From Vicugna vicugna (Eukaryota), in the NCBI GenBank assembly GCA_013265495.1, contig MU061748.1, positions 21,405,235 to 21,469,234 of the forward strand: a stretch of DNA of 64,000 nt, read 5' to 3'. Shown in pieces: positions 1-64,000 of the stretch; the first letter of the stretch is position 1; the number at the start of each line of letters is the position of its first letter. Position numbers and translations under genes: made by a program. A model generated the notes under the pieces. The model did not search any database. It had not been told where the DNA came from and saw nothing but the letters and a program-made list of their open reading frames with translations.

Positions 1-342
1 CCAAATACATAAAGTGTTAGGAAATGTTCAACAAGTTCAATTATCTTGATTTAGAGATGACAAAAATTAAAATCCAACATTTGTTTAAATTCCTATAGAG
101 TTTGGAAGAAAGTGATAATGTTTGGGCAAGACTAACTTCTTTTTGCTCCTCACAATTTCACCACACATCACTTCTCCTTTGAGATATTACAGTTCTCACT
201 TGGCTGCTGTTCATCAAGATCCTCACCGCTAAGCAAAGTGAGTCAGAAAGCTCTCCCATCCTTGGACTTTCCTGTACGCAGGAATTGGACTTAAAGGCAA
301 CTCTTTCAGCACATTGTCAACATCAAAACACAAGGCTTAGAA

Positions 343-832
343 TGTTCACAGTAGCACTATTCACAATAGTCAAGACATGGAAGCATTCTAAATGTCCATG
401 AACAGATGATTGGATTAAGATGTGGTCTATATACAATGGAATACTATTCAACCATAAAAAAGAATGAGATAATGCCATTTGTAGCAACATGGATGGGCCT
501 AGAGATGATCATATTAAGTGAAGTAAATCAGAGAGAGAAAGACAAACACCATATAATATAACTTATATGTGGAATCTAAACAAATGATACCAATGAACTT
601 ACTTACAAAATAGAAAGACTCTCAGACATAGAAAACAAACATATGGTTGCCAAAGGGGAAAGGGGGTGGGAGGGATAAACTGGGAGTTTAGGATTTACAG
701 ATAAAAACTACTATATACAGAACAGATAAACAACAAGTTCCTACTGTATAGCACAGGAAACTATTTTTAATAACTTGTCATAACCTATAATGAAAAAGAA
801 TATGAGAAAGAATACATATATATTTTAAAAAA
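343..832 (+). mobile_element. 5'-truncated L1 3' end (laurasiatherian type)
   Basis: Typical L1 3' text (AATGTTCACAGTAGCACTATTCACAATAG...GCAACATGGATG...CTACTGTATAGCACAGG...TATAATGAAAAAGAATATG). Possible degenerate TSD: AGGCTTAGAA at 333-342 and AAGCTTAGAA at 839-848. Confidence 0.85.
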
Positions 833-1494
833 CCCACTAAGCTTAGAAATCACACACTCACACAAATGCTTATTTCAGGGCTCCTCACTGAACCCCAGCT
901 GCCTTACACAGCCCCACTATTCCTACCATGGGAGGAAAGCTAAACACTTAAGAGTTCTGGAATAATCTTTAAAATCAAAAGCAGAACAGAAAATAGCAGA
1001 GAAAAACAGAGAGATACAAAGGATTCCTAAGGGAAAATTCAGCCTTGAAAAATCAAACATGAAGGAAGCTATCTTCCTGCTTTGCCTTCCTCCTGTGTCA
1101 CTGCCCCACTCCAGGTCCCGCTCCAAAGCCAGCTCTCCAGTTGTATGACATCATGCTTTAAACAAGTATTTTGTGATTACAGGTCTGAAATCTGATTATT
1201 ATAATCATCATATTCACCATCATTAACATTTGCACAACATGACTTATTTTTGAAAGTGTATTACAAAATTCTTATAGCTAGAACATAAATGGCCTTTTGG
1301 AACAGTGCCTACTTGTAATTTCCTTCCACAAAATAATGCTCTTCTAAGCCAGAGCAAAAAACCCCACATATTTATTTGATTTAATGACTTGTATTCTTTG
1401 TAAAATAATAATCTTGGCAAGTAATTAACAAATAAATCAACTGATCAAAACATTAAAATATACAAAACCATAACACAGTCATATTTTAACAGTG

Positions 1495-2000
1495 CATTCA
1501 CACATTTATTAATTTATTCAACACCGTTACTAAACACTTCCTATGGGTCAAGTATTGTCCTAGGGATAGAAGAAAAAAAATACATGTTCCCTACTTTTAA
1601 GGATATTATAGGGTAGTAAAGAGAGACAGATCTGGGACCATATGCTCAAAGAACGGTAGGGTAATAAGTGGGTAGATGAGGCCATAGAGGAGAAAGGGAG
1701 CAGGTCAATCACAGATTTATGTGGGACACGATGTGTCAGGAAAAGCCTCAGGGAGGGGGTGACTCTGGAGCTGAAGTTTGAAAGATAAGTTGGCCCCGGG
1801 AGATAAAGGAGATGGGATACATGTTGGGGGTGGGGGTCAGGGTGGGAAGTTGATCTTCCAAGCAGATCAACTGAAGAACAATATACAGTTCTACGAAGTA
1901 CACTGGAAAACAACAAGCAAGCAGCTTGGCAAGGCTGGATTTCAGGGACTGAGGTCCAGTGACATCCAAGGCTTAGCTATTGCTGAGAAACATGTTCATT
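1495..2000 (-). mobile_element. L2 fragment
   Basis: CATTCA..TTTATT..CAACA tail followed by the purine-rich antisense L2 pattern. Boundaries approximate. Confidence 0.6.
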
Positions 2001-2089
2001 AATTAATTCATTAATTGTTCTTCATTGTTTCTGACACAGACCCTTTTCAGCATTTAAAGGTAACAACAACAAACAAAACTAATAACTGC

Positions 2090-2270
2090 AGTGTATGTAT
2101 TACTTACTATGGATCAGGTACTTTACATACATTTCTTATTTAATTTTATATTCACAATAACCACAGGAATAGGAATTATTTCTATCAGATAATGACGGCT
2201 AGGTAATTTGCCCCCATGCACACTATTAAGTGACAGAATGGGCGTCAGTTGCTAATTCAATGCCCAACCG
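2090..2270 (-). mobile_element. MIR
   Basis: Antisense MIR pattern (tacttactatg..caggtact..aggtaatttgccc..cacacta..agtgacaga). Confidence 0.65.
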
Positions 2271-3479
2271 ACTGTGCTCAGGTGACCCAGCTGCTCAGCA
2301 GGGGATTACGTTTCTTCAGTTAGCCCTGGGACACCACCGTTCTCCCCTATTTTTGTTGTTTTCCTTTCCTCCTTATCTTACGTGCCCTTCTTCTCAGCTC
2401 CTCTTTGTTCCCAGGAACTCTAAATGTTGGACTGTTCCTTGCTTAGCCCCAGATTTTTCTCCCTTTCATGAAGTTAAATACCAAATGTATCCTGACAATC
2501 AGTATGTGTTTATCTTTAATCCTGAGCTCCAACTGTGTGTCCAAGTGTTCACTCAAAACCACCTCTAGGACATTAAATGGGTATTTCAAACATAATAGAA
2601 CTTAAAGGAACTCTTCACTCTTTGTGTTTTATCCATTTAAAGAAATTTCCCAATGGAAAAAAATAAAGCTTAGCTTCCCTATGGCTAAAGAGCTTCTGCA
2701 GTGCTGCACGTATTCAGTCAGTATGCAGTACGAATCGCTAACCACCTCTCCCCCAGCCTTGTTTAGATATGCATGTTCCTGTATGTATGCTTTTATATGG
2801 GACCTAGGTTGCCTATCATGATGGGTAATCACTTTGCTAACCGTACTTACATAAGTGCAAACTTAATAAGCAATGGCTATATATAAATGTCAAAATAATC
2901 TTAAACTGGACATTGTAACATGTTTTATCTTTTTAAATGTTAAGAAAATTCATCTCCTGCTGCTGACAGTGGAAGACTATGCAGCTTGAACCAAGAGGAT
3001 AACTAGAAAAATGGAACAAAGTTTAAAAAATATATGCTCAAAGGCAGAGGAGAGACAAAAAGTCAATGAAGATTCAAGAAGGCAAGATGAGGAAGACCAG
3101 AGAGGTGAGCCTAAAATTTGGAGCCTCTTTCTGGAATGAGGGGCAACGCCAATTCCAAAAGAAGTAAAGGAAAGCCTAAGAAGCTTCAAGAAGCTTGAGG
3201 GACAAAAAAAATCGAGCCTAGTGCCTACCAAGGTAGAGCGGAGGGTAATAAACCCTACACAATTTGCGTGGTGACCCAAAGGACTGCACAGTAGGAGCAA
3301 GTGTGAACCAGACTTAATACAGTTCTCAATGGCCTGAAGCACGACTTCAGATCATCTCAGTCTTTGAAAAGTGAACTAAAGGTGATGGAGGATTGCTGGG
3401 CCCCAGCTGCCTTCCAGAAGCAAAAGTAAGTTCTCTCTGTAGAAAGTTAACATCATCATCCTAGGCCTCAAAAAAATTT

Positions 3480-4300
3480 TTTTGTAACTGTTAAAAAAAA
3501 TCCAATAGCTGTTATCAATGAAAAATTAACAGATACACAAAGAGACAATATAACATGAAAACAAAATTAAAACAAAAAACCAAGAAGGAAAAACAGATTA
3601 TAGAACCAGATCCACACAAGCTCCAGTGGTATGAAACAGACTTAAAAATAACTGTGCATACAAATTCAAGGAGCTACAAGATAAAAATCAAAGTTTTGTC
3701 AGAGAACTAGAAACCATAAAAGGAACTAAATGGAATTCCAGATATGACAAAATATAGTAACCAAAGCTAAGAATTCACTGGATAGGTTCAAAAGCAGACT
3801 AGACACAGCTAAAGAGAGAATTAGAAGTTAGATCAGAAGAAAACTGATAACAGAAAATTCTTAAAAGAAGGTTAGAAACAAAGAATCAGTAAAAATATCT
3901 TCTAAAGTATGTGTAACTGAAATTCCAGAAAGAGAGAAGGAAAGAAATAGGACAGAAGCAATATTTTTAGAGATAGTGGCTCAGAATTTTCCAAAACCAA
4001 CCGATGGTGTTAAGCATATATTTGAGAAGTCCGGTAAGTCCCACAGGGGATAAAGGAAAAGAAAACTATATAAGGGCACCTCATTATAAAAGGCTAAGGA
4101 CTCAAGATAGAGACATTTTTCACAGTAGTCTGAGCAAAACAGATCACCCTTTAAAGAACTAGACTAGAACAATCTAATATAAACAACAGAAACTAGAAGA
4201 TAGTTCAGGAAACAGCTATTTTGACTTCTATTTCTAGAGAAAATATCCTTCAGAAAGAAGGTAAAATGACATTTTCAGAGAACAAACACAAATACACAGA
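3480..4300 (+). mobile_element. Ancient L1 ORF1-region remnant
   Basis: Degenerate A-rich ORF1-like text (agcagactagacacagctaaagagagaattag; actgaaattccagaaaagagag) with many stops. Confidence 0.6.
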
Positions 4301-5462
4301 GTAATTTTTTTACATTTCAGTTGAGTTAAACAATCATATTTATTGATCTCAACTTAAGGGCTATGCAAGGTAATTACTCAGCAAAGCCAAAGGTATTGCC
4401 TTTTCTAAAAAAGTTCTGCTTTCAAGATACTGAAGATAAATATTGTTTATAAACAATTCAAGTCAATTTAGAAACTGTAGGGAGGTACAAGAGCTAAGAG
4501 AAAGAGGAAAGAGCAATATTCATCAACTTATAAAGTATGTGAATTTCATCAAATGAAATTAGTATAATTTATCGATGTCAAAGTTATTTTTATTGCCTTA
4601 GAAAGTTTTTATTTGAACTAACTTTGTAAGTGCTTTTAAAGTACAAAGTTTATCACTTTTACATCTGATGCATTTTATTACACATACACAAATTGTTAGT
4701 GGTAAGAGCCTATAAAAGATGATTCTAAAGCAGCTGAATGCTCTGAATAGTCTGAGTGTGATTTCATTTTCTTGAGGGCAAGAAATATTTCCTAACTATC
4801 TTTATAACTCTGATAGCACGCCCAGCATACAACTTTGCACATACAGGCTGCTCCAAATAACCTACTTAATAAACAAAATTCAGAAAGTCAAGATAGACAA
4901 GATGTGGTACCAGATCAATTTCGAAGGAGAAGAAAATTATTCTCATTTCAGCGTGAGAATTGGCATACTTAACAATTGAAGTCCTTTCATCTTTAAATAG
5001 AAACTACTCTGATGAAACTGACTTTAGAGTATCATTTTCACCTTTCATATATATTTAAGTAAAACTAGACATAAGATGAAAGAAAGCTCCTTTGAAATTC
5101 AGCACAGGTTTCCCATAGATTTAGATTATAACATAGAACTACTCTCCAAATATATGACTGACCTGTTTTTAAGAATGTTCTCTATTTATCAGCATCCCAG
5201 TTTTGTGTGTGCTCTGGGAAGCACAGAGAAAATAGAGGCCATAGCTACAGCAAAGATTCAGTAAGGAGGTATATTATCTGCATGATGTCAAGAAAACCTG
5301 GAAGACAATCATGATGGTAAAGAGAGTCTTCAACTGTTAGGACATTCTATAATTCATGGTATATTTTGACTTGGGGGAAATAAAGAACAAAGGAATGAGC
5401 AGAAAAATGAACAATCATAGATATATAAACTGTCGAATCTGGATAAATAGGAAAAAGCATGT

Positions 5463-5466
<4 letters not shown>

Positions 5467-5496
<30 letters not shown>
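5467..5496 (+). repeat. Pure A30 mononucleotide run
   Basis: 30 consecutive A, counted directly. Confidence 0.95.
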
Positions 5497-5500
<4 letters not shown>

Positions 5501-8500
5501 AGGACTGGTGATTTGGCAAGCTCTTTTTTCTCCATACAGAAAAAGGTTATGCTTCTCTGGCTTTTGATAAGAATAAACAACACAGCTGGGTCAATTTTAA
5601 AAAGGAGTAAGACAGGATTTTAAAAATCAAGAAAGCTGCAAGAAGTCGCATTCAATAGTTTATTTTGAAAAAATACTGCTGACCCCAAAAGAATGGCATG
5701 AGAAGCCAATCTTCTGTGTAAATCCCTAACATATTGCTGGTTGGTAAGTAACTATGAAATAATCTTCCTTCTAAAATGCACACATCATTTAGATTTATTA
5801 ATTACAGCTACTGAGGGATTTGTTTTTTTGAGCCATCTCAATGCAAGTGTTCATGCCAAGGTATCATTCCATTCTTGCATTAACACAAGGGATCAAATAA
5901 ATGGAATTCCCCAGACCCCATCCATGTCTCAAAAAGTCACTGACTGCTGGAAAACAGAAATTTATTCTCTCCTGGAAATGAATCAGAAGGCAGACCATCA
6001 TTCGGTAGCCAGCTATGATTCAGCAGAGATTTGTATAAAAAGTATAAAGTTCAAAACGACCCAAAAAGGGTTTGGAAGTAGTGGACTGTTTTTACTCTTT
6101 CTGGAATCACTGTTGACAGCATCTATGAACTTCTGACTGTGTGTAACTGAAGAACACACCAGGATGACAAAGTAGTGACTTTTAAAGAGCAGCCAACAAC
6201 AAGCACTTAGCGACCCTTTCAGCAAATACAGGTAGGAAAAATGCAAACGTATGATAATAGGTTTATATGGCCAATGATGTGATTAAATGAAGAACAGGGC
6301 ATGAAGATGGGCAGTGACTATTTAAACAGTTTCTCAGAAGAGATAATCGAATGTATTTACAGAAAATGTAACACTTCTTTTCTGTCTCATAAGATTGCTG
6401 TTCATAATTTGTCTTCACTAAGCAATGGTTACATAAAAAGCAAATCATTTACAAACTCAGTATTTTTTTTCTGCATTTGATGAGATATTAGATTAAGCAA
6501 TTTAAATAGGAAGAAAGCATCCATGCAGATGCACAGAACTAACATGGAAGTTAGTGTTTGAAATTTCATGTGTCTTCAAATGAGCTATCATCTTTAAGGT
6601 ACTTCGAGATCTGTAATCTTTTGCACTCACTTTTATACTACTAAACATCTCTCAACAATGAAAATCAGTATTGTTAATTAGTTTACTATGTAATAAAAAC
6701 TGCAGTAGAGCAATCTGCACCTATCACAGCTATCAAAACTAAAAATTCGTGGAAGTTCAGAGGGAACTGCCTTGTTTTGAGCTCAGCTTGCCAACGTAAT
6801 GCTGCTTCTCTCTAAAAAGGGAAAGTGTCAGAGAGAAGATGGGAAGACTGAAAAGTACAAAAAAGATTTAATTGAAATATATGCTTTTCATTTTTCTCAA
6901 CGTTCTTGTAATATTTATAAGGGCATTTCGCTTTTGTAAAACTTTAAGAATGTTTTTAGTGTCTACAAGATGTACAACTCAAGGACCCTGAGGCTTTCAG
7001 AAGGAGCCTTAACAGATGGGCCAGGTCAGGTACTAGTCTTTATTACCTATGATTTCCTTCTTAATGCCTCTGAACTGAAGTGTGCCTTTCCTCTCTCCAC
7101 CCATTTTCACCATTTCAACAATCTAATTCAGTTTGACTTTTTTGTTTTGTTTTGTTAAAAAATGGGGATAAGGGGAGGATAGCGAGATACCCTCTCTTGC
7201 GGTTCCATATGCTTTTTTTGTTGTGGTCTATTGAAAAGAGTAACTTTAAAAAAACCTTGCAATTTCACATACACTTGATCTCACTTTAGAGTCAGATCTT
7301 TTCAATAATTCATGTTAATATTTTTTGAATTTGAAAAATTATTTAGTTTTAAGACTTCCACACTGGTTTCTGGCAGACAGCTTTTTCAACCTAGTTTCAA
7401 CACTTTGAACCTGTCGCCACAGTCGATTTCCACTGTCTGGGCTTCCAAGGCAGCAGCGGCCAAAGGAGTGACATGAGATGCTGTCTGTCTAGAGTTCCCC
7501 TAAACAAGTCACACTAACAACTGACTGGTCCTACACAATCTGACCTTTTTACAGGAACTTAGAACACTGCAATTAATTCGAGAGATGGGATGAGGGGATC
7601 CTCATTCTTAGATCAAATTAATCAAGAAAACATGAGACAAAGGGAAAAGGGGCAAAGTATCTGGGATACAAATAAGTTTCATCCTTTTTTGCCCCATCCA
7701 CACCCTAAATAATCCAGGTAATTGCAACCCAAGGTTAATCTCCTCCCTTCCCTGTCTTATTTCGAGGGGGAAGTGGTGTTATGGAGTGAGTACACTTAGG
7801 CAAAGAGGGAAAAAAATGAGACAGAGTGAACAAGGTATAAGGAAAAAAGATGTGGTGACCTTTCTTCCCAGGGAGTAAATGGCTCCTCAGTGGACCAGGG
7901 GCTAGCTGCACAGACTGTGGTCCTGAGGTCACAAGGAATTGTGCTGTGATGGGAGAGTAGGGCAGGGCGGGGAGAGGAATGGAAGCACAAAGTTACTGTC
8001 ATCGCATCTCTGTATCCACAGTTATCTTTGACAACATTTTCAAATGTAATTCTTATTCAAGATATACTGCATTTTAAAAGTAAATATTATGAAAGGGTCA
8101 TAAGACTATCTTCAGTGTCATCCCACCTGACTTCTCTCTCCTGCCTCTACTGGATCAAATTCCTTTCTCAAGCAACGTAAAATACTGCCACCTCCAGGAA
8201 GGCTTCCTATGCCTGCTCATCCCGATTAGGAAATGATGATCTCCCCCTCCCTTACTGTACCCGTATCTTCTTTATGACAGGTTCCTTTCTGCTTTATATT
8301 AAACATAGCATGATAATCCTTTAATAGACAGACTATAAGCCAATTTTAATACTTTGGGATTAAAAAGCAGACCACACAATACTTCTTTTCAAACCCCCAA
8401 GTCAAAGCTCATTAATTCTGTCAGAAACTTAGATGGACAGGGACCAAGGGGAACCCTACAGAAATAAATGTTAAACAGGAAAACAAGAGGCAAATAGGAA

Positions 8501-8759
8501 ATATTCTTTACTTTACTTATTCCTCCCCAAAATGAAGGGTGATGTGGAACAAGAGGCCAGTAATATTTTTTTCAAAATAAACAAGTATTATTGATCTTAA
8601 TGTAACTTCAAGATTTTTAGTCAATGGTATAATCAGAAGAGCATATTGGCCATTACCAAGAGATTTCATTACAGGAGACAGTTCATTAATAAACTTGACT
8701 TAAGTCGATATAATTTTTTCTAGCCTATTCTGAACCCTACATGCCTTTTGGTAACTGCT

Positions 8760-9180
8760 TATTTTGGTTTCTAGCATATTCATTCTTCCAGTGTTTTTTT
8801 AAACAAATACTTACTTATCCACCTTCCACTCCTGTTTATACAAAAGATAGCATAAAATGTATACAACTCTGTATCTTGCTTTAAAAAAAAAACTTAATAT
8901 ATTCTGGAAGTCTTTCCATTTCAGTGTATGCAGAGCATCTTCCCAATTTCCTTCCTTCCTTCCTTCTCTCTCATTTTTAAGGAGAAGCATATTATTTAAC
9001 TGTGTGGCTGCACTGTAGCTTACTTAACTAACCCCGTTTAGAGGGCACACGCCTTGCTTCCAATCTTTTGGTTTTATGACCAATGTTGTAATGGATAAAC
9101 TCATTCATACATCCTTTCCCACTGATATGCAGAATACTGATAGGTGAATATATTTGTAATTTTTGATCGACTGATTTTAA
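8760..9180 (-). mobile_element. Old L1 (L1ME-like) fragment
   Basis: Antisense L1 ORF2/3' pattern (atattctggaagtctttccatt..cttgcttccaatcttttgg..aatgttgtaatg). Approximate. Confidence 0.55.
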
Positions 9181-10963
9181 ATTGTTTGCTTTAGCCTTGT
9201 AAAGGACATGTTCAAACCGCTTAAATTGTGTTTAATGTATTATACTATTTAGTCCCCAGATATGGTCTTGGGCAAAGGTTGGTTTACTGTGGTCCTTTCG
9301 ATCACCTAGCAAGGTGTTTGTGCTGATAAGTGAGAAGAACTATAAAATGAAAACTAGCACATAAAGTGCTAAATGAAATCAGTATTCAAGTAAAAAAGAC
9401 TGTTAACTTTCTGAGACTGTCCCAGACTCATGGAGCAGTCTGGGGAAGTCAGGAAACTGCGTAAGACAGAACCATCATCACAACTGTATGTGTCCCATTG
9501 CACTGAAGCTTATATGTTAAATATCTGTACCCTTAACTAATCCAAATGGAGAAACATTTCAATGACATATTGCATTCAGTTGGCTACCTATAAAGTCTAC
9601 ATATCCCCTCCTGTGAAAATGTAGTTCTATGCTATTATAACAGCCTCCTTTCAAATCTGCACAGGGAGTAAAAACAAAATGGATAAGGGACAATGCGATT
9701 GTAAGGTTTCTTTAAAAAAAAAAAAATCCTGAATGATATTTTCTATTTTTATATCATGAAGAAATATTGTATTATATTCTCAAAACAATTCACTATTTTT
9801 CCTCAGGTACAGGACATTATAGCCAAATCAAGAAATGTAATAAGATGCCTGTGCTAAGAACTATCTCTTAATTATTAATCCTGAGGCATAAGCAGTCAAA
9901 CCCTGCTTTGTTTTCAGTTTGATGGGCAAAAAAAAAAAACAAACCAGAACAAATAAGGAATTATTTAATTCCGTCATCTAAAGCATCCAAATACTTCTCA
10001 GGGAGGCTCTCTGCCTTTCATAATTAAATTAACCTGTAAGTTTACCAAATAAACACCATGAACAGGGTACTTTCAGTTATAACACTACCTCACTGTCCTA
10101 ATGTTTTTTAAAAAAGCAAATACAAAGTTTTGTGTATTTTTTTTAATCAGCATTTTGCTGGAAGACTTAAAATAAGGTTGACAGAAAAATTCCAAAACAT
10201 CAGTCAGATGACCTGTAGCAAGGAGTACGACACATACGGGTGAACCTGCTGTCAGAGGTCAGGGAAGAACACAGGTCATAAGTATGCCTCCTCTGCATGA
10301 AACTGCATTACCGTGGACGGTGTCAGGATATCGGGATGGGAAGAGATTCAAGGACTCGGTGACAGCAACTTAATTTAGCAAAAAAAACCCAGCATTTCAG
10401 ATATTTTGATGTTTTGTTAAAACAATAAATATATTTACCAACTATTTAAAATTTTTCACATATTTTAAATGTTAACGCTACCACTAGGTGACCAAAAATA
10501 AAATCACTAGAGTATTATATTAATGCTATTCCAAGGGTGAAAATACATTGCAAATCAATGTTGATCTGAGACCTACATTTTAACATCTTTTTGGTCAGTC
10601 ACTTCAACTAGCACGTAACCAAAATAAACCTAGAAATATTCTCTTTAGATATGTATTGTACGTCCTAATTTCAAAGCTTCACCCTACCCTGTCTGTGTGC
10701 AGCATATACAACTTTACACTGAAATGGGACTTGGAAACTCTTTTTTGCATTTACTAAGACCTACTGTTACCCTGAAGGTTACTCTGCCAAACTGGATCTC
10801 TGTTTGGCAAACAGAGTTCCACAGAGAATGTGAAGAAATAATCCTGTCAAGGTCGAACTTTTAGCTTACAGAGGCTTAACAGCCCAAGTGACAGGAACTA
10901 TTCAGGCCACTCACTGCATGAAAGAGGTAAGAAACAAAAATTGCTAAAACAATAAGAAACTCA

Positions 10964-11042
10964 TTAGGTTGAACTACATGAAATGCTGATATTTGACTAT
11001 TTTTGATACACAAAATCAATAATTTTATGTAGTTCAACTTAA
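10964..11042. mobile_element. MADE2-like mariner MITE (~80-bp palindrome)
   Basis: 21-bp inverted arms at 10964-10984 and 11022-11042 with 2 mismatches. TA follows the right end. Confidence 0.8.
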
Positions 11043-12049
11043 TATAGTCCTGAACCTTGACCCAAAATAGAGGCGCTTATGATCACAACTTGGTTCAAGG
11101 AGACTTAAAAGTGGAACAAAACGTTTTACAACTTGAAATGTGAATGAAGAAATGCAGTATTATCTTTTTGTTTCATTTTGAATTCTAGTTGAACAGGTCT
11201 CTACAAAACACTGCGTGACAATAGATATTATTTTTCTAAGAGTTAAATTCACCCTCAAGGTGTTTGTGAAACTTTTAGAGCTGAAGTTTGTGGATATATT
11301 GTGCAAGAATATGATTTTAAAATATACTGACCTTTTATATCTCTTATCAAAATGTAACTTGTCTCATAAATTAAAGCTAAAATCATAATCATACCAGGCC
11401 ATAATTTTTACAAGTTTTAAAGAGACAATTCTTAATTCCAACTACTTCAACTATTCAAACATTAAGTTAGTATACACTGTATGTATGTATGTGTGCAAAT
11501 GTGAAAATGCATATATATATTCACATATCCGACACATTTTGTTAAATGTTACATATCAGCCTATTTCAAAAGGTTAAGATTTTACTCCTTTTCCGAAAGC
11601 AATGTAATTCAGCCATCTAGTGGTAAAGTATAAGGCTATCATCTCTCTGTATTTTATGATGCTATGAAAATAAGACCAGCAGTATGGAGGGGGACTGCAG
11701 GTTACTTAGATTTGCTGTTTCTTTCCTCTGGCAAGATCACATAGCCTGATCAAGAAGTCAGAAGCACTTTTTTGGTGGATCTTTAAAAAGTTATGTTTAA
11801 ATATTAACATAGCAAAGCATTAATTTTTATTTTTTATTATACTGTAATGAGCCACATAATTAAAAAACATTCTACCAAAAATTCTATTCCCTTGGCAAAT
11901 AAGTAGATTTGGCCCTAAACTTGTTGATACAAATCTTAAGGCTATAGGAAGTTATAGGTGAAGTTATCTAGTAGGAAAGGCCCTACACGCGTAAGCCTGT
12001 AAGAAGCAACGTAGTAAGTGCTACCATAAGGCTCTGGGGGAGCAGACGG

Positions 12050-13560
12050 AGAGAAACGCTTTTCAACTTAACCACAGTTTCTTCAAAGAGATGTTACCTG
12101 AGCTAAATTTTGGAGGATGAAAAAGGGAATTTACCATATGGGTTGGGGGATTCAGACAATGTGTATTAAGATGAAGGAAAAAGAACACGGCACATTACAG
12201 GAATGTCAAGTAGTCTGCTGTGGTTATAACACAGTTTACACGTGGAGACGTGGAGACACAGCCAGGGGAGGGGTGGGACGTGGGAGTGGTGGTTATGACA
12301 AGCTGTGACAGAAGTCCTTTTCTTCACCTTCTGTGCTCTGTGTCCTCTCTCATGTCTTCAATGTCCACCTACAGATGGGTTCCTTCCAAGTCCATTATCT
12401 CCATACCAGATCTATCTCTGGAACTCCATACGCATACAAGTCAAACAAATAACTGAAGTCTGACACTTCCAACTCTACATGTTCAAAGATATAACGATCA
12501 TTTCTGAAAGTCCTGCTTATTTTCTCATACTCCAAATCTTAATGAAGGGAGCCACAGACCTTCGAGCGACCAAACCTAAAACCTCCAACTCGCTCCTTCA
12601 GCCTCACCATCCCAGTCAATGGGATGTAAGATCCCACAGATTCCAGCTCCTTACTGTAGTTTGTAATACCTCATTTCTGTATCTCCTCTAAGACTCCTGA
12701 GTTTTGTTTCATAACATCTTTTATCAAGATGAGTATAACAGTCTTCTGATTCCTAACTCCCTGTATCTAGTACGTTTCCAATAGGATGTTGGAAATATGA
12801 GTCTGAAGAAGAGGACAGATACCTTATGTAGATAACAGAAAAGGGAGAAATATGCATGTAAGCAAGTGGTGAAGTTATCATAATGTATGTGACCATCCAG
12901 GTATCCCCTGCAGTATAAAGAAGGTTAAACACAGATTCTTTAGGAGTCCCAAGATTCATGTGATGAGGGAAAATGGGAAAAAGTCAAGGAAAAAAAAAGA
13001 AAAAAGAACAAAGTCAGAGTAGATGGGGGGAACCAGGGAGAGAGGTAATAAGAAAGCCAAGAGAAGAGAGGGTTTCAAAAAGAGTGATTTATAAAAAGTT
13101 AGATGTTTAGAGGAATGATAATAGGTCTGCTGAAAGTAGAGCACTGAACTCAGCAAGTGGGACCTTCTGGTTGACCTTATCAAGAATAAGGGAATGGTAC
13201 CAAGAACTGTATGTGTTGTAAAAGGAAACAGGAACATACGGAACAATTATCCAAGAAGCATGGCTGTGAAAGGAGAAAAGAGAAGGAACTGTAGGTTGTA
13301 GGAAGGTTTATCTCTTTATTTCACAGCATTCAAAGTCTTCAGTATGTTAAGGAGCTTTTTAAAACTACGGTGAAGACAGAACAAAGAAGAAATGGCAGAA
13401 TAAAAGTGCCATGTGAGATAGAGGTGGGTGAAGCCAGTATACAGGAGTCGCACCGCCCTGGAGAAAAAGCAAAGCGTCTCATCCTGTGACACAGTAGTGT
13501 GGACAATTACCATCATAGAAGAAATAAAAGGTAGAGAAGAGAGGAGCTGAAAAAGTTGTT
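12050..13560. mobile_element. Cluster of L2 fragments in both orientations
   Basis: L2-type segments at about 12050-12300 (-), 12320-12700 (+) and 12770-13560 (-). Approximate. Confidence 0.55.
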
Positions 13561-15339
13561 ATCTATTATTTTCTCTCATTTTTGAGACAAGAGGCAAAGG
13601 GATTTATCTCACAACAAAGAAAGAAGGGCCAGAATGAATGGGATGGAAGTTAAGCAATAAAAGAAATTGAATAGTCAACTGCTGTGTGCAACTTTAAAGT
13701 CACAAAACCCTAATCATTAAAAGACAGAAACTAATCATATATTTGCCAACCATATATTCCCATTTCAAACTCTGAACCTTCAAAGTAGTTTAACATTTGC
13801 ATTTCAGAAGTTAACTGAACTGAAAGTATAATGAAAATGAAGACAGTGCTTCCTTTTAAAGAAGACTATGAAATACAAACCTCCCAAATCCCATATCCAC
13901 CAAAATTTCCATTTCTCCTTCTCTTTGTGAGGAATAGTGTCTCAGAATAAACCAGGTCACTGTAATCCTGCATCTTAGTCAGAGAAGTAGCTTAGTAAAA
14001 TAAAATAGGTGTTTTCAATAAAGTTGGCATCAATTACTCCCCAAAGAACATGTCCTTATAAAGCTTCAGAAGCCAAAATAAACACCTTGGTGCTCCTGAA
14101 ACAAAAGAATATTTGATGAGAAAAATTATCAGCTTATGAACATCTCAATAATCAAGAAAAGAGATATTATTATTTACAGGTTTTAGTGAAATATTTTGTT
14201 GCTTTTTTCATTATTTAACATTTTATTTGCTGTGCTAGACTAAGCCAGTATTTATTATAGAAGAGCTAAAATGGACAGACTTTATTCCCATTATAAATGG
14301 GAAGCTGGAATAAAAAAGGATGTTTTCTGACACACTATACATCTAAGCCTAAATTTAACAACTTAATATCACATTTTTCAATATTTACAAGTACTGTTTT
14401 CTTGATAACACTGTGAATTCTAAAAGCATATTGAGACCACATGTAAATTATTTAAATTCCATAGCCCTATAAGGGCAAACAAATAAGGAACAGCACATGA
14501 TCATTCAATATATTTCAAGTGAATCAACAAATGAATGTACGGAATAAAAATTTGTTCTACAAATGCCTTTTTACTTATAATAATTTTGGTGGATATGAGC
14601 CAAAAGCAGTATAAGTTGAAAACATTTAGGATTTTCTTTCTTGTGTATTTTGAGGAAAAATTATCCAAGAGAAATATGCATAGCAAAATGTATTTGCATG
14701 TATGAGTGGGATCTAAGATGCCTGATACACTAATTGAAAGGTAAACACATTCTGACATGAGAGTCCCTAACCGTCTAGGGGGACAGGGGAAGAGAAGAGT
14801 GACAGTGCAGGCACTGAGGGCACTGGGAAGATGGGCAGGACAGAATAACTGTACGGAAGCCAAAAAAAGGGATGAGCAAGTGATACAAACTGCAGTTGGG
14901 AGCTGCAACTTCTAATCCCTGATCAAATTCAGAAAGACAGGTAAATCCAGAGATGCCAAGATTTCAATCAACAAATATAACATTTTAAAATGCCATAAAA
15001 AGTTACCAAATGTCATCTTATTTACCAAAAATCCTAAAGTCATATATAATCTGAAATTGACTCTATTTATAAAATGTAAGTGCCAGTCAAATTACCTAAA
15101 TCAATTTATGTAACATTTAAATACGAACTCTGCATGTATTACATACAATCTTAAGTGTTATTTCCAAACTAACCGAATTTGATGTTTACTATATATAATA
15201 TTCCAAGACTCTCCAGTTTTCCTGCATTCAGATAGTATATTAAAAGACAAGAATATATGACAGAAAGCTACAACAGCAAGCACCATGAAATAAAAATAAG
15301 CTTACTAAATACTGCGGAATGAATGCCCCAACCTCTAAA

Positions 15340-15640
15340 AATTAGTCACGTATGGAAGTATCACTCTTAGCCAGCGACTTCACTCCATCCACACCACACC
15401 ATTCTAGTCCAAGACACCATTTTCTTAATGATCTCCCGATGACCACTGACTGACTTTCCAAAGTTCTGGATATTGCAGCCAGAGTGTCTTTTATATAACA
15501 TATATTTAATAGGTCACTCTTCCACAAAAATTCTTCAAGCCCAGGCCTCTCACTGCCTTTGTCAAAGACTACTCTCTGGCAGGGCTGCACAACGTGCTTC
15601 CAGTCTCATCATTCGTGGCCCACAAGCTTCCTTTCAGGTC
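15340..15640 (+). mobile_element. L2 fragment
   Basis: Pyrimidine-rich L2 pattern (tattgcagccagagtgtctttt..cactcttccacaaaa..ttcttcaagcccaggcc). Confidence 0.5.
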
Positions 15641-17339
15641 CTCAACAGTAACTGGGGGCAATTCTCAAGGGAAGCTGTCCTGGGAAATAAAGGCAAAATA
15701 CTGGACCAACACATTTACTCCCCCCTACCTGTGAGGGGGGACACCAGACTTTACAGAAAAAGCCATGGGTCCTACTCCTGATTCTCTGTATAAATTAAAT
15801 TCCTTCTCAATTTCCTCATCTTTAAAGAAAGGAGACTGCTCAGAAGGATCTCTAAGAATCAAGCTCTCCAATTCTGTAACTCTTTCACCACTTACTTCCC
15901 AGAGAGATCGCAGACTCAAAGGTTCCACCCCCATCTCTCTACTCATTTGGTGCATCAAGATTAAGTTCAACGATTTTATTTTTAAGACAGTGTCTGCACT
16001 AAGCCACGGGGCTCTTTGGAAAACAGCTCTGTCTCCAATTTCAAGTCTCACTGCCCTTTTGGACAGCTGTCCTTTGGTTCACCTTTGTTAAAGCAACAGT
16101 GCTTGCCATATATTTCACTAATCAAATACCACTTTATTTGGAGAGCTCCGTCTTAGACTCAACTTATTTATCCTACTAGAGTAGCCTGTGAATAGGTCAT
16201 GGTTCTGCTAATATTGGCAAGGAAATAATTTAGAAGATCATAATCCTAAAAATGTAAAGTCAGTCTAGTATAGAAACACCCTGTCTATTTGATTTCCTGT
16301 TATACACAGTGGGAAGAAGCATAAGCCAATAGATAGAAATGGCTTCTAATGCTCTGAAATTTTGCAGGGATGAAAACAGCTATTTATGCTATTAATTGTG
16401 AAAAAGTTCTTAATATTTTGGAAGTGACTGAGTAATTTAAATCGTGTTGAATTTTGCTAATAATATCAGCTACACCTTCGAATTCTGAACCAAATGTGTA
16501 ATTACCCTAAAATGTCCTGCCAGACAAAACATATTTTGAGAACTTTGTTGGTTTACTGTCCACCTGTGTTTATCCATGGATTATGTACCTGCCTTATAAT
16601 AAAGAAAGAAAAATTTAAGAAACTCATGAAATAGGCTACAAATCCAAATGTCTAGGAAAGTCTGAGAAGCATGGTCAGTTTCCATCACTTAAATGTTTAT
16701 TATTTGCCAGTGATGAAAACAAAGGATTGGTTCCTTTGAGTAAGTTGTAACTTACAAATCAGTGTCACTAATATATATTGAAAATATTTCTTTGGCTAGA
16801 TTATTATTTCCCTGTTATACTGTCAATTTTGATTTCTTTAGAAATGACTGCCTGTAAAGTCAACCACTCAAAATATGGTTTAAAAAGTCAGTATACTTAA
16901 GTATACCTGAATATTGACCATTATTCTGTTTATTTTATATACTAAAGTGTATCTGATCTTTAAACATTATTCTAATTATTTTCCTCCGTTTTCCCATAGA
17001 GAAGAACAAGAAAATCAAATTTTAGTTAATAATGACTTTGTTATATGAACCATTTGACTTTTAGCCATTTCTTCTTTAACAACAAAAAAATGATGTCCTG
17101 AAAAAATATATATAATAATTTCTGTTATCATCAGTAATACTTCTATTAGTTAATGTTCATATTTTGAAAGTACAATGAAAACTGATTTTCACAATGATGG
17201 TTCTATGGCAATGTAAGATTCTGTAGTATTAGCAAAAAGAAATTAAACTTTAGGATTATAGTTACCTACTACCGTAACTCAAATGCTCAGAAAAGCAGGC
17301 AATCTTTTGATGGCATATACAATAAATTAAACGAAAACA

Positions 17340-18040
17340 AATGCTACATTCTTTTCTCTTTTGCTTTTTGTCTTTTTATACGATGTATTTTGGAATAGAT
17401 TATACTGTACATGTTACAACATTCAAAAGGTAAAGCTGGGCATACAATGAAAATTCAGTCTCTCTCCCACACCATCTAGTTCCCTTTCCAAAAGGCAAGC
17501 ATTCTTACTAGTTTCTTGTCCATCCTACATAAAGGGCATGAAACAATCTGTGCTACATATATAACAATTCTGTGTATTTTACACAAGTGCTGTTTTACTA
17601 TATATTCTATGCACTTTTTTTTGTCCTACTAAATATATTCTGGAGGTCCTTCCATATCAGCCCATAACAAGGTGCCCCTGTTTTTTTAATGACTACTTAA
17701 TGTTCTACTGCATACATACACAAAAATGTAGCTAGTCTTTATCAATGAATATTTGAGGAGTTTCCTTCTTTGGCTATTACAAACAATGGCGTAACAAGTA
17801 ACCCCGTATATACATCATCATGTAATTATATCTGTAGGATAAATTCTTAGAGATAGAACTCTTGAGTAAAGGTCATGTGCATTTAAAAATTTTAAAGTTT
17901 ATATTAATTAGTTTTTGCAGCAGTTTCTATCTGCAACTCCTTATTATGAATGAGAATGATATCTTTGCACAAGCCTAAAGCCATTTATATTTCCTTTTCT
18001 GTTGACTGTTTATATCTTTCTGGTATCCACAGAGTCAGGA
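17340..18040 (-). mobile_element. Old L1 (L1ME-like) fragment
   Basis: Antisense L1 text (ggaggtccttccatatcag..tttggctattacaaacaatggc..aggataaattcttaga..aaggtcatgtgcattt). Confidence 0.7.
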
Positions 18041-19751
18041 GAAGGAGGATGGCTTCTCTTCATTTCTGTGCTGCCCTCCAGAAATAAGTAAGAGGAAACT
18101 TTTGCAGGGTGCAGGGCTCCACAAAAAAAAAACCTAGATTGCATACCAACTTAAGATAATTATCAAACACTAAATTCTGGGCAAGTGTTCGTTGCTCTTA
18201 AATATTGTTGCATAAATGTTAAAAGAGGGTGAGAGGGTACCAAAAATTCTACATGGTTAGTTTACAAATAGAATCTTCAACTCATCATAACAACTACTGG
18301 CAAAAATGAAGTTGTATTCTAAATAATATAATAAACTACTAAAACTTGGAAATAATATTTAAAGAGAGAAAAAATAAAACAACCTATTTTCATATTTTAT
18401 TGGATGAAAGACACAAATTTGAGTTTTAGATCTCTAGCAATGACTAGGAGAAAGCTCTGACATATTAATAGAAAAATATGTAACGTGATGAATAAATATT
18501 GGGTTAAGAGATGAAGATAAAATAAGACAAGAACAGGATTTCAAATAAAATAACAAAGGATCCATTTTAATATCTTAAATGAATGTGAAGCTTGTGGATT
18601 TATCTTCAAGCAATGATGCAGTCAATCCCTTACTGAGGTAATAAAGAACAGAGAAAACTTTGCATTCTGAAAATAAGCATTCCTTTTTCACCATAAATTT
18701 ATATTTATTGTTTAATTTTTTTAGAATTTCATAACGGAGAGTTAACTCCAATCTTATAACGTAGATAATCCAAATACTTTGTTGCCAACTCTTTTCATCG
18801 TATCTCATCTTTCAAAACAAATTCATCTGGAGACACTTAATGGTTAGTGGTTATCAGTATCCTCTGTAACAGAACACAGTTTGCAGAGGGAGGGGAAGAT
18901 CCTAAAGAAGCTTCCAGCTATTATAATGCTTCAAACCCACAGGAAGCTTTTATGTTCTATTACTTTGCTCACGTACTAAATTTAAAAGGGGCTCCATTTC
19001 TCATGTGTCAATCTGATGTAAGAATCAAACCTAAGATTGGTTTGTTCCTTCACTCTGAGAATATATCAGCATCATATCCTTTTCCCTCAGCTCACGTCCC
19101 CACTGCTGGCAACTAGCACATTTTAAAAATAAACCAGGAACTTTCAACAGAGTTGTGTAGACAACAGTCAATGCTGTCTGTCTAAAGTTCCTTAGTTTAA
19201 AAAGTCTCATTTTGAACCACATGCCAAACAGAGGTCTCATTCTCCTATCATGCGTATTTGTGGCTGGGATACTGTGAACTAGCTCAAAGCTGTTGCAGAC
19301 AAATACCACTGGCTCACTACTCCTGCTTTACTTGTTGCTGCCACACCAGTTCCTCTAGACATTGTATTACTGTTGTAAAGTCTAAGAAATAGTCTGGTGT
19401 GTCCCAACGTCTGGTGTGGATCACAAACAAACTCACTCTAGGAGTTCATTTACTAGCTTACTGGAAATCAATGTTATTTTAAATATACCCAGACATTCCT
19501 AAATTTAAAGCCTTCCATTTAAAGTAATATAGAAAACTAGGAAAGACAAGTTCAATAAACATATGTAGCAGCTTGGTGTATGTGAATGGAAGCTACTGTT
19601 CTCCTTTAAGTTCACATGCTAATGTTTAACAAGAATAAACGTTCAGTCTGATCTGCAGGACTTTGGGGGTTCCTATTACTCTTTCGAGGGGTCCATAAGA
19701 TCAAAATTATTTTCATCATAATATTATTTGGCTTTTTCATAGTATGGAAAG

Positions 19752-20040
19752 ACTTCATAACTGTATGACTCAACTTATATGAAAATGTCCAACACTGGCA
19801 AATCTATAGCGACAGAAAGCAGATGAGGAATTGCCAGGGATGAGGGGAGGCCAGGAGAGGGAGTGACCACTTAATGGGCTTGGGGTTTCCTTTGGGGTGC
19901 TGAAATGTTCTGGAACTAGGTAGTGGTGGTGGTCTACAACTAAAGAGGCTACTGAACTGTATTTTTAAAATGGTTCAAATGGTGAACTTTACGTTACACG
20001 AATTTTACCACAATAAAAAAACTAAGATTAAAAAAAAAAG
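19752..20040 (+). mobile_element. L1MB-like 3' end with A-tail
   Basis: tgtatgactcaacttatatgaaaatgtcc..ggcaaatctatag..gaaatgttctggaactag..ggtgaactttacg..caataaaaaa. Confidence 0.8.
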
Positions 20041-20849
20041 TTTGTTTTCATATTTTCTGTTATAAGAAGGATTCCAATTATATAAAACTCCAGAAATCCA
20101 AATATCCAAATGCAGAGTGGCCATTACCAGTAATAAAATAGCTCTGGATATCCTCATAATAAAAAAAAATCAGCAACCACACTTATTTGGCAACGAGTGT
20201 GAGAAATCATAACAAAAAACCTCCAATCTCTCTACATTTTTCCTAAAGTTGTAAAAAGGTTTAAGACATCTCATTCACATCTGCATTTTTATAGAGTTAC
20301 AAACATCTTACTGTTATAGATCAAAACTAATAGACAAAATAAATCACAACCAAACACTGCTACAAATTCAGCCACGCTGCAATTAATGACACTTCATAAT
20401 AATCCTTCTTGATTTGATTACAATAAAACATATCACTATAGTTAATTTTTTGAGTAAATGATTTATTTCCTTATAAGCTTATTAAAAAAGGGCACTCTCT
20501 CATTCCTTAACTATAGCCAACAAGTCAAGTGTAACCTGCTGGCAGTTTTCATAGGGAGAAAAAAAAATCTATTAGTAGTAGAATTAATTCATTCTGAACA
20601 AAAAAATTAAAATAAAAAGGTGGGAAAATGTAGCACTACTCTTTCTAATGTTATTTATGTTGGCGGAAATTCCTTCAGTTATTATGTATCAGAGACAAAC
20701 TTAGTATGAGTAAAGTGTCAGGCATTTTGATATTACTCCTAAATATTATACAAAACAAAGGAATTTCATAGTAACAGCAAAATGTGTATGACAGAACCAC
20801 AGCCTTCTTCTAAATAACATATAAACTATAATAGCTATGTTTTTTAAAC

Positions 20850-20913
20850 TTTTTTTTATTGAGTTATAGTCATTTTACAATGTTGTATCAAATTCCAGTG
20901 TAGAGCACAATTT
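20850..20913 (-). mobile_element. Very short (~64 bp) 5'-truncated L1 tail with target-site duplication
   Basis: T-run plus ATTGAGTTATAGTCATTTTACAATGTTG..AAATTCCAGTGTAGAGCACAATTT, flanked by TAGCTATGTTTTTTAAAC (20832-20849) and TAGCTATGTTTTTAAC (20914-20929). Confidence 0.8.
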
Positions 20914-22479
20914 TAGCTATGTTTTTAACCACCAAATTTTCCCACCATAAAACGTAAACAGAGAATAGTTAAGCTAGGTTTTCTGAGGAATGCACTTGAT
21001 CTCCGTGCATTCAGACTAATACGTGTGAAGAGCTGGGACATATGGAACAAAGGCCTTTGAATAAGAAAGTACCTGTTAGAGCTGGGAAACACAGAACCTT
21101 ATATCTTCAGCAGCCTGAAGAAGACAGTTAACAAGAAATGGAAAGAAACAAGAAAAGCAGTGCCAAATTATTTTTCAGGGTTTGAAGAACACTATACATT
21201 TATTTCACTGATTCCTTCCAGTTTACCTCTGAGCCACTGCCATGCACCTCCTTGAATTATCATTATCAAGTTGCCCAGATAGCTAAAGACATCTCTACTA
21301 TAAGTACAAAACTTCAGTTTTCACCACACACTATAAACAAAGGATCTTATTTACCGGCACATTTATTTTTAGATTCCAACAGATTTCAACAAAATTTTCA
21401 GAAACAAGCTACAAGTTCACTTAACATGTTTTAAGAGTAGAAAATGAATTTAAGACTGGAACTGGCATTGATGATACATAAAATAATTAAATAGAAAATA
21501 GAAAACTTGAACCTAAGCAGGAGATACTTTTTAGTGGACAAATTAGGTTGTATGTGGTTTTGATTTCTATGTTACTAAAACAATTTTTTTCAACTCATTG
21601 CAACCTCTACTTTTTCCTAAGAATATGCCAAGTAATGAATTTTTCAGGTTAAAAAAGCAAAAATGATGTTAGTTTGTGATAGTCTGTCTTTAAAAATTAA
21701 ATTACTAAAATTGGTCCCCCTAAATTCTGAAAAATAAAGTGGAACAGTTGTGAAGTATACTAGTATTAGTTTCATATTTTAGAAAGGGTATCCATTTAGA
21801 CCTCTCAAAAAGTTTTGTAGATATCAAAATAATAAGGAGTAATATCCTAGCAACAATTCCACTTGCATCATGCATTACAAATCAGGTATGAAATGAAAAT
21901 AAAGTAATAAGTCTTTTTTGGGTTTTTATCCAAGTAACTTCAAAATTTTCCTGTAAAAGGAATTCGTCTATGTTTTTCTAGACTAGAGACATACCACATC
22001 TACAGTATTTTTCTCAGAAAATCACTTACTGAAACAATTAGGAACTTGTATGAGGATTTTCAGTATTAAATGCTGACCATAATCCCCAATTAGAAACATT
22101 CTCCTATTGGAAACTCCAATAAGGAAAATGTGGTGCTAGTTATTATTGTAGGAAAATAACTTTTCCTTGAATTCAAATGTCAAATATAAACTTCTGCTAA
22201 TGATTTATAGAACCTTTTCAAGTAAACCTAGAATTACCATAAAAAGAATGGTCACTTATCTCTATTACAGAAAAGTCATCAAAAGGAAAATTTAGTGAAA
22301 CATTATCTACCATCATTCAAAGAGGTGCCAAGTCTTTTCTTGATATACAGTGGCTTAGAGTCCCACTGGGAAGTTGGGAAAAGAATAATAACAATAACTT
22401 ATTGGGTCTCAATGAGTTATTTTTAAAACCAGTCTTTCTTGGCTAGATGACAGCTGCAGACGACACATAACACGCTGTA

Positions 22480-23080
22480 CCTCTGGAAAACACATAACTA
22501 TAAAACCAACCTTTAAAGTACGTAAGAAATGCTGCAACTCAACAATGACAACAACGACAACAAAAGACAATGCAGTAAAATATGGGAAAAGATATAAACA
22601 GGCATTCGAGAGAAGAGTAAGCACAACTGGCCAAAAGACATATGAAAATATGTTCACCCTCATTAGAAATCAGGAACATGCAAATAAAAATCTAACAAGA
22701 CAGCATTCTATAATCACTGATCGATAAACTTTAACATTTAGATGACTGTGACTCTTACGCTTTGCTGCTAAAACATAAAATGGCTTTAGCAAACAATCTG
22801 GCATTATCCAGTAAAACAGAAAATTTCACTCCTAGGTATACTCCCTAGAAAAATTCTTTTGTGGGTAGCCAGGAAACATATAACAGACTATTTCAAGCAG
22901 CTTTATTTTGAATAGCAAACAAATAAAAATAAGCTAAATATCCATCAGCAGATGAACAGAGGAATTCTGGATACACCAGGGGAAACATGAACGAATAGCC
23001 ACACACATAGCATGGACAAATCTCAGAAACATAATGGTGCATCAGAAAAGCAAGCTGCAAAAGCTCTTGCGGAAAATGCC
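22480..23080 (+). mobile_element. Old L1 ORF2/3' fragment
   Basis: aaaatatgttcaccctcattagaaatcagg..atgcaaataaaa..cactcctaggtatac..aaatatccatcagcagatgaacag. Confidence 0.7.
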
Positions 23081-23089
23081 AATGCAGCA

Positions 23090-23255
23090 CTGGAACCTGG
23101 CGTCCAAGCTCTCAGCTCTGCCACCTACTGGCTTATTGAGCCTGTGCAATTCTTTAACCTGCTGGGCTTCAGTGTCCTATCATAGAAAGAGTGATACTGT
23201 CACAGGAGGTTCTGTGGATCAAATGAGAAAAGCAAAGTACCTGAGGCACAGAAGA
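23090..23255 (+). mobile_element. MIR
   Basis: ctcagctctgccacctact..tttaacctgctgggcttcagtgtcct..ggatcaaatgaga. Confidence 0.7.
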
Positions 23256-25469
23256 CACAAAACAAATCCAAGTCAGGTATGAAGACTAAGCTGAATCAGA
23301 TCTAATTAGTGGCAATCACAGAATGCTATTTAAAAATGACCAACAGCAACTCAAGGGCCTTATTAGGGTCTCAAAGACAGACAATTTTTATACAAACGGC
23401 TGTTACCTTGAAGACAATGACTTAATATTTATAATGTCACTTAAGGAAAACAAAGATATACTCCTATTTCTCCCTTTCCTCCCATGACAATAAATATCTA
23501 AAGAACCACAGCTCTTAAAATGCCCCACATATGTACTTTTCAAATGGAAAATCAGATCTTAAAGTGCTTTTTAAATTTAAGCTAAGGGCTCTTTATTGCC
23601 ATACAAAATGTTTTTTAAAAATTCTGGTAAATTTAATCAATACTGCAAAGCCAAATGCCTAAGAACTGAGGGTAAAATAAGATATAAGAACAGATGGTTC
23701 TCAAATACAGTTATTTCTCAACAGTACTGTGAAGTCAGCTTTTAAAAGGTGTTATCCAAAACACAATAATTGCATTACCCAAAATCTACACAAGTTTAAT
23801 CAACATTTGTACTAAATAACAGAATTTTAAGTCTTCAGTCACTTACAAATTGTTATTAGTAGACTGAGAGCTTTCCTTCCCCAAAAAAACATATTTGGTA
23901 AGGTTGGTTGTTTCCCAAGGGCTACAAAATTCTTAATATTTCCCCCTTAAATTCTCCTACCAGAATTTTTGCCAAATAATTATTTCCTCATTGTATGTGT
24001 ATTTTTATATTTGCACTAATACTTACTATAAGTGTACCTCTATTTTTTGTAACTGCACTATTTTATCTGTCATATATGATCAATAATATGTCTTTTACTA
24101 AATTAATCTTTAAAAGCTTTTCTTGGCTTCAGTACGGGTTGCAAAGTTAAAACGCAATTATAAACTAAATTTACCAATGGAGAAATAAAGGGTAATGGAA
24201 AAAAATCAAACCAAAAGCAGGACTGGAGACAAAATGGAAAATATCCCAATATCTAATCTTATTCTCTTAACATCATAGTTGTAATCAAGGGCACTCCTCT
24301 GTCACTTTTAACACATGCTAAAATATAAAATTCTACACAAATCTGAAGATCCAAAAAATGAAATTCCGAACACATCCCATTAGTATATGTAAATGAGTGT
24401 TATCTTTTGCAAAATCAAGCATAAATTCTAATGCCATTCCATCAGCTCCACTCAGAAATTACATCTAAATACTAAACACAAATAATAAAACTGCTATGTA
24501 CTCAAAATTAAGAAGTGGTGTTATATCAATAAAACTGTATACTGGAACACAACTTTTTATAAAAACAATACTGAACTTAGATTTGGAGGAAAAAAAATTC
24601 TTTGATAAGCATGCTAGTCCTAGTTTAAAATAGGATAATACTAAATTTAAAGTGAATTTTAAGTTTTCACACGATATTTGAGTTCTTTACGATGTATTTG
24701 ACAACGCAAAGATGATTTTTCCATTTGAAGGGCAGAGGTAAACTAAAGATAGGGGTTAGGTAAATTATTAGCTCAGAGTTGAGTTACTTTGAACATATTA
24801 AATCTAAAGAGACAGCAGGATTTGAAGAAGTTGGTCAAAGGTCACTTAGGATATAATAGCAAGAGATTCAAATAATGAATTCATAAAAAGCTCTCTGCCT
24901 TTTCTTTAAAAAAAAAATCAAACTCTCTGGAGTTGAGAATCCCACATTAAAGTTTCTACATTTCTGAAAAAAAAAAACTTTTTTCAGAACAAATAGCTCT
25001 CATAAATTTTACTACAGCTTATCCATTGTTAGGATTAAAATATTAGTAATAATTCAAACATCTCTCACAATATTGAGAATTTTTTAGTCACGTCACCCTG
25101 CCTTTCAATCATTATAAAAGAACATGTTGGGCTAAAAATAAGCATGCTAGACACTGCTTCAGTATAAAAGCAAACATATCAACATTAGCACTGTTTGCTT
25201 TTTCAATTAGCTTCTTTTTTAATTAGCAATTTCTAAACCCATCCATGCTAGAACTGAAACAACATGGCTCTTTCAAGAGCAAAGAATGAAAACAGCTTCC
25301 TTTAGTTTGAAAAGATCTGGGAAGCAAGTGTAGGGAATTACACTTTCATACAAACTCTTAACAAAGAACAGCCAACACAGTAGTTCGGAATTAAATAGTG
25401 CTTTACTTAAATAATACTGGGTCCCTTGTAAATCCTCAAGAAATATATCCATAGAAAACAGCTTTACCA

Positions 25470-25645
25470 TCACCTACTGTGTGATCTTGGCTAGGATGCT
25501 TAACCTCTCTGGGTCTCAATTCTTCATGTCTAAAGATGTGAATAATAACAGTACTTATCTCATGGGGCTGCTATAAGAAGTAAATGAGATAATGCAAATC
25601 TCTTTACCGAGCACACAGTAAAAGCTTAAAATATGTTAGCTATTC
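25470..25645 (+). mobile_element. MIR
   Basis: ctactgtgtgatcttggc..taacctctctgggtctcaattcttcatgtctaaa..aataataacagtacttatctcat..taaatgagataatgc. Confidence 0.8.
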
Positions 25646-25966
25646 AGGTGGATATTTTCTAACAGATTTCAAAGCTCTAAAAGACACCTGGTTTTCCACA
25701 CAAATATATAGGCACAGTAAATAAGAGTATTTGTGAAAACATGAACAGGGATGGGTATGCTGATCCACAGGCCAGAGTAGTGCCTGAAGCATAGCTAAAA
25801 CATACCTCTTTTGAATTAAAGAATAATGAGGCTAGAGTATTTAGTACAACTTGTGGAACACAAAATCGTATTATATCATTCATTAAGTAATAGAATGGTA
25901 CATTACCTCTGGTTTTCATGGGAAAAAGTTAATTCTGCCCAAACATATCTTTGCTAAATACAGGTT

Positions 25967-25989
25967 GTGTGTGTGTGTGTGTGTGTGTG
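25967..25989. repeat. (TG)n microsatellite, about 11 units
   Basis: Read directly. Confidence 0.9.
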
Positions 25990-28989
25990 ATTGTTATCCA
26001 GAGGACTAAGTTAGAGTCATTAAAAAAAAAAATGGGTTTGTGTCTGCTTCAAACAAAATTTAAATATCAGTTTCTGGTACTTACTAAGATTAGTATTTCT
26101 TGCAGCTCTAATATTCATTTTTTTCTGATACTGAATGTAATTCTCAAATTTTTCATCTTAACAAACTTAAATGTTCTAAAATATCTATCTAGTATTCACT
26201 TTTCAAATGGTAACAACTTCTGTTCCCTTTAAAGGTCATACATTTCCATTCAGGAGAGAAGATGCTAACAAGTCTTTGGGGCAGGGTAAGAGTCAATAAC
26301 TGCTGTCAGTAGTCTATCAGCCCATTTTTATTTCCTGGCATGTGTGTTGAATACATTCAGGATTTGAATGAATTGATATATCAACAAGTAAACAAGGTAT
26401 GGATGGGTGAACAAATCTGGAAAATGAAGTACAGGCTTGTCTAAAAAGTTATTCATTGCTCTAGAACTGTACAACTCAGGTTTCTGAGACATTTAAAGAA
26501 ACCTCTTTAAATTTCCAAGAGTCTGGGTTCCTCTTCTTTTTTTGATTTTTCCCTCCACCCAGCCCCTATCCTGCACCCATTCCCCTTAACTCTACACCTC
26601 CGACAATGGCTACCTTGAGGAAACACTGTCTTTGGAAAATCTAACCCTGAAACTGTAACTTGATTGCCAGTAGGACAGCTGGACATGCACAGACACCAGA
26701 ACAGGAGCCACACTTAGTCTCTTGTGAAAATGGCTTTGGGAAGCAGTTGTTGATGCTGTGACTTCTGCATGAATTCAGAGTTATTTTAAGGTAAGACAGA
26801 CTGAAAAGACCCAGATTCAAACCAACACTGTGCAAAAGGACCCACCCCTAAATGCCCACAAGTCTGAGGCAAAATGCCCACACTCAATAAATACTGAAAT
26901 CTGGTCTCCTAAAGCTCTTAATTTCTTCATTCAGCAAATATTTACAAGGTACATGCTTTGTACCAGGTACCACCTGTGCAGAGTGGAGTTTCGGTGATAA
27001 ATAACCAACAGTCCTTGAGTCACATTCAGGAATGGGTATAAAGTGTGATGAGAGGACACCATCTGATGATTTGGAAAGTGATTTCACACCAGAATCCATG
27101 AATTCTGGATTCTAAAGGAGCCAGAGCAAAGGTCCTAAGAGGCTGTTTGCTATTTCCCTCCTCCATAATACTAAGATCATCAGTAGGTTGGCAGCATCTA
27201 ACCCAGCAACTGGCACACAGTAGAGACTCAAGTTCCACAAACATCTGAGAAGACTGGAGCTATGAAGAGATTCAAGTATAACATCAGAGATGTTTATTTC
27301 AACATCAGTGTGGTCATCACCATTATTCTCATTTACTGAGCATTCCCAGGCACCGTTCTAACACTTTATATATATTTCACCCTCCAAGGCTCCTAACAAA
27401 TAAAAATAAGAGAAAACATGGGAGGACCAGAGCATGTCTACATTTCAGCCTTATTAGCGTCACAAGGGGCAAGATTTATTTTGACATAGGTGATAAAAGA
27501 TAACTGAAAGAAGCTTAGCACTAAGGTTATGGGGAGAACACCACTACTAATAGTCATTATATCTTTGTGGTATATACATTTTATTTTACTTTTTATTTTG
27601 TACATTTTCTCTAAATAGTAATTTCCTTTAAAATCTGAAAGCAAGTAAACAGACTTTATGGATTTCATCAATGAGGAAACCAGGGTGCAAGAGGGCCAGG
27701 TCACCTGTGATGGGCAAGAGGAAGGAGCTAGAGATGGCAGGAGGAGTGGTCCTTTAGCATCAGTCTACGGTTAGGGGTAATAGGTAATGAAGGTCTGTTT
27801 GCTGGGTCTGTCCCAGGTGACCAAGTTGTTTGATCAAAGGCTAAGTGGACTAGGGCCCAGCATTACTTAAACTGAAAACTCTGGGATGTATTCTAATTGT
27901 TGAAATGAATAAATTAAATAGCTGCATGAGTTATCAGTGCTGAAGGCAGCTTTCTTGGTGGTCTGTTGCCACTCACAGAAACTGTACTTTGTACCTTCTA
28001 TGTACTTCGTATCCTTCAGGTAGGGAGCAAAGAGATTTAGCATATGTAGAGTTTTCTGCATAGGATAATACATAGGGGGGCAAAGAGATTTAAGTAAAAG
28101 GCACCACCCTGTGACTTCCCTAATTAACACTTTAACTCTCTAATTACTCCTTCCAACTTAGCAGGAACTGCACACAAAAGCTGAACTTATAAATAAAGTA
28201 GAAACGTGTTTGAATGGCCAAGAAACTGCTGGGTGGCCAAGATCCTTAAAGATCTTAGGTCCAGGAGCCAAGAAGCTCTATATTTTCACCCGGCAGGTTA
28301 CTATGGAAAGAGTGATGTCATCAAGCACCTGAGGCATAAACAATGAGTTCTTTAAGTCATGTGGCAATTTATGGGTAAGAGAAAATAGAACTATAAAGCC
28401 CTTGTTCAAACTTTCTAAATGACTCTCAGTTTTTCTTGACCTGGCCTGAAATTTTAAGTGTTTTCATCAACACCTGTTTTTATGCATGAATTTCTCCTTT
28501 CAGGCCCTCAGCAGGTATCTAACCACTAAGCCACATTAGACTATTTACACAAATAGATTATTTTTAGCTCTTGGGCTCTGTAATAGCATCTACAAATGTT
28601 CTTTAGAAACTTTTTCAAGAGGAATGAGGTACAGCTAGGTGGTGGTGGAAGCTGTGGGTCTCCAGGTGCCCTACATAAACTTCTGGGCACTTTCCCCATT
28701 TCCACTGCTGAAGACTGAAGGATTAGAGGAAAAGGAAAGTCAGTATCCTGCCGGGTAAGAAGATGAACACATTAGCTCAGTCCGTAGCATTTTCCTTCAA
28801 CGGGCTCCCTCACCAACAGCTCTTCAGAAATTTAACTCGATTAAACCTTAGGGAATGAGACACATAACAGAGGAACTAGTGTCCTCATCTATCCTCATCT
28901 AAAGAATGATGTGACTGATCTAGATAACCTTCAATGTCCCTGAGAGCTGTGAGTCTATGAAAGAACAATACCCCGAATCAAAAATTAAT

Positions 28990-29760
28990 AAATCTTAAAA
29001 GAAAATTTTAAACGTGAAAAAACTACTTGTGAGCAAACTAAAAAGATAAATGACAAACTGGGAAAAACACGTGCAAACTAGACCACAGTAAAGAGGTTTA
29101 TATAATGCCGAACACTTCTAGGAGAAGTGGGCTAGAAATGTGGTCTAATCTACAGGAAAAGATGCTCAACCACACACTTAGTAAGAATGAAAATGGCAAC
29201 TAGACCAAGATTCCAATTTGTACCTTTAAGATGAGCAAAAATCTGAAAGTTCAATAAGATCTAAACAACACATCCTGTTGGGGAGGCTGTGGGGTAACAG
29301 GCACTCTAACACAGCGCTGGTGGAAATGTAAAACAACACAACACCTATGGAGGGGAATTAATGATATGGAACAAAATTACATATGCATTTACCTTTTGAC
29401 CCATGAATCCAAATTCCAAGAATCTCTCCCAAAGATTCAGGCAAAAGTAGATATACACACAAAGTTATCACTGTAGAAATATTTGTATTATCAAAAGAGA
29501 GGAAATAACACAGATGCTCATCAATAGGGAAACTTTCAAAAGTACAATGGCACATTCACACAGCAGAGTGCTATGCAGCTATAAAAAGGAACGTGGACCA
29601 TCTTTCCATGATGTTAGGCAAAGAATGCCAAGACAAAACTGTTCCATAAAAAGGGGTAGAATAAAATATGTATATTATGATGCCATTTATCAAAGAAATT
29701 GGAAGGAGGTATGAATGAGTACCTATTTTTAAAAATTATTGAAGGATAAATCAAAAACAT
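28990..29760 (+). mobile_element. Old L1 (L1ME-like) ORF2/3' fragment
   Basis: gataaatgacaaactgggaaaaa..gatgctcaacc..gctggtggaaatgtaaaa..ttaccttttgaccc..ctatgcagctataaaaagg. Confidence 0.75.
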
Positions 29761-29927
29761 TTTTTTAAGTAATACAATATTGTAAATCAACTATACTTCA
29801 ATAAACAATGCTTTTCAGAAAAGGTTACTTAGAGAAGGAAGGTGAAACACAGGGTGGAAAAGTCATTAATGGAAGCCAGGTTTCTCTGAATATTCCTTGT
29901 TTTCTAAGTCTGACTTGGGAGATATGT

Positions 29928-30050
29928 AATGTATGCTGGAGCTGGCTTGTACCGGCCTTGGTAAAGGTTCAGGTGTTTTGTGAGCTGGTGGTCTCGACCC
30001 TTGCAGCTTGAAACTGATCACGGTGGGACTATTTACATCATGGATTACAG
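29928..30050 (+). mobile_element. MER63-like hAT DNA transposon fragment
   Basis: GCTGGAGCTGGCTTGTACCGG..AGCTTGAAACTG..GGTGGGA.TATTTAC. The family name is from memory; a second copy lies at about 55.2 kb. Confidence 0.6.
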
Positions 30051-30089
30051 CACACAGACCTCCCTAACCCTTAAATAGCATTTATCAGC

Positions 30090-31850
30090 ACACTATGGGA
30101 ACTTTAGGAAAGTATCAAACAAAATTACATTTAAAAAGAGCATTTCCAAAAATTGAAAGCAAAATGACACAGATCTAACAGTGAATTGAGTGGGCAGCAT
30201 TACTACATAGAAATGAACCTGTTCAAGGGACTGTAAGGCACAGCAATTTGACTATACAGATTCAGTGAAATACCAAAAGGATTGCAAAAATAATCTTAAA
30301 CCTTTTCCAATACTGTGGTGTGAATGTCATAATCATCATGCTGAGAAATTGAGTGTCATGGAATAAAGCAAATGAAGAACTATATTACTGTCATGAGAAT
30401 GAGATTTTAGTATAGGACTAAGAAGCTAGAGATACAAGTTGGAACGTCATTAAGAAAACACTCCATGGTCCTCAATATGAACTGGATGTATTAGTATGAA
30501 GTTATGATGTTATATACTTAATTAACACTGCATGCTCTCTCCACTGAAAAAGCCTAGAAACAATGACCAGTTTAGGACAATGACCAGTTCAGGAGCCATG
30601 CACACTCCTGAGGACCCAGACACCCAGACTGTGGTCTCCAACTTCTATTTCCCACAAAAGGAACCAAGACTCCCCGATTACAGATCTGGGTCAGGGAAAA
30701 CACAAACTACTGAAAGGAAGGATGCTATAAAAGACTCCTGGGGTCATATCAAAAGGATTCAGAAGCCAACATGAAGAGGCTCCTGCTGACTAAAAATGGG
30801 GGAAAAATCTGAGCAATAATAAGAATAATAACTACCACGTTTGAAACACATAAAACACGTTTAAATCCATGAGTTCATAATGCTACTCAAACACTTCACT
30901 GTGCCATGTGTGGAGGGTGCAAGGAAGCAAGCTTATTATTTTAAATGCTGGCAAAGGCATCTAGCCTGCTTTTTCTATACAAACTGTATTTCAGGGTAAC
31001 CAAATAGTTGATGGAGTACTTTTCTTTATAGAAATAATCTAGTTAATAAGGCAAGGAGGAATGCTAGAATTAAGATATCCAGGGAATGATCATTCCCAGT
31101 AAACCATGAAGAGAAACAACCAGCAACAAAAGGTCTCCTGAATGAAATATACCACACCATCTATAAGGAATTCTTGACTAAAACGTATTTGTGTGTGTGT
31201 GTGTCTCAAACCTGAATCACAGAGAACCTCTAGCTCTAACTACCAAGCATGTTAAGTGACAACAAAATCCAAATTGTAGGAAATGGTATAAGAGAGATGA
31301 CCTAGTTTCTCAACACACAAGCTGCAAAGCGGAAAAAGAGACATGGATGAGAAATCTACATAACAGGGACAGATTAATTAGGGGAAATTCATGAATCTAA
31401 GTTGAACAAACAATAATAACAAAAAAAGTATGAATATGTATGTATGTGTGTGTGTATACTACATATGTGCCTGTATATCTCTATATGTTTGTGTGTACAT
31501 ACATGTTCATGTACATATGTGTGTACATATATATTTATATGTGAGTGTGTGTACACAAATACATAAGATAATGGGAAATGTGAACACGAATTAAAGCATC
31601 TGACAATATTAAGAAACAGTTAATTTTTTATGTATGATGAAGACACTGTTTTAAAGGAAAAGAACTCCTTACCTCCTGGAGAAGTACACTGAAATGTGCA
31701 CAGGTGAACTGGCACAATTTATGGGATTCGTTATAAACACTGGAAGCTGAAGAATGGAAGGACTGAGTGACAGTGACTTGAGATGCTTAAGTTGGGCAGT
31801 GGGTACAAAGGCATTCACTGTAACCATTCTCTCTACTTCTATAGGTAAGA
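30090..31850 (+). mobile_element. L1MC/L1MD-type 3' UTR, including a low-complexity TATG/TG tract at about 31425-31565
   Basis: ggggtcatatcaaaaggattcagaagccaac.tgaagaggctcc..aataataagaataataact..gtttaaatccatgagttcataatg is characteristic of these subfamilies. Confidence 0.7.
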
Positions 31851-32329
31851 CTAAATTTCTCTACAGTAAAGTTAAAAACCAAATGAACAAAACCAACAAA
31901 AATATGTATCTAATATTAACAAGCTGGCAATAGAACACTGATAACAGACTAAGACATTCCAACTTAGAAGTCCATCATGATCACCTGAGGAGCTTTTTCA
32001 AAACAGAGTCTCTGAGTCAACACTACCTTAATGAACCTCATAGACTGAAGAGCTGTGTCATGTCCCTCAGGACTGGGAGTGAGGAAGGAAGGCTGAGGAC
32101 CACTGTTTAAATACCGTAAGGGTGGGGGCTGTACAGTATTCATCTAGTTGTTTATCTCTATGCCTGACACACAGGAGGTACTCAAGAAATAGTTGGTGAA
32201 TTAATGAATGACCCTGGGAAGTGAAAATGAATAGGTGAGCTTAACAGCAGCTCAAATGCTCGATGTGCAAAAAACAGCATTCATATTTGATACTCAAAAA
32301 TCACTTAGGTTACTGAGTTTAAAGAGCAT

Positions 32330-32482
32330 GACTTTCTGTTTTTTAAGTAGAATGGGTTTTCATCATAAAGCCACAGACTAGTCACTTCAAACAGCTACAA
32401 GTAAACTCCTAGAATAAAAATAGTTTTAAGTAAACAATTGGGTGGGGTGAGGCTAGCAAATATTCTGATTCTATAATCTGTT
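32330..32482 (+). promoter_or_regulatory. COL10A1: Probable orthologue of the COL10A1 hypertrophic-chondrocyte enhancer (about -2.5 kb)
   Basis: Colinear with the ~150-bp mouse Col10a1 enhancer as I recall it (shared CATAAAG, AGAATAAAAATAGTTT, CAATT, GCAAATA and CTGATTCTA..AATCTGTT blocks). Contains MEF2-like ATAAAAATAG at 32414-32423, SOX-type AACAAT at 32433-32438 and RUNX-like GCCACA at 32370-32375. Confidence 0.75.
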
Positions 32483-34845
32483 TTGAAGACAGTGCTTCTT
32501 ATGTGACTAACAAAGAAAACAGCAGTCAAATTCCTTGTGCTGAAATAAGTACACTATTTGCAAACAGGGTTGAACATCCAAGGCGTATTCAATAAAGACA
32601 CCACATTTCCCAAAGTGAAATGGGACTATAGAATGACAAATACCCACATATATTTACACGTCCCCAAAAGAAGGCATATGACCACCTGGTATGGACTTTT
32701 GTCTCTAATAATTACCAAGTGGAGCCAAGCCCACTGTCTCACCACAGGAAACAGCAAAATACCTCAAGCACAAGAATAATCTAATTTTAAAGCTGGGAGG
32801 AGCTTGGAAACCTAGTCTAACCTTTCCATTGTGTTGATGAAAAAACAGATACCTAGAGAAGTTAAAGTGAAAAATTCTGGAAATAGTTGGCATAGCCACA
32901 GACGAACATGTGGTCTACACAGGTGCCCAGAATGAAGAGCTGAGAATTAATCTCTGAACTTCTGAGTGAATGATATCTCACAGGGTATCAGTCTCGATTA
33001 TAAACAGATAAGGGTGTGCCTAGGTGTGTGTAACCATATATACACACAAGACTGGAATATGCACTTCCAATAACTTCTTTAAAAAAAAAAATTCTTCAGC
33101 CTAGCATTTAAGGGCATCCACAATGTTGCATCACTTACTTTTTTCCAAATCTTTTCCAAATGAACCATAAATAGATGGAAGGCAGCCATGTCTCTCTCTC
33201 ATCTTTTGCGGTCTCTTACAGATGTAGTAGAGGACATAGTATAACCACAAATGCTGGTCCACAGATAATTTCCAAATGATGAAAGAAAGATCGAAAATGT
33301 AACATAAACTTTCGAATTCTGTTCATCTGAGCTGATATAAGAGCCATATTTCATTGTATCTATGAGTATTATATAGAAGTAGAGTTTAAAATATGGCAAC
33401 CAATAAAAGATTTAAAATTGAGGTAGGAGAAAGGGAGGCAGTGAGGTGAGTTATCCATTCACCTTTCTGCAAGGTGCCACACAAGGCTTAGTTCAAAATA
33501 CACGCAGAAAATTACATGCAGGGGAAGAAGAAGAGAAAAGGAAAAGTACAAACCCTTATTTCACCCACTTCACTCAATTATTTCAATTACTGATCCATCC
33601 TGAATCCATATTACTTTAGTTCTGCAGAGATTTTTAAAAAAGATGCACCTATGTCTATTGTGGACTTTTCCTTCTCACCTACTTCACCTGCACAGTTGAT
33701 AGGATTTAGCTCTAAAATAATAAAATTAAATAAGAATCAAAATTTGGCTTCTCAACTTCCTGTTTTTATTAGATTCCTTAGGATCTTTAAAAATTATTTT
33801 AAGAGTCTCCTAATATTGTTAAGGAGAATGCTAACTAGTGAAAATAACAAAGATAACATTTACTTCCATACTTGGGGTAGAAAAATATTTCTAACTGGGC
33901 TGATTTAAGATCCCTGAAGGAAACTGCAAGTTAAACCAGTAATACTTCTAAAAAGCTGAAAGCAAAGACTGAAGACTGTTTTTCTTCTGAAATGAATATA
34001 GCAACCTTATTTAAATGGACGTGATATGATACTATCAAGTTAAGGGTTTTTGTACTCTCCACTGCAACTCTAAAGGAAAACTCAAAATTATTAAGCAATA
34101 AAATCTGAAGCCATTTACTGAATACAGTGTAGTGCTGTAAACAATGAATTTAAATCCTTCAGGGTAATTATATTGCTAACTCTACTATTAAATTCATGGA
34201 TGTCTTGCCTCTGTCTGAAAATTTTTAAATATTTAATATGCAAAAGCATGAACTATTTATATGCTAACATATTTTAAATTTCTTATTAAAGTCCGAGGAC
34301 TGACTTACACTAAAATCCTAAAATACAAAACAGCATACCTACAGTTTCATCATTATGTCTCTCTTGAGCCTAAAAATAAGAACTGAAATAAGCTATCTTC
34401 ATACAAAATTTATAAATATTAATGGACACATTGATGGCTTTATGTAATAACTGAAGAATTTAGATGATGATTTAAAATCACACTCCCCTCCAAAGGCCTT
34501 TTCCTCTACTTTCATATACTACCAGATATTTTCAACCAAATAACACAAGAATGTGCTTTATAAAAATATAAAGAGGGTAGGATCATCCCATTATGAACTA
34601 ACCTAAACATCTGAGTAATAACTTCTAAAATAAAAGCACAGAAAAAGATGGTGCATGGTTAAAACTATTAATATACATTTAAGACAAAGAGTTTATTTTT
34701 CAATAAGAAAACAAGGAAAAGAGAGCCTGACTTGATCTTGTATGCCTGCCCAATAGAACTTTCCACCATAATTAGTGCTTTTCACCTCTGGGGCAAGGGG
34801 AGGAGCTTAAACTCAGGGTGACCTCATGTAGTAAGGGAGAAACAG

Positions 34846-34852
34846 TATAAAT
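34846..34852 (+). promoter_or_regulatory. COL10A1: COL10A1 TATA box (TATAAAT), with an upstream CCAAT at 34750-34754
   Basis: Read directly, and correctly spaced from exon 1. Confidence 0.85.
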
Positions 34853-34876
34853 ACTGCAGGACAGCTCTGGAGAGGG

Positions 34877-34954
34877 CACCTTCTGCACTGCTCACCTGGG
34901 CACAGAGGAAGGCAGAAAGCTGGTAAACCAACTCCAGGGAGTCCCAGCATCCAG
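34877..34954 (+). other. COL10A1: COL10A1 non-coding exon 1 (start site approximate)
   Basis: Begins CACCTTCTGCACTGCTCA about 25-30 nt after the TATA box and resembles the COL10A1 5' UTR as I recall it. Ends CAG|GTAAGT, a consensus donor. Contains no ATG. Confidence 0.85.
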
Positions 34955-35502
34955 GTAAGTCCATGACTTGATGCTCACTGGTGGACCTCCATGTTAGCTT
35001 ATGGGGAAACAAGCTTCAATAAATTAACTATTTGTTTTCTTCAATTTAAAAAAAAATGGCTTTCCACTAAAATGCACTCAGAAAGTTTAATTTGTAACAG
35101 TCTACTAAAAACAGTCTTAATAAAACTGTATTTGTAAAAATATGTCCTAATCTGAATTTCAGTGTATTTGAGACTATTGGTAATTTCAGTCTTTATCAAA
35201 GATCTTGAATTATTTAATATAGACATTCAACTACAGTTTCTGTGTTTCTTTTATTTCAACTACTTTGTTTTCACTGGATTACCTTCATGTAGTTTCCAGA
35301 CACAACTAAGACATATATTCATAAAATTATGAATTATAACTCACTAATTTATGGAATCTGTTCAGAATATATAGGATAAGGTTTATAAAAAGTAGATAAC
35401 TATATAAAGAGTTCATCTGTGCAACATTAGAAAAACAAAACAGGCCAATAACAAAGCTCTATGAAATTATTCTTTTCTGTTTTTCAGACTCCACCTAAGA
35501 GC

Positions 35503-35656
35503 ATGCTGCCACAAATCACCCTTTTGCTGCTAACATCCTTGAACTTGGTTCATGGAGTGTTTTATACCGAGCAATACCAAACACCTACAGGCATAAAAGG
35601 CCCACCATCCAATACCAAGGCACAGTTCTTCATTCCCTACGCCATAAAGAGTAAAG
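35503..35656 (+). CDS. COL10A1: COL10A1 exon 2 coding part (signal peptide and NC2); the exon starts at 35488
   Basis: Acceptor ttttctgtttttcag, 15 nt of UTR, ATG at 35503 with A at -3. The 154 nt encode [18 protein letters not shown]|[33 protein letters not shown] plus G, then a GTAAAC donor. Confidence 0.96.
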
Positions 35657-36209
35657 GTAAACTGAACTATCCATTTTGCTTTGTTAACTAGTGAGTTGTT
35701 GCTTTCTACAATCTTAATGATCTCTTCAACAAAGTGTTTTAAATTCTGCTGGGGGTTAAATTATCTTCAAACTCCTCAATTAGCCCATTTGAATGACTTA
35801 CGGAAAAAGTAGGTCTGTTCAAGAACATTCAAATTCTTCACACAAGTACAGCAGAGAGATATACCTGAAGATTATTAGGAAACTTTAGGTGTAGAAATGT
35901 TTTTCCCTCAAATGATGCTTTTGCACAAATAATTACCCATAATCTAGAAATAGTAATCCAGTCAAATTAATTATGTTTATAATATTTTAACTAAAAACAA
36001 CTGCCAACTGTCTATAAAAAGAATAGCAGGTTTGTATACCTAAATGCTGACATATATTTACTTTTAAAACTTACTCTGCTAGCTTACAAATATATACACA
36101 ATTGAGTACTAATTGTCAAGTAAGATGCCCTCTGAAGAAATGTAACAGGCAAGCAAAGTAGCAGTTCTCACAATTTTCAATGCATTTTTGCTTGTTGGTT
36201 AAGTGCGCG

Positions 36210-36360
36210 GACTTAACTACCTCCCAGCAGCTCTGCAAGCCTTAACTGCCTTCTCTGTGCTTTAGCGTCTTCATTTGTAAAACAAGGAGCACCTATTTCA
36301 AAGAGCTGTTCTGAAGCTTAAATGAGTTGATCTGTAAAGTGCTGAAGTGTTAGCTATTAC
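36210..36360 (+). mobile_element. MIR in COL10A1 intron 2, followed by a decayed (TAC)n tract to about 36500
   Basis: ttctctgtgctttagcgtcttcatttgtaaaa..cctatttcaaagagctgtt..aaatgagttgat..tgtaaagtgct..gttagctattac. Confidence 0.7.
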
Positions 36361-38749
36361 TCCTACTCTACTCCTACTGCTACTGTGACGACTACTACAC
36401 CGGCTCTCCTGCTACTACTACTTCTCACACTGTTTCCATCACTCCTTCTATTATTACTACTATCACTTCTCTCCTCTTCCTCCTCTTCCTACTACTACAG
36501 TACTGGTGCTGTAGCGTCAGATAAGTTTTAACTTTTTTCTTGATCTGTTCTTCATCTACTCAGCTTTCTTGGGTACTATGAAGAGTACTGATATAATGTA
36601 TATAAAGTACTAACAGATTCTCGAAGAAGAGAGACTATTAGGTTTCATATTCATTAATTCCATTCAATACATTATTATGCACTGGCAGTCAAGTGAAGAG
36701 AAAAGCCCACAATTTACACAAGCAAAACATTGAGCTGATAACAGATATACAAAGAATTCCCACGTAATCCCTAGGCACATCTGTTCAACACAGATTAAAA
36801 GAGAACTCAGCCAAAACACAGTAAGTTATGCTGCAGAGGATTCCACAACTGGTGGGCACACGGGCGCCGCATTCTGACCCAGTGAACCACTTTGTCAGCA
36901 TTTAAGAAACTTCTCTTCTGGGTAATCATTATTTTCTGAGGATGGTGCCACTCTATTAAGCTACAAACAGGGGCTGTCCCCCAAGGATACAACAGAAGCC
37001 ACATTTTCTCATACACTGAGAGGTAGAGCACTCAACAGGCTAACATTCCAAGTGATAGAGGTCTTCATCTTCAGAGTTCTAGGCTCAAATGTGCTCAACG
37101 CAGTCATTCTCAGCAAGACCTGCTTTTCCTCCCAACATTAACATTTAAACAGATTTTCAACCAGACCAAGACAATTGTTTAGTATAGACATGATCTTTAT
37201 AATAAGATTTTAAAGCAAACTCCAAAATGAAATATAACTTCTAATTAGTATAAAATATAAAGATACCCAAGACTGAAATGATTTTCCTATTTCAGTATAT
37301 CTACTTTAATGATTCTGCTCTGCATTTTATATTTCATTTGACATCAAACGGTTTTCAAATATAAGTAACATCTCTATCTAAAAGTATAATATCAGCAACT
37401 ATTGTTGGCTGACTACTTCTTAAATGCCAGTTAATATGAAAGATTTTAAAAAATACATTAATATACCAACAACTAACAGTTAAAAGGAACTATACCCATA
37501 AAAATACATTTTCAAAGGCAATTTACAATTCATTTCAATTTCATTTAATAGTAATTTTAGTCTTCATTTTGATTTTTAAAGCATTAAAGATTTAGTTAAG
37601 TGGAGTTTAAGTATATCAATATTTTTTGTACAAAAAAGATGCAGCTCAAGAAGTCACAGCTGTAAGTCATTTTCAGGGTTTTGACCAAACTATTCAACTA
37701 CTGTGACATCTACTAAATCTACCATTACTATGAATCATTTTCTGACAGCGTCTAAGAATCTAAATAGTATATTTAGGCATTCTAATTACATTTCTGAAAA
37801 TGTATTAAACAGAAAATGATTTTTAATACAAATCCTGCAAGTAGATATTTAGAAACTAAAGTTTGCTAGTTACCTGAGAAAGAATATTTCATTTAGACAT
37901 TTATAGAGATTATTGCCTAAAGATTCTCTGACATGGTAATAGTTCCCTAATGGTAATATCCTAACACCAGCAATACTCTCTCTGTTACCTCCCCCCTTTG
38001 AATGACTAAAACTAAAACCCCGGACTCCTCTTAAAGCACTTATCACATGGACACTTGCTTTATTCCTTTTGTGACTGAAGCTCTTGTAGGACGTGTCCTG
38101 TGCTTTCCCTATACTTGTGGCTCCACAGCACATTTCACATCACGGGCACTGAACAAGTGATTTTTTGGTTTAAATTTATTACATCAGTAGAAGTATTTAG
38201 CTCTGATGAACCCATAGCTCTATGAAATCAACAATATCTACTTGCGTTAATCAAAGAAAACTTTATAAAAGCACTTTACTATTTTATGTACCTTGCCCAT
38301 TAGGTCTAATTCTCTAATTCCTTGTTTCAATTTCAAATCAGTAACAGAGAATGTAAGAGCTAACAGTATGTACTGAGGTCAAAAAATGTTAAAAATCAAC
38401 CTAAATCTAACCTGTGTTCAGCAGGGCCAAGGCAGATGTAAATTAGAATAGACTGTATTTTTCCTTTATCTTATAGAGTAGTTTTTGTGAGGGAAAACTG
38501 TTACTTAAACTCATTCCCATTTACTCTCTACTTGATTCCTTCTTCTTTTTCTATCAAATATCTTTTTCCCCTTTCCTTTCTAGGTAGATGATTTTCCTAA
38601 AATAAATGTGATAAATTTATATCCAAAGCACTCTTATTCTAAATGAATTCTTCAACTCTGGCTTATTTTCACAAATCATTAGGATGTAATCAAAGTATTA
38701 TGGTAGCCATGGCCTTATGAAATCATCTTCTCTAGCAGTTTTTTACTTT

Positions 38750-38955
38750 TTACTTAAAAATTTTGTTACTGAAGTATAGTCGATTTACAATGCTGTATTA
38801 ATTTCTGGTGTACAGCATAGTGATTCAGTTATACATATATATTCTTTTTCATAGTCTTTTTCATTATAGGTTATTACAAGGTATTGAATATAGTTCCCTG
38901 TGCTATACAGTAGGACCTTGTTGTTTATTTATTTTATATATAGTACTTAGTGTCT
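38750..38955 (-). mobile_element. L1 3' tail (laurasiatherian type) in COL10A1 intron 2
   Basis: actgaagtatagtcgatttacaatgctgt..tctggtgtacagcatagtgattcag..atagttccctgtgctatacagtaggacc. Confidence 0.85.
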
Positions 38956-39135
38956 CTGGCAATGTTTTCTAAAAATATAAAATGTATTGTCTGAAACCAT
39001 TTAAGATGAGTCTGCCAAAATGGACTGACTGAAACTGCAATGTCTTGTCCTCATTTATGCTGTGAGAAGCAATGATTCTTTAACATTACTAACCAACCTC
39101 CCCTCTGGGTGTGTGTGTATTGTTCATGTCTTCAG

Positions 39136-41006
39136 GTATAGCAGTAAGAGGAGAACAAGGTATTCCTGGTCCACCAGGCCCTGTTGGACCTCGAGGGCAC
39201 CCAGGTCCTTCTGGACCACCAGGAAAACCAGGCACTGGAAGTCCAGGACCCCAAGGAGAGCCAGGGTTGCCAGGACCGCCGGGACCATCAGCCACTGGGA
39301 AGCCAGGTTTGACAGGACTCCCAGGAAAACAAGGAGAGAGAGGACCATCTGGACCAAAAGGAGATATTGGACCAGCTGGTTTACCAGGACCACGGGGCCC
39401 ACCAGGGCCACCTGGAATCCCTGGCCCAGCTGGAATTTCTGTTACAGGAAAACCTGGACAACAGGGACCTACAGGAGCCCCAGGACCCAGGGGCTTTCCT
39501 GGAGAAAAGGGTGCACCAGGAGTTCCTGGTATGAATGGACAAAAAGGGGAAATGGGATATGGTGCTCCTGGCCGCCCAGGTGACAGGGGTCTTCCAGGCC
39601 CTCAGGGTCCCATGGGACCACCTGGCCCTCCTGGGGTGGGAAAGAGAGGTGAAAATGGGCTTCCAGGACAGCCAGGCATCAAAGGTGATCGGGGCTTTCC
39701 AGGAGAAAGGGGGCCAACTGGCTCACCAGGCCCCCAAGGTCCTCCAGGGGAACAGGGACCAGAAGGCATTGGAAAGCCAGGAGCCACTGGAGCCCCAGGC
39801 CAGCCAGGGGTTCCAGGGACAAAAGGTCAGCCTGGGGCTCCGGGAATAGCAGGGCCCCCAGGTGCTCGTGGCTTTGGGAAACCAGGCTTGCCAGGCTTGA
39901 AGGGACAAAGAGGACCTATAGGCCTTCCAGGGGCTCCAGGTGCCAAAGGGGAACAAGGCCCAGCAGGCCATCCTGGGGAACCAGGTCTCACTGGACCCCC
40001 TGGAAATATGGGACCCCAAGGGCCAAAAGGCATCCCAGGCAATGATGGGATCCCAGGGCCTAAAGGTGAGACAGGGCCAGTGGGGCCTGCAGGATACCCT
40101 GGGGCTAAGGGAGAAAGGGGCACCTCCGGGTTAGATGGAAAACCAGGGTACCCAGGAGAGCCAGGTCTCAATGGTCCCAAAGGTAACCCAGGGTTACCAG
40201 GCCCAAAAGGTGACCGTGGAATTGGAGGACCTCCTGGTCTCCCAGGCCCTGTGGGCCCAGCAGGAGCTAAGGGATTGCCTGGACACAATGGTGAGACTGG
40301 TCCAAGAGGTGCCCCTGGAATACCAGGTACCAGAGGCCCCATTGGACCACCAGGCATTCCAGGATTCCCTGGATCTAAAGGGGATCCAGGAACTCCAGGT
40401 CCTCCTGGTCCTGCTGGCATAGCAACTAAGGGCCTCAATGGACCCACTGGGCCACCAGGGCCTCCAGGTCCAAAAGGCCATGCTGGAGAGCCTGGCCTCC
40501 CAGGGCCCCCAGGACCCCCAGGGCCCCCAGGCCAAGCCGTCCTGCCAGAGGGTTTTGTAAAGGCAGGCCAAAGGCCTTTTGTTAGTGCCAACCAGGGAGT
40601 AACAGGAATGCCTGTGTCTGCTTTCACTGTTATTCTCTCTAAAGCTTACCCAGCTATAGGCAGTCCCATCCCATTTGACAAGATTTTATATAATAGCCAG
40701 AAGCATTATGACCCAAGAACTGGAATCTTCACCTGCAAGATACCAGGAATATATTATTTCTCCTACCACATACATGTGAAAGGGACCCACGCTTGGGTGG
40801 GCCTGTATAAGAATGGCACCCCTATAATGTACACCTACGATGAATACGTCAAAGGCTACCTGGATCAGGCTTCAGGTAGCGCCATAATCGATCTCACAGA
40901 AAACGACCAGGTGTGGCTCCAGCTGCCCAATGCAGGGACAAACGGGCTGTACTCCTCTGAGTATGTCCACTCCTCTTTCTCAGGATTCTTAGTAGCTCCG
41001 ATGTGA
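39136..41006 (+). CDS. COL10A1: COL10A1 exon 3 coding part: 463-aa triple helix (39150-40538) and 155-aa C1q-type NC1 domain; full protein 674 aa
   Basis: Gly-X-Y repeat with the 8 imperfections typical of collagen X (GTG, GPSATG, GISVTG, GYG, GVG, GIG, GFG, GIATKG) and two G|I collagenase-type sites. NC1 runs [15 protein letters not shown]...FSGFLVAPM to TGA at 41004-41006. 154+1871=2025 nt. The true exon starts after the AG at 39134-39135, not at the track's 39111. Confidence 0.99.
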
Positions 41007-41969
41007 GCATGTTCCCAGCCAGCTAGTATTATTCTGCTTGAAAAGGCCTCCCCCAACTCCACCCTGCCCCACAAATGCATATGGAAGTAGGCTGAAAGAA
41101 AATGTGACTAATTTTAGTTTTCCAAAATACAGGTCTGGGCTGTCAGAGACGGGAAACAGTATGTGAAGACCCTCGAGAGTTTCTGGTCAGCAATCCTAAG
41201 TCTCTTTAAAGTTTTCTGTGAATTCCTTCAGTATTTGCAAATTTCACCATAAAAGTCCTGCTAACCTAAAAAAATTACCACCAAAAACCCTGAAATGTGA
41301 CACCAAATTATGTTAAATTTGATGTCAGAAATTCAGCATTTCCTTTTAAAATAAGCCCGTTTCTAACAATTAGCAGGAGAGTTTCTAGGAAACATCTAGG
41401 AGGTGATGTGTGTCTTTATGGGACTTAACTACTTGAATATTCAAATTTAAAAGACACTGTATATCCTAAGATCTTTCTGATGGTGCATTACTCAAAGGCT
41501 GAAAGAGCCCCCTTCATCAGTATATATTCAAGTATACAGGTGCATATAGACTTTTTACAGCTTTCATAAAAAACCCAGAATATTGTGCTAAAATTAATCG
41601 GAAATGCAAGGTGCTTTAGTCATGAACCTTTCCAAACTTTTCTGACTGCAGAAAAGCTTTCTATACACCCTTTACAACCTGGAAATGGGTGTCTGACCTA
41701 TTTTATTTATTTAACGCTAATGTGATTAATTTGCTTAAATTCCTTATTGACTCTTATGTAATACGATCTTATGGGTTTACAGAGTATTAGCATATATACC
41801 TTGGGCCTCCCATTTCAGTAAAATTATAACTAATGTCAAGAGTTTCAAAATCTGACTAGAAATGAAAAGATATTATTTATTAACGCTCTGTACTGTATTT
41901 TAATGTTGCTGTTTAAACCTTTTAAGCTGTGCCTCACGAAATGTTTTACCTACTCTTCATTTACAATGC

Positions 41970-41975
41970 AATAAA
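41970..41975 (+). terminator. COL10A1: COL10A1 proximal poly(A) signal AATAAA
   Basis: Canonical hexamer about 0.96 kb after the stop codon. Confidence 0.7.
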
Positions 41976-42067
41976 ATAACATCAATAGATTATTATGCTG
42001 AATTTATTTGACACCAGCAATTTGCTATTCTCAACCAATCTTTTAAGGCTTTTCATTTTACAAAGTT

Positions 42068-42073
42068 AATAAA
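42068..42073 (+). terminator. COL10A1: COL10A1 distal poly(A) signal AATAAA
   Basis: Second canonical hexamer about 100 nt after the first. Confidence 0.65.
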
Positions 42074-43021
42074 AAGTAAAATGATAAAGTGGCGGGGAGC
42101 TTTGACAGGTGTCATGGATACGCCCCTCTATTGGAGATGGGCATTCCCACCACCCAAGCACTCAGGGTGCACTGTGAGAGCTATCAATCGGAACCACATG
42201 CAGTCTACGAGCCAGGGTTGAGGACTGGAAACTGGGAACAGAAAAGTAAGACCATCACCCGACAGCAGTGATTTTCTTCCGGGAGGGAAAGAAGCAGGTG
42301 GCAGAAAAACATGTAGTTTGAACAAATATTCCACAGTTACTATTTGTTGCCTTGACTTGTTTTTAGTCATAATATTTAGGATTATTATGATGGCTTAAAT
42401 TCCATTAAAAGGAAGGCAAGCAATTTTTATATCAATCAAAAGGCAACATTTTTCCCAGCTGAAAAACACTACTCTTGAGCATCCATCAGTCCACTGGCTG
42501 AATTAGGACAGTCTGGCTCAAGTCACCAGAGTAACATACTATAAAGGCACCTCTTTATTCCTCAGAAGCAATCTCTCTGTGTGACCCAAGCAGACATGTG
42601 GATGGAACCATAAAACCCTAGGCTTGATTTGGTGATATCTCTGCCCCTATTCTGGGTGAGCCAGTCTTGTTTTTAAGCAACAAGAATGAGATTTTCACTT
42701 TCCCTACCTTTCTTTAATTACTACAGTAATGGTTACAGGTGTCACCAACCCTCTTTCCCAAGGCAGGAAACAGCAAATTCTGGGGAACCCACAAAATGAT
42801 TCTACTGGTAGGCATGCACAAGACAGCACATCTTAGAATACTGGCAATTATGGCCATGAAATAGACATGAATAAAAGAACTTCTTAAAATATAACCAGTA
42901 TCAACATTATAGCAACATATAAGACCAAATTATGAAACACAGAAAAACAGGTCACTTCTAAGTAATTCAGTAGACACACAGCACTTAACAAATATGTAAA
43001 GTCTCTCTTCATATTACTCAC

Positions 43022-43103
43022 CCTTAAAAGCTGACATTTTATAATTATATTGTATACCAGCAACTACATCCTTCCAAAAATCAAATGGTTTTTGACCGTT
43101 GTG
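43022..43103 (-). CDS. NT5DC1: NT5DC1 coding exon 6; the following intron 6 extends past position 1
   Basis: T14-AG acceptor, then 82 nt encoding HNGQKPFDFWKDVVAGIQYNYKMSAFK plus G, then a GTGAGT donor. I found no exon-7-like sequence between 1 and 43021, consistent with the large COL10A1-containing intron 6. Confidence 0.93.
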
Positions 43104-44519
43104 CTAAAAAAAAAAAAAATCCAAATGTAACACGTCATAATTATGCTTTTAAGCATAGTAGAAAACACGTGGCAAATAACTACAATATTACTATATTCTA
43201 AAACAGAGACTCATATTTTAAAAAATGTAACAGATTAATAAGCTTCTCATTCTTCTAAATGTGATTTTAGAAAGAAATCCTCCATGAAAATCACTGCTAG
43301 AGATAGATTGTTATACACATAAGACTAAATATTAATATAACTCATATAGCCCAAATAAAATTAAAATTTCTACTCATTATAAAGGCTAAAAATTATAGAA
43401 TATTTTAAACCCAAGAGTAAATCTATAATGTTATAGCTTCCAAGATACCAGATTGCACCACTTCATGTACCATGGCACTGATGGGGCTAAGAGGCCTGAA
43501 GCCTCAACACCTCAAAAGCTGGTTACCTTAGAATTCTGTGCACAATTACCTGAATTTCAATATAAAAGAGCAGCAAGTCTCTATAAGAGAGATGCAAGAG
43601 ATTCTAAATCCAAAATTCAAATCATTTTTATTAAGTTTTTTTTAACCAGAAAGCAAATAAACATGACAACACATAAGCCTACAACCCTGTGCTCCCTTGG
43701 AAACATTAATCAGTGTCCTTCTATCCAAATAAAGACCAACTACTAGATATTTGTATCTAATAATACAAACTCTGAAATATTTAAAGACTGATGCGTTTGC
43801 TTATAGTCACTATAGAGTGAGAAACGGATTCCATCTTATAATAGCAACGTCTACAAACCAGAACTATTGCTCAACAGAAACTTCTACAAACACATGACTG
43901 CAATTCTGATTCAAAAATTATCCATTATCTATGTTCTACTAGAAACATGACCATTGAGATTTTTAAAGACAACACATGCAAAAAGGAAAGTGATTCTGAC
44001 ATAAAACCAGTTTATGTTCATAGGTCTTAAGTTCCAAGTACAAACTGATATAACTAGAGATCCAGTTGATCCTGACACACAGGACAAAGAGAAAGTCTTT
44101 ATGTGTTAAACTATGCTCAAAATGATGAATTTAAAAATTTCACCTCATTTTTCTGGTTTTATGTTATTTAGAATGCATAAAAAGACACATGGAATTTTTA
44201 AAATTTGTTTTGTTTATTTTTTAATGCTGCTAATGAAACCAAGAAAATATTTTTTCCATATGCAAGTTTGGTATTTTCTTTTTCTAGACTTTTGCACCCC
44301 CTGGTGGAGAATAGGTTTATTATCCCTGGGGAAAATGGTTGCTATTTAATTTTCCAAAACTATTTTGACCAAATTCTCTGTGTTTTTCCTCCTCAATCAC
44401 CCCTGAAACCACAAAGAGGAAACTGAGTAAAATATCATCTCAAACGACATATATAATTAAGTCCTCTGATTTATGGTTGAATACATATCATAGTTTCTAA
44501 AAAATGAGTCCCTGCTCAC

Positions 44520-44599
44520 CTTTGTTAAGGAGTCCACCACTCTGGCACAGAGAAGAGCTCCAGGCAGGTCAAAGTAGTTATCATAAAAATAGTATTTTC
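44520..44599 (-). CDS. NT5DC1: NT5DC1 coding exon 5
   Basis: Acceptor ...ttctttttag, then 80 nt encoding (G)KYYFYDNYFDLPGALLCARVVDSLTK, then a GTGAGC donor. Lies inside track ORF 44457..44681. Confidence 0.96.
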
Positions 44600-45734
44600 C
44601 TAAAAAGAACAAAATTTTAAAGTGGGAACAAATTAATGCTTCGTTTATGTGACATACACAGAAACTTGGCTGAAGAGACATTGGCTTTTGGTTTAGTTAT
44701 TTAAAGGGGCCTCTATTTCAATTCAGAATGGCTCCACTTCAGCCTATCACTGTCTTTTAAAGAAGGTTTGAGCTCAAGGGCACAAGAAAGTTAAAATATG
44801 ATATCCATCAAGTTAAGCATTTTATTAAAAAACTTATTTTTTAATGTGAAAACTAAACATAGACCATATCCCAAATACAAAATGGATTACAAAAAAGCCT
44901 CAATTTATGTTATCAATGTCACTGAATTTCAAAACCATCACCCTAACACTGGAATACCATTAAGTGATCCACACGACTTTCCATATCCCCCTAGAGTCCC
45001 TCATTCAATTTATGCAATTTCAGACAAACTTCAGTACAGTGAGAACAGCCAGGGTGATGAGAAAAAAAAAAATCACATCACGTGAGGACACAGTGTGCTT
45101 AACTTAGAAAAACTCACAAGCATGGGACAGGCACACTCAAGGATCTCAGGGAGGAGAAGGACTTGGTTTATCCTGTTTGGCCCTAGGGTAGAATTAAACT
45201 TGAGCCCTTTCTTGGCACCGATGTCAATTTTGAATCTGCTGTCCCTGGGCAAACACTTTTGAGGACCCATGTTACGTCACCTCGGTCCACGTCTGATCGC
45301 AGGCACAGCTAGCTGTGCTGAAGAGCATCATCCTGTCTCAAGCACACCTGTGTCACTCCCTTTCTCTGGAAGCCTCTGGAGCTCATGTGACAAGCCTCAA
45401 CCAAGAGGATCAGAAGGCGGTGAACGAATGCCCACGGCTCCTGGCCCTGGATTGACAACTCCGGGAGGCATTCTCAGTGCTTCTTCTCAGAAGTCCAAGT
45501 GGAATCCAGCTCCCACCGTTCTTTCCTTCCGTGTCACACCATCGCCACTATCTCACTCCCACATACTGGAATCAGGAGCAACCACTCTGCTTTGGGAAGA
45601 ACTCAAGGCCACACAGTCCTCTAGAAAACTCAAAGAGGAATCAAACAGAACCAATAGGTGGAGCCAGATTTCAGTTTAACTTAATTAAGAAAGTATTTTT
45701 CAAATGATCGTAACTACTCTTGTGCAGAGTATTA

Positions 45735-45885
45735 ATAACTGCCTGAGTCTGAGTGCCCCCTCCTCTTGCTTGTAAGCTGTGTATGAGGTTATGGAACACT
45801 GCTGTCTTGTTCCTTACTGTCCACTAAGCACAATGTCCAGGACATTGTAGGCACTCAATAAATGTTTGTTGAATGACTGAACGAT
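45735..45885 (+). mobile_element. L2 3' end
   Basis: Ends in ..gtaggcactcaataaatgtttgttgaatgactgaa. Confidence 0.8.
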
Positions 45886-45902
45886 CTAATAATAGAACAG
45901 AT

Positions 45903-46144
45903 TAGTCAACCCTTGAACAACACGGGTTGGAACTGCACAAGTCCACTTATATACATGTATTTTCTTCAAGAGTAAATGCTACAGTAGTACACGATTTGTG
46001 ATCTGCAGTTGGCTGAATTCACAGATGCAGAACTTCAGATAGGGAGGAACCCCAGGAAGGGAAGGCCAACCATAAAGTTATACTCAGATTTTCAACTTCA
46101 TGAGGTTAAGTGCCCCTACCCCCGAGCTGTTCAAGGATCAACTG
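45903..46144 (+). mobile_element. Tigger2-family (TcMar) MITE
   Basis: TIRs AGTCAACCCTTGAACAAC and GCTGTTCAAGGATCAACTG, with TA after the right end. Confidence 0.8.
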
Positions 46145-47254
46145 TAGTTTGGAATGAAGGGTAAATTAAGAGAAAGCTCTCTGCAGAGGACAGATGTCTA
46201 TCCCTTTAAATGTTATTTAGTGCCCCTCACATCTTCATGTCAAATTATTAAGAATGCATAGGGAGTAAAGTCAAAGTTCTGTTAAATTACAAAATGATTG
46301 CATAGGGTTGTATGTCCTTTCTCTCAGTTAAAAACATTTTGGTTGGCATTGTCTTCCTGTTTTTAACTCTTACACAGCTGAAACTTGTGCGGTAACATCT
46401 CGGACTATTTTTCATTCCTAAGAAAGGTTAGGATGCCTTTGTCAGTGTAAGGCAGCAGGTATTTGGAGAAGAAGACACCCCAGGTACACCGCCGCCCACA
46501 CTGCTGTGCTGTAAGACCACACCACACTCCTGAGACCAGAGCTCCTGAGACCCAGGACAGTGGGCACAGCTTCCCAAGGCTCATTGACTTGCACTGCATC
46601 TCACCCAATGGCCTGTGACACTTGAGTGACCTGCCTGACCCAGATGGCCAGCTGCCCCGGGCACTGTGGGGGCAGGAGGTGTGTCATCATTGAACCCGTG
46701 CTTTTCCCCTTCTCCTTCCCCTTACCCTTCCTTTGTGGGCGATAACAGATGAAGTTCAGTTTAGGAGCTGAAATATAGATTATGAGCCTTGGTTGGGGTC
46801 TAATCAAATAACTCAGGGGTTTGATGAGAAGGACTCACTGACTCTCGCCTTCAAGGCAAGAGGCTGATGTCACTTGATTGTCAAACGTGGGCTGAATGAC
46901 CACTGCGTGGGCACAATGGGGCTTGTTCAGCCTTGACGTTAACAGGGACAGGCTGTTCTCAATGGCTCTCCCAACACCAGAACTCCGAGACCATGCTCAT
47001 GAAAGCTTCGACCCTCCACCACAGGGCGGACAGCTCATGGGGAAGGTGATTAGTGAGCTCAGTTCAGTAGAATAAGCCTCTGAATCAAGACCAAGTCCTG
47101 TAATCATTAAGGTTTAGAAAAATGGTTCCCCCAAAACCCACTGCCAACACCTCACCCTTGCAAACTATGTACTCTTATGGAACAAAGGCACAGGAGTGAC
47201 TCAGGGGAAGAGAACAATTCATGTTAGTGAACATTCTCACTTATGCAGACGAGT

Positions 47255-47375
47255 GATATTATCTTCATTTAAAGATTAGGAAAGTGATGCTCAGAGCGGC
47301 TTAGTAATTGACTAGATCACTTTACCCAGCAAGTAACAGAGTTACTATGGTCCAGGACTGTCTGGCTCCAAGTCC
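47255..47375 (-). mobile_element. MIR
   Basis: atcttcattt..aggaaagtgatgctcagagcggcttagtaattgact..tcac..agcaagtaacagag. Confidence 0.65.
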
Positions 47376-47739
47376 CTGTGATTTCCATTAGACCAAGCTG
47401 TTTCTGCATAAGCTACCAGTTTGGGGAGAAAAAGATCAAAAGGCTTTGTTCTCTGGAAATCGGCTGGCAAGAATAAAGCATACTCATGCCACAGCAACCA
47501 CCAGAAAAGCGATTATCAAATAAATTGTTACTAAAATGCTTGTATCCATCAATGCTTCAAATTCCCTAAGTGTACTGGTAGGGAACTGCACTTTACAAGT
47601 CTCTCCTTAACTCTGAGGATGAATACACTCATTGCAGAGGGAAGCAGCACATAAAGAATCAATCAGGGTTCCTGAAAATAAAGGCCTTATTTGGCAAAAC
47701 TGTAAACCCTGCATATCCTTAGAGCAATGGTACTTCAAG

Positions 47740-48010
47740 GAACTTATATTTACAAGTGTAAGACACACATGTATGAAAACGTCACTGCAGGCTTGTTTGT
47801 AACGGTCAAACAGCAGACACAACATAAATGTGCGATGTGAGGACACTGACGAAATAAATCCGGATACAGGCACCGGAGGCCAGAGCACGCCTGCATTTCA
47901 AAGAATGATGTACATCTGTGTGTGTGCAAATGTGATGGTATCTCTAAGACGCAAATGAGAAAGAGCAAAGCACAGAAAAAGTATGATCCTTCCGCATACT
48001 TAAAAAAATT
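47740..48010 (+). mobile_element. Old L1 (L1ME-like) fragment, unusually CpG-rich
   Basis: aaaacgtcactgcaggcttgtttgtaa..caacataaatgtg..tttcaaagaatgatgtacatctgt..gtatgatcc follows the L1ME 3' pattern. Confidence 0.55.
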
Positions 48011-48561
48011 AGCTTTGGGGAAAGGGGATTCTGCAGAACAGGTTTGGAGATGATTGCTCATCACTTTATTCCTTTCCGTGTTTAAATATCCTAGCCATAT
48101 GCTCACATTATTTTTTTAAGTGTGAACAAAGTTTAACTGGAATTATAGGCCATTTTCGCCTTCTTTTATATGTCTCTACATTTTAAAAATGTGTTATTTT
48201 TCTGAGGCATTAGCTTTCTTTTGCTATTTTTCAGAAACAGTAGGCTTCCATTATGTGTCACAGCCTGACCACTGGGCACCAGGATGGGAAACACTTCCCT
48301 AACCAACCCAGTTAGGAGTAAATAAACTGCAGACCATCCTCAGAGCGCTCCTGGGTAATTCAAGCACCAGAAGAAAGCTACTGGTGCCAGGAGGCAGCGC
48401 GCTCCAGTGGGCAGAGCAGTGAGTAAACAGATGGGTCACGCTGGGTACAAGCTCTTTGTAGCTAGGAAATACTTTACTTCTCTAAAATACTCCTGATTCA
48501 TGAATGGATGTCAGAATAAAACACTTAGCTGTGTGCCTCGCTTTTATGGGAAAAGAGCTTA

Positions 48562-48786
48562 CAGTTGAGCCATCAATAACTGCATGGAGAAGGGGTTAGG
48601 AGATCTGACCCTCCACGCAGTCCAAAATCTGAGTGTAATTAATAGTCGGCCCTCCTTATCCTCAGTTCCGCATCCATGGATTCAACCAATCGCAGATCGT
48701 GTAGCACTGCAGTATTTACTATGGGAAAAAAAATCTGAGAATAAATGGACTTGCAGTTCAAACCCATGTTGTTCAAGAGTCACCTG
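48562..48786 (-). mobile_element. Tigger2-family MITE, inverted relative to the copy at 45.9 kb
   Basis: TA|CAGTTGAGCCATCAATAAC ... GTTGTTCAAGAGTCACCTG|TA: TA duplication on both sides. Confidence 0.8.
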
Positions 48787-49459
48787 TACTTCCAACTGAA
48801 CAGAGAACAGGCATCTCCTATCACTTGAGTAAAAGGCAATCCACCCATTTAACTCCCACTAGCTGAGCTGAGATGTGTGAAAGCATTCTACACCTAACCC
48901 CAAGGCGAAAATCCCAGTTTTTTCCTATCAACTTATTTTATCCAGATAACTCATACTTCCCAACATTTTCGCCTCCCTGCAACAAAACAAACTCCCAAAA
49001 GGTAGCAAATGTAGCAAACAAAAACACAACAGTAATAAGGAGTAACTCCAACTATTTTCCAGTTACTGCGCTTTTCTAAAGGAAAACAGGTGCCCTTCAA
49101 AGCGGCAGGGTGAAATGGGGGATGGAGAAATAAAAGTGAAGACTGAGCATGTCACACATCGCTAAAAACACAGAACGACGAATGGATCATTCCTAAGTGC
49201 TAGGCTCCTTTACTCCGGAACCAGCGCAAGTAAAAGGAGAATCAACAAAATGTGAAATAGAACAGAACCAACCGCGGAAGAGAAATTTAGCCACACATGT
49301 GGGAAAAACGCATCCTATTCTTATAAAACCCCAGCTGCTCCCTCGTGCAGCCTGCCCAGCAGGCGGCAGGGAGGGTGCTCCTCGCTGGCCTCACGTCACA
49401 GGTCCAGGGTCCAAAACGGGAAGGGGGACTGGGGGCGCCGCCCCTCGCAGGAGCCCTAC

Positions 49460-49566
49460 CTGACCGGCAGGCCACGGCCGCGTCCGCCGGGAAGTGCCTC
49501 CACTCCCTCCGGCCGTACTCCTCCGCCAGCGCCTCCGGGGCCATCATCCGCGTGCCGTGGCTGGCC
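49460..49566 (-). CDS. NT5DC1: NT5DC1 coding exon 4 (unusually GC-rich)
   Basis: Acceptor ...ccccaaaccag, then 107 nt encoding (R)ASHGTRMMAPEALAEEYGRREWRHFPADAAVACRS(G), then a GTAGGG donor. Lies inside track ORF 49287..49616. Confidence 0.93.
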
Positions 49567-51605
49567 CTGGTTTGGGGACAGGACGCTTGCTGCTCATCCG
49601 TGGCTCCAATGAACACCCCTCCTCCAGCCTTGCTACTGCTAATTCACCCTAAAACTAGTACCCGTTTTTTAAAAAGTGTTTTCACCTGGGTGACTTTCCC
49701 ACTGAGGATTCTATAAGGCCTTTCCCTTGACAGCTCTCGTCCTTCCTCCATTTCATCCTCCAACCAGCAAGCGATCAGGCGCCACTCGAAGGTCAACGCC
49801 GCGGTAGTTGCTTGCTCTGACCTATAAACTCTAATTTCCCTGGGAGAAATATGCCACACCGCCCTTGCATAAGAAGTTGCCAATTAACTATGAAGATGAG
49901 CAGCGGGGTCAGAGCACACGGGTCGCAGGCCGGGCTGAGCACAGGGGCTGCGAAGACAACAGGGCAGCAACCCACCGCCCAACGACATGCCGCAGCTAAA
50001 AACACAAAGGGAAACGGCAAGGCGAAGGCGGCAGAACGTAGAACAGCAAAGCAGAAGGGCAGCTATTCTTTGTGTTCAAAATGCTGCTTCTGCATCAGTT
50101 GGGCCTGGTAAAGAGAATCTTACCTTGTAAATTTTATGCAGCTGCTATTTTATGCAGTTTACTATGAGAAATTAGAATGCTAAGGAGTGTCATTATTCTC
50201 TTGGTGTTCTATTGTGGCAGCAGAGCAAAATGAAGGGACAAGGAAACAAAATAAGAAGGGCAAATAGATTAAAAAAATCACAAAGGGATCCTTTTTATAA
50301 AGTGGTTAACATTTTAGAAAGCTTTATGTAAAAGTGCACGAACCCTGAGTGGGAAATACGATTAGACCAGGAATCTACTGTATTGTTTGAAAGGAGGCAT
50401 TGAGGAGACAAACTCCTAAGTTCAGGAGAAGCTGCAGGTTAGCTAGAAATTGACTAGAGAAGGTCGGACTTTAGGGAAAGGGTATTGGGAATAGGGACAA
50501 ACAGACAGACATAACAATGAAAGAAAAGAAGCAAAACTATGGAATGCTTTCTATTCTTTTAACCATGACTGAAGACAGCCACGTACACTGTAAGAATCTG
50601 ACAGCAGCATTAAAGGTCATGGTCAAAGCTGCACTGTGTGTGTATATATACATACACACAGTCCATCTCTAGTTGCCTGAGGAAAAACATGTAAATGAAT
50701 AGCAAAGTAATCAGGAGTGGAACCACACCTGTTCTAGCAGGCAGCGCCTTAGCAGACGGTCTGGGGGAGAGTGTGAGTTTGTAGTATGCAAAAAGAATGA
50801 TGTACAAAAGGGAGAGCACATACAAGGGGTGACCCGTGCTGAGCGTCCTCTCCTTGGACTCTGAACATGTCAGTGTAAATAATAAACCGCACAGCTGCAC
50901 GGTCATGTTGACCTGCCTGTACTGTCAGTACTTGGGGGGAAAGATGCTCACTCCATGGTGCCCCCATAACACTGAGAGCAGCTGCTTCTCAGTTGCTTGC
51001 CCTACTCTAACCAACACTCAAAGTATTGGATTCATCTTGAGAAGAGGGAGGGAAAGAGAGTCAGCACTGAGTACGGGAGCAGAGAGACACTGATGAAGGT
51101 TGGAACAGTCCAGAAACACTTCCAGAAGGAGCTGAGACACAACACGAGTCCTGTGTGATGGGGACAAATTTGGATAAACAGAGGAAGAGAGGTGTGCAGA
51201 GACCACCAACTGCTATTCAACATGTGTTCTCCCCTTCTTCCTTAATAAAAAAAAACTTCTATTTTATTCCTACATGCCCACCTAACACAATGTAGTTCCC
51301 AGGCTCTTTTGCAGTAGGAGTGGTTAAGAGGATAAAGCAAGTTATTTAACATTCTGCTATATTTCCTGCAGATATTACTGATGAGCTAAATTTAAAGAAC
51401 TAGATCTTTCAATCCAACGCTCCCAGATTTATATTTAAATAGCTCAAATGACTCATACAAAGACATGAAGGCACACTGATAATCTGTCATCTGATCAACT
51501 AAAGTAATAATCTTGTTTACCTCAGACCTTAACAATCAAATGCTATACAGTAATAGAGTGTCTTGGAAAGAATAAAGTTTTGACTTCACAACTAAATTTT
51601 ATTAC

Positions 51606-51677
51606 CTGAGCACGGAGCCATTATCTGCAAGTTTAATGAAGTTCCCGTCTTCCAGATCCAATGCCAGGCCCTTGCAA
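51606..51677 (-). CDS. NT5DC1: NT5DC1 coding exon 3
   Basis: Acceptor ...ttttctattttag, then 72 nt encoding (C)CKGLALDLEDGNFIKLADNGSVL(R), then a GTAAT donor. Frame is continuous. Confidence 0.95.
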
Positions 51678-52021
51678 CTAAAATAGAAAAGTTTGATTAC
51701 CAATCAATTCATGTATTTACCTAACCCAACAAATTATAATCTATATTTTCAAAAAGTCACAATGCTAAAAAAGAGATTCTCTCACTCAGATGAATGATAT
51801 GTTAATCAAACAAGTAAAAATGTCCAGGCATTCCAAAATTAAATATCACTTTCAGAGAAAGTATGTAAGGAAAACTTATATGGGTAAAGCAAGGACAGCA
51901 TGTTTAGTGTATAAAATCTTTGAGCTTTTAAAAAGAGGAATAAAAAACTCAAAGAGAACAAAAAACGAACATCACTGCATGTCTCTGTTAAAATGTACAA
52001 ATGTATTCCATTAATAAAACA

Positions 52022-52036
52022 CACACACACACACAC
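52022..52036. repeat. Short (CA)n microsatellite
   Basis: Read directly. Confidence 0.85.
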
Positions 52037-53097
52037 AAGCACACATTCACATTCTACAAGTTAAGATCTTAGCCACAATCTTCTCTGTACTCTTTAGAAT
52101 CTGCCTCAATTTAGGTCAGGTTGTCAGAACTAGCCCTCTGGGCAAGGTGCATTATTGAAAACCACTAAAAGAAAGTCAAATACTAAGTTTAGGTTTTTCA
52201 TTGTAAAAGACTTATGGGACCTGGGGAGGAAAGTGGGTACAGATTCATTATTATGAATAATAAAAGCAAGAAGGAATAATAGCCACCAAATACCAAGAGA
52301 AACAAAAAGAAGTGACAGGGTACTTTAGGCGCATTATTTACTTTGGTCCACAGTAAAATTTTCAGAGTCAGCGGCTTCATATAGCAAAATGTTTGTTTCT
52401 TCCTTTCCCAAAAGGGATAAATCAAAGAGAACTAACTAAATGTTGGAGGAATGTATAATAGAGGAACGCTGTTGCTATAGGATTATTTCTGTATGTTTTT
52501 TTCATATGTTTTAGGACTACCATTAATTTTCAACCAAACAATTTAAAGTGGCTTAACAGTAATTTTGTTTGTTTTCTGTTGTTTAAATGAGGAAGAAAGA
52601 CAAAAGAGGCCTTGGGAATTTAAGACTCCTAACCCAGGAAGCATGTACGCAGTCAGGGCCTCAGAAAAAGGAACAGCTACACAAACTACAGAAAAACAAA
52701 TGTCCTAATTCATCACTCAAAACATGATGATTTCCTCTTTTCCTATAGTTCTGTATTTGAAGGGTAATAAAAGATGATTTTTTATAAAAGATTTAAGTTT
52801 TAGAGACAGTTCTTCATAACCATTGAAACTCTTAATCACAGACTTAAACCAGGAAAAAATATCCAAATTAGTCACATATGCTCTTAGCTTATTTTCATAT
52901 TGAATTAAGCAAGTCTAAACTTAAAGTAGAAAAGACTTTAATTCATCAAACATAAAACTTTCAGTGTAGAAGGCATCTTGTCCTTTGACTCAATTTCACA
53001 TTTCACTTTCTGCCTCCATAGAAGAGGAAGCATTAAAATTTTTTCAGCAACATTTCAACATTTCAAAATGTGCGGACCTTAAAAAAAAGCTGCTCAC

Positions 53098-53189
53098 CAG
53101 AAATCCCAATCCTCTGGAGTCACAGTGAGCAATTCCTTGTCATACCCTTTCTCCTTGACCAGGAACTCAGCAAAGCTATTATAAATGAG
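53098..53189 (-). CDS. NT5DC1: NT5DC1 coding exon 2
   Basis: Acceptor ...ttatttacag, then 92 nt encoding LIYNSFAEFLVKEKGYDKELLTVTPEDWDF plus TG, then a GTGAGC donor. Phase is compatible with exons 1 and 3. Too short for the ORF track. Confidence 0.95.
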
Positions 53190-53602
53190 CTGTAAATAAG
53201 GGGAAGGAAAAAAGAGAGATTAAATGTAAAATTCACTATTTATTCTGAACTTCACAGACCTGAAAACCTAATGGAATCACTCATGGGACAGCTGGGAAGG
53301 AATCTGTAATATCTGTAATTGTCCAGCTCTGCAGCTTAACACCCTTCACAAGCAATGTATCCACCCCTGCGAGCCCCAGGTAGCTGTTGTGTCTTTTTTA
53401 TACCATTAGTGTCCAGTCATACAACCAAGGACAATTATTAATCTTACTCCCGAAGTCTAATGGGTTGGTTGGAGATCATTAAGTCTGACAAAGCTTTGTA
53501 AACTTACTTAACACATTACCGGACAACAAACACAATGACCATGCTATCATTACATCCATCCTCTGTCTGCCCTTGCTAGAAAGACCCCATTTTGGCTGAT
53601 AA

Positions 53603-54012
53603 TGTTAATTCATATATTGGCCCCCATGAAATGGAGGCTGCCCCACTGGCCCGGCCCATGTCACAAATCTAAACCTAAGTCTCAGCGTGCTCTTACAGAA
53701 ACCCCGTCAATGAAACCTAATTTACATCAATCACAGCCCCCCACATCAGCTTTAGCTCAGTTACTTTTACCCTGGAAAACAGGACCTGCTGTCCTGATCA
53801 GGAAATCCCAGACCTCCAACCAGTCATGACCTCTTTCTGCACTGTCTCTTTTAACCCTCTGTAAAACACTGTCTTGCCCCAGATCTCTGGGCAAGAGTGC
53901 TCACTGCAGGTGGGGCCCTGCACTCCCCCAATCCCTGAAATCCCTGGATTGTTTTTTCTAAATAAAGGACATCAAACTCATTACTAACTTCTTCTAGTTT
54001 TGTCATCTGACA
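53603..54012 (+). mobile_element. Possible degraded ERV/LTR remnant
   Basis: TG start, AATAAA at about 53960 and a ..TTTGTCATCTGACA end resemble an LTR. No TSD recovered. Confidence 0.35.
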
Positions 54013-55179
54013 CAGGGGAGTCTCAGAGAGAAACATACATGGGGATCAGACTGGTGATCTAAAGGAGGAATCACAGAGCCTCCATCAGACATAGGGAATC
54101 TTTTTTTTTCCCACCATAAGAAAAGCTGAGGAAATAGGAAAAAGGAAGCCTCTAGAAGCAAGCACAAAGATAAATGCCCCGTTTACAGTGGACAGACCCT
54201 CTGATTCTCAATAACAAAATCCTAGGTTTTTTGTTTTAAAGAGCTGGCTCAATTATTAAAGAATGCCAAACAAAAAGTCAGCAAAAGGTGGCTGAAGGTC
54301 TACATGGGCCTACCCTGTTCTCCTTCAGAAAAGTGTGCTGAACCCAGCATCAGATGCACTTGAACCTGAGGCAGAACAACGGTCCAGGGCCAGACCGAGC
54401 AGTGTCCAGGAGGACACACTGAGCAACCTGACCCTTCCTCTAAGATGTTAACCCATGACAGGTTCTCATAGCAGGGGACAGCACAAGGGGGAGTGGGAAC
54501 AGACTCAGCAGAGGGAGTGGGAGAAGGGGCTGTTTACACTGACACCTGCAAGACAGAGCAGTGAGCTGGGGAGGGCAGAGGGCAACCCAAGTCCAGGGGA
54601 CACATGGCTGAAATTGGGGGTTGGGGTTATGAGTGTTGGGAGATGCGTGTGGAGAAGGCAAAGGCTCCTTGTCTAATAGAGCTGTTCTCTGTAGCAGAGT
54701 GAATGAAAAGGACTACACATGTATCCCCACACAATGCAATGTGACCTTGATCCAGGTCAACTGTTCCCACACCTACATTAAGTCAACACTATGCATCACC
54801 AGTTCTCAACCCTGGTGGTGAGTCAGAACCCCAGGTGATGGTTCTTAAAATACACTGAGAAATTCCAAGCCTACAGATAGGGTGGGGCCTAAATGGGGCC
54901 CCTACAGGATTCCTGAAACCCAGCAATGACTGAAAATCATTGACTTATATGAATTTTCATTCCATCATTAAAAAAAAAAACCTCAGTCAAAGACATACTG
55001 AGACACTCTGAGGTACAAAGTACTACAGACAATAAAAAAATACACATAATGATCCTACCTGCAAGGAACCAGTGCCCTGGGATTAACAGATGTAAATCCC
55101 ACATGTAATATAAATCCCCAGGTGCTTAGAGTAGTGCCTGGCATACAAGTAAATTCAATTTAAGTATTGCTATTATTAT

Positions 55180-55305
55180 CAGTTGTGTGCTGGTTAAAAG
55201 AAAAGAAAAAAAAAAGGCCCTGACTTGCAGCGTTTGCTCATTTCCATGGTATAAATAATCCCACCATGGCCAGTTTCAAGCTACCAATGGTTACTGCACA
55301 CCATT
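55180..55305 (-). mobile_element. MER63-like hAT fragment
   Basis: TTCCATGGTATAAATAATCCCACCATGGCCAGTTTCAAGCTACC. Its reverse complement matches the 30.0-kb copy at 34 of 40 positions. Confidence 0.6.
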
Positions 55306-55828
55306 AGACTTGCTTCTGGCCAAGGTACTTTACTCGACTTTGGACAACTGGAGTTTCTCACTCCTTGATAATACTGATTAAGGTATGAGCATGTGATTCC
55401 AATGAGGTCAGATTCAGTCTGAAGAGAAAGGAGCCCTTTCCAGTAGCGCTGCCAGCAAGGGCGTCCACAGCTGTGTCCCCTTACCTCTGGAGGAGATGGC
55501 TCTGTAATAGGAGAGAATGGGGTCAATGGGGTCTAAGCAGAAGCAGAGAACGACAGTTGCTGAGAAAGGCAGGGAAGCCTGTGCCTTTGAAAGCCCTTTA
55601 CTAGTCCTGGGGCCTTGGCCCTTGGAGCTTTTCCTTAAATTATGTTGAGTCATTCCAAAAGCCCTCATGGCCCAGGGACTCCACCACCAGCCCCCTTGCT
55701 CTCCCAGCCTTAGCTACCTGTTACTCCCAACGGTCTCAGCTGACTAATTATCATGCACACGCCACAGCGGTTGCAAATTGGTGCCCTGTGGGTCCTGTAC
55801 AGACCACAAATTATGTCTGGCTCCCACC

Positions 55829-56022
55829 TAAGGCTGCCAGATAAAATCGGTGAAATACCTAGCTCAATCTGATTTTCGGCTAAACAACAAATAATTTTTT
55901 TTAAATATAAGCATACCCCATGCAATATTCGGAACATACGTATACTAAAAATGTTTTTGTCATTTGAAGTTCAAATTGAACTGAGTGTCCTGTATTCTTC
56001 TTTGCTAAATCTGGCAACCCTA
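55829..56022. mobile_element. MER53 palindromic MITE
   Basis: TIRs TAAGGCTGCCAGAT and ATCTGGCAACCCTA, 194 bp long, with internal imperfect dyad symmetry around CCCATGCAATATTCGG. Confidence 0.8.
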
Positions 56023-56379
56023 TAATCCTGCTGTTTGAAAATGAGCTGGCATTGGAAAATTGAGAGGCTTCTCATACAAGCTTAGATTTCTAACTTGTCT
56101 TGAGAGAATTAGATCTGGCAAGACTGAGCCTCTACCCCTCATGGCAAATGTTGGCAGGAGTTGAGCACGGCTGTGCCAGAGGAAGGGATGTGTGCACACC
56201 CTCCCAGCCACACATTTAGGTTAACTACCTGGCCCCCTACACTTCTGAGTCTGCAACCCCAGGAAGGCACAGGTGTCCTCATTTCTACACTACCTTTCCT
56301 GAGCCCCTAGATGAGGCGATATGCCCAGGTCTACGTTTGCCCAACACTCTGCACTTATTTAATGACTGAGACTGATGAG

Positions 56380-57345
56380 AGAGGCACTCACAGTGATCCG
56401 CGATGCAGCCGCCACTGCCATCTCCAGCATCAGCTCCTGCAACTCCCACCTTCTACTTGACATCCAGCAGTTCCAGCCACTGTTTCTTACCTCCAGGTCC
56501 TTGCCCTGGCCATATTTCCCCTGCCCAGAATGCTCCTCTCTGCCTCCTCACCTGCCAACCGTAACTCCTGTGCTAGAACCCAGCTCAAGCATCACTCACT
56601 CCAAGGCCTCTCCTCTGGGCTTGGCAGTGCACACAAAGCATGGTGATGGGGGACAGAAACCTGCCAGCCAGACCACCTAGCTGGGTGACTCTGGCTAAGC
56701 TATTTATCCTTTTTCTGACGTATTGTCCTCATCTCTAGGTGATGATAACATCAACCTCACACAGCTGTTGTGAGGATCAAACCAGTTTATACAAGCAGAA
56801 TACTTGTTAGAAATAATGGCTTAAGTGCCATATTCAGTTATCAAAATGTCTATTACTTATTCAATCACTCCACAATTATTTATTGAACCTCCTATTGCCA
56901 AGTAGTCAGCTCGGCACACAGAACACATGAAAACTGTCACAGACACTAGTGTCAAGGGGTCATGGCTCTAGGCAAAGACTGCAAGGAGTAAACAGGAAAA
57001 TTTAATGTTGTGTGTCAGTGCTATGAGAAATCAAGGTTTTTATGGAAAACTGGAGGTGGGATGGGACAGAAGGGTAAACTTTAGGGAGCAGGGCTATGTA
57101 AGATGAGACCTGCCAGATGAGGCAGGTTAGTATGACGTTAGTATGACGGAGGGAGGAGGGCCCCAGACACAGGTAACGAATAGCCCGCAGCAAGGTCCAG
57201 GCAATGCTGCCCTCACCACCGGGGACCAAAACTGACTTTCAGCATCTTTACCCTTTACAAGACCACCTAAGGCCTGTGTTAGCTCTGCGTCCCCAGCTCT
57301 GTCGTAGTGCTCAGCACACTGCTGGTACTTAATAAAATGTTTCTG
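56380..57345. mobile_element. Cluster of L2 (+), MIR (+, about 56675-56840) and L2 (- and +) fragments
   Basis: L2 text (ccctgcccagaatgctcctc; ttattcaatc..tttattgaacc; gtacttaataaaatgttt) and MIR text (ctgttgtgaggatcaaa). Approximate. Confidence 0.6.
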
Positions 57346-57964
57346 ACCCTAACAGGATCCAAACCGCATTAGGTTGGTGTTTTCAACCTTTACACATCAC
57401 TTATGTTCAAGGCTTGAGGTAAAGAACTCTTATCTTTTGAGGATCTTGTATTCTGAAACTTTATGCTGAGACATACACAAAATTCTCTTAAGATGTCAGT
57501 TCAGTGGTTTTAGCAGTATTTTTCTCCAATGAAGGTGACTAGAGAGATGCAAGAAAACACTAATCAGAAGATCTGAAAGGCAAAGGGAAGGAAAATTAGA
57601 ATCAAAGACCTAGAGGAAGTAGTGGCCAAAGGCTCAAGAAGAAAAGTCTCCTTAACTCTCAACATGACTAAGGAAACACCTGTATAGCAGAAAAGTATAA
57701 TAGCAGGAACAGTAGAATTTTTTTTTTCTTTTTAGCCTCCGTGCATAGAAAACATGAGTAATTCAGACACTGTTCTGACCTTTGACAGGTACCTAAACTG
57801 CTGATTGGGGCACTAACCTCTCCATAATGAGGAGCAGCCCTGGGTGATGTCTGCATCAGTGGCCTAGAATTCTACCCTTAAATAGTGAGGCTTGTAAATG
57901 GTTTGGGTGGTGATTCGACAAGTAAACACTTGTATGTGTCACACACAGCTCTTAGATACCCTAT

Positions 57965-58125
57965 ACCCATTTAATCCTTGCAACAGTCTTTCCAGGTAAA
58001 TCTAATTATTAGCTCCATTTTACACAAGAGGAAACTGAGAATAGACACAGGTTAAGTAACTTGCCCAAGGTCATAGAGCTAGTAACAGAGAAGCCAGTTT
58101 CCAAGCTAAGCAGTCTGACTGTGGA
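57965..58125 (-). mobile_element. MIR
   Basis: ccattttacacaagaggaaactgaga..ggttaagtaacttgcccaaggtcatagagctagtaa is the MIR core. Confidence 0.9.
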
Positions 58126-58479
58126 GTCCTTGTTTTGACTACCATAAACAGCTTTTTCCACTTGGATACTTAGACCATTGACTTTTTTAAAAAATCTGTT
58201 AATTTTTCACAATTAGTTTCCTTGTGAAACCAAAGAAATGGGGGAAGGAGAACAATTCGCTTAAGGGTACAGGTGTGGAACCACACAGACTTGACTTCCC
58301 GCTCTCTCCCAAAGTGCAGTGAGGACGCAAACTTCGCAGGCTGTGGCTGGAACTAGAACTTACTCAAGGTGCATGGAGCACGCAGTTGGTAAGCAATGTT
58401 TATTTCTTACTCTTGGTAAAAGGCAAAATTAGGACTAAGATCTTAATGACTTTTCGGTTAGTCTTCCTTCTTACACACC

Positions 58480-59530
58480 ACACAATCCCTCCCGACTGCA
58501 GTGCTTAAAAACTGACAGGTGGTCGTAGGGATGTACGAAAGAAAAAAAACGCAGCCAAGAAAAATACAAGTCTCTAACCAAGTGGCTGTGTCGGCGCTCC
58601 ACTGGCGGCCAGAATGATTAGCTGAGAAGTTCCAAGGTCGGGGATCTGCAAAGGACACCCCCAGTTCCCCAGCCCCGCCCTTCCTCTGCCCCAGGAACCG
58701 TTTCCCCAGCCTGATCTGATCTTGAACGATTTGACCTTCCTTCGCCCCTTGTCTTCCCTACCCATCTGTCAAACTTGGCTAAGGTATGGGCTAAATAAGC
58801 CGGTACCCAAAGCACGGGCGGGGACCGGGGGATGCACACTCCGCTCCGCCTCGCGGGGGGAGGCCGCGTTCTGCGCAAAGGCGCTGCGGCTGCAGGGCCC
58901 CGGCGACGCTCGCCGCCGCCTAAGCCGGGAGGAAACTCGAGCCCCAGGCGCCATGGAGGCTGCACGCCGTACGCCCCGGCAGCCCGCGCCACTCACCCGG
59001 GCGCTCTCGGGCAGGTTGTACCGACACAGAGTGTGATCCAGGTCGAAGCCGACCACGTCGCAGGCGGCCAGGGAGAAGTGCTGAGCCATAGCTGCGCGGG
59101 GAGCGCCGGCGAGCGTCCGGACGCGGGGACCAGCAAGACGCGGGCGGGCCGGCGGCTGCGGGACTAGCCCGGCAGGACGGGGCGGGGCGGGGCGGGGCGG
59201 GGCTGCGGCCGCCCCCTGGACGCCGCGCGACCGCCTCTCGCGTTTCCCGCGCTCGCCAGCGCCGCCCCCGGCCACGCTTCTGCCTGCCCTCCGCGGCCCG
59301 CCTTCCCCGCGCCCAGCCGGGCGGGTTCGCCGCCTGACGTTCACGCTGGTGCCCGCACGCCGGCTTCTGCCGCACTGTCACCTCCCTCATCCCCACCCCC
59401 GAGTCCCGCAGGCGGGATGTGACCAGGAGCCGCTTCTGCCGGAACTGGGGGCTCAACTAAGCCCCTGTTGGCACATAGCCTTGCCACAAAATTAACCGGG
59501 GCTCCCCTTCGCTTCCGAGGCATCAGGGAA
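58480..59530 (-). promoter_or_regulatory. NT5DC1: CpG island and TATA-less promoter of NT5DC1
   Basis: Dense CpG and very high GC spanning exon 1. Tandem GC boxes (GGGGC)5 at 59179-59203, TGACGT CRE-like half site at 59335-59340, ETS-like CTTCCG near 59512. Edges approximate. Confidence 0.85.
58997..59089 (-). CDS. NT5DC1: NT5DC1 coding exon 1 (5'-nucleotidase domain-containing 1, HAD superfamily)
   Basis: ATG at 59089. The 93 nt encode MAQHFSLAACDVVGFDLDHTLCRYNLPESAR, including HAD motif I (DxDxT = DLDHT). GTGAGT donor at 58996-58991. Matches the NT5DC1 N-terminus as I recall it. Confidence 0.97.
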
Positions 59531-60526
59531 ACCAAGAAACTGTCAAGTTACACCAGACCCTTTACTCTTGTGTGGGGAATAATACAAGATTTACGGAGAA
59601 AATTTCATCCACTAATATCCGTCTCACCCAATTAGTCTATTATTTGGGGAAAAAATTTTTTTTGGCCCACAAGGTTTCTAATTATGAGTTGCATAGACAG
59701 TTTTACATTCCATAGTATATTCCTAAGTATATTTCTAAGCAGTAAATGGGAGACCTTTCAACACCCCCTGGAGCACATTAGAAAATAAATTTATTAGAAA
59801 TCGTGAAGGACCGTTTTGCAAAATGACAATGATTAAGAAAACCAATATTGGTTATTTCTTTATTTGATTATCCTATTTTTTACTGTAATGAAGAATTTTC
59901 TTTGAAAGGACATTAGAAACTTCAGAGAACATACTACAGAAAGTAGAACTTTATGCAGACAGAAGATTTCACAGTTTATAGAACACACAATGATTTGAGT
60001 TACAGTGTTCTCAATTCTCTCAAGGACTGTGTGGAGCTAGTATCATTTTTGATGCATAGGAGAAAAGTTAATTCATTAAGTACAGCAGATGCTCAGGGCA
60101 TTTCATTCTAAGAACCCTTGGATATAAAGGTCGAGGACTTTGAGATCTTGAAAATCATTTAAAAGAGAAGATACAAATCTGGACATTAAAAAGAGGAAAT
60201 ATAAATTTATTAACTTTGTACTCCTGTTTTACATTTAAAAGAACACTTTGTCTAATGGGGAAAAAAATCAATAGCTATAACATGATGAAAATATAATTGA
60301 TTGGAAATTATATTTAACCCTTACAATATTAAGCCTTATGAGGCCAATAGACCAATCAAAAATTAATTAAGTGCAATAAATAGTTCAATCTGGTAGGACA
60401 CTTATCATACCTAGTGGATCCATTTGAATAAATTGATAACTTGTTCCATTATGACACTTAAAAGCCCCAAACAAATCTCTCTGGAATAGAAACAAGAAAG
60501 AATCTTCAAGATTAAGCTGTTCACTG

Positions 60527-60998
60527 TGTCAACTGAAACAAATGCACAGCCTAAAAGAGAGTTAGGGTTCATTTAGCAGGACTCGAGCTGGAATGACAGC
60601 CTCTCAGATCGCTCTGAGAAACTGCTCTGAAGAGACAGGGGAGGAGCTAAGATGTATAGGAGCTTTACGACAAAGACCAGGTAGTTGGAACATTAAAAGA
60701 TTATTTGTTAACTGAAGAAATCCAGACATCTCAAGTTAAAGACTTTAGCGTTTTCCTATGTATGGGAGGGAGCAAACATTTGGGCTCATTGAATTCATTC
60801 CTTTGACAAGCATATAGCTATCTAGGGCCAGTATCCTGTCCTTTCTTATTCTGAGTCCCCTCAGGATGCACCATTGTGAGTGGCTGCAGAGGCTGGGCTG
60901 CAGGCTTGTCTTCACTGCAGGGTGGCAGCACCTGCCATGATTTGCCGGCTTCAGCATTCTTTGTTTACTGATATGGTTTGCAGTATTTTTCGTTCACA
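60527..60998 (-). mobile_element. Solo ERV1-type LTR, 472 bp, with a perfect 4-bp TSD
   Basis: TG...CA termini, with ACTG at both 60523-60526 and 60999-61002. The family and minus orientation are inferred from resemblance to ERV1-class LTRs. Confidence 0.7.
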
Positions 60999-61818
60999 AC
61001 TGATAAGAGCCCAGTGTCTTTAATGTTATGTTTATCATGCCTGAATCAAAAAAGAAAAAGCTGGATTGTTTCACAGCTTGTACCTAGTTCCCTTTCATGA
61101 GTCTGTTGGCCATAGAACTGACCTTAGCATTCCTCTTTAGGCTCTGCAGTAGAGTGCCTGCCAAGGTCAAATTTCCAGGTACACTATGTATTGAAGGCCG
61201 TAGGTCTCCTTGGACTTGTGGGACTAGGCACACTAGGGGCTTCTCTTGGTAATATAAATGTGCAAGTGCCCTCATTGCTAAAAGGAAGAGAACAAAAGAA
61301 TGGTTTTCCTGGTGAGCTAAGTGGCCCTGGGACTAGAGTTGGCCCTAAAACCCACACAGGTTCATCAACAGTCTACTTGCTGAACAGCGACTGGTAAATG
61401 TCTTATATTCCCCATGTTCACTCAGAGAGCCTTCATGCTAGAGAGTCTACAGCATTTACACTTTGTAAGACGATTTAACAAATGATCGAAACCAGCATCC
61501 TTAAAGATCTGACTCCCCTTGCGGCTGCACTTGCCTTTCTTGGCCAGTACCTCAAACCTCAGTCTAACTCCTCTAAGAACATGTGGAATAGTTTCCCTCT
61601 TTCCTTCCACTCTTCACCTAACCCTGAAATTAAATACAAATATTCACTTTCTTTCATAGGCTTATTTTCAAATAAAGGTATTTCCCTTTATTCTGTGCAT
61701 TAAATTTTTATCACATGTCCTGATAAAATATCACAGCTCTTCTATTGTGAACCGAAAGTTCAGTGTTCTACACGGATACCAATTGATTTCTGCTTCTTTG
61801 AGTGACAAATATGTCAGT

Positions 61819-62200
61819 GTCGGGGACTGAATTTTGCCTCCCATGGTTCATATGTTGAAGCCCTACGCCCCAGTGTGACTATGTGTGGATATAGGGACAT
61901 TAAGGGGGTAAGTATGGTTAAATCAGGTCATGAGAGTGGGGCCCTGATTCCATATGGCTGGTGTCATTATCAGATGAGGAAGAGACACTAGGGATGCACA
62001 TGCACAGAGGAAGGGCCACGTGAGAACACAGGAGAGAGATTCAGCCTGCAAGCCAAGAGGAGAGGTTTCACCCAGAACCAGTCGTACCTGCACCTTGATC
62101 TTGGACTTTAAGCCTCCAAAACTGTGGGAAAATAACATCCCGTGGTTTAAGCCACGCAGTCTGTGGCATTCTGTTAAGGCATGCTCAGCAGGCTAATGTA
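61819..62200 (+). mobile_element. MLT1A-type MaLR solo LTR
   Basis: ggactgaattttgcctccc..ttcatatgttgaagcccta..gggccctgat..gccacgtgag..gcaagccaagaggagagg..ccttgatcttggact..gtttaagccac.cagtctgtggcatt. Confidence 0.9.
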
Positions 62201-63329
62201 GTAAGGGGATTTGACTCTGGTAGATGTTGTTGTGTCAAATGTAGCAAACAATATGTGTCATTTAAAAGATCCCTAAATGAGACCAACTTTGCTTAAGTTT
62301 TTTGCTTATTTGCTGGTTTTTAAAATTCTGGTACTTTTATTTGTGTGTAATGTTAATACTATGTTGTCAAGTTTTAGGGTTTCTTTAATATACCATGTAC
62401 TGAGTTTTTTCTTGTAATTAGGAGGTTATAAAATAACTTTGAAATGCTCAGAAATAAGAAGTTGTGATTTTTATTGCTGATTTTCTAGAATTGAATTTCA
62501 TCATCATAACTGACCGACATTTTAATAAAGATAATAATATAATTTAGGAACTTTAACTTAAGTATGCCTTTTACTTAATTTGTTATTTGTTATTTACCTA
62601 AATAATAACTTTGTGATCAGCTAGCTTAAGTTTTTAGACACTGAAATAACTCATAAATAATATTGTGTGGATTTATAATGCTGTATTTTAACATCTACAT
62701 TGTAAATGTTATTTACCAAGCTGTTATTTTGGGGAGGAGGAAGTGGCCTGATTGTTTAATCTTTCACTAGTTTAAAATGTGCTTTTCTAAATACTCCAGA
62801 GTAAATATTCTAGTGTTCAACCTTTTATATAATCTAATCTGCACATCTTCTCTGGATCATATAATTTGTTTAAGGGGAAACAATAAAGCTTATGTAGTAC
62901 TTTGAAAAAAATGGAAACATGCACAAATGCCTAAAAATTAATTTCTATAAGCCATTTAGCTAAACAGAACCAAAAACTGATTTACACTACAGGGCTGTGG
63001 CCTTAAGATGGCAGTAGTTCTGCATTAGGAATATTTTTCATTTGATTGCTTTAGTGACCTAAAATCTTTGAATTTCTTAATAGAAAAATATGTCATTTTT
63101 CTACTCTCCGTTTCTGCTCTTGCTACAAGAGGAGAAGCCTACTGAGAAGTTTTACTGTGGGTTTCTTTGTGTGTGTGTATTTATTTCTGACAGTAGAGAG
63201 AGAGGGGGTGATGGGATGAAGTCCTTTGGTAGGAGACTTCTTATTAAGGTTGTGTCTGAATCAAAAACCAAATGTTTAACATGTGAAATGAGTTCTTCTT
63301 GGAGGAAGAGCTAAAATGCTAAATGGCAG

Positions 63330-63480
63330 AATTGTGATTCAAAAAGATCTCAAACAATGTAACAATGGTTGACATTTAATTAGGACAAATGTTAAGTTTT
63401 GGGTTAGGCTCAAATAATCAACTTTCACAGTATGTTGAGGAGCATCTTGATTTACCAGAAGTTAAGTTGGAAATAAAAGA
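63330..63480 (+). mobile_element. Possible CR1/L3 fragment
   Basis: tttaattaggacaaatgttaagttttgggttagg..aataatcaactttcacagtat resembles the CR1 3' region. Confidence 0.4.
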
Positions 63481-64000
63481 ATAGATAAACTTAAGGGAAA
63501 CTCAGCTTGTTCCAATTTGTACTCATGTTTCTCTTTGATGGTCATTTCACCATACTTCCCTTTGCCTTGGCTGTCCTTCTAGGGTCTGAAAGTTCTAAAC
63601 TGCAGAAGAGCTAACATGTTATGAATGAGTCTGAAAAGAGACTTCAGGTCCTTGGTTAGTGGCATCCATATAATTGCTTTTCCTCAGCTAGACCATCCCT
63701 GCCAGTCTTTGGCTGCCTGTGGCCACACTGGCCACACCACCAGCAACCATCCCTGCTGCATAAGCTCTGAAACACCTCTAGTTATAGTACCATCAGAAAA
63801 ATGTTTAGTTTGACCCAAACCATGAAACCATTCCACACTCAGCCAACCTTTAGTCCTTTTTTGAGCAGCCTCAGGAAACCTTCAGAGGAGACTTTTGGCT
63901 TTGAAGCCACAGAAAAAGAGGGTATGTATTATGGTGGGGGAAGGTGGGGTGGCTACCTCAGGTCCTCTTTCTATCTAGTTGTGACCCACCGTTCTTATTT

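Follow-up and report, generated by a model that had tools for sequence, protein, structure and literature searches.

A long-lived bias toward G and C at exon 4 of camelid NT5DC1, likely reflecting gene conversion at a CpG-island-type hotspot

The window, by which we mean the whole 64-kb stretch of DNA analyzed here, carries exons 1 to 6 of NT5DC1 on the minus strand, together with the only two stretches of CpG-island grade found in the 64 kb, one at the gene's promoter and the other around exon 4. All six exons were placed by spliced mapping of the alpaca protein, and the share of codons ending in G or C (GC3) is given for the internal exons other than exon 4.

58997-59089, minus strand: NT5DC1 exon 1, coding part, which holds HAD motif I (D16-L-D18-H-T)
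53098-53189, minus strand: NT5DC1 exon 2, GC3 17/30
51606-51677, minus strand: NT5DC1 exon 3, GC3 14/23
49460-49566, minus strand: NT5DC1 exon 4, 107 nt, residues 87-122, supported by ag/gt flanks and translation as well as the spliced mapping
44520-44599, minus strand: NT5DC1 exon 5, GC3 12/26
43022-43103, minus strand: NT5DC1 exon 6, GC3 6/27
58461-59599, no strand: canonical NT5DC1 promoter CpG island, GC 0.656, CpG observed/expected 0.90, 110 CpG
49176-50146, no strand: intragenic CpG-island-grade region, 971 bp, GC 0.556, CpG observed/expected 0.70, 52 CpG

Alpaca NT5DC1 (XP_072821870.1) is 100% identical to the window over exons 1-6, including 36/36 residues of exon 4, and over the same exons Camelus NT5DC1 differs from the window and alpaca protein by D114E and V161I. 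These identities place the window in a New World camelid, most likely alpaca; an origin from dog was considered and dropped, a canid SINE motif having 0 matches. With a 35-residue query from exon 4, phmmer matched nothing among 1.84 billion representatives but fragments and isoforms of 5'-nucleotidase domain-containing protein 1, and a second search yielded named NT5DC1 orthologues vertebrate-wide. The alpaca protein matches Pfam PF05761 (5_nucleotid) at E = 7e-58, with 197 bits against a cut-off of 28.5, and its closest solved structures are cN-II-type nucleotidases. HAD motif I is intact in camelids, and D16, D18 and T20 are invariant across orthologues. Set against other NT5DC1 proteins (PF05761, haloacid-dehalogenase superfamily), the camelid protein is thus a regular orthologue that keeps all invariant residues; it departs from the others in exon 4 only, and there at positions that vary among vertebrates.

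Several other features share the locus. The last exon of the collagen X gene, COL10A1, lies at 39111-41006 on the plus strand, where a 631-codon open reading frame encodes Gly-X-Y repeats and a C-terminal C1q-like domain. It is nested antisense in NT5DC1 intron 6, and an antisense collagen X gene inside NT5DC1 is what we take to be the expected arrangement at this locus. Whale and camel genomes carry an opposite-strand gene of 674-683 residues within the NT5DC1 range, which is probably COL10A1. The collagen X exon has a GC content of 0.55-0.58, yet fails the CpG-island criteria. On the minus strand, 57214-57348 is an extra coding segment in alpaca model XP_015095942.2 and dromedary model KAB1275488.1, and as a segment between NT5DC1 exons 1 and 2, read from 57348 to 57214, it could be an in-frame cassette exon. 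A further coding segment in XP_015095942.2, at 59304-59456 on the minus strand, is a predicted upstream extension inside the promoter island. Scans of the 64-kb window for tRNAs and Rfam families gave no match.

Exon 4, the reverse complement of 49460-49566, encodes the peptide ASHGTRMMAPEALAEEYGRREWRHFPADAAVACRS and is 82/107 G+C (77%), with 14 CpGs and a GC3 of 34/35. These counts, and the GC3 values of exons 2, 3, 5 and 6 listed above, reproduce exactly those of an earlier sequence-only reading of this DNA, which had singled out exon 4 as its most anomalous signal. The sole codon ending in A or T is the last one, TCA, whose A sits in the caG|gt donor consensus. Because this lone A/T third position belongs to the splice donor, all free third positions of the exon are saturated. 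The difference from the pooled internal exons (34/35 versus 49/106) is extreme (Fisher p = 1.6e-8). It is also visible in a camel mRNA contig of about 3 kb that encodes the complete protein (452 codons, GC3 0.48), in which the windows over exon 4 have the highest 35-codon GC3 of the coding sequence. Both the exon 3-exon 4 and the exon 4-exon 5 junctions are present in this contig, so exon 4 is spliced into mature mRNA.

The exon 4 sequence is genuine and no artefact. Words sampled from 48900-50300 occur at a share of 0.81-1.00 in at least 14 DNA runs, which come under four organism labels, and an independent dromedary assembly has an exon 4 that is identical at 106/107 positions, with the same GC3 of 34/35 and with 13 of the 14 CpGs unchanged. 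The dromedary assembly and the camel mRNA contig agree on the same exon with the same junctions, and the sequences flanking exon 4 align to goat and panda introns. Misassembly or contamination, which the sequence-only reading had raised against itself, has a next to negligible chance of accounting for the signal, and the DNA runs, the dromedary assembly and the mRNA contig rule it out.

The compositional anomaly is broader than the exon. We scanned the window with sliding-window criteria of the Gardiner-Garden and Takai-Jones type, the basic rule being at least 200 bp with GC of at least 50% and CpG observed/expected of at least 0.6, and the stricter one 500 bp, 55% and 0.65. Under the stricter rule the exon 4 island occupies 49032-50038, and GC is raised from about 49200 to 50100. 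The description of exon 4 as a single-exon spike therefore has to be given up, as the rise in GC spans about 1 kb (the 971 bp of 49176-50146). The other possibility named in the same reading, a CpG island, fares better, since exon 4 does lie in a CpG-island-grade region. The retention of 13/14 exonic CpGs between the window and dromedary is compatible with hypomethylation in the germline, for which it is not diagnostic.

We compared exon 4 DNA and flanks with those of dromedary, goat, a second bovid, giant panda, another carnivore, a canid, a pangolin and a Myotis bat, taken from short isoform models and from short contigs containing exon 4; several of the contigs were placed in their lineages by how closely their peptides matched named orthologues. 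For pig, whale, hippo and horse the comparison covered protein only. GC3 is 34/35 in the window and dromedary (13-14 CpGs) and 33/35 in the canid (14 CpGs); it is 29/35 in goat, bovid and Myotis (5-7 CpGs) and 22/35 in panda, the other carnivore and pangolin (4-5 CpGs). Exon 4 is the GC-richest internal exon in all six of these last lineages, and a small GC/CpG peak lies over it in each of them except pangolin. The orthologous stretch of island grade measures 808 bp in dromedary and at least 1294 bp in the canid, is marginal at 207-386 bp in goat, bovid, panda, the other carnivore and Myotis, and is absent in pangolin. A similar GC3 richness of exon 4 across mammals, which the sequence-only reading had named as a finding that would refute it, is thus present in part, with 22-29/35 in six lineages and 34/35 in camelids. 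That exon 4 is GC-rich and fast-evolving in many lineages indicates that part of the signal is old and common rather than camelid-specific.

Camelids and canids, however, brought exon 4 to GC saturation. The canid contig (positions 1-1302, exon 4 at 705-811) is of island grade throughout, with GC 0.66, CpG observed/expected 0.75 and 106 CpGs. Six of the camelid changes from A/T to G/C recur in it, including the two-step ATG>CCG that turns Met into Pro, and in canid proteins (Vulpes, Nyctereutes) 9/17 lineage-specific changes fall in exon 4. Canids reached a GC-saturated exon 4 independently of camelids.

To describe the direction of change we denote A/T to G/C substitutions as W>S and the reverse as S>W. 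Sites were polarized by site-wise agreement of at least 70% of outgroup rows, which yields counts only, from rows that are not independent, as goat and bovid, and panda and carnivore, are close pairs. Exon 4 positions 23 and 99 were not counted as camelid changes, their derived state being common to ruminants and Myotis. Along the camelid stem exon 4 gained 11 W>S changes and 1 S>S change, with 0 S>W, among 35 W and 58 S polarizable sites (Fisher p = 6.8e-6), and a rule that polarizes by agreement of goat and panda gives the same counts. The changes are also clustered: 12/86 sites changed in exon 4 versus 8/391 in exons 1-3, 5 and 6 (odds ratio 7.8, p = 2e-5), a substitution density about 7 times that of the five other exons. 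Synonymous third-position T>C and A>C changes are among them. The W>S bias that the sequence-only reading had proposed as its check is thus borne out, clustered as expected and extending to synonymous and intronic sites. Other lineages run the opposite way in exon 4, with W>S to S>W ratios of 1:3 in ruminants, 1:6 in panda and carnivore, 1:6 in pangolin and 2:5 in Myotis; pooled, non-camelids have about 5 W>S versus 20 S>W.

The flanks within 400 bp on either side of exon 4 were counted in the same way.

Camelid stem: 55 W>S, 27 S>W, implied equilibrium GC about 0.64
Ruminants: 9 W>S, 19 S>W, implied equilibrium GC about 0.30
Pangolin: 23 W>S, 41 S>W, implied equilibrium GC about 0.33

These flank counts are less reliable, especially beyond about 150 bp from the exon, because noisy intron alignment makes GC-richer sequence look W>S-biased. 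Within 150 bp of exon 4 the bias on the camelid stem is weak, with 6 W>S versus 4 S>W upstream and 5 versus 4 downstream.

The most robust test of direction is that between the window and dromedary, owing to an alignment identity of about 97-98%. Camelus and the window have 11 or 12 of the camelid changes in exon 4 in common, and the 106/107 identity of the two exons places almost all of the change before the split between Old World and New World camelids (Camelini and Lamini). The recency suggested by the sequence-only reading is consequently not upheld: the change is common to Camelus and the alpaca-type window, and is old and family-wide. The bias did not end there. From -400 to +500 of exon 4, the window lineage has accumulated 12 W>S and 0 S>W changes since the Camelus split, 11 of them in intron 4, versus 4 W>S, 2 S>W, 2 W>W and 1 S>S on the dromedary lineage.

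49070-49418, no strand: intron 4 flank, 11 W>S versus 0 S>W changes on the window lineage alone after the Camelus split

Several of these intronic changes create new CpGs, for example at 49418, 49344, 49217 and 49070. Without polarization, sites from +107 to +1000 at which the window has G or C and dromedary A or T outnumber the reverse by 24 to 5, and over the rest of the 6 kb compared between the two the classes are balanced. A one-way W>S drift within intron 4 argues against selection on the protein.

What this drift did to the protein can be read from orthologue alignments. The sequence-only reading counted about 12 of 36 exon 4 residues as differing from the human peptide; the peptide that it gave is identical to the exon 4 part of a database NT5DC1 protein, from which the window differs at 12/36 residues. 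An excess over the other exons is likewise seen against a catarrhine monkey orthologue, with 11 differences in exon 4 and 1-5 in each of exons 1-3, 5 and 6. As a measure of camelid acceleration, though, the 12 differences have to be divided: eight are replacements on the camelid stem (K92R, K106R, K109R, M112P, S113A, T115A, G116A and M117V), and T95A, V98A, A102E and K105R are states common to other Laurasiatheria rather than camelid-branch changes. The eight are all W>S-driven, toward residues with GC-richer codons (Arg, Ala, Pro, Val). They represent 8 of about 22 residue departures shared by camelids, in 36 residues that make up 8% of the length, versus 14 in the other 415 (p = 1e-4). Accelerated protein change is partly a general feature of this exon. 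The camelid share of 8/22 exceeds the 44/323 lineage-specific changes found in exon 4 of 12 other lineages combined (p = 0.009), and those 44 are themselves 1.7 times what the exon's 8% of length would give. Column entropy tells the same general story, at 1.38 for exon 4 versus 1.00 for the whole protein and 0.70-0.74 for neighboring exons, which puts exon 4 in the top 16% of 36-residue windows.

The columns that hold the eight replaced residues are all variable (entropy 0.59-2.68), and the invariant or near-invariant A87, G90, T91, Y103, G104, W108 and F111 are retained in camelids. Structural modeling, another of the proposed checks, locates five of the eight replacements within residues 107-131, a segment without secondary structure at pLDDT below 50; the AlphaFold model, built with 52 orthologues, is weak (mean pLDDT 57), and its evidence that 107-131 may be a loop is poor, if compatible with one. 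By a crude count, per-site rates of replacement and silent change in exon 4 are similar, and both are several-fold above those of the other exons, which suggests that constraint has been overridden or is absent, rather than that adaptation has occurred. Rat and other muroid NT5DC1 proteins have an insertion in the exon 4 region, and the second half of their exon 4 has been extensively altered (for example ...WRHCLSDKRSVSGSDIPCCSG), a further sign of weak constraint on that half. With all conserved residues intact, the consequences for the NT5DC1 enzyme are probably small.

The island around exon 4 also holds a predicted alternative start to the gene.

49686-49756, minus strand: alternative first exon, coding part (MKWRKDESCQGKGLIESSVGKSP), to which the N-terminus of dromedary isoform X2 (XP_064342826.1) maps
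49567-49685, minus strand: intron from the alternative first exon to exon 4, 119 nt, donor at 49685-49684

This exon lies inside the island, 119 nt upstream of exon 4, and its translation and cag|gt donor are confirmed in the window. Isoform X2 is a computational gene model, whose predicted product would be without exons 1-3 and HAD motif I. Among the lineages compared, camelids alone have the GT donor, the corresponding sequence being cagTTg in goat, panda, the other carnivore and pangolin and caaTTg in Myotis, and its G at 49685 is a camelid-specific T>G, and hence W>S, change. In at least 10 RNA runs the share of words present is 0.20-0.26 for 49689-50100 and 0.22-0.26 for 48900-50300, which would fit a single contiguous RNA that covers about 350 nt between roughly 49810 and the exon 4 donor. 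A protein search for the alternative isoform, Logan included, yielded nothing beyond the known camelid cluster and an unrelated open reading frame from bat genomic DNA.

Two known systems offer a frame for these observations. In human genes, exon-scale W>S clusters mimic accelerated protein evolution (Berglund et al. 2009, PMC2631073), and such W>S-biased, clustered exon hotspots have been attributed to GC-biased gene conversion, or gBGC (PMC2631073; Kostka et al. 2012, PMC3278478). The camelid changes resemble them (PMC2631073, PMC3278478) in being clustered, almost all W>S and spread over an exon and its flanks, with replacements carried along in a way that looks like accelerated protein evolution. 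They differ in that the human clusters reflect recent, short-lived hotspots, whereas the camelid tract is family-wide, continued to be active after the split and sits on a CpG-island-grade region. It also resembles PRDM9-independent hotspots at CpG islands or hypomethylated loci and the GC peaks of canids (Berglund et al. 2014, PMC4350167; PMC11161765), being a stable local GC/CpG peak at a promoter-like locus. In canids, which have no PRDM9, recombination takes place at CpG islands and gBGC is strong (PMC4350167, PMC11161765); the orthologous canid NT5DC1 exon shows the same saturation as the putative camelid hotspot. Joseph et al. 2024 infer that PRDM9-independent hotspots are active in most placental mammals, leaving gBGC peaks, and that such hotspots are conserved at hypomethylated loci and evolve slowly (PMC11161765). 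The main text of that study does not name camelids (PMC11161765).

We consider it probable, if well short of certain, that the localized tract at exon 4 is the product of a long-lived W>S fixation bias, likely gBGC at a CpG-island-type hotspot. The composition of the tract, the direction, clustering and timing of its substitutions, their spread into non-coding flanks and the canid parallel are observed. We infer that gene conversion at a recombination hotspot, and not mutation, is the source of the bias, although a W>S bias in mutation would leave counts of the same kind, and that the exon 4 locus is hypomethylated in the germline. In such a scenario, an old GC- and CpG-rich nucleus on exon 4, common to Laurasiatheria, would have been the starting point. 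On the camelid stem, W>S changes would have gone to fixation until no free third position still had A or T, after which the bias would have carried first- and second-position changes through at weakly constrained residues, giving three Lys>Arg, Met>Pro, Ser>Ala, Thr>Ala, Gly>Ala and Met>Val. The camelid island would have expanded to about 1 kb, and the bias would have gone on in intron 4 of New World camelids after the Camelus split. Canids would have come independently to the same end state at the orthologous exon. The bias would be seated at a recombination hotspot associated with a locus that is CpG-island-like and probably hypomethylated. A W>S push lasting tens of millions of years in camelids fits gBGC and not adaptation. 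The exon 4 tract is then a further instance of a known process, at a locus for which we found no earlier report: literature searches on NT5DC1 with gene conversion returned nothing relevant, and searches on PRDM9 status or the positioning of recombination in camelids found nothing.

Other accounts place the cause elsewhere. The region could be a functional intragenic CpG-island promoter for an N-truncated NT5DC1, its composition the outcome of hypomethylation together with promoter-linked selection or mutation, and conversion secondary or absent. That exon 4 and its surroundings pass CpG-island criteria, that the first coding exon of dromedary X2 falls inside the island just 119 nt upstream of exon 4, that the RNA word shares would fit an RNA of about 350 nt up to the exon 4 donor, and that 13/14 exonic CpGs are unchanged between the window and dromedary all speak for such a promoter. 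Hypomethylation, however, slows the loss of CpGs and provides no source for non-CpG changes such as AAG>AGG, TAT>TAC and ATG>GTG; the W>S run since the split falls in intron 4, on the downstream side of the exon and at a distance from the putative start; and the isoform is a computational model that would miss HAD motif I. The alternative donor itself arose through W>S drift, which suggests that the promoter-like features are a consequence rather than a cause. We hold this account to be unlikely as the primary explanation, while noting that a promoter and gBGC are mutually compatible. A bolder version of the conversion account, which we would advance only as a tentative possibility, is that the same locus has been a long-lived PRDM9-independent hotspot in camelids and canids independently, and that gBGC there grew a nucleus of 200-400 bp into an island of at least 1 kb and made the camelid GT donor.

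A more sober view is that nothing lineage-specific has taken place, exon 4 being weakly constrained and ancestrally GC-rich, with camelids at the upper end of ordinary variation. A GC3 of 22-29/35 in six other lineages, in which the exon is a local peak save in pangolin, speaks for it, as do the 44/323 changes in 12 lineages (1.7 times the length share) and the place of exon 4 in the top 16% of windows for entropy. Weak constraint predicts neither a direction nor intronic W>S change, though, and the other lineages pooled, at about 5 W>S versus 20 S>W, run against the 11 versus 0 of camelids, whose 8/22 also exceeds the pooled 44/323 (p = 0.009); we accordingly think this view has a rather low chance of being sufficient. 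Positive selection on the function of camelid NT5DC1 would account for eight replacements in 36 residues versus 14 in the other 415 (p = 1e-4). Yet every replacement came about through W>S change toward residues with GC-richer codons, synonymous and intronic sites shift likewise, the replaced columns are the variable ones, five of the eight replacements fall in residues 107-131, unstructured at pLDDT below 50 in a weak model, and the crude rate estimate gives no excess of replacement over silent change. Selection is in our view very improbable as the driver, and gBGC at a CpG-island-type hotspot remains the reading that we prefer.

This has a practical side, in that exon 4 of camelid or canid NT5DC1 would probably come out as adaptive in a branch or branch-site test. 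Against such a call stand the direction of the changes, their spread into the intron and the variability of the replaced columns. The graded size of the island, from none in pangolin through 200-390 bp in several lineages to about 1 kb in camelids and at least 1.3 kb in the canid, forms a comparative series for the birth of CpG islands, and possibly of promoters and splice sites, through biased conversion. Should the tentative account of a hotspot used independently by camelids and canids be true, the locus would be a natural case of gBGC building a promoter-like element and a new isoform inside a gene, and camelids, like canids, would rely heavily on CpG-island hotspots. A tract that Old and New World camelids have in common, and whose activity outlasted the split between them, points to a hotspot far longer-lived than those directed by PRDM9, and a hotspot of such longevity bears on how camelids position recombination.
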